A DNA stretch of 28,110 nucleotides from Dehalococcoidia bacterium (GTDB lineage: Bacteria; Chloroflexota; Dehalococcoidia; UBA2979), in assembly GCA_964291495.2 (NCBI GenBank), contig OZ219869.1, positions 1 through 28,110 of the forward strand, written 5' to 3'. Positions within the stretch are counted from its first letter, which is position 1, and each line of letters starts with the position of its first letter. The position numbers were made by a program, and so were the translations under genes. Under the pieces are notes generated by a model. It worked only from the letters and a program-made list of their open reading frames with translations. It was not told the origin of the DNA and did no database searches. Shown piece by piece: positions 1 through 28,110 of this stretch.

Positions 1-834
1 TGCGTATCGCCGTCCGCTGGGAATCCTCGTACCTCTACTCGCAAGGCGTGCGGCTGCTGCACAGCGAGCTGCGCGTGATTCCCGCGGACGGCTTCGGTCA
101 GCGGCGGATCAACGCCACGCTCCACGCTGAGCCCGGAGGCGCCGCTGCACCAGCTCAACGACGGCTTTGGCAACGCGTATCACCACGTCGACTTCCTCCA
201 GGAGATCGATGAGATCCACCTCGCGCTCCAGGCGGAAGTGGAGACGGAGCAGCCCACCGAGCACAGCGAGCCGACCCCGCTGATGCGCCACCTCTTCCTT
301 GCACCCACCCTTCGCTCACCGTTCGACCGGGCGGTGACGGAGCTGTGCGAGGGCGTCCCGCAGGACCTCGATCCGCTCGCCACCGGCGAGGCGATCGCCT
401 CGCTGCTTCACGGGCGTTTCGGGTTCGAGGTCGGGACCACGGACGTCGGCTCGACCGCGCTCGATCTGCTGGAGGCCGGACACGGCGTCTGCCAGGACTT
501 CGCGCACCTCATGCTCGCGGCGCTGCGCATGCGCGGCATTCCGGCCCGCTACGTCAGCGGTTACCTCGCCCCCCACGTCGGGGAGGCGGCGACCCCGGCC
601 AGCCACGCCTGGGTGCAGCTCCTGGGGCCCGACGGCTGGCATGGCCTCGACCCCGCCAACGACACGCGGCAGGACGGGCGCTACGTGGTCACGGCGATCG
701 GCCGGGACTACGACGACGTGCCGCCGGTGCGCGGCGCATTCACCGGCGCGGCCGCCGAACACTGGAGCACGATGGTTCGGGTGCGCTCCGAGTCCGGGGG
801 ACAGCAGCAGGAGCAGCAGCAGCAGCAGCAATAG
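1..834 (+). CDS. Transglutaminase-like protein (N-terminal domain + catalytic core) with C-terminal poly-Q; frameshifted near 120-124; the A of the presumed ATG would lie just outside the window
   Basis: Frame 3 reads (M)RIAVRWESSYLYSQGVRLLHSELRVIP...RRINATL and frame 1 continues TLSPEAPLHQLNDGFGNAYH...; catalytic-triad motifs GVCQDFAH, SHAWV and GLDPAND; also RYVSGYL and GRDYDDVPPVRG. Confidence 0.9.
802..831 (+). repeat. CAG trinucleotide repeat encoding QQQEQQQQQQ
   Basis: (cag)3 gag (cag)5 caa immediately before the TAG stop. Confidence 0.95.
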
Positions 835-912
835 CCTTGCGGGGGCTGCACGGCGCGCTACGCGCCATCCAGGCCGTCGCCGGCGTCACTGCGTGGGGCG
901 CCGCGACACGGT

Positions 913-1317
913 TCAGGTCAGATCGGTAAAGGGGTTGTGGGCGACCTCCCACAGGTACCCGTCAGGATCGCTGAAGTAGCCCGAGTAGCCACCCCAGAAG
1001 GTCTCCGCCGCCGGCCGCACGATCGTCGCGCCCGCGCTCGTCGCCTCCTCGAGTGTCGCGTCGACCACCGCCGGTGAGGCCACGTTGTGCGCCAGCGTGA
1101 ACATCGGAGTACCACCGGCGCTGAAGTCGACGTCGGCCTCCTCGACCAGCTTCTCCCTGGGATAGAGCGCCAGCCAGGTCCCTTCGAGCTCGAAGAAGGC
1201 GATCGTTGCGTTGTCTTCGTAGTCCGGAGCGGGCAGCCCGAGGCCGTCGCGGTAGAAATGCACGGACGCCGCGAGGTCGCTCACGCCCAGCGTGATGATG
1301 CTGATCCTGGGCTTCAC
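913..1317 (-). CDS. VOC (glyoxalase/bleomycin-resistance) family protein
   Basis: RISIITLGVSDLAASVHFYRDGLG, TLAHNV and FWGGYSGYFSDPDGYLWEVAHNP are typical of this VOC subfamily. Confidence 0.92.
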   Translation of the reverse strand: MKPRISIITLGVSDLAASVHFYRDGLGLPAPDYEDNATIAFFELEGTWLALYPREKLVEEADVDFSAGGTPMFTLAHNVASPAVVDATLEEATSAGATIVRPAAETFWGGYSGYFSDPDGYLWEVAHNPFTDLT

Positions 1318-1339
1318 CGGGGCTTCACCGCTCCGCCCA

Positions 1340-1603
1340 CTACCCGCCTCCGAGCGCGGGCAGGATGTGGACCTCCGAGCCCTCCGGCACCTTGCCCATC
1401 AACCCCGTCGCCGAGAGCACGCCGTCAACCGCGAGCTGCAGGCCCGGACGCACCCGCCCGTCCTCGACGATCAGCTCCTTGATGCCCGGATACTCCGCAT
1501 CGAGGTTGTCGACCACCTGCCGCAGCGTGGCGCCCGGCACCTCGACCGTCTCCCGGTCGTCCGTCAGCTTGCGCATCAGCGAGGGAATGAAGACCGTCGC
1601 CAT
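1340..1603 (-). CDS. MoaD/ThiS family ubiquitin-like sulfur carrier
   Basis: 87 aa, beta-grasp pattern (V-IP-LMR, GATLRQVVDNL), ends ILPALGGG; starts 5 nt after the Mo-enzyme large-subunit stop. Confidence 0.92.
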   Translation of the reverse strand: MATVFIPSLMRKLTDDRETVEVPGATLRQVVDNLDAEYPGIKELIVEDGRVRPGLQLAVDGVLSATGLMGKVPEGSEVHILPALGGG

Positions 1604-1608
1604 AAGTG

Positions 1609-3897
1609 TTATGTCTCCTCTGAGAGCAGCTCGTCGAGGACCGCGCGCGGCGAGGCCGGGAGCTTCTGCATGCGCACGCCCGTGGCCGCGTGGATCGCGT
1701 TCGTGATCGCCGCCAGCGGCGGGACGATCGGAACCTCGCCTACCCCGCGCACCCCGTACGGGTGGCCCGGATTCGGCACCTCCACGAGGACCGCGTCGAT
1801 CATCGGCGTGTCGAGGGCGGTCGGCATTCGGTAGTCGAGCAGGCTCGAGTTCCGCATCACGCCGTCGTCGTCGTAGAAGTACTCCTCGGTCAGCGCCATG
1901 CCGATGCCCTGCAGCGCCCCGCCCTGCAACTGGCCCTCGACGTAGGACGGGTGGATCGCCGTCCCTACATCCTGCACCGCCGTGTAGCGCAGGATGTCGA
2001 CCTTGCCGGTCTCCGGGTCCACCTCCACATCGACGACGTGCCCGGCGTAGGCCGGCCGACGGTGGTGGGGCTGACGTCCGAGCGCGCCTGGATCATGCCG
2101 CCGCTCGCGTAGAGCTCGCCGCGCCAGCTCCTCGAAGCTGAACGAGCGCTCGGACCCGTCCTCGGCCTGCGGGCCGCGAATTATTGCGTCGTCGCCGTAG
2201 GAGACGGCGTCGCGCTCGACGCCCCAGATCTGCGCGGCGCGGGTTTCGAGCTGTGCGCGCAGATCCTGCGCCAGCTCGTGCATGGCCCAGCCCGCGGCGA
2301 AGGTGCTGCGGCTGCCGCCCGTCACCGAGTTGCGCCCCACCGCGGAGGTGTCGACCACCTGTGGGCGGATGTCGTCGTACTCGAGGCCCATCGCCTCGGC
2401 GAGCTGCATCGCGTGCGTGGCGCGCAGGCCACCGATGTCGACCGTCCCGACCACGAGGTTGACCGTGCCATCCGCGTTGATCGAGGCGTAGGCGCTGGTC
2501 TCCATCCCGGCGTTGCGCCAGTAGCCCATCGCCACGCCGCGGCCGCGGTTCTCGCCCTGCAGCTCGGAACGGTAGTGCTCGCTGCCCTGGACGCTCTCCA
2601 TCACCTCGATGTTGCCGACGACCGGGAGCGGCGTCCCGTCCGACAGCCGGGTGCCCTCGCGGGCCGCGTTCTGGAGTCGCAGGTCGATCGGGTCGCGCTC
2701 CAGCAGCTCGGCGATCTCGTCGAGGACGGACTCGACGGCGAACGCGGTCGCGGGGGCGCCGGGGGCGCGATAGGCGGCGACCTTTGGCTTGTTGACGCAG
2801 ACATCCCAGCCCTCGACGCGCTGGTTCTCGACGTCGTACGGGCCCAGGGCGCAGAGCGCGCCCGCCGAGAACGGTGATCCGGGGAACGCGCCCGCCTCGA
2901 ACGCCAGCTCGATCTCGGCGGCGACGATGCGACCGTCGCGCGTCGCGCCGATCTTCGCGCGCACCCAGGTGCCGGAGGTCGGCCCGGTGGCCTCGAGGAC
3001 CTCCTGGCGCGTCATGATCATCTTCACCGGCCGCCCGCTCTTCTTCGAGAGGATCGCCGCCATCGGCTCCATGTAGACGGGGATCTTCCCGCCGAAGCCG
3101 CCACCGATCTCCATCGGCACGACCTTCACCCTGGAGAGCGGCACATCGAGCAGCGTGTGCAGCTGCTCGCGCACCACGAACGGGCCTTGCGAGCTGTTCC
3201 AGACCGTCAGCTCGCCGTCCTCGCTCCACATCGCCGTGCCGTTGTGCGGCTCGAGGTAGCCCTGGTGCGCCATCGCGGTCTCGAACTCGCGGTCGACGAT
3301 GATGTCGGCCTCCGCGAAGCCGGCCTCGATGTCGCCGCTGCGGAACTCGAGGTGCTTTCCGATGTTCGTCGGCTCGTCGCTCGTGTCGCCGCCGGTGAGG
3401 TCCGTGGTGTAGAGGTCGTCGTGCAGCAGCGGCGCGTTCGGGTCCATCGCCTCGCGCACGTCGAGCAGCGGAGGCAGGACCTCGTACTCGACCTCGATCA
3501 GGCCGAGGGCGTCCTCGGCGATGTGCGGGTCGGTCGCGCAGACGGCGGCGATGGCGTGGCCCGTGTAGAGCGCCTTGTCGCGCGCGAAGACGTTGCGCGC
3601 CATCCAGCGCGTCTCGGCCGCGCCCTCGCCAAGGTTCGGGAGCTCGTCCCAGTTCTTCGGCGGCAGGTCGTCCCAGGTCGCGACCCCGCGCACGCCATCG
3701 AGCGCCTCGGCCCTCGAGGTGTCGATGCGCACGATGCGGGCGTGGGCGTGGGGGCTGCGCAGCACGCGGCCGTAGAGCATCCCGGGCAGGATGACGTCGG
3801 CGCCGTAGCGGGCGCGCCCGGTGACCTTGTCCGCGCCGTCGGGGCGGACCGGCCGGCTGCCGATCACACGGTAGGCGGGCTTGTCCGTCGCAACCAT
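1609..3897 (-). CDS. Xanthine dehydrogenase/CoxL-CutL family molybdopterin-binding large subunit (copy 2 in transcription order), about 762 aa; contains a compensated frameshift at about 2056-2121
   Basis: RPDGADKVTGRARY, RSPHAHARI, HQGYLEPH, GGGFGGK, AYRAPG, EGQLQGG, DYRMPT and GVGEVP motifs; GAGGAGG Shine-Dalgarno before ATG 3897; the ORF-track extension to 4125 is spurious. Confidence 0.95.
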   Translation of the reverse strand: MVATDKPAYRVIGSRPVRPDGADKVTGRARYGADVILPGMLYGRVLRSPHAHARIVRIDTSRAEALDGVRGVATWDDLPPKNWDELPNLGEGAAETRWMARNVFARDKALYTGHAIAAVCATDPHIAEDALGLIEVEYEVLPPLLDVREAMDPNAPLLHDDLYTTDLTGGDTSDEPTNIGKHLEFRSGDIEAGFAEADIIVDREFETAMAHQGYLEPHNGTAMWSEDGELTVWNSSQGPFVVREQLHTLLDVPLSRVKVVPMEIGGGFGGKIPVYMEPMAAILSKKSGRPVKMIMTRQEVLEATGPTSGTWVRAKIGATRDGRIVAAEIELAFEAGAFPGSPFSAGALCALGPYDVENQRVEGWDVCVNKPKVAAYRAPGAPATAFAVESVLDEIAELLERDPIDLRLQNAAREGTRLSDGTPLPVVGNIEVMESVQGSEHYRSELQGENRGRGVAMGYWRNAGMETSAYASINADGTVNLVVGTVDIGGLRATHAMQLAEAMGLEYDDIRPQVVDTSAVGRNSVTGGSRSTFAAGWAMHELAQDLRAQLETRAAQIWGVERDAVSYGDDAIIRGPQAEDGSERSFSFEELARRALRERRHDPGALGRQPHHRRPAYAGHVVDVEVDPETGKVDILRYTAVQDVGTAIHPSYVEGQLQGGALQGIGMALTEEYFYDDDGVMRNSSLLDYRMPTALDTPMIDAVLVEVPNPGHPYGVRGVGEVPIVPPLAAITNAIHAATGVRMQKLPASPRAVLDELLSEET

Positions 3898-3934
3898 CAC
3901 ATCCTCCTCACACGCCTCGGGCGTCGTACCCCGG

Positions 3935-3940
3935 ATTGTA
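3935..3940 (-). promoter_or_regulatory. Putative -10 element (TACAAT) for the downstream large-subunit/moaD/VOC unit
   Basis: Near-consensus TACAAT 37 nt upstream of ATG 3897; no clear -35. Confidence 0.55.
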
Positions 3941-4052
3941 TACGCCCACCGCCATCGTCCCGGGGCTGCGGGGGGGGGGGTGAGTGCACATAGCCCGGCT
4001 CTACCCCAGACTTGCCACCTGCGATTGACCTGCCCCTGGAGACAGAGAGCAC

Positions 4053-4574
4053 GTGGCCGACGCGAGTTCAGAGACGGGCGACGAGTCGGTGCCGGGGCAC
4101 GGGGGCGCCCGCAGGGCCGAGGCACCCCTCTACGAGATCACCCGCTGGCGGCTGGACGAGCAACTCCATCGCGTCGACGCGCTTGATAGCAAGATCGCTA
4201 ACATGTTCTATCTGATCGCCGGGCTGGTGCCGCTCTTCGGTGCGCTCTTCGTGTTCTCGGATACGGAAGGTGCCGCGACGGTACTGTACGTGTTGGCCGT
4301 GGTGGTCTATTTCCTCGTGGTCCTCTTCACTGTGCTCGCGTATCTCGGATCGCGCTGGAGCGTGCGCCCCGCGCTCTCAACGCTGCAAGAGTATGCCGAT
4401 GCGTACGACGAGCCCACCGTGCGGCGATGGGTTGCGCAAGAAACCATGCTGTCCATCTCGGCCAACGAGCCGAAGCTCCGAAGGAAAGGCTACTTCGTCT
4501 CGGCCGCCACACTGGCATTCGCCCTAGATGCCGGCCTACTCGCCGTGGCCGCCATCGTCGCGGCCGTGAACTAG
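4053..4574 (+). CDS. Hypothetical 3-TM membrane protein (resembles PycTM/DUF5706-like architecture); start uncertain
   Basis: LDSK then two hydrophobic helices, a soluble loop, then N..KLRRK and a third helix; codon usage less GC3-biased than the flanking genes. Confidence 0.7.
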   Translation: MADASSETGDESVPGHGGARRAEAPLYEITRWRLDEQLHRVDALDSKIANMFYLIAGLVPLFGALFVFSDTEGAATVLYVLAVVVYFLVVLFTVLAYLGSRWSVRPALSTLQEYADAYDEPTVRRWVAQETMLSISANEPKLRRKGYFVSAATLAFALDAGLLAVAAIVAAVN

Positions 4575-4739
4575 CTCAAGGTCGGCTTCTCGGGGGCCAG
4601 GGTAGCTGCCCTTGAAGACTGTCTCCTCCGGACCTGGGTCTAGGTTGATCGGGGCGTCCGTGTCGTCCGGCGGGGGTGGCGGCGGCTCCGACGGCTCGCT
4701 CTCTGGTTGCTGAGGCGCCCCTTCGCGTGGTGTCGTCAT
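4536..4739 (-). CDS. Small Pro/acidic-rich protein, 67 aa
   Basis: GGAGCGGAG Shine-Dalgarno-like sequence before the ATG; PESEPSEPPPPPPDD...DPGPEETVFKGS; 3' end overlaps the convergent 3-TM gene by 39 nt. Confidence 0.5.
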   Translation of the reverse strand: MTTPREGAPQQPESEPSEPPPPPPDDTDAPINLDPGPEETVFKGSYPGPREADLELVHGRDDGGHGE

Positions 4740-4874
4740 TGGATCGGCTCCGCTCCAGTTGGCGATGCTTGCCCTGGCAGGTGCTGCGGGGGCTCGCCTG
4801 ATCGTACGACCGTATTCGGACCATCAGCAAGCTCGACTCAGGACAGTCAAGACGAGCACCCACGCCGAACGCAG

Positions 4875-4900
4875 CGGCGGCGCCCCCAGGGGCGCCGCCG
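4875..4900 (-). terminator. Perfect 11-bp GC hairpin downstream of large-subunit copy 1 (terminator-like or mRNA-stabilising)
   Basis: cggcggcgccc-ccag-gggcgccgccg, 38 nt after the stop at 4939; no U-tract. Confidence 0.55.
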
Positions 4901-4938
4901 GATAGTCGCTTGCCTCCGTCGCCCTTGCGGGCGGCGGG

Positions 4939-7242
4939 CTAGTCCTCGTCGGGGAGCAGCTCCTCGAGCATCGCCCGCGGGGACATCGGCAGGTCGCGCA
5001 TGCGCAGGCCGATCGCATCCGCGATGGCGTTCGCGATCGCGGGCGCGGGGGGGACGATCGGCACCTCGCCGACGCCGCGCACGCCGTAGGGGTGCCCGGG
5101 GTTGGGCACCTCGACGATGTGCGTCTCGATCATCGGCAGGTCGAGCGCCGTCGGCATGCGGTAGTCGAGCAGGCTCGAGTTCAGCATCCGCCCGTCGTCG
5201 TCGTAGAAGTACTCCTCCGTGAGCGCCATACCGACGCCCTGGGCGACGCCGCCCTGGATCTGGCCCTCGACGTACGAAGGGTGGATTGCCGTGCCGGCGT
5301 CCTGAACCGCCGTGTAGCGCAGGATGTCGACCTTGCCGGTCTCCGGGTCCACCTCGACGTCGACGATGTGCCCGGCGAAGGCCGGCCCGGACTCCATGCT
5401 GTTCACGTCCGCGCGGCCCTGGATCATCCCGCCGCTGCCGGCGAGCTGGCCCGCCAGCTCCTTGAACGTCATCGCGCGCTCGTTGCCGTCATCGTCGGCG
5501 GGGCCGTGGACGCCGCCGTCGCGGTACTCAACCTCGTCGCGGTCGACGTCCCAGATCGCGGCGGCGCGCTCCTCCATCTGGCGGCGGATGTCCATCGCCG
5601 ACTCGTAGGCGGCCCAGCCGCCGGCGAAGGTCGTGCGGCTGCCGCCAGTGACCATCGTGTAGCCGACCGAGTCGGTGTCCACCACCTGCGGCTTCACGTC
5701 CTCGGCGGCGATGCCGAGCGTCTCCGCCAGCTGCATCGCGATCGAGGCGCGCGTGCCGCCGATGTCCGCCGAGCCGAGCGAGAGGCTGACGGTGCCGTCG
5801 GCGTTGACGCTCGCGTAGGCGCTGGACTCCATGCCGATGTTGAACCAGAAGCCCATGGCGACGCCGCGGCCGCGGTTCTCGCCCTGCAGCTCGGAGCGGT
5901 AGTGCTCGCTGTTCTTGACGACCTCCATCACCTGCTCGTTGCCGATCACGCCGAAGACGGCGCCGTCGACGCGCCGCGAGCCGTCGACGGAGGCGTTCTT
6001 GAGGCGGAGGTCCATCGGATCCATCTCGAGCTGCTGCGCGATCTCATCGATCACGGACTCGACGGCGTACTCGGAGGCCGGCGCGCCGGGCGCGCGGTAG
6101 GCGGCGACCTTCGGCTTGTTGAGCACGACGTCGTAGCCCTCGATGAGGCCGTTCTCGATCTGGTATGGCGCGAGCGCGCACATCGCGCCCGCCGGCATCG
6201 GCGAGCCCGGGTAGGCCCCGGCCTCGAACACGAGGTAGACGTGGGCGGCGGTGAGCGTGCCGTCGCTCTTCGCGCCGATCTTCACCCGCATGTACGTCCC
6301 GGAGGTCGGGCCGGTCGCTTCCAGCACCGCCTGGCGGGTCATCGTGAACTTGACCGGCTTGCCGGTCCGCTTCGAGAGCAGCGCAGCGAGCGGCTCCAGG
6401 TAGAGCCCGATCTTCCCGCCGAAGCCACCGCCGATCTCCACCGGCTCGCACGTCACCTGCGAGACCGGCACCTGCAGCAGCCCGGCAACCATGTCGCGCA
6501 CGCCGAAGGCGCCCTGGGTCGAGCTCCAGATCGTGATGTGCCCGTCCTTGTTGTAGTAGGCGCTGCCGTTGTGCGGCTCGATGTAGCCCTGGTGCGCCAT
6601 CGTCGTCGTGAAGTCGCGCTCGACCACGACATCCGCCTCTGCGAACCCGGCGTCGACGTCGCCGGAATTGAACGCGAGGGACTTCGCGACGTTGGTCGGC
6701 TTCGTGCCGACCATCTCGCCGGGTCCGAACACGCCGGCGATCTGCTCGGTGCGCAGGAACTCGTGCAGCACCGGCGCGTTCTCGTCCATCGCCTCGCGCA
6801 CGTCGAGCAGCGGCTCCAGCACCTCGTACTCGACCTCGATCAGGTCGAGCGCGTCCTCGGCGATGTGCGGGTCGGTGGCGGCGACGGCGGCGACGGCGTG
6901 CCCGGTGTAGAGCACCTTCTCGCCGGCGAGCACGTTGTCGAGCATCCAGCGCGCGCTCGTCGTCGCGCCCTCGCCGATCTCGACCTGCGAGTCATCCGGC
7001 TGCGGGAAGTCGGCGTTGGTGATGACGCCGCGCACGCCCTCGAGGGCCTCGGCCTTGGAGGTGTCGATGCTCTTGATGCGGGCGTGGGCGTGGGGGCTCC
7101 GCAGCACGCGGCCGAAGAGCATCCCCGGGGCCTGGTAGTCCGCGCCGTAGCCAGCGCGGCCGGTGACCTTGTCCGTCCCGTCGTGGCGGATCGGCCGGGT
7201 GCCGACAACCTGGTAGTTGTCGGGCTTCTCAGTAGCGACCAT
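4939..7242 (-). CDS. Xanthine dehydrogenase/CoxL-CutL family molybdopterin-binding large subunit (copy 1), 767 aa
   Basis: RHDGTDKVTG, RSPHAHARI, HQGYIEPH, GGGFGGK, AYRAPG, EGQIQGG and GVGEVP motifs; AGGAG Shine-Dalgarno. Confidence 0.96.
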   Translation of the reverse strand: MVATEKPDNYQVVGTRPIRHDGTDKVTGRAGYGADYQAPGMLFGRVLRSPHAHARIKSIDTSKAEALEGVRGVITNADFPQPDDSQVEIGEGATTSARWMLDNVLAGEKVLYTGHAVAAVAATDPHIAEDALDLIEVEYEVLEPLLDVREAMDENAPVLHEFLRTEQIAGVFGPGEMVGTKPTNVAKSLAFNSGDVDAGFAEADVVVERDFTTTMAHQGYIEPHNGSAYYNKDGHITIWSSTQGAFGVRDMVAGLLQVPVSQVTCEPVEIGGGFGGKIGLYLEPLAALLSKRTGKPVKFTMTRQAVLEATGPTSGTYMRVKIGAKSDGTLTAAHVYLVFEAGAYPGSPMPAGAMCALAPYQIENGLIEGYDVVLNKPKVAAYRAPGAPASEYAVESVIDEIAQQLEMDPMDLRLKNASVDGSRRVDGAVFGVIGNEQVMEVVKNSEHYRSELQGENRGRGVAMGFWFNIGMESSAYASVNADGTVSLSLGSADIGGTRASIAMQLAETLGIAAEDVKPQVVDTDSVGYTMVTGGSRTTFAGGWAAYESAMDIRRQMEERAAAIWDVDRDEVEYRDGGVHGPADDDGNERAMTFKELAGQLAGSGGMIQGRADVNSMESGPAFAGHIVDVEVDPETGKVDILRYTAVQDAGTAIHPSYVEGQIQGGVAQGVGMALTEEYFYDDDGRMLNSSLLDYRMPTALDLPMIETHIVEVPNPGHPYGVRGVGEVPIVPPAPAIANAIADAIGLRMRDLPMSPRAMLEELLPDED

Positions 7243-7287
7243 GAGTGGTTCTCCTGCCTGTTCTCCGCGTGGCTCTCCCGGGAGGCG

Positions 7288-7755
7288 CTATGCCTCGGCG
7301 GCCTGGAGCACCGCGCGGATGATCTTGTCGTAGCCCGTGCAGCGGCAGAGGTTGCCGGCCAGCCAGTAGCGGGCCTCGTACTCCGACGGGTTCGGGTTGG
7401 CTTCGAGCAGCGCCTTCGCGGCGACGAGGAAGCCGGGGGTGCAGATGCCGCACTGCAGCGCCGCCTCCTCCAGGAAGGCCTGCTGCAGCGGGATCAGCCC
7501 GTCCTCGGTCGCCAGTCCCTCGACGGTGGTGACGTCGGCGCCCTCGACCTCGGCTGCCATGACGAGGCAGGAGTTGACGAGGCGGCCGTCCATGATCACG
7601 GAGCAGGCGCCGCAGTTGCCGTCGTTGCAGCCCTCCTTCGTGCCTGTCAGGCCGATGCGCTCGCGCAGCGCCTCAAGGAGGCTGTCACGCTGGTCGGCGA
7701 GGAACTCGAGCGGCTCGCCGTTGATGGTGGCCGAAACGATCATGCGATCCGTCAC
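7288..7755 (-). CDS. (2Fe-2S)-binding small subunit, CoxS/CutS family
   Basis: GTKEGCNDGNCGAC, NSCL, QCGICTPG and GNLCRCTGY iron-sulfur motifs. Confidence 0.97.
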   Translation of the reverse strand: MTDRMIVSATINGEPLEFLADQRDSLLEALRERIGLTGTKEGCNDGNCGACSVIMDGRLVNSCLVMAAEVEGADVTTVEGLATEDGLIPLQQAFLEEAALQCGICTPGFLVAAKALLEANPNPSEYEARYWLAGNLCRCTGYDKIIRAVLQAAEA

Positions 7756-7756
7756 G

Positions 7757-8650
7757 TTAGTGTCCTCCCACCGACGGGATGTCCTCGCCGCGTGCCCGCC
7801 GAGCCGCCTGCTCCAGCGTGCGCCTGGTCAGCACCGCGGAGAGGTGCTTGCGTTGCTTGATCGAACCCCGCATGTCGTCGATCGGCGTCGCGGCGTCCCG
7901 GGAGGCTGCCGCGGCGGCCTCGATCGTCTCGTCCGTCAGCGGCTTGCCGACGAGTGCGTCGGCCGCGCCCTGCACGAGCAGCGGCGTCGGCGCCACCGCT
8001 CCGATCGAGACGCGCGCCCAGCGCACGGTGTCGCCGTCCAGCTTCACCGCCGAGGCGGCGTTGCAGACCGCGATGTCCATCTCGTTACGGGGAATGAAGC
8101 GCAGGAAGCGCGCGCCCCCGCTGGGGTCCGGCGCGGGGAACGAGATCGAGACCAGGAACTCGCCCTGCTCGAGCACGTTGCGGCCCGGACCCGTGCAGAA
8201 GTCCTCGACCGGCACGGAGCGCTCGCCGTTCGGGCCGGCGATGTTCGCGACGCCCTCGAGCACGATCTGCGTTGGGATCGTGTCGCCGGAGGGCGAGGAG
8301 TTGCAGAGGTTCCCGCCGAAGCTGGCGCGCCCCTGGATCCCCGTACCGCCGATCAGCGTCGCGGAGTCGATGATCGCCGGGTAGTTCTCGACGATGTCCG
8401 CGTTGCCGTAGAGCTCGTAGCATGGCGTCGCCGCGCCGATCGTGAGGCCCGAGCCCGGATCCCACTCGATGGCCGTCAGTTCCGGAATCTGCTTCACGTC
8501 CACCAGCACGTCGATGTTCCTGACGCGCGCGCGGGCGATGACGATCACGTCCGTCCCACCAGCGAGCGGACGGGCCCCGTCGCCTCCTTCGTTCAGTTGT
8601 TCGATGGCCTCCGCGACGGTGGTAGGCCGGACCACCTTCAACGCTTGCAA
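7757..8650 (-). CDS. FAD-binding medium subunit, CoxM/CutM family, about 297 aa
   Basis: PLAGGTDV, IQGRASFGGNLCNSSPSGD and PIDDMRGS; TTG start at 8650 preceded by GGGAGGG. Confidence 0.95.
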   Translation of the reverse strand: MQALKVVRPTTVAEAIEQLNEGGDGARPLAGGTDVIVIARARVRNIDVLVDVKQIPELTAIEWDPGSGLTIGAATPCYELYGNADIVENYPAIIDSATLIGGTGIQGRASFGGNLCNSSPSGDTIPTQIVLEGVANIAGPNGERSVPVEDFCTGPGRNVLEQGEFLVSISFPAPDPSGGARFLRFIPRNEMDIAVCNAASAVKLDGDTVRWARVSIGAVAPTPLLVQGAADALVGKPLTDETIEAAAAASRDAATPIDDMRGSIKQRKHLSAVLTRRTLEQAARRARGEDIPSVGGH

Positions 8651-8697
8651 ATGCGTATCCCTCCCTGCCGTTGGCGAGCGAGCGCACGCCGCCGCGC

Positions 8698-8703
8698 AGC
8701 ATA
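8698..8703 (-). promoter_or_regulatory. Putative -10 element (TATGCT) of the Mo-enzyme operon
   Basis: TANNNT hexamer 47 nt upstream of the TTG start, in a divergent intergenic region. Confidence 0.45.
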
Positions 8704-8852
8704 CCGCAGGATCGCGGCACTGCGCAGTCTGCGGCGAGGCGTTCCGCCTGCCGTTGGCGGTGGCGCTCGTCCGCGCGCTGTACCGGCCCCCGCACGGGCC
8801 GTACGATGATCTCCGGACGGCACACGCCGCGGGACACGACGCCGGGGGACGG

Positions 8853-9125
8853 ATGAACGAGAAGCAGCAGTTCGGCCTCGCCGCGGCCGCCTTCGTCGCG
8901 GGCGTCGCCTGGGGCTCGTTCCGCCATCGCGGCAACGGCCACGCGGGCGCCCTCGCGCTGCTCCAGGGCTGCGAGTGGTTCATCGCCTACGGCGGCGCCG
9001 CCGTGCTGATCGGCTGGCTGCGCGACGCCCTCGACCCGCCCGGCGAGGACGGCCCCGACCCGCTCGTCGATGAGCGCGTCACCCGCATCCGCCGCGTGGT
9101 CACCGAGCAATCGACCGAGGATTGA
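8853..9125 (+). CDS. Small hypothetical membrane protein, 90 aa
   Basis: MNEKQQFGLAAAAFVAGVAWG... with two hydrophobic segments and strong GC3 bias; TACGAT at 8802-8807 upstream; first gene of a 3-gene unit. Confidence 0.65.
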   Translation: MNEKQQFGLAAAAFVAGVAWGSFRHRGNGHAGALALLQGCEWFIAYGGAAVLIGWLRDALDPPGEDGPDPLVDERVTRIRRVVTEQSTED

Positions 9126-9144
9126 CCCGCGGCGGCCGCCGGCG

Positions 9145-9654
9145 ATGACCCGAATCCTGCTGGTCTACGACAGCCGCGCCGGCCTCGTGCAGCAGCTTGC
9201 CGACGCCGTCGGCGAGGGCGTGCGCGCCATCGAGGGCGCGGAGCTGCGCAGCCTGCGCATCGGGGAGGCCGATCCGCTGGAGCTGCTGCACTGCGACGCG
9301 TTGATCCTCGGTTCTCCGAACTGGACAGGCGTGACCGGCGAGCTGAAGGTCTGGCTCGACCAGTCCGGCGATCTCTGGGAGTCCGGCGAGTTGGCGGGCA
9401 AGCCGGGCGCCGCGTTCGCCGCCGGCTGGTCGCCGCACGGCGGGCTGGAGGCAACCCTGCAACAGCTCATGCACCTGCTGGTCGGGCACGGCATGATCTT
9501 CGTCGGCCTGCCCTGGAGCGAGCGCATGCGGCGATCCGGTTCCTACTACGGCGCGACGGCAGCGGGGACCGTCACCGACGAGGACCGCGAACAGGCGCGC
9601 GCCCTCGGGCGGCGCGTCGCCCGGCTGGCCGTCCGCCTCGAGGGCGCATCGTGA
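9145..9654 (+). CDS. WrbA-like flavodoxin-fold NAD(P)H:quinone oxidoreductase, 169 aa
   Basis: ILLVYDSRAG, DALILGSPNW, LAGKPGAAF, HGGLEATL, GMIFVG and ARALGRRVA. Confidence 0.88.
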   Translation: MTRILLVYDSRAGLVQQLADAVGEGVRAIEGAELRSLRIGEADPLELLHCDALILGSPNWTGVTGELKVWLDQSGDLWESGELAGKPGAAFAAGWSPHGGLEATLQQLMHLLVGHGMIFVGLPWSERMRRSGSYYGATAAGTVTDEDREQARALGRRVARLAVRLEGAS

Positions 9655-10445
9655 GCACGCACGACGGCGAGCCGGGCGAGGGCGGCGAGGCCATCGTGCC
9701 GCTGGCCGCGCGCGCCCGCGCGCTGCTGGAAGCGCCGCCCTGGAACGACCGCCCCTACGTGCTCACCCTGCTCGCCGTGGAGCCGCCCGAGGGCGCACCG
9801 GTGGGTCCGCAGCGCCTCTGGCTCGTCGTCGACGCGGCCGACGTGCGCGACCTGGACACGGAGTGGCGCGAGCCGCTGCTGCGCCATCGCCTGCGGCGCG
9901 CCGGCGACGAGTCGTTCGAGACGACCGTGGTCACGACGGACGGCATCGAGGCGCTGCTCGACGGCGTCTCGCGCCGATCGCTGGAGGTCCGCTGGGAGTT
10001 CCGCCACGCGGACCCGCTGCACGATCCCAGCGGGCGCGCGGAGCGCCTCGCGGCGGCCGCGCGGCGCCTGCCCGGCGAGGCGCTGGAGCGCCTTGCGCGC
10101 CCGCTCTACCTGCAGGCCGGTCGCGCGCTGGAGGCGCTGGCGCGCGCGCACGCGGCCTCGAGCGAGGCGAGCGAGGCGCTCGCCGGCGGCGAGGCGGCAA
10201 GCGCGCTCACGCGGCTGGCCTGCATCCTGGAGGAGGGCGCGCATCCGACGGCGGACTGGCTGGACGCCGCGGCGCGCCAGACCGGGCTGGGACGCCGCAT
10301 CGCGCCCTGGCTGGACACGCGCTCCCCGGCCACGAGCGACGCCGTCCTCGCCGAGGCCGCGGCGGCGCTGCGCGCCTACTTCGCGGATCGCGAGTGGCTG
10401 CGCGAGCCTGAGACCTACGCCTTGCGACCGCCGCCGCGACAGTAG
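9651..10445 (+). CDS. Hypothetical protein, 264 aa (possible degenerate nucleotidyltransferase-like fold with helical C-terminus)
   Basis: GTGA overlap with the upstream stop; host-like codon bias; PLHDPSG motif. Confidence 0.7.
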   Translation: MSTHDGEPGEGGEAIVPLAARARALLEAPPWNDRPYVLTLLAVEPPEGAPVGPQRLWLVVDAADVRDLDTEWREPLLRHRLRRAGDESFETTVVTTDGIEALLDGVSRRSLEVRWEFRHADPLHDPSGRAERLAAAARRLPGEALERLARPLYLQAGRALEALARAHAASSEASEALAGGEAASALTRLACILEEGAHPTADWLDAAARQTGLGRRIAPWLDTRSPATSDAVLAEAAAALRAYFADREWLREPETYALRPPPRQ

Positions 10446-10454
10446 CGGCGCGAG

Positions 10455-11990
10455 CTACTGCTCGCGATCGATGACGTAGTCTTCACGCACCCACGAGGCG
10501 ACGTCGTCCACCTGAGCCAACAACCAGCCCTCGCAGCGCCCGCTCCCGATCTCGATCACCTCGATGGCCTGGCCCTCCGGCCAGCCTTCGCCGGGGGCGG
10601 AGAAGCGGGCGGCGTCAGCGCAGTCGTCGCGGAGGGAGACGCCGTCGCCGTCGGTGTTCCCGATCGCCCGTTCGAGCGAGAGCGAGGGTGGCAGCGTAGC
10701 GGTCGGCGTCGCGGTCTCTGTGGGCGTCGGCGTAGGCGTGGGCGTCGCCGTGTCTGTGGGCGTCGCTGTCGGTGTACGGGTCGGCGGCGGCGTGGAAGTC
10801 GCCGTCGGCGAGGGCGTCGCCGCCGGGACGGGGGTGGCGGTGGCCTCCGGTGGCGCCGTGCCCGTGATGCCGTCCACGAAGTCGCCGACCGCCGCCGCCG
10901 CGGCGTCCGAGGCATCGAGCGCGCGATCGACCGGCCAGGTCCGCGTCCCAAGCAGGGCGAGCCCGACGAGGATCACGCCGACCGCGAACGCTCCGAGGAA
11001 GGCGACGACGATCCCGCAGGTGAAGTAGTCGGCGAGGGTGACCCTGCGGGACTCCTCCGGCGCTGCCTCGGGCTCCACCGCCTCCGGTTCTTCCGGCTCT
11101 TCCTCGGCGGCCGGGATCGGCTCCAGCAGCTCCTCGACGGCGTCCGCGACCGTGTCGAGGGCGTCGCGCAGCCACTCCGCAGCCTCTGCCACGTAGCCGT
11201 CCACGTACTCGCCGCTGGAGGGATGGGCCCAGCTGCGGCGCAGCCGGAGCACCGTGCGCAACAGCGAGCGCTCCGGTCCGCTGAGGTCGCAGTGCTCCAG
11301 CGCGATCGCCGTGAAGTCGGCGGGGCCGAGCAGGCCCACGAGCTCCTCGGCCGTCAGCAGCGCCGCAGCCTCGACGTGTCGTTCGACCGCCGCCCGCCGT
11401 TGCTCGCCGACGCGCCGCTCCCACCATTCTTCGGGCGACTCGCGCTCGGCCCAGGCGACGAAGACGCGGCGTATCCCGTCGCCGTGGCGCTTGATCTCCT
11501 CGCTGAGTTCCACGTAGGCGCTGCGCGGCGGATCGCCGCCCTCGCGCAGCGCGAGCAGCTCCGCAGCGGCCGGCAGCTGGTAGTAGGCCAGCGCCTCGTG
11601 CATCGCGCTGAGCGCCTGATCGACATCCTCCGTGGCGTAGTCGCCCTCGGGAGGATCGGACCAGCGCTCCTGCAGCTCCTGCACCTGGAGCATTAGCTCC
11701 GTCGTGCGGTCGTTGGCGCGGAAGCGCTCCCTGAAGATCGCGGCGAAGTGCCGCGCGTCGAGGAACTCGGTGCCGGCCTTCGGCAGCACGCCCTCGCGCG
11801 CCTCGTCGAGGTCGTCGTCGTGCAGCCTGCGTTCGCGGTCGAGGGCGGCGATCTGCTCGGCGGAGAGGCTTGTGAGGACGTACTCGTCCCACCAGTCCTC
11901 GCGCACGCGGCGGTCGATGTAGCGGCGCAGCGAGTCCGTGTAGCGCTTCAGCCCGTAGCTGAGCCGTGCGTAGTTGCTGGCCGGGCTCAC
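10455..11990 (-). CDS. Bitopic membrane protein: two tandem Swt1-like HEPN-type repeats, acidic linker, TM helix, Pro/Thr linker, C-terminal SH3b-like domain; 511 aa
   Basis: Internal duplication visible by eye; RRSWAH (R-X4-H) in repeat 2; TM segment YFTCGIVVAFLGAFAVGVILVGLALLG; GNTDGDGVSLR...WPEG...W...WVREDYV; GGGAG Shine-Dalgarno before the GTG. Confidence 0.8.
   Translation of the reverse strand: MSPASNYARLSYGLKRYTDSLRRYIDRRVREDWWDEYVLTSLSAEQIAALDRERRLHDDDLDEAREGVLPKAGTEFLDARHFAAIFRERFRANDRTTELMLQVQELQERWSDPPEGDYATEDVDQALSAMHEALAYYQLPAAAELLALREGGDPPRSAYVELSEEIKRHGDGIRRVFVAWAERESPEEWWERRVGEQRRAAVERHVEAAALLTAEELVGLLGPADFTAIALEHCDLSGPERSLLRTVLRLRRSWAHPSSGEYVDGYVAEAAEWLRDALDTVADAVEELLEPIPAAEEEPEEPEAVEPEAAPEESRRVTLADYFTCGIVVAFLGAFAVGVILVGLALLGTRTWPVDRALDASDAAAAAVGDFVDGITGTAPPEATATPVPAATPSPTATSTPPPTRTPTATPTDTATPTPTPTPTETATPTATLPPSLSLERAIGNTDGDGVSLRDDCADAARFSAPGEGWPEGQAIEVIEIGSGRCEGWLLAQVDDVASWVREDYVIDREQ
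10690..10865 (-). repeat. Low-complexity Pro/Thr (TPTAT/PTPT) linker-coding repeats
   Basis: Encodes TAPPEATATPVPAATPSPTATSTPPPTRTPTATPTDTATPTPTPTPTETATPTATLPP. Confidence 0.85.
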
Positions 11991-12014
11991 GCGCGGCTCC
12001 CGTCCATCATCGTG

Positions 12015-13181
12015 CTAGCCGTCGCCCCGCGCCTGCTCCAGCAGGCGGCGCGCGATCACCAGGCGCTGCACCTCGTTCGTCCCCTCGCCGACGATCAGCA
12101 GGGGCGCGTCGCGGAAGTAGCGCTCCACCGGCAGATCCTGCATGTAGCCGGCGCCGCCGTGGATGCGCAGGCCCTCAAGGGCGCACATCTGCGCCGCCTC
12201 CGTGGCGAACAGCTTGGCCTGACCGGCCTCGAGGTCCACGCGCTGCCCGGCGTCCTTCAGGCGCGCCGCGCGCTGCGTGAGCAGGCGGGCCGCCTCGATC
12301 GCCACGGACATGTCGGCGAGCTTGATCTGGATCGCCTGGTGCTCGGCGATCGGCACGCCGAAGGTGTGGCGCTCCTGCGCGTAGGCGAGGGCGTCCTCGT
12401 AGGCCGCGCGCGCCAGGCCGACCCCGCGCGCGGCGACGTTGAGGCGGCCCAGTTCGAGGCCCGCCATCACCTGCTGGAAGCCGCGTCCCGCGCCGCCGAC
12501 GAGGTTGCCGGCGGGCACGGCGCAGTCCTCGAAGAACAGCTCGGAGGTTTCGATGCCGCGGTAGCCGAGCTTCTCGAAGTCGCGCCCGACGCTAAAGCCC
12601 GGCGTGCCGCGCTCGACGACGAAGACCGCCATGCCGCGATGCGGCGGCTGCGCCGCCGGGTCCGTCCTGGCGAGGACGGCGACGTAGCGAGCGCGCCTGC
12701 CGTTGGTGATGAACTGCTTCTGGCCGTTCAGCACGTACACGTCGCCGTCGCGGCGCGCCGTCGTGGCGATCGCCTGCACGTCGCTGCCCGCGCCCGGCTC
12801 GGTGAGCGCGAGGGCGCCCTGCGCCTCGCCCGAGGCGAGGCCGGGCAGGAAGCGCGCTTGCTGCTCGTCGCTGCCGAAGCGCTCGATGATGTGGGCGAGG
12901 ATGAGGTGCGAGTTGAAGACCCCGGCCAGCGTCATCCAGCCGCGCGAGACCTCCTCGACGGCGGCGACGTAGGTCTCGTAGCTCAGACCCGCGCCGCCGT
13001 TGGCGGGGTCGAGGACCGCGCCGAACAGGCCGAGGTCGCGCAGGTCCTGCACCAATTCGGCGGGGTACTCGTCGCGCAGCTCGTACTCGCGCGCGACGGG
13101 CAGGACGCGGCGGCGCACCCAGTCCCGCAGGTTGGCGACCAGCAGCTCGCGCGCCTCGTCGCTCGCGGGCAGCGCGGTCAT
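12015..13181 (-). CDS. Acyl-CoA dehydrogenase (possibly methylsuccinyl-CoA dehydrogenase-like), 388 aa
   Basis: ALALTEPGAGSD, LNGQKQFITNG, KLGYRG, IHGGAGY and ERYFRDAPLLIVGEGTNEVQRLVIAR; ATGA overlap with the upstream gene. Confidence 0.95.
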   Translation of the reverse strand: MTALPASDEARELLVANLRDWVRRRVLPVAREYELRDEYPAELVQDLRDLGLFGAVLDPANGGAGLSYETYVAAVEEVSRGWMTLAGVFNSHLILAHIIERFGSDEQQARFLPGLASGEAQGALALTEPGAGSDVQAIATTARRDGDVYVLNGQKQFITNGRRARYVAVLARTDPAAQPPHRGMAVFVVERGTPGFSVGRDFEKLGYRGIETSELFFEDCAVPAGNLVGGAGRGFQQVMAGLELGRLNVAARGVGLARAAYEDALAYAQERHTFGVPIAEHQAIQIKLADMSVAIEAARLLTQRAARLKDAGQRVDLEAGQAKLFATEAAQMCALEGLRIHGGAGYMQDLPVERYFRDAPLLIVGEGTNEVQRLVIARRLLEQARGDG

Positions 13182-14413
13182 CGGGCGGGCGCCCTGTCGA
13201 GACCGGCGACGACACCCGCCTTGCGCAGCGCGGCGATCCGCTCCGCGTCGTAGCCGAGCACCGAGGCCAGGACGTCCTCGCTGTCCTCGCCCAGCGCCGA
13301 GGCGGCCCGGTAGTCCGGCTCGTCGCCGACGAAGCGGAACGGCGTGGCGATCTGCTGCAACGAACCGAAACGCTCGTGTTCGACCTCGATGATGTCGCCG
13401 CGCTCGCGCAGGAACTCGTCGGCGAGCGCCTCCGGGACCCCTCGAGGGACGGCGACGGGCACGATCCCGAGCAGCGCCTCCATCCACTTCGCCGTCGGTC
13501 GCTGCGCGAACACCTCGGACAGCAGCGCGACGAGCGTCTCGCGGTGCTCGAGGCGGCCTGCGGCGTTGGCGAAGCGCGGGTCGGCGGCGAGGTCCGGGCG
13601 CTCGATCGCCTCGCAGAGCGCGCCGTAGAACGACTCCTTGTTGCACATCACGAAGATGTGCCCGTCCGCCGTCGCGAAGACCTGCGAGGGCACCAGGCTG
13701 GGATGCGCCGAGCCCGGCAGACGCTCCGGCTGGTAGCCGCGCGTGAGATGCCAGGAGGCCACGTAGTTCAGCATCCCCAGCCCGATCTCGTAGAGCGAGA
13801 GGTCGATGTCCGCGCCTCGACCCGTGCGCTGCGCCTGCTGCACACCGGCCAGCAGCGCGAACGCCGCCGCGTAGCCCGCGGACCAATCGACGACCGAGAC
13901 GCCGGAGCGCGTCGGCGGGCCGCCCGGCTCGCCGGTGATCGCCATGTAGCCAAGCTCCGCCTGGATCAGGTAGTCGAAGGCCGGCTCGCTGGCGCGCGAC
14001 CCGCTCGCGCCGTAGCCGCTGAGCCAGCAGCAGACGATGCGCGGGTTGCGATGGCGCAGGTGCTCGTACGTCAGGCCGAGCCGCGCCGGGCCGTCGCCCC
14101 GCAGGTTGCAGAACAGCGCGTCCGAAACCTCGACGAGGTCGCCAAGGACGGCGGCGCCCTCGGGCGAGCGGAGGTCGAGCGCGAGGCTGCGCTTGCCGCG
14201 GTTGAGCGCCTGGAAGAAGAGGCTGTCCTGCTCCTCGGCGTAGGGGGGCACGTAGCGGCCCATGTCACCGCCCGCCGCCGGATCCTCGATCTTGATCACG
14301 TCCGCGCCGAGGTCGGCGAGGTGCAGCGTCGCGAACGGGCCGGCCCCGTACTGGTCGACCGCGATCACGCGCAGCCCCTCGAGCGGCCGCGGCGGCGTTC
14401 CCTCGGCGCTCAC
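13178..14413 (-). CDS. Family III CoA-transferase (CaiB/BaiF)
   Basis: PLEGLRVI, AGPFATLHLADLGADVIKIE, LNRGKRSLALDL, SGYG and catalytic-Asp region SVVDWSAG; GTGA overlap with the MaoC stop. Confidence 0.95.
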   Translation of the reverse strand: MSAEGTPPRPLEGLRVIAVDQYGAGPFATLHLADLGADVIKIEDPAAGGDMGRYVPPYAEEQDSLFFQALNRGKRSLALDLRSPEGAAVLGDLVEVSDALFCNLRGDGPARLGLTYEHLRHRNPRIVCCWLSGYGASGSRASEPAFDYLIQAELGYMAITGEPGGPPTRSGVSVVDWSAGYAAAFALLAGVQQAQRTGRGADIDLSLYEIGLGMLNYVASWHLTRGYQPERLPGSAHPSLVPSQVFATADGHIFVMCNKESFYGALCEAIERPDLAADPRFANAAGRLEHRETLVALLSEVFAQRPTAKWMEALLGIVPVAVPRGVPEALADEFLRERGDIIEVEHERFGSLQQIATPFRFVGDEPDYRAASALGEDSEDVLASVLGYDAERIAALRKAGVVAGLDRAPAR

Positions 14414-14934
14414 GCCGCGCCACCGTCCGCCGGGCGGCACGGCAGCAGTACCGAGCGCCGGAACGACAGCACCGGCTCGCCGCGCTGGTTCTCGGCGATT
14501 GTCTCCACCTCGAGGACGCCGCGGTCGGGGCGGCGTTCGCTGGACCGCACGTCCAGCACGGTCGAGCGCGCGTAGATCGTGTCGCCGTGGAAGGTGGGGC
14601 CGAGGTGGCGCACCGCGTCGTACCGGAGGTTGGCGATCGCTCGCCCGGAGATGTCGCGCACGGTCATGCCGACGACGAGGCTGAAGACGAGCGTCCCGAC
14701 CACGAGGCGCTGCCCGTGCTGCGTGCCCTCGGCGTAGGCCGCGTCGCTGTGCACCGGGTGCTGGTTCATCGTCAGCGCGGCGAAGAGTGTGTCGTCGTAC
14801 TCGGTGATGGTGCGGCCCGGCCAGTGGACGAACTCGTCGCCCGGCACGAAGTCGTCGAGGTAGCGTCCGAAGGTCTCGCGACCGTCGTGCCGCCGGGGAT
14901 CGCGCGCCTCCGGCGGTGTGGCTGTGTCGCCCAT
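14410..14934 (-). CDS. MaoC-family (R)-specific enoyl-CoA hydratase/dehydratase
   Basis: GRYLDDF, HWPGRTITEYD, TMNQHPVHSD, PTFHGDTIYA and NQRGEPV. Confidence 0.93.
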   Translation of the reverse strand: MGDTATPPEARDPRRHDGRETFGRYLDDFVPGDEFVHWPGRTITEYDDTLFAALTMNQHPVHSDAAYAEGTQHGQRLVVGTLVFSLVVGMTVRDISGRAIANLRYDAVRHLGPTFHGDTIYARSTVLDVRSSERRPDRGVLEVETIAENQRGEPVLSFRRSVLLPCRPADGGAA

Positions 14935-15030
14935 CGTGCTCCCGTCACCCGTGAGCCGCGCGAGTCCGCCGCGCGAACGGCCCCTGTGAGGATAACGCGG
15001 TCCGGGCGGCTGGGGTTCCTGAGCCCTCGA

Positions 15031-16290
15031 TCAGCCCGACGCGGCGAGCGCCCGCGCGGGCGGGCGCTCGCCGAAGAGATCGAGCGCCAGGCGCTCGCGC
15101 AGCGCATCGACGCCCCAGCCATGCAACGCCGAGACGACCAGCGTCCCAATGTGCGGCAGGTCCGGGTGCGCCAGCGCCGACTCGTGCGCGGGATTCTCGC
15201 CGTCGAGGCGCGCGAGGTCGGACTCCGCGGCCGGCGGCGAGCCGTCCGGCAGCTCCAGCTCGTCGGCCTTGTTGAGCACGGTGAGCACCGGCCGGCCGGT
15301 CAGCTCGAGGTCGGCGAGCGTCTCCAGCACCGTCTCGCCCTGCGCCGCCGCCGCCGGTGAGCTCGCGTCGACGACGTGCAGCAGCATGTCGGCCGACTCG
15401 AGCTCCTCGAGCGTGGCGCGGAAGGCGGAGATCAGCTGCGTCGGCAGCTTCTGGATGAAGCCGACGGTGTCGGTCAGCAGGAAGGCGTGGCCGCCCGGCG
15501 CGCCGACGCGGCGGGTCAGCGGGTCGAGCGTCGCAAAGGGCGCGTCGGCGGTGAACGCTTCGCTGCCCGCGAGTGCCTGGAGCAGCGATGACTTGCCGGC
15601 GTTGGTGTAGCCGACGAGGGCCACCACCGGGATGCCGTCGCGCTCGCGGCGGCGGCGGTGCAGTGCGCGCTGCTTGCGCACGCTCTCGATCGAGCGCTTG
15701 AGGTGGCTGATGCGAGCGCCGACCAGGCGGCGGTCGGTCTCCAGCTGCGTCTCGCCCGGTCCGCGCGCGCCGATCGCGCCCTCGGTGCGTTCGAGGTGCC
15801 GCCACTGCCCGCGCAGGCGCGGCAGCAGGTACTCGTGCTGCGCCAGCTCCACCTGCAGCGCCGCTTCCCGGGTGCGGGCGCGGCTGGCGAAGATGTCGAG
15901 GATCAGCGCGCTGCGGTCCAGCACCTTCACGGCGAGCGCGGATTCGAGCCTTAGCTGCTGCGCGGGCGAGAGCTGCTCGTCGAAGATCACGAGCGTGTAG
16001 CCGGTGGTCTCCCGCGCGGCCTGGATCTCCTCGAGCTTGCCCGCGCCGATCCAGGTCGCCGGGTCGGGCCGAGGCCGCCGCTGCAACGCCTGCCCGACGA
16101 CGGTCGCGCCCGCGGTGCGGGCGAGCCGCGCCAGCTCGCGCAGCGACTCGCGAGGCGGCATGAGCGGCTTGCGCTGGTAGTCGAGGCCCACGAGGAAGGC
16201 GCGCTCCTGCACGGGGGCGGTCGCGTGCCCGCGCCCGTTCGCTGCTCCGCTGCCGCCGTTACGGCCGTTGCGAGTGCGCTTCCTCGGGAT
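15031..16290 (-). CDS. hflX: Ribosome-splitting GTPase HflX; start proposed at non-canonical ATC 16290 (first canonical in-frame start is GTG 16212)
   Basis: ILDIFASRART, GPGETQLETDRR, G1 GYTNAGKS, FATLDP, G3 DTVGF and G4 NKAD; GGAGGAGG just upstream of an in-frame ATC. Confidence 0.96.
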   Translation of the reverse strand: MPRKRTRNGRNGGSGAANGRGHATAPVQERAFLVGLDYQRKPLMPPRESLRELARLARTAGATVVGQALQRRPRPDPATWIGAGKLEEIQAARETTGYTLVIFDEQLSPAQQLRLESALAVKVLDRSALILDIFASRARTREAALQVELAQHEYLLPRLRGQWRHLERTEGAIGARGPGETQLETDRRLVGARISHLKRSIESVRKQRALHRRRRERDGIPVVALVGYTNAGKSSLLQALAGSEAFTADAPFATLDPLTRRVGAPGGHAFLLTDTVGFIQKLPTQLISAFRATLEELESADMLLHVVDASSPAAAAQGETVLETLADLELTGRPVLTVLNKADELELPDGSPPAAESDLARLDGENPAHESALAHPDLPHIGTLVVSALHGWGVDALRERLALDLFGERPPARALAASG

Positions 16291-16309
16291 CCGGTCCTCC
16301 TCCGGGGTC

Positions 16310-16353
16310 GCGGTCCGCCCTCGGCGAGAGCCGACCGCCGTCGGACAAGGATA
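16310..16353 (-). promoter_or_regulatory. hflX putative -10 (TATCCT, 16348-16353) followed by a 5'UTR hairpin (16310-16338)
   Basis: gcggtc-g-gctctc-gcc-gagggc-g-gaccgc stem located between the -10 and the Shine-Dalgarno. Confidence 0.5.
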
Positions 16354-16397
16354 CGGGCTGAGCGGGCTGTCGTGTCCGTTGCGGCTGCGCGGGAGCC

Positions 16398-17606
16398 CTA
16401 GCGGCCGCTGGTCATCTGGAAGCGGATGCTCGCCTCGGGGGCCTTGAACTGGCGGCTGAGCTTCACCCCCTGCCGCTGGAAGTGCGAGCCCAACTCGCTG
16501 CTGCCGTAGAGCACGCCGGGCGGCTCGGCCATCCGCTCGAAGGCGAGCCGCGCGATCGGCTGCCCGTCCTCAAGCATGAACGGCACATCGTGCGCGCGCA
16601 CCTCGAGGACGGCCTGAGTGCCTCGCAGGTCCGCGCCGTAGCCGAAGCCGGGGTCGCAGAAGCCTGCGTAGTGGGTGCGCAGCTCGCCGTTCGTTGGGTC
16701 GTAGGCGACCATCTCCGCCGCCACGTCCGGCGGGATGCTGACGAACTCCTTGGTGATCAGCAGGTGGAAGTCGCCCGGCTGGATCACCAGCCGCCCGCCC
16801 GGCTCGGCGAAGACGGGCTCCCAGTAGTCGAACGGGTCGTAGGCGTCGGTCTTCGCGAGGTCGAGCAGCGCGCTGTTGCGCTTCGCCCGCCAGCCGCAGA
16901 ACTGCCCGCCCGGCAGGTCGACGCTGACGAGTAACCCGCGCTGGCCGATCCTCGGCGCCTCGACGCGCTCGCGGGGCGCGCTGCCCGACCGCCCGCGCTC
17001 GAAGACGAGGCCCTCGCGCTCGTGCAGCTCGCGGACCGCGGCGGCGTCCAGCCATGAGTCGCCCGAGGAGATCCGCAGCTGGGTGAGCGCCAGACCCCGA
17101 CGCGCGTTCACGGTGAAGGTGTTGGAGTAGACCTCGAGCCAGAGCGGGCCCTCGTAGCCCGGCTCGACCTCGTCGAACTGCGTTCCGAAGTCGCTGATCA
17201 CGCGCGTGAAGACGTCGAGCCGCCCGGTCGAGCTGCGCGGGTTGGTGCGCCCGGCGGCGCCCTCCGGCAGCCGCACGCTCTCCATCAGCTTGACGAGGTA
17301 GGGCCGGCCCGGCTCGAAGACGACACCCTCCGGATCCGCGAGGTCGAGCGGCGCGCCCATCTGCAGCTCGGGCAGCCGATCGCGAACGCGCGCCGTCGGG
17401 CCCGGCAGGAAGCTGCTGCGCAGCCGGTACGCCCTCGCGCCGAGCCGCAGGTCGATGCTCGCCGGCTGGATCTGCGAGGCCGGGATCCGCTTCGGCGAGA
17501 TGCGCCCGGCCGTGATCGCCTCGCGCAGCATCCGCGAGGAGTAGACACCCGGCCCCGGCGCCGCCTGTTCGGCGCTCGCGGTCCTCGGGACGGCGGTCGT
17601 GGTCAT
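16398..17606 (-). CDS. dcd: dCTP deaminase, long two-domain type
   Basis: QIQPASIDLRLG, NPRSSTGRLDVFTR, GELRTHYAGFCDPGFG and VLEVRAHDVPF. Confidence 0.92.
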   Translation of the reverse strand: MTTTAVPRTASAEQAAPGPGVYSSRMLREAITAGRISPKRIPASQIQPASIDLRLGARAYRLRSSFLPGPTARVRDRLPELQMGAPLDLADPEGVVFEPGRPYLVKLMESVRLPEGAAGRTNPRSSTGRLDVFTRVISDFGTQFDEVEPGYEGPLWLEVYSNTFTVNARRGLALTQLRISSGDSWLDAAAVRELHEREGLVFERGRSGSAPRERVEAPRIGQRGLLVSVDLPGGQFCGWRAKRNSALLDLAKTDAYDPFDYWEPVFAEPGGRLVIQPGDFHLLITKEFVSIPPDVAAEMVAYDPTNGELRTHYAGFCDPGFGYGADLRGTQAVLEVRAHDVPFMLEDGQPIARLAFERMAEPPGVLYGSSELGSHFQRQGVKLSRQFKAPEASIRFQMTSGR

Positions 17607-17670
17607 CGCTACGGTTCCGGGGGAGCGCCGCGATGATAGCGCGTGTTGCGGTGCCGCGCTGCCGCCGACG

Positions 17671-17907
17671 TTAGTCCTTGCGGCTGGGCGCGTGCGCCAT
17701 CTTCATGTAGACGCCGCCCCGCTCCAGCTCGTCGAGCATCTGTGCGAGGCGTCGCTCGCGCGTCTCCTCGCGCTTCGCGCGCGCGATCCACGCGAGGTAG
17801 TCGTTGCGCTGATAGAACGGGCGCGCCTCGTAGTCCTCGCGCACGCGGCGCGCCTCGAGGGCGTCGAGGACCGCCTTCGGCATTGGCTGCGCCGGGCGGC
17901 GCGCCAT
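17671..17907 (-). CDS. YdeI/OmpD-associated family protein
   Basis: RPFYQRNDYLAWIARAKREETRERRLAQMLDEL...YMKM. Confidence 0.85.
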   Translation of the reverse strand: MARRPAQPMPKAVLDALEARRVREDYEARPFYQRNDYLAWIARAKREETRERRLAQMLDELERGGVYMKMAHAPSRKD

Positions 17908-17917
17908 CGCCGCCGCC

Positions 17918-19087
17918 CTACTGGCCGCGGGCGAAGGCGCTCAGCCGCGACAGCGCCTCCTCGAGGCGCTCGTCGGCGATCGTGATCGAGATGCGGATGT
18001 AGCCCTCGCCGCCGTCGCCATAGCCCGTCCCGGGCGTCACCACCACGCCGGTCGCCTCGACCAGCTGCTGCGCGTACGCCGCCGAGGAGCGCTCCCCCTC
18101 CGGCAGCCGCGCCCAGACGTAGAGCGAGGCGTTCGGCGGGTCGACGTGCAGGCCGAGCTCGCGCAGCACCTCGACGACCCGGTCGCGGCGGCGCTGGTAG
18201 ATCTCGTTATGTCGCTCAATCGAGTCGCGCGGGTCGTCGAGCGCCGTGATCGCCATCTGCTGCACCGCCTGCGGCACGCCGCTGTCGAGGTTCGACTTGA
18301 CGCGCCGCAGCACGCCGACGAGGTCGGCGTTGCCGACCGCCATCCCGATCCGCCAGCCGGTCATGTTGAAGGTCTTGGAGAGTGAGTTGAACTCGATCGC
18401 CACGTCGCGCGCGCCCTCCACCTCGAGGATCGAGGGCGCCCGGTAGCCGTCGTAGCAGACGTCCGAGTAGGCGAGGTCGTGCGCGATCACCACGTCGTGG
18501 TCGCGCGCCCAGGCGATCGCGCGGGCGAAGAAGGCCTCGTCCGCGATCGCGCCCGTCGGGTTGTTCGGGTAGTTGAGCCAGAGCAGGCGGGCGCGCTCCG
18601 CCTCGGCGCCCGGCACGTCCTCGAGGCGCGGCAGCCAGCCGTCCTCCTCGCGCAGCTGCAGCGAGAGCGTCTCGCCGCCGGCGAACATCGTCGCGATGTC
18701 GTAGACGGGGTAGCCGGGCTGCGTGCCGATCGCGAGGTCGCCGGGGTCGATCAGGCAGAGGGGGAGGTGGCCGAGCCCCTCCTTCGAGCCGATCAGCGAG
18801 ACGACCTCGGTCTCCGGGTCGAGCGCCACGCCGTGGCGCGTGTCGTACCAGCGCGCGACGGCCTCGCGGAACTCGGGCAGGCCCTCGGTCTCCGGGTAGC
18901 GGTGGTTGGCCGGGTCGCCGGCGGCCTCGCGCAGCGCGTCGAGGATGTGGTCGGGCGTCGGCAGGTCGGGGTCGCCGATGCCAAGCGAGATGACGTCGAC
19001 GCCGGCGGCCTGCTGCTCCGCGATCAGCTCGGAGATGCGAGCAAAAAGGTAGGGCGGGAGCTGTTCGACGCGGCGCGCGAGTCTCAT
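17918..19087 (-). CDS. dapL: LL-diaminopimelate aminotransferase (PLP-dependent, class I/II)
   Basis: LPPYLFA, GIGDPD, LIGSKEG, NYPNNPTG, DLAYS and EFNSLSKTFNMTGWRIG; close to dapF. Confidence 0.9.
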   Translation of the reverse strand: MRLARRVEQLPPYLFARISELIAEQQAAGVDVISLGIGDPDLPTPDHILDALREAAGDPANHRYPETEGLPEFREAVARWYDTRHGVALDPETEVVSLIGSKEGLGHLPLCLIDPGDLAIGTQPGYPVYDIATMFAGGETLSLQLREEDGWLPRLEDVPGAEAERARLLWLNYPNNPTGAIADEAFFARAIAWARDHDVVIAHDLAYSDVCYDGYRAPSILEVEGARDVAIEFNSLSKTFNMTGWRIGMAVGNADLVGVLRRVKSNLDSGVPQAVQQMAITALDDPRDSIERHNEIYQRRRDRVVEVLRELGLHVDPPNASLYVWARLPEGERSSAAYAQQLVEATGVVVTPGTGYGDGGEGYIRISITIADERLEEALSRLSAFARGQ

Positions 19088-19091
19088 GCCG

Positions 19092-19979
19092 CTAGCGCCA
19101 GCCGCCGAAGCGAACCTTCATGCCGCGGACGCGCGCGTCGTCGCGCGCCTGCCGCAGCACTTCCTCGTCCGAGTCGCGCCGCAGCTCAATGCCGCGCTTG
19201 CCCACCAGGTAGCCGAGCGCCGTCGCGGTGCGGGCGGCCTGCGGGATGTCCGGCCGCACGCGTACGGCGGCCTCGCGACCGTCCGAGGCTGCCAGCTGGT
19301 AGGTGGCCGCGCCGAGGATCACCTTGCCGATACCGCCCCCCTGCGCCTCCGGCGCCACGGCGCAGGACATGACCTCGCCCCGCCCGTCCACGACCGGCGT
19401 GTTGACCGCGTAGGCGATCACCTCGCCGTCGCGCTCGAGCACGCCGGTCCAGCCGGCGTCCTCGATGCGCGCGAGGGTGGCCCCTTCACCGTCGGTCCAC
19501 TCGCCGTACGCGGCGCCCTCGATCGCGACGATCGCGGCGGCGTCGTCAGGCTGGGCGCGGCGCATCGTCAGGCCCTCGGGGATCTCGGGCGGGACAACGT
19601 CGCGCAGGCCGGGATGCACGAGCTCGAGCCACTCGCCCATCTCCTGGAAGTCGCACTCGGCGAGCAGGTTCTCGATCCAGCGCCGGTTGATGTGCTCGAC
19701 GAGGTCGATCGTCACGTAGGGATAGCCGGAGTCGGCGATACGCTCGCGCAGCGCATCGAAGCACGGGTGCCAGGCAGCGGTCAGCGCCTCCAGGTCGTCG
19801 AAGGCGTAGTGCAGGTGGAGCTGGCCGCGTTCCTGCGCGATCGCCATCTCGCCGACGTCGGTCTCCACCACCTCGGCCGCGTCGCTGTCGAGCAGCGCCT
19901 CCCACTCATCGATGGTGCGCGGCGCGTTGCGCGTCTGCAGCGCGTCGCCGAGCTGCCCGCCGGTCCGTGGTTGCGTCAT
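19092..19979 (-). CDS. GNAT family N-acetyltransferase with N-terminal extra domain
   Basis: Acetyl-CoA-binding motif AVAPEAQGGGIGK; GGAG Shine-Dalgarno. Confidence 0.85.
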   Translation of the reverse strand: MTQPRTGGQLGDALQTRNAPRTIDEWEALLDSDAAEVVETDVGEMAIAQERGQLHLHYAFDDLEALTAAWHPCFDALRERIADSGYPYVTIDLVEHINRRWIENLLAECDFQEMGEWLELVHPGLRDVVPPEIPEGLTMRRAQPDDAAAIVAIEGAAYGEWTDGEGATLARIEDAGWTGVLERDGEVIAYAVNTPVVDGRGEVMSCAVAPEAQGGGIGKVILGAATYQLAASDGREAAVRVRPDIPQAARTATALGYLVGKRGIELRRDSDEEVLRQARDDARVRGMKVRFGGWR

Positions 19980-20039
19980 GGCTCCGTCTCCCTGGCTGAG
20001 CGCGGCCTCACCGCGGCCCCATCTTTACTTGCTGTCGCG

Positions 20040-20912
20040 TTACGGTCCCGGCTCGCGCCAGACCGACTCGAACACCTTGACCGCCGGGCCCTCGAGCGTC
20101 ACCTCGCCCGCGCCGTCCCAGCCGATGCCGAGCGTGCCGCCCGGCACGCTCACGGCGACCTCGCCATCCGCGAGGTCGTGCAGGCGCGCCGCGACGACCG
20201 CGGCGCAGGCGCCGGAGCCGCAGGCGAGGGTCTCGCCCACCCCGCGCTCCCAGACGCGCATCTCGATCGCCCCGCGATCGCGCACGCGCACGATCTCGAC
20301 GTTCGTGCGGTTCGCGAACAGCGGGTGATGCTCGATCGCCGGGCCGATCCGCTCGAGGTCGAACGCCTCGACCGGCTCACTGCCGAACATCACGGCGTGC
20401 GGGTTCCCCATCGAGACGAGCGTGACGCGGTGCTCCTCGCCGGCCGCCTCGAGCGGCAGGGCGAGCACGGGTGGCGCCTGCTCGACGAGCGCGCCGATCG
20501 CCTCCGGCTCGAAGCGCGGCGCGCCCATGCTGACGCGCACGCGATCGACCGTCCCGTCCGCGCCGAGGGTCGCCTCGGCGTCGAGCACGCCGGCGAGAGT
20601 CTCGACGCGCAGCGAGCCGCGCGAGCGCAGCGCCCCGTCCTGGTCGAGCGCGAACTTGACGAGGCAGCGGATGCCGTTGCCGCACATCTCGGCCTCGGAG
20701 CCATCGGGGTTGAAGATGCGCATCCGCCGGTCCGCGACATCCGAGGGCAGGACGGCGATCAGCCCGTCCGCGCCGACCCCGAAGTGCCGGTCACAGACGC
20801 GCTCCGCGAGCGCGCCCCACGCCTCATCGGAGCGCGTTGCGCCCTCGCTGGCGTCGTGCACGACGAAGTCGTTGCCGGCGCCGTGCATCTTCCAGAACGG
20901 CAGCTCGTTCAT
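20040..20912 (-). CDS. dapF: Diaminopimelate epimerase, 290 aa
   Basis: FWKMHGAGNDF, DRHFGVGADG, NPDGSEAEMCGNGIRC, SMGNPH and VWERGVGETLACGSG. Confidence 0.97.
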   Translation of the reverse strand: MNELPFWKMHGAGNDFVVHDASEGATRSDEAWGALAERVCDRHFGVGADGLIAVLPSDVADRRMRIFNPDGSEAEMCGNGIRCLVKFALDQDGALRSRGSLRVETLAGVLDAEATLGADGTVDRVRVSMGAPRFEPEAIGALVEQAPPVLALPLEAAGEEHRVTLVSMGNPHAVMFGSEPVEAFDLERIGPAIEHHPLFANRTNVEIVRVRDRGAIEMRVWERGVGETLACGSGACAAVVAARLHDLADGEVAVSVPGGTLGIGWDGAGEVTLEGPAVKVFESVWREPGP

Positions 20913-21009
20913 CCAATCATCGTACGGTCGCCCGCGCGGCGCGCTCAACAGGGAGGTGGGAGCACTTCGCCGCCTGTCCCCGACCGACGCCGGTGCTACG
21001 CTCGCCGCG
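20913..21009. promoter_or_regulatory. Divergent promoter region with two leaderless-type -10 boxes
   Basis: TACGAT (20919-20924, minus strand) 6 nt before the dapF ATG; TGcTACGCT (-10 at 20997-21002, plus strand) 7 nt before ATG 21010; no Shine-Dalgarno for either gene. Confidence 0.65.
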
Positions 21010-22176
21010 ATGTATCCGAGGAACGAACGGCAAGCCGCGCTGCTCGCGCTCGCACAGTCGCTCGCGCCCGCGTTCGCGGAGCGCGCGGCCAAGCATGACC
21101 GTGACGGCTCGTTCCCGTTCGAGAACTTCGAGGAGCTGCGCCGCAGCGGGTACACGGCGGCGTCGGTGCCCGAGGAGTACGGCGGCGGGGGCTACGGGCT
21201 CGACGACGTCGCGCTCGCCCACCTCGCGCTCGCGAAGGGCGACGGCTCGACGGCGATCGGGCTGGCGATGCACCTCATGCTCTGCGGCGGCGAGGGGCAG
21301 GCCCGCGCCTGGCCCGAGGCCGCACGCGCGCGCATCTTCGATGCGGTCGTGCGCGACGGCGCGCTGATCAACAACGCCGCCGCCGAGCCCGAGCTCGGCT
21401 CGCCGCAGGGCGGCGGGCGGCCTCGCTCGACCGTCACGCCCGAGGGGCCGGGCCGCTGGCGGCTGAGCGGGCACAAGACCTTCACCACGCTCGCACCCGT
21501 GCTGACATGGTTCGTGACCTACGTCGCCGTCGAGGACGGCTCGGGCGACACGGCCCGCCTCGCCGTGCACCGCGACCTGCCCGGCGTACGCGTCGAGGAG
21601 ACGTGGGACGCCCTCGGCATGCGCGCCAGCGGCTCCCACGACGTGCGCTTCGACGGCGTCGTGGTGAGCGACGATGACTTCCTCTCGCGCACCGGTGGCG
21701 GTGCGCGCCGCGAGGCGGGCGCGAATGCCTGGTTCCCGATCCTCGTGGGCGCGACGAGCCTCGGCGTCGCCGAGGCCGCGCGCGACTACGCCGTGCGCTT
21801 CGCGCGCGAGCGCCAACCGCTCGGCGAGGCCGCGCCGATCGCGGCCATCCCGAACGTCCGCGAGCAGATCGGCCGCATCGACGCGACGGTGATGGCCGCA
21901 CGCGCCCTGCTGCTGCAGACCGCCGAGGACTGGGAGCAGCACCCCGACGAGCGCGCCCGCATGGGCCCGGCCATCGCAGCCGCGAAGCGCCTCGCGACCA
22001 ACAGCGCCGTCGAGGTCGCCGAGTCCGCGATGCGCATCGTCGGCGGCGTCGCCCTGCACCGCTCCGAGCCCCTTGAGCGCTACTTCCGCGACGTCCGCAG
22101 CGGCCTCGTCAACCCCCCGATCGAGGCGCGCGCCCTCGAAACAATCGCCCGCGCCGCGCTCGACGGTCCGGAGTAG
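21010..22176 (+). CDS. Acyl-CoA dehydrogenase-fold flavoprotein (YdbM/DszC/SfnB-like branch, possibly a monooxygenase), 388 aa
   Basis: RAAKHDRDGSFPFENF, GDGSTAIGLAMH, LSGHKTFTT, WDALGMRASGSHDV and LERYFRDVRSG. Confidence 0.9.
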   Translation: MYPRNERQAALLALAQSLAPAFAERAAKHDRDGSFPFENFEELRRSGYTAASVPEEYGGGGYGLDDVALAHLALAKGDGSTAIGLAMHLMLCGGEGQARAWPEAARARIFDAVVRDGALINNAAAEPELGSPQGGGRPRSTVTPEGPGRWRLSGHKTFTTLAPVLTWFVTYVAVEDGSGDTARLAVHRDLPGVRVEETWDALGMRASGSHDVRFDGVVVSDDDFLSRTGGGARREAGANAWFPILVGATSLGVAEAARDYAVRFARERQPLGEAAPIAAIPNVREQIGRIDATVMAARALLLQTAEDWEQHPDERARMGPAIAAAKRLATNSAVEVAESAMRIVGGVALHRSEPLERYFRDVRSGLVNPPIEARALETIARAALDGPE

Positions 22177-22188
22177 CGCCGCTACGCG

Positions 22189-23109
22189 CTACGCGCGTAG
22201 CTCCTCGAACGCCGCCTCCACGGCGGACACGACGCCCTCGAGGTCGGCGCCGTCGAGCCAGTTGATGCGGGGGTCGGCGGGGCGGAACCAGGCGGCCTGG
22301 CGGCGGATCAGGCGGCGGGTGGCGGCCTGCGTGCGCTCGATCGCCTCGGCCTCGTCCCACTCGCCGCGCAGGACGCCGAGCGCCTCCGCGTAGCCGATCG
22401 AGCTGAGCGCCTCGAAGTCCTCGCCGCAGCGGCCGACGAGCGCGCGCGTCTCCTCGACGAGGCCCGCCTCGTACATGCGCGCTGCGCGCTCGTCGGCGCG
22501 GCGGAAGAGCGCGCTGCGCGACCACTCGAGGCCGATGACGGTCCACGGCCAGCGCGGCGGCACGCGGGCGAGCGGCGCGATCGGCTCGCCGGTCGCCTCG
22601 ATGATCTCGAGCGCGCGGATCAGGCGGCGGCGGTTGCGTGGGTCGATGCGCTCCGCCGAGGGCGGATCGAGCGCGGCGAGGCGTGCGTGCAGCGCCTCGC
22701 CGCCGTGCTCCCGCGCCTCGGCCTCGAGGCGTGCGCGCAGCGCCGGGTCCGGGGGCACGGCGGGCGGTTGCACGCCCTCGAGCAGCGCCCAGACGTACTG
22801 CCCCGCGCCGCCCGCGATCAGCGGCAGCCGTCCGCGCGCGTGGATGTCCTCGATCGCCCCGTGCGCGCCCTCGAGGAAGTCGGCGAGCGTCCACGGTGCG
22901 TCCGGCTCCGCGACGCCGACGAGGTGGTGCGGGACGGCGGCCAGCTCCTCGTCGCTGGGTGCGGCAGTACCGATGCTCATGCCGCGCCGGATCTGGCGCG
23001 AGTCGGCGGAGACGATCTCGATCGGCAGGCGCTCGGCGATGGCGACGGCGGCGGCCGTCTTGCCCGAGGCGGTCGGACCGACCAGCGCGACGACACCGGG
23101 CGTGCTCAG
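22189..23109 (-). CDS. miaA: tRNA dimethylallyltransferase; start proposed at CTG 23109
   Basis: VGPTASGKT, EIVSADSRQI, VPHHL, GGAGQY, RRLIRALE, IGYAE and RRQAAWF. Confidence 0.95.
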   Translation of the reverse strand: MSTPGVVALVGPTASGKTAAAVAIAERLPIEIVSADSRQIRRGMSIGTAAPSDEELAAVPHHLVGVAEPDAPWTLADFLEGAHGAIEDIHARGRLPLIAGGAGQYVWALLEGVQPPAVPPDPALRARLEAEAREHGGEALHARLAALDPPSAERIDPRNRRRLIRALEIIEATGEPIAPLARVPPRWPWTVIGLEWSRSALFRRADERAARMYEAGLVEETRALVGRCGEDFEALSSIGYAEALGVLRGEWDEAEAIERTQAATRRLIRRQAAWFRPADPRINWLDGADLEGVVSAVEAAFEELRA

Positions 23110-23113
23110 CGGG

Positions 23114-23881
23114 CTACTCCGCGACGGCGGCGACGGCGCGGCAGATCGTGGCGAACGCCTCGGCGTCGAGCGAGGCGCCGCCGACGAGCGCGCCGTCGAT
23201 GTCCGGCTGGCTCGCGAGGTCGGCAACGTTGTCGGCGTTGACCGAGCCGCCGTACTGGATGCGGCAGGCCTCGGCGCTCACGGCGCCGAAGCGGTCGGCG
23301 ACCATGCGGCGAATCTCCGCGACGGTGGCCTGCGCGATCTCCGGCGTCGCCGTCAGGCCGGTGCCGATCGCCCAGACCGGCTCGTAGGCGATCGTGAAGC
23401 CCTCGGGCAGCCGGTCGACATCGGCGAACGCGGCGTCGAGCTGGCGGCGCAGCACCTCGGCGGTGCGACCGCCCTCGCGCTCCTCGCGCTGCTCGCCGAC
23501 GGCGAGGATCGGCTGCAGCGCCAGGCCGAGGACGGCGTCGAGCTTGCGGCCGCTGTCCTCGTCGCTCTCGCCGAAGACGTGGCGGCGCTCGGAGTGGCCG
23601 ACGAGCACGTAGTCGGCGGTGCCGACGAGCATCGCCGCGCCGACCTCGCCGGTGTAGGCGCCGTGGGGGAGCCAGTAGGCGTTCTGCGCGCCCACCCGCA
23701 GCGTGCTGCCCTCGAGCGCGTCGGCGGCGTCGCCGAGCCAGGCCGTGGGCGGGAAGATCACGACCTCGACGCCCTCGAGGCCGTCGAGTTGCCCGCGCAG
23801 CTGGCGCAGCAGGTCGCGCGCGCCGCCGCGGTCGAGGTGCATCTTCCAGTTGCCGCCGACGATCGGCGTTCGCGTGGCCAC
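23114..23881 (-). CDS. tpiA: Triosephosphate isomerase, 255 aa
   Basis: GNWKM, GAYTGE, VGHSERR, AYEPVWAIGTG, YGGSV and DGALVGGASL; GAGGAG Shine-Dalgarno before GTG 23881. Confidence 0.98.
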   Translation of the reverse strand: MATRTPIVGGNWKMHLDRGGARDLLRQLRGQLDGLEGVEVVIFPPTAWLGDAADALEGSTLRVGAQNAYWLPHGAYTGEVGAAMLVGTADYVLVGHSERRHVFGESDEDSGRKLDAVLGLALQPILAVGEQREEREGGRTAEVLRRQLDAAFADVDRLPEGFTIAYEPVWAIGTGLTATPEIAQATVAEIRRMVADRFGAVSAEACRIQYGGSVNADNVADLASQPDIDGALVGGASLDAEAFATICRAVAAVAE

Positions 23882-23892
23882 GGCCGCTCCTC

Positions 23893-25104
23893 TCAGGCGC
23901 CGAACTTGGCGAGGCGCATGGCGTGGGCGAAGGCGACCGGGAGTAGCTCCTTCGCCGGCATCGTGCCGAGGCCGCCGACCGCGCACTCGCCCTCGTCGAA
24001 GTGGTGCGAGCCGTCGGTGCGCACGTGGTCGCCCCAGATCAGCAGCGGGACCGGGTGCCAGGAGTGCGCCGCCATCGTCGCCGGCGTCGAGTGGTCCCCG
24101 GCGACGATCAGCACGTTGGGGTTGAGCGCCAGCAGCTCCGGCACGCAGGCATCGAAGTCGCGCAGCGCCTGCCGCTTGCGCGCGAAGTCGCCGTCCTCGC
24201 CGGCGGCGTCGGTCGGCTTGTAGTGGAGGAAGAAGAAGTCGTAGTCCTCCCACGCCTCGTGCAGCCTCGCGATCGCCGTCTCGAAGGACTCGCCCGCATC
24301 GAGCACGTCCATGCCGACGAGGCGCGCGAGCCCTCGATACATCGGGTAGACGGCGATGGCGGCGGCGCGCAGCTTCCACAGCTCCGGCAGCTGCGGCAGA
24401 TCGGGCAGCGTCGACCAGCCGCGCAGCAGCACGGCATTCGCCGTCTCGCGGTCCGCGAGGCGCGCCCGCGCCTCCCGCGCGAACTGGTTGACGAGCTCGG
24501 CGGTGTGCTCGCCCTTGGGAGCCACGGCGACGGCGTCGAGCGGTGGGACGCCCTCGGCCTGCGGGTCGGTCTCGCTGAGCTGGTCGCTCAGCGGCGGGTT
24601 GCCCTCGGTGGCGCGCAGCACGAGGACGAAGCGGTGCTCGCGGACGGCGTGGACGGCGACCTCGCAGCCGGGCAACTCGATGGTCGACAGCTCCCCCGCG
24701 ATCTCCGTCGTCACCTCGGTGGCGACACGACCGGCGCGGCGGTCGCTGATGCGGCCGTCGGCATCGACGGTGCAGAGGTTGCCGCGGGCGGCGAGATCCG
24801 AGGGCTGCAGCGCGATGTCGATGCCCGTGCCCTCGAGGACGCCGCGGCCGACCTCGTAGACGAGCGGGTCGTAGCCAAAGAGCGCGAGGTGGCCGGGCCC
24901 GGAGCCGGGCGTGATGCCGTAGCCGACCGGGAGCGTCTGGCCGAGCGCGCCCTCGGTCGCCAGGCGATCGAGGTGGCGGCAGTCGGCGGACTCGAGCTCG
25001 CTGCGCCCGAGCGGCCCGGGCAGCCCGCCGAGGCCGTCGAGGACGCAAAGCAGCACCTTGCTCTCACCCGGTATCGACAGCCGCCGGATCAGATCGGGGT
25101 CCAT
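23893..25104 (-). CDS. apgM: 2,3-bisphosphoglycerate-independent phosphoglycerate mutase, archaeal type
   Basis: LDGLGG, PGSGPGHLALFGYDP, GRGVLEG, DRRAGR, FLHYKPTDAAGED and GDHSTP...HSWHPVP. Confidence 0.93.
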   Translation of the reverse strand: MDPDLIRRLSIPGESKVLLCVLDGLGGLPGPLGRSELESADCRHLDRLATEGALGQTLPVGYGITPGSGPGHLALFGYDPLVYEVGRGVLEGTGIDIALQPSDLAARGNLCTVDADGRISDRRAGRVATEVTTEIAGELSTIELPGCEVAVHAVREHRFVLVLRATEGNPPLSDQLSETDPQAEGVPPLDAVAVAPKGEHTAELVNQFAREARARLADRETANAVLLRGWSTLPDLPQLPELWKLRAAAIAVYPMYRGLARLVGMDVLDAGESFETAIARLHEAWEDYDFFFLHYKPTDAAGEDGDFARKRQALRDFDACVPELLALNPNVLIVAGDHSTPATMAAHSWHPVPLLIWGDHVRTDGSHHFDEGECAVGGLGTMPAKELLPVAFAHAMRLAKFGA

Positions 25105-25172
25105 GGCTACATGCTATCGGGCGGGCCGCTATCGCGCGCGTTGCGCCCTCGAGGCCTGCGGATGTCCGCGGG

Positions 25173-25583
25173 CTACTCGAGCCAGTTCTCGACGCTGAGG
25201 CCGGGGACGCGCTCGAAGTGGCGGACGTTGCCGGTGACGACGGTCAGGTCGTTCGCGAGCGCGATCGCCGCGATCTGCGTGTCCTCGTGCCCGATCGGCG
25301 TCCCGCGATCCTCGAGGTGAGCGCGCAGCCACCCGTATTCTTCCGCGGCAGCCTGATCGAAAGGCAACAGGGGAATCTCGCCGGGTACTGTTCGGCGGGT
25401 GAGTTCAAGCAACTCCTCCGACCGCGGCCCGGCCCGATGCGCACCGAACAACAACTCACCGAGCGTGACGCTTGACGTCGCGCGGTCCTCCGGAGCTGTC
25501 ATCGCGATGCGCAGGAGCAGCGCTGGGGAAGGCGAGGGCTTGGTGAGAGCGCTGATCGTGTCGGTGTCCAGCAGGTACCTCAA
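25173..25583 (-). CDS. vapC: Type II TA toxin, PIN-domain ribonuclease
   Basis: YLLDTD, TLGELLFG, HEDTQIAAIALA and VVTGNVRHFERVPGL; TTG start overlaps the antitoxin stop. Confidence 0.94.
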   Translation of the reverse strand: MRYLLDTDTISALTKPSPSPALLLRIAMTAPEDRATSSVTLGELLFGAHRAGPRSEELLELTRRTVPGEIPLLPFDQAAAEEYGWLRAHLEDRGTPIGHEDTQIAAIALANDLTVVTGNVRHFERVPGLSVENWLE

Positions 25584-25942
25584 TCGAGCTCGTCACTGAA
25601 GTCGACGCGCGCGGGCGAGTAGCGGTCCCGCTCGCGACCGGCGTAGATGTGCTCGACCATCTCGTCGATCTCCTCGTCGGTCATGAAACCGTCGAACAAG
25701 CCGATCAGCCCTGCGCCTCCGGTGTGCCCTACCGGTGCCGGCTCCTCGGCGCCGAGGCGCTCAAGGTCCTCGACGCTGACGAGGACGGCGGCGGGCTTGC
25801 CGTGGCGCTCGATGACGTAGCGCTCCGAGCGATACTGTACGCCCTCGATCAGCGCCGAGAAGGTCGCCTTCGCCTCGGCAACGCCAACGCGGCGCGGGCC
25901 GGACTCGGAGCCCTCACTGTACTCTGCGGGTGTTTCCGTCAT
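25580..25942 (-). CDS. Type II TA antitoxin, Phd/YefM family, about 120 aa
   Basis: VGVAEAKATFSALI...VIERHGKPAAVLVS; acidic C-terminus; directly upstream of vapC. Confidence 0.9.
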   Translation of the reverse strand: MTETPAEYSEGSESGPRRVGVAEAKATFSALIEGVQYRSERYVIERHGKPAAVLVSVEDLERLGAEEPAPVGHTGGAGLIGLFDGFMTDEEIDEMVEHIYAGRERDRYSPARVDFSDELD

Positions 25943-26013
25943 CGCCTCGCCCCCTCTCCGCCTCGAGGGCTGCCCCGGCCGCACGAGCGGCCCGGGTTCG
26001 CCGGTGCGTTCCG

Positions 26014-26043
26014 TACTGTCTGACCAGTATGACCTATTTGACC
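26014..26043. promoter_or_regulatory. Candidate TA operator: three TGACC direct repeats at 9-bp period plus a TACTG-N6-CAGTA inverted repeat
   Basis: TGACC at 26021, 26030 and 26039; AT-rich patch upstream of the antitoxin. Confidence 0.55.
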
Positions 26044-26091
26044 TGAAACCCGCAAAGGCGGGGCGGCGATCGGGGTGTGTACGATGCCCGT

Positions 26092-26505
26092 ATGGGACCA
26101 CGATTGATCCGGGCGCTGACGCGCATCCAGCAGCCGCTGTTCACGCTGATGCGCGGGCGCTGGCAGGGGCCGCCGACGTTGCGGCTCTGGACGACCGGGC
26201 GGACGTCGGCCCGCGAGCGCTCGGTGCTGCTGCTCTACCTCGACGACGGTCCGCGGGTGGTCGTGGTGGCGTCGTACGGGGGGCACTCGGAGCATCCGCA
26301 GTGGTGGAAGAACCTGCTCGCTAACCCCAACTGCCGGATCTGGTCGGCGAAGCGGGGCGCCGAGGTGATGGTGGCGTCCGAGCTGCAAGGCGACGAGCGC
26401 GAAGCGGCCTGGGAGCGTTTGCTCTCACTGTACTCGTCGTATGCGGCCTACCAGCAGAAAACGTCGCGGCGCATCCCCCTGGTCGCGCTATCGCCAGCCG
26501 ATTAG
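26092..26505 (+). CDS. Deazaflavin (F420)-dependent nitroreductase/quinone reductase, Ddn family, 137 aa
   Basis: LWTTGRTS, VVVASYGGHSEHPQWWKNLLANP and YQQKTSRRIPLV; TACGAT 6 nt before ATG 26092. Confidence 0.92.
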   Translation: MGPRLIRALTRIQQPLFTLMRGRWQGPPTLRLWTTGRTSARERSVLLLYLDDGPRVVVVASYGGHSEHPQWWKNLLANPNCRIWSAKRGAEVMVASELQGDEREAAWERLLSLYSSYAAYQQKTSRRIPLVALSPAD

Positions 26506-26527
26506 GGCGCGCTTCGCGGGGACGGAG

Positions 26528-27727
26528 TCAGGCGTCGTCGAGCGCCTGCTCCGCCGGGAGCGACTTGCCCTGCAACATCGCCAGCGACGCGGCGCCGCCC
26601 GTCGAGACGTGGCTGATGCGGTCGGCCACTCCGGCGCGCTGCACGACGGCTGCCGTCTCGCCTCCGCCGACCACCACGGTCCCCTCGAGGTCCGCGAGCA
26701 TCTCCGCCATCGCCAGCGATCCGTGGTCGAACGGCTCGCGCTCGAACCAGCCGAGAGGGCCGTTCCATACGACCGTGCGCATCGGCGCCAGCGCGCTGCG
26801 GAACAACTCGATCGTTGCCGGGCCGATATCGAGGATGCGCCAGCCCGAGGGCACCTGGTCGACCGGCGCTCTGCTCACGTGATCGCGGTCGGCGGCGCCG
26901 AAGCCCACGATCGCGTCGACGGGCAGGTAGAGTCGCAGGTCGGGCCGCGCCTCCACCTGCTTGAACACGCGCTTTGCGTCGGAGACGCCCTCGGAGTCCC
27001 ACAGCGAGTCGGCGATGTCGATGCCCTGCGTGCTGAGGAAGGTGTTCGCAACCCCGCCGCCGACGCAGATCACGTTCGACTGGTCGCAGAGGTGGTTGAG
27101 GATGCCGATCTTGTCGGCGACCTTGGCGCCGCCGAGCACCACCGCGAAGGGGTGCTCCGGGTTGGTCGAAAGTCGCTTCAGGTACTCGATCTCGCGGTCC
27201 ATCAGTAGCCCCGCGACGGCCGGGAGGTGTTTCGGCACGCCGATGATCGAGGCGTGCGCGCGGTGCGCCGTCCCGAAAGCGTCGCCGACGTAGAGATCAG
27301 CGAGCGAGGCGAGCTGGCGGGCGAACTCCGGGTCGTTCGCCTCCTCGCCGGGGTGGAAGCGCACATTCTCAAGCAGCAGCACGTCGCCCGGGGCGAGCGC
27401 CTCAACGGCCGCATCGACCTCGGGGCCGAGGCAGTCGTCCGTAGAGGCGACGGGCACGCCGAGCAGGCTGCCGAGGTGCCTGGCGACGGGAGCGTTGCGC
27501 AGCGCTTCGACCACCTGCCCGCGCGGGCGTCCGCGGTGCGAGCAGATCACGATCCGGGCGCCGGCCTCCCGGAGGTACGCGATCGTCGGCAGGGATTCGC
27601 GCAGGCGCAGGTCGTCGAAGACGAAGCCGTGCTCGTCGAGTTGGACGTTGTAGTCGACGCGGAGGAAGACCCGGCGCCCCTGGAGGTCGATGTCGCGGAT
27701 CGTGCGCTTCGAGTGTGCCGGGCTCAC
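26528..27727 (-). CDS. pgk: Phosphoglycerate kinase
   Basis: RVDYNV, SHRGRP, LLENVRF, DAFGTAHRAHAS, GGAKVADKI, WNGPLG and HVSTGGAASL; GTG start at 27727 lies 7 nt after TATCAT. Confidence 0.98.
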   Translation of the reverse strand: MSPAHSKRTIRDIDLQGRRVFLRVDYNVQLDEHGFVFDDLRLRESLPTIAYLREAGARIVICSHRGRPRGQVVEALRNAPVARHLGSLLGVPVASTDDCLGPEVDAAVEALAPGDVLLLENVRFHPGEEANDPEFARQLASLADLYVGDAFGTAHRAHASIIGVPKHLPAVAGLLMDREIEYLKRLSTNPEHPFAVVLGGAKVADKIGILNHLCDQSNVICVGGGVANTFLSTQGIDIADSLWDSEGVSDAKRVFKQVEARPDLRLYLPVDAIVGFGAADRDHVSRAPVDQVPSGWRILDIGPATIELFRSALAPMRTVVWNGPLGWFEREPFDHGSLAMAEMLADLEGTVVVGGGETAAVVQRAGVADRISHVSTGGAASLAMLQGKSLPAEQALDDA

Positions 27728-27772
27728 GGCCGGGATGATAGGTGCGGCGTCCGGGGCGGGCAATCGTCCCGG

Positions 27773-28110
27773 TTACGCGTCTCTTGCGGCGAGCAGCTCC
27801 GCCAGCTCCGCGAACAGCGCCCGGTCGTCCCCGAGCGCGAGTGATGCGAGGGCGGCCAGCGCCGCGTCGACCTGCTCGGCGGCGAGTTCCTCGGTGGCGG
27901 CGCGGGCGCCTGCCGCCTCGATCTCCGCGGCGAGTACGGAGATGTCGATTGGGGCGCCCGAACGATCGCCATAGGCCGCCTCGAGCGCGGGCGCCTCGCC
28001 GCTCTCGATGGCGGCGATCACGGGGTAGGTCTGCTTGCGCGAAAGCAGATCGTCGCCCACGGGCTTGCCCGTGACCGCCGGGTCACCCCAGATGCCGAGC
28101 AGGTCGTCGG
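27773..28110 (-). CDS. Polyprenyl (geranylgeranyl/farnesyl) diphosphate synthase, C-terminal part (runs off the window)
   Basis: Second Asp-rich region DDLLGIWGDPAVTGKPVGDDLLSRKQTYPV. Confidence 0.9.
   Translation of the reverse strand, partial: DDLLGIWGDPAVTGKPVGDDLLSRKQTYPVIAAIESGEAPALEAAYGDRSGAPIDISVLAAEIEAAGARAATEELAAEQVDAALAALASLALGDDRALFAELAELLAARDA

Follow-up and report, generated by a model that had tools for sequence, protein, structure and literature searches.

A membrane-anchored tandem Swt1-like HEPN protein with a C-terminal SH3b domain in one uncultured genus of Chloroflexota

Introduction

Ire1 is a sensor that works across a membrane, with a single transmembrane (TM) segment and an output domain of the HEPN superfamily that needs dimerisation. 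For bacteria, stimulus-dependent RNA degradation by membrane HEPN proteins was predicted in 2013 (PMC3710099), and section 15 of that survey describes three groups of TM-linked HEPN proteins for which an Ire1-like mode of stimulus-dependent RNA degradation is proposed, all of this as predictions. The architectures outlined there are a TM segment with a WP signature joined to a DUF4145 HEPN domain, a helical-TM-HEPN arrangement and an HEPN-2TM-Zn ribbon arrangement, and one of the groups is placed in the same section within the Abi2/Swt1 family. Membrane-linked HEPN proteins also occur in the PICI HEPN-TM defence system, according to PMC12948488, and in Csx28 of type VI-B CRISPR, described in a preprint abstract as a pore. 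HEPN domains of the DUF499 type have as fusion partners an AAA+ ATPase, HSDR_N or DUF4268, and are reported to lie in methylase/helicase defence operons (PMC3710099 and PMC12839542). Eukaryotic Swt1 is listed as an inactive HEPN dyad and has been proposed to bind RNA without catalysis (PMC3710099, Table 1 and section 9). The searched literature contained no experiment that tests a membrane HEPN protein of the receptor type.

The present work concerns a gene located at 10,455–11,990 on the minus strand of a window of 28,110 nucleotides (the whole stretch of DNA that was analysed) from a Dehalococcoidia bacterium. Its product is a lineage-specific single-pass membrane protein composed of an HEPN dyad, a conserved TM and juxtamembrane part, a Pro/Thr-rich (PT) stalk and a copy of an SH3b domain. 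Like the membrane HEPN proteins of PMC3710099, it combines HEPN and TM in one chain, here with one TM segment (aa 319–348); its order is HEPN-HEPN-TM-PT-SH3b, whereas HEPN dyad, PT stalk and SH3b ectodomain are all lacking from the three architectures of that survey, and the protein gave no Pfam match to DUF4145. Elsewhere among 1.84 billion representative proteins this exact architecture did not turn up, and the combination of HEPN dyad, TM and SH3b was not described in the literature searched, the supplementary lists of PMC3710099 and PMC12839542 being places that might contain one. The original prediction did not recognise the architecture from described systems, which overstates its novelty, since membrane HEPN proteins with an Ire1-like hypothesis had already been described in 2013 (PMC3710099); among the bacterial membrane sensors of this predicted class, HEPN-HEPN-TM-PT-SH3b is an unusual form.

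The closest sequence relatives are the N-terminal HEPN endoRNase modules of DUF499 defence ATPases (Ava_2192 type; HmaC, Hma / Type-1 BREX-related) and of other fusions of the restriction type, which belong to the same PF18731 family and share the signature ...WW...HF...RNxWAHPxSGD. Their HEPN domain is single, with an intact R-N-x3-H, in a soluble protein, whereas the protein described here has a membrane-anchored dyad and no ATPase; with respect to the criteria for Hma / Type-1 BREX-related systems, no DUF499 was found in the protein and no methylase or helicase among the ten neighbouring genes. Eukaryotic Swt1 is similar in its HEPN family, its tandem dyad and the loss of the conserved motif, but differs in being associated with the nuclear pore and fused to PIN and in having neither TM nor SH3b; moreover, here one repeat keeps R-x4-H. 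The likeness to Ire1 and RNase L is a works-like analogy only (PMC3710099, section 9): the protein is without kinase, pseudokinase or KEN domains (Pfam, none at E≤10), belongs to a different HEPN family and carries one motif-bearing domain per chain. Neither PICI HEPN-TM nor Csx28, both compared by description, is described with an HEPN dyad or an SH3b ectodomain in the literature searched.

Results

The gene consists of 511 codons and a stop codon, and starts with GTG; its orthologues begin at the same residue. A Shine-Dalgarno-like GGGAG was read from the sequence 6 nt before the GTG (11,997–12,001, minus strand), and the stop codon of the preceding ACAD gene (12,015–12,017) lies 24 nt upstream of the gene start. 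Its GC3 (0.91) is similar to that of the neighbouring genes. All the sequence features described for this gene in the original prediction were recovered at the same positions. The gene closes a compact block of genes on one strand (MaoC / CoA-transferase / ACAD / gene), with overlaps between genes, and no sigma-70-like promoter or terminator-like site was found in 10,200–15,200. The overlaps, the 24-nt gap and the lack of a promoter-like site fit co-transcription with the MaoC/CoA-transferase/ACAD block, and the spacing suggests an operon. The block behaves as a unit, either complete or missing altogether (10/10 loci with it, 4/4 loci without it).

The neighbours code for CoxSML, an FMN reductase, an acyl-CoA dehydrogenase, a CoA-transferase, MaoC, HflX and a dCTP deaminase, and the ten neighbouring genes that were scanned are metabolic or housekeeping ones. 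No defence context was found: the gene is the last of a probable operon for acyl-CoA metabolism and does not lie in a defence island, and comparison of the protein with the PADLOC-DB 2.0 models gave PD-T4-6 as the sole match (E=0.0055), at aa 376–430, which is the low-complexity PT linker. Synteny was stable in 10/10 loci, and no signs of mobile elements were seen.

The gene is restricted to one sub-clade of one uncultured Chloroflexota genus, where it was found in 11/19 genomes, and it was detected in 0/22 genomes outside the genus. Full-length open frames are retained in nine species, and in one further species (G009) the gene is broken. This broken copy, together with the absence of the gene from 8/19 genomes of the genus, indicates that its role is dispensable. 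Whole-gene omega values were 0.21–0.34 in nine pairs versus 0.08–0.15 for the adjacent ACAD gene, and the gene is the fastest-evolving of its block (63–86% versus 88–98% identity). Purifying selection acts on every structured part, omega being 0.06–0.25 in the SH3b and TM parts, and dozens of residues are invariant across the gene family. These results confirmed that the gene is real and under purifying selection. Sponge, coral-reef and marine metagenome runs gave small word shares (0.07–0.14), which provide no evidence of habitat or expression, and no RNA run was among the sequencing runs listed as carrying the sequence.

The N-terminal half contains two Swt1-like HEPN repeats: repeat 1 (aa 1–152; 11,535–11,990, minus strand), assigned by hhalign and phmmer and devoid of a live motif, and repeat 2 (aa 153–290; 11,121–11,534, minus strand), assigned by hhalign and Pfam and more diverged. 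The internal repeat noted in the original prediction was borne out by BLASTP of aa 1–152 against aa 153–300 (136 columns aligned at 26% identity, E=5e-11), by a Smith-Waterman score of 106 versus 33.2±5.9 for shuffled sequences (z=12.3; 0/500 shuffles as high) and by a profile-profile comparison of both repeats (E=1.4e-11). The pair may have originated either by internal duplication or by fusion of two paralogues. A tree of 35 rows put both repeats on the same side of a branch that separates them from the canonical domains, but with a support of only 57/42 and a long-branch warning.

The assignment of both repeats to the Swt1-like HEPN family likewise held. Using hhalign against 19 canonical Swt1-HEPN proteins, repeat 1 was matched with a probability of 99.5% (E=2.4e-23, 41% identity) and repeat 2 with one of 97.3% (E=2e-11, 31% identity), and phmmer matches with 30–40% identity and E values down to 4.7e-14 covered aa 4–150 of repeat 1. 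Against PF18731, this protein alone scored 14.5 bits (E=0.043), below the cut-off. Eleven of 18 family members matched that model (Pfam HEPN_Swt1) at E≤1; the best match, that of the orthologue P0007 (E=2.7e-6), reached 28.1 bits with a cut-off of 27.5 and consisted of two stretches spanning both repeats (best stretch 166–275). Among the distant relatives scanned, 7/8 were above the PF18731 cut-off and fused to DUF499, HSDR_N or DUF4268. The isolated pieces of this protein (repeat 1, repeat 2 and C-terminal piece) gave no Pfam HEPN or SH3 match, and a PF18731 search of its own genome gave no match but is uninformative, the control genomes being silent too. NCBIfam searches of the protein returned only low-complexity matches to the Pro/Thr linker; most of the 71 homologue-search matches beyond P0021 were also of this spurious, low-complexity kind. 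A search of PDB sequences with the canonical HEPN profile gave a best E of 0.32, to unrelated capsid and MenH chains.

The RRSWAH of repeat 2 (aa 251–256; 11,223–11,240, minus strand) aligns with the canonical ARNxWAH, and its counterpart in repeat 1 is the remnant QERWSD (aa 107–112; 11,655–11,672, minus strand), both positions being defined by alignment of relatives. Canonical relatives have Arg in 18/19, Asn in 16/19 and His in 18/19 sequences at this motif. In repeat 1, the Arg position is occupied by Q, H or Y and the His position by D, G or R (R in 0/17 and H in 0/17 relatives), in agreement with the proposal that this repeat lacks Rx4H. Repeat 2 was likewise found to keep R-x4-H with the Asn replaced, as had been proposed: R251 is present in 18/18 relatives and H256 in 14/18, and the Asn position contains no Asn in any of 18 (R in 17, H in one). 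The original prediction had also named in advance the conservation of this Arg and His in homologues as a test that could refute it; the Arg part stood and the His part did not, because His was lost at least three times independently. These three changes (to Tyr, Tyr and Arg) were placed on a tree of 16 rows, from which the frameshifted P0018 and the truncated P0019 were left out. The His-less orthologues have intact genes, with repeat-2 omega values of 0.15 (L017–L018) and 0.32 (L019–L016). R251, R249, W254 and P257 are invariant in repeat 2, whose motif helix is Arg-rich (R245, R249, R251 and R252 invariant or nearly so). A family-invariant His of helix 3 is kept as H81 in repeat 1, but is replaced by Asp225 in repeat 2. 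With Asn changed to Arg and His replaced three times, the predicted catalytic site of repeat 2 is decaying; since R251 and H256 are both kept in the window's protein and in 14/18 relatives, catalysis may be possible in this species.

The repeats are followed by an acidic, poorly conserved linker (aa 291–318; 11,037–11,120, minus strand; 10 D+E of 28 residues), with a mean pairwise identity of 0.50 and omega values up to 1.8, and by a single TM helix (aa 319–348; 10,947–11,036, minus strand). Both the single TM helix and the lack of an N-terminal signal peptide claimed originally were confirmed: Kyte-Doolittle windows of 19 aa above 1.6 begin only at aa 317–336 (maximum 2.79), the next best value elsewhere being 1.20 and the N-terminal peak 0.14. 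The helix has many invariant residues (D321, Y322, T324, C325, F331, A334, L341, V342, L344, A345 and G348). A conserved juxtamembrane segment (aa 349–378; 10,857–10,946, minus strand), predicted to be helical with low-confidence secondary structure, opens with the invariant R350, T351, W352, P353 and V354. W352-P353, which is invariant, is reminiscent of the TM with a ‘WP signature’ described for a different group of membrane HEPN proteins. TM and juxtamembrane parts together gave omega values of 0.11–0.25 in most pairs, and a search of proteins of 281–895 aa for aa 312–382 joined to other heads gave 16/16 matches within the family. The Pro/Thr linker comes next (aa 379–437; 10,680–10,856, minus strand), and its composition was as expected (66% P+T). 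Since there is no signal peptide and a single TM helix, and both the PT linker and the two Cys lie C-terminal to that helix, the topology would most naturally be N-in/C-out; the charge around the TM is uninformative in this respect (2 K+R on each side).

The C-terminal 70 or so residues with two Cys, also part of the original prediction, form a divergent SH3b domain (aa 438–511; 10,458–10,679, minus strand; C457 and C486) that was assigned by AF2, Foldseek and Pfam searches of its copies. The Cys pair is invariant in 25/25 copies. The SH3b fold that had been proposed was supported by an AF2 model with pLDDT 92.3 and pTM 0.78, for which the best PDB matches are SH3b domains. By Foldseek, the best match was 4krt (TM score 0.73, RMSD 2.4 Å), followed by 2krs (0.69), and YrvJ (9a7d) was also recovered; every PDB match listed is an SH3 domain, with a best E of 8e-3 and none at E≤0.001. 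The resemblance to the cell-wall-binding SH3b domains of the phiSM101 endolysin (4krt) and C. perfringens CPF_0587 (2krs) is structural (TM scores 0.69–0.74, RMSD 2.1–2.4 Å), but identity is 9–18% and the Cys pair is specific to this lineage. Among the paralogous copies, SH3_3 was matched by 8/25 (best E=9e-5), SH3_4 by 3/25 and SH3b_T by 1/25, and the copy in this protein gave no Pfam match; protein-atlas neighbours of the domain are SH3_3 clusters (0.96), and a search of PDB sequences with the SH3b profile gave no matches at E≤10. SH3b-type domains are amplified in the genus, where they are mostly used in giant surface proteins; the module also occurs with other heads, as proteins of the P0020 type have a Cys-rich head, a TM, a PT region and 3 x SH3b, with SH3b parts that are 47–61% identical. 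Solved SH3b domains bind envelope or surface ligands, and by analogy the one described here probably does so too.

The full-length AF2 model (17 sequences; mean pLDDT 43.1) is all-helical at aa 6–288 and unusable for a fold search or for the packing of the repeats. Predicted complexes of repeat 1 with repeat 2 had scores of 0.71–0.74, but one control had 0.57, and these scores count neither for nor against packing.

Discussion

The explanation that we prefer, and to which we give slightly less than an even chance, is that the protein attaches to the surface as a receptor or anchor and binds RNA through its HEPN pseudo-dimer, with an RNase activity that is at best residual or conditional. According to it, the SH3b domain would hold a surface-bound or ligand-bound state outside the cell, and the HEPN repeats would pack as an intramolecular pseudo-dimer with at most half of a composite active site. 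The bound state would be tied to the binding of RNA, or of another phosphate-bearing ligand, by the Arg-rich HEPN groove on the cytoplasmic side of the membrane, and the action would be mainly non-catalytic, as in eukaryotic Swt1 with its inactive dyad. In the species that keep His256, this one included, a weak endoRNase activity dependent on clustering might persist. The pseudo-dimer and the RNA groove are what we infer, the full-length model having a mean pLDDT of 43; the invariance of R251, R249, W254 and P257 would also fit a working active site.

Such a working site is the core of the original prediction, an Ire1-like receptor RNase in which the dead repeat 1 autoinhibits repeat 2 until an SH3b ligand clusters the receptors and a composite Rx4H cleaves RNA in envelope stress or abortive infection. 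We regard it as possible though doubtful. R251 and H256, both present in the window's protein, are kept in most relatives, and the nearest relatives outside the family are predicted active defence RNases (PMC12839542); the TM and juxtamembrane parts show the unusual degree of conservation that an element for signal transmission should have, and the same idea has been proposed for other membrane HEPN proteins (PMC3710099, section 15). However, orthologues that are intact and constrained have lost the His at least three times, the Asn is lost in 18/18, and Asp225 of repeat 2 stands where repeat 1 has H81. Neither defence neighbours nor PADLOC matches outside the linker were found, and the locus is syntenic in 10/10 cases with no mobile-element signs.

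A more far-reaching form of the same idea is unlikely in our judgement: a bacterial counterpart of Ire1 in which the external SH3b domain would sense an envelope or phage ligand and the conserved TM/juxtamembrane helix would pass on the clustering, so that two repeat-2 half-sites, each normally masked by its own repeat 1, would form one RNase site for membrane-proximal RNA. In a sharper version, the repeats have sub-functionalised to form one asymmetric site, repeat 1 keeping His81 and repeat 2, with Asp225 at that position, keeping Rx4H.

Quite improbable, in turn, is a purely structural or tethering protein, anchored by its SH3b domain, in which the degenerate HEPN dyad would be a protein-protein scaffold, perhaps for the acyl-CoA enzymes or another partner, with no nucleic-acid role at all. 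It would fit the tight same-strand block with its overlaps, 24-nt gap and lack of a promoter-like site, the presence or absence of that block as a whole, the main use of the SH3b module in giant surface proteins of the genus and the decaying catalytic motif; operon membership is, however, read from spacing, and R245, R249, R251 and R252 are retained, as would be more usual in a domain that binds phosphate or RNA than in one that serves only as a scaffold. Finally, a decaying, functionless defence-gene relic that became joined to a surface module by accident, as the patchy distribution, the broken copy in G009 and the fast evolution within the block could suggest, is highly improbable because purifying selection was measured, both overall and in the SH3b and TM parts, in a gene with full-length frames in nine species and dozens of invariant residues.

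The immediate importance of the protein is limited, as it is confined to an uncultured genus and its catalytic His is unstable. It represents a compact natural case, with the SH3b domain predicted outside and the dyad inside, one repeat dead and the other half-decayed. If active on clustering, it would provide a simple model of transmembrane RNase control; if inactive, it would be a defence RNase module domesticated to a non-catalytic membrane protein, in parallel to eukaryotic Swt1.

Gene structure and HEPN repeats

The target gene (10455-11990, minus strand) comprises 511 codons and begins with GTG; GGGAG is found 6 nt upstream of this start, and the gene before it, encoding an acyl-CoA dehydrogenase (ACAD), has its stop 24 nt upstream. 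Its GC3 (0.91) is the same as that of the surrounding real genes in a window of ~72% G+C. The original prediction had described an internally duplicated N-terminal part, one transmembrane helix without an N-terminal signal peptide, a Pro/Thr linker and a two-Cys C-terminal domain, and this description was right in each detail checked. Comparison of aa 1-152 with aa 153-300 established the duplication as real (BLASTP E=5e-11; Smith-Waterman score 106, shuffles 33.2+/-5.9, z=12.3, as high in 0/500 shuffles). A single hydrophobic segment was found (aa ~319-348), with no hydrophobic stretch at the N-terminus; the linker comprises 59 residues (Pro+Thr 66%) and the C-terminal domain 74 residues with two Cys. 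The protein would thus lie with its N-terminus inside and its C-terminus outside. An invariant Trp-Pro (aa 352-353; 10932-10937) is located at the outer end of the transmembrane helix and resembles, by description only, the "WP signature" helix of a different membrane HEPN group and of receiver-domain proteins (PMC3710099, section 15).

Pfam analysis of the target alone gave a sub-threshold HEPN_Swt1 match in repeat 1 (E=0.043). Across the family, PF18731 was matched at E<=1 by 11 of 18 members, the best stretch being repeat 1 in some and repeat 2 in others, and one member (P0007), matched in two stretches, exceeded the curated cut-off (28.1 vs 27.5 bits). When 1.84 billion representative proteins were searched exhaustively with aa 1-300 by phmmer, there were 22 matches, among them two from the target family and 19 whose N-terminal domain shares 30-40% identity with repeat 1, hereafter canonical members. 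The PKD protein P0091, also matched, is unrelated. In seven of the eight distant matches scanned, PF18731 scored above cut-off and was joined to DUF499, HSDR_N or DUF4268. In profile-profile comparisons with the 19 canonical members, repeat 1 scored 99.5% (E=2.4e-23) and repeat 2 97.3% (E=2e-11). These results, together with P0007, supported the assignment of both repeats as Swt1-like HEPN domains and, judged by sequence, the target is a member of this family. Three genomes of the window's genus also have open frames that begin with one canonical Swt1-like HEPN domain sharing 32-36% identity with repeat 1 (G018:C2:1946519-1946956, open frame of 1167 aa; G015:C1:571581-572018, 591 aa; G011:C1:2478194-2478697, 554 aa). 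The dyad may have arisen within the lineage from such domains.

Catalytic motif and selection

The canonical A-R-N-x-W-A-H-P aligns with L-R-R-S-W-A-H-P in repeat 2 and L-Q-E-R-W-S-D-P in repeat 1. Canonical members keep Arg in 18/19, Asn in 16/19 and His in 18/19 cases. Repeat 1 has lost R-X4-H (Arg 0/17, His 0/17), as had been noticed, and the window's repeat 2 retains it as RRSWAH (11223-11240) with the Asn after the Arg replaced. Within the family, R251 of repeat 2 is present in 18/18 and position 252 is Arg in 17/18 and Asn in 0/18. Conservation of the motif in homologues therefore held for the Arg but not reliably for the His: H256 is found in 14/18 (Tyr in two, Arg in two), its replacements requiring three changes on a 16-row tree built without P0018, which is frameshifted, and P0019, which is truncated. 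Since repeat-2 omega stayed at 0.15 and 0.32 in pairs with a His-less orthologue, what selection maintains does not depend on a general-acid/base His in at least one fifth of family members. A further His, that of the ...HF... helix, never varies among canonical members or in repeat 1 (H81, ~11748-11750), and repeat 2 has an invariant Asp in its place (Asp225, ~11316-11318), so that each repeat keeps what the other lost. This complementary decay may point to a single asymmetric composite site or may have come about by chance.

Within its four-gene block the target evolves fastest (63-86% identity vs 88-98%), with omega 0.21-0.34 in nine pairs (ACAD, 0.08-0.15). By parts, omega was 0.14-0.40 for repeat 1, 0.15-0.38 for repeat 2, 0.06-0.20 for the SH3b domain and mostly 0.11-0.25 for the transmembrane and juxtamembrane region, where one close pair with almost no synonymous change gave 1.62. 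The target is clearly under constraint.

Distribution and gene neighbourhood

A search of 41 genomes found intact copies of full length in nine genomes of the window's genus, its own included; the remaining eight genomes of the genus yielded no target, and among the matches listed none outside the genus covered the HEPN part. The G002 copy ends at a contig edge, and the G009 orthologue (G009:C1:89509-91031, locus L022) is broken into two overlapping pieces in different frames with one in-frame TGA, P0019 being its 289-aa C-terminal remnant. Named relatives are from MAGs labelled Chloroflexi or Dehalococcoidia bacterium.

Synteny was identical at 10/10 loci: dCTP deaminase, HflX, MaoC hydratase, CoA-transferase, ACAD and target, then a convergent 264-aa ORF, an FMN reductase and CoxMSL. 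At 4/4 loci from target-less genomes of the genus (L028-L031), HflX adjoins the 264-aa ORF. The MaoC hydratase, family III CoA-transferase and ACAD genes (12015-14934, minus strand) are thus present or absent as a unit with the target, indicating an insertion or deletion specific to one clade. A scan of 10200-15200 revealed neither a sigma-70-like promoter nor an intrinsic-terminator-like site, and the target is plausibly co-transcribed with the acyl-CoA genes. The 264-aa ORF (9651-10445, plus strand) has no Pfam match; its start overlaps the FMN-reductase stop and its stop codon lies 9 nt from that of the target, so the 3' ends of both transcripts probably overlap. It is also present in genomes without the target and is fast-evolving (omega 0.22-0.52). 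The neighbourhood of the target contained no defence-related genes and PADLOC returned only a linker artefact for the target, so the context lends no support to the phage-defence role proposed originally.

The C-terminal SH3b module

Pfam gave no match for the target's own C-terminal copy. Of 25 aligned copies from the window's genus and two neighbouring genera, eight matched SH3_3 (best E=9e-5) and three SH3_4. The AF2 model from this alignment (pLDDT 92.3) matched only SH3 folds in the PDB by Foldseek, at modest E-values (best 8e-3), with bacterial and phage SH3b domains leading: endolysin 4krt (TM 0.73, RMSD 2.4 A), a YrvJ model (TM 0.70) and 2krs (TM 0.69). Atlas neighbours were SH3_3 clusters (0.96). 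The anticipated SH3b fold was thereby recovered. Ten columns, both Cys included, are invariant in 25/25 copies; the Cys pair probably forms a disulfide, which would place the domain outside the cytoplasm, where it may bind a ligand.

This ~70-aa two-Cys module is strongly amplified in the window's genus (G000:C6:777173-778078, G001:C3:953511-954077, G015:C1:105588-106763, G011:C1:986837-990477), including tandem copies within open frames of 1500-3600 aa, and is also found in the database proteins P0020, P0021 and P0094-P0102. Proteins of the P0020 type are ~400 aa long and single-pass; their cytoplasmic head is Cys-rich (zinc-ribbon-like), and they have a transmembrane helix, a Pro/Thr linker and three SH3b copies. 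The amplified module looks like a lineage-specific surface-module toolkit.

Discussion

In HEPN RNases, two Rx4-6H motifs come together at a dimer interface to form the active site (PMC3710099). The target chain, whose two repeats may pack as a pseudo-dimer, has one such motif and hence could supply no more than half of a site, unless a second chain joins it via repeat 2. The reading that we favour, at somewhat below even odds, is that a surface-binding SH3b ectodomain would be coupled to a mainly non-catalytic HEPN output binding RNA or a phosphate ligand. The repeated loss of the catalytic His, the missing Asn, the non-defence gene context and the precedent of eukaryotic Swt1, whose HEPN dyad is listed as inactive in Table 1 of PMC3710099, favour this mainly non-catalytic output and count against the clustering-activated transmembrane sensor RNase of the original prediction, which ranks second as a doubtful possibility. 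A pure scaffold or tether is quite unlikely, and it is very improbable that a gene so constrained is a decaying relic.

By architecture, the target falls into a loosely defined class of membrane-associated HEPN proteins of bacteria, for which Ire1-like RNA degradation at the membrane was proposed in PMC3710099 (section 15), but it fits none of the three architectures given there. The combination of HEPN dyad, transmembrane helix and SH3b was not found outside the window's genus by phmmer (1.84 billion representatives) or segment searches. The original remark that this architecture was not recognised from described systems overstated its novelty, as the membrane HEPN, Ire1-like idea is already in PMC3710099. 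The nearest canonical relatives are the HEPN domains that head the DUF499 ATPases in Hma/"Type-1 BREX-related" systems (PMC12839542). The PICI "HEPN-TM" system (PMC12948488) and Csx28 are described as membrane-linked HEPN defence proteins. The target is a real gene and a variant within a class so far without experimental exploration, for which the bold reading would be a bacterial Ire1 analogue, an unlikely one given that the catalytic His is unstable and that the gene lies in a metabolic, non-mobile setting.
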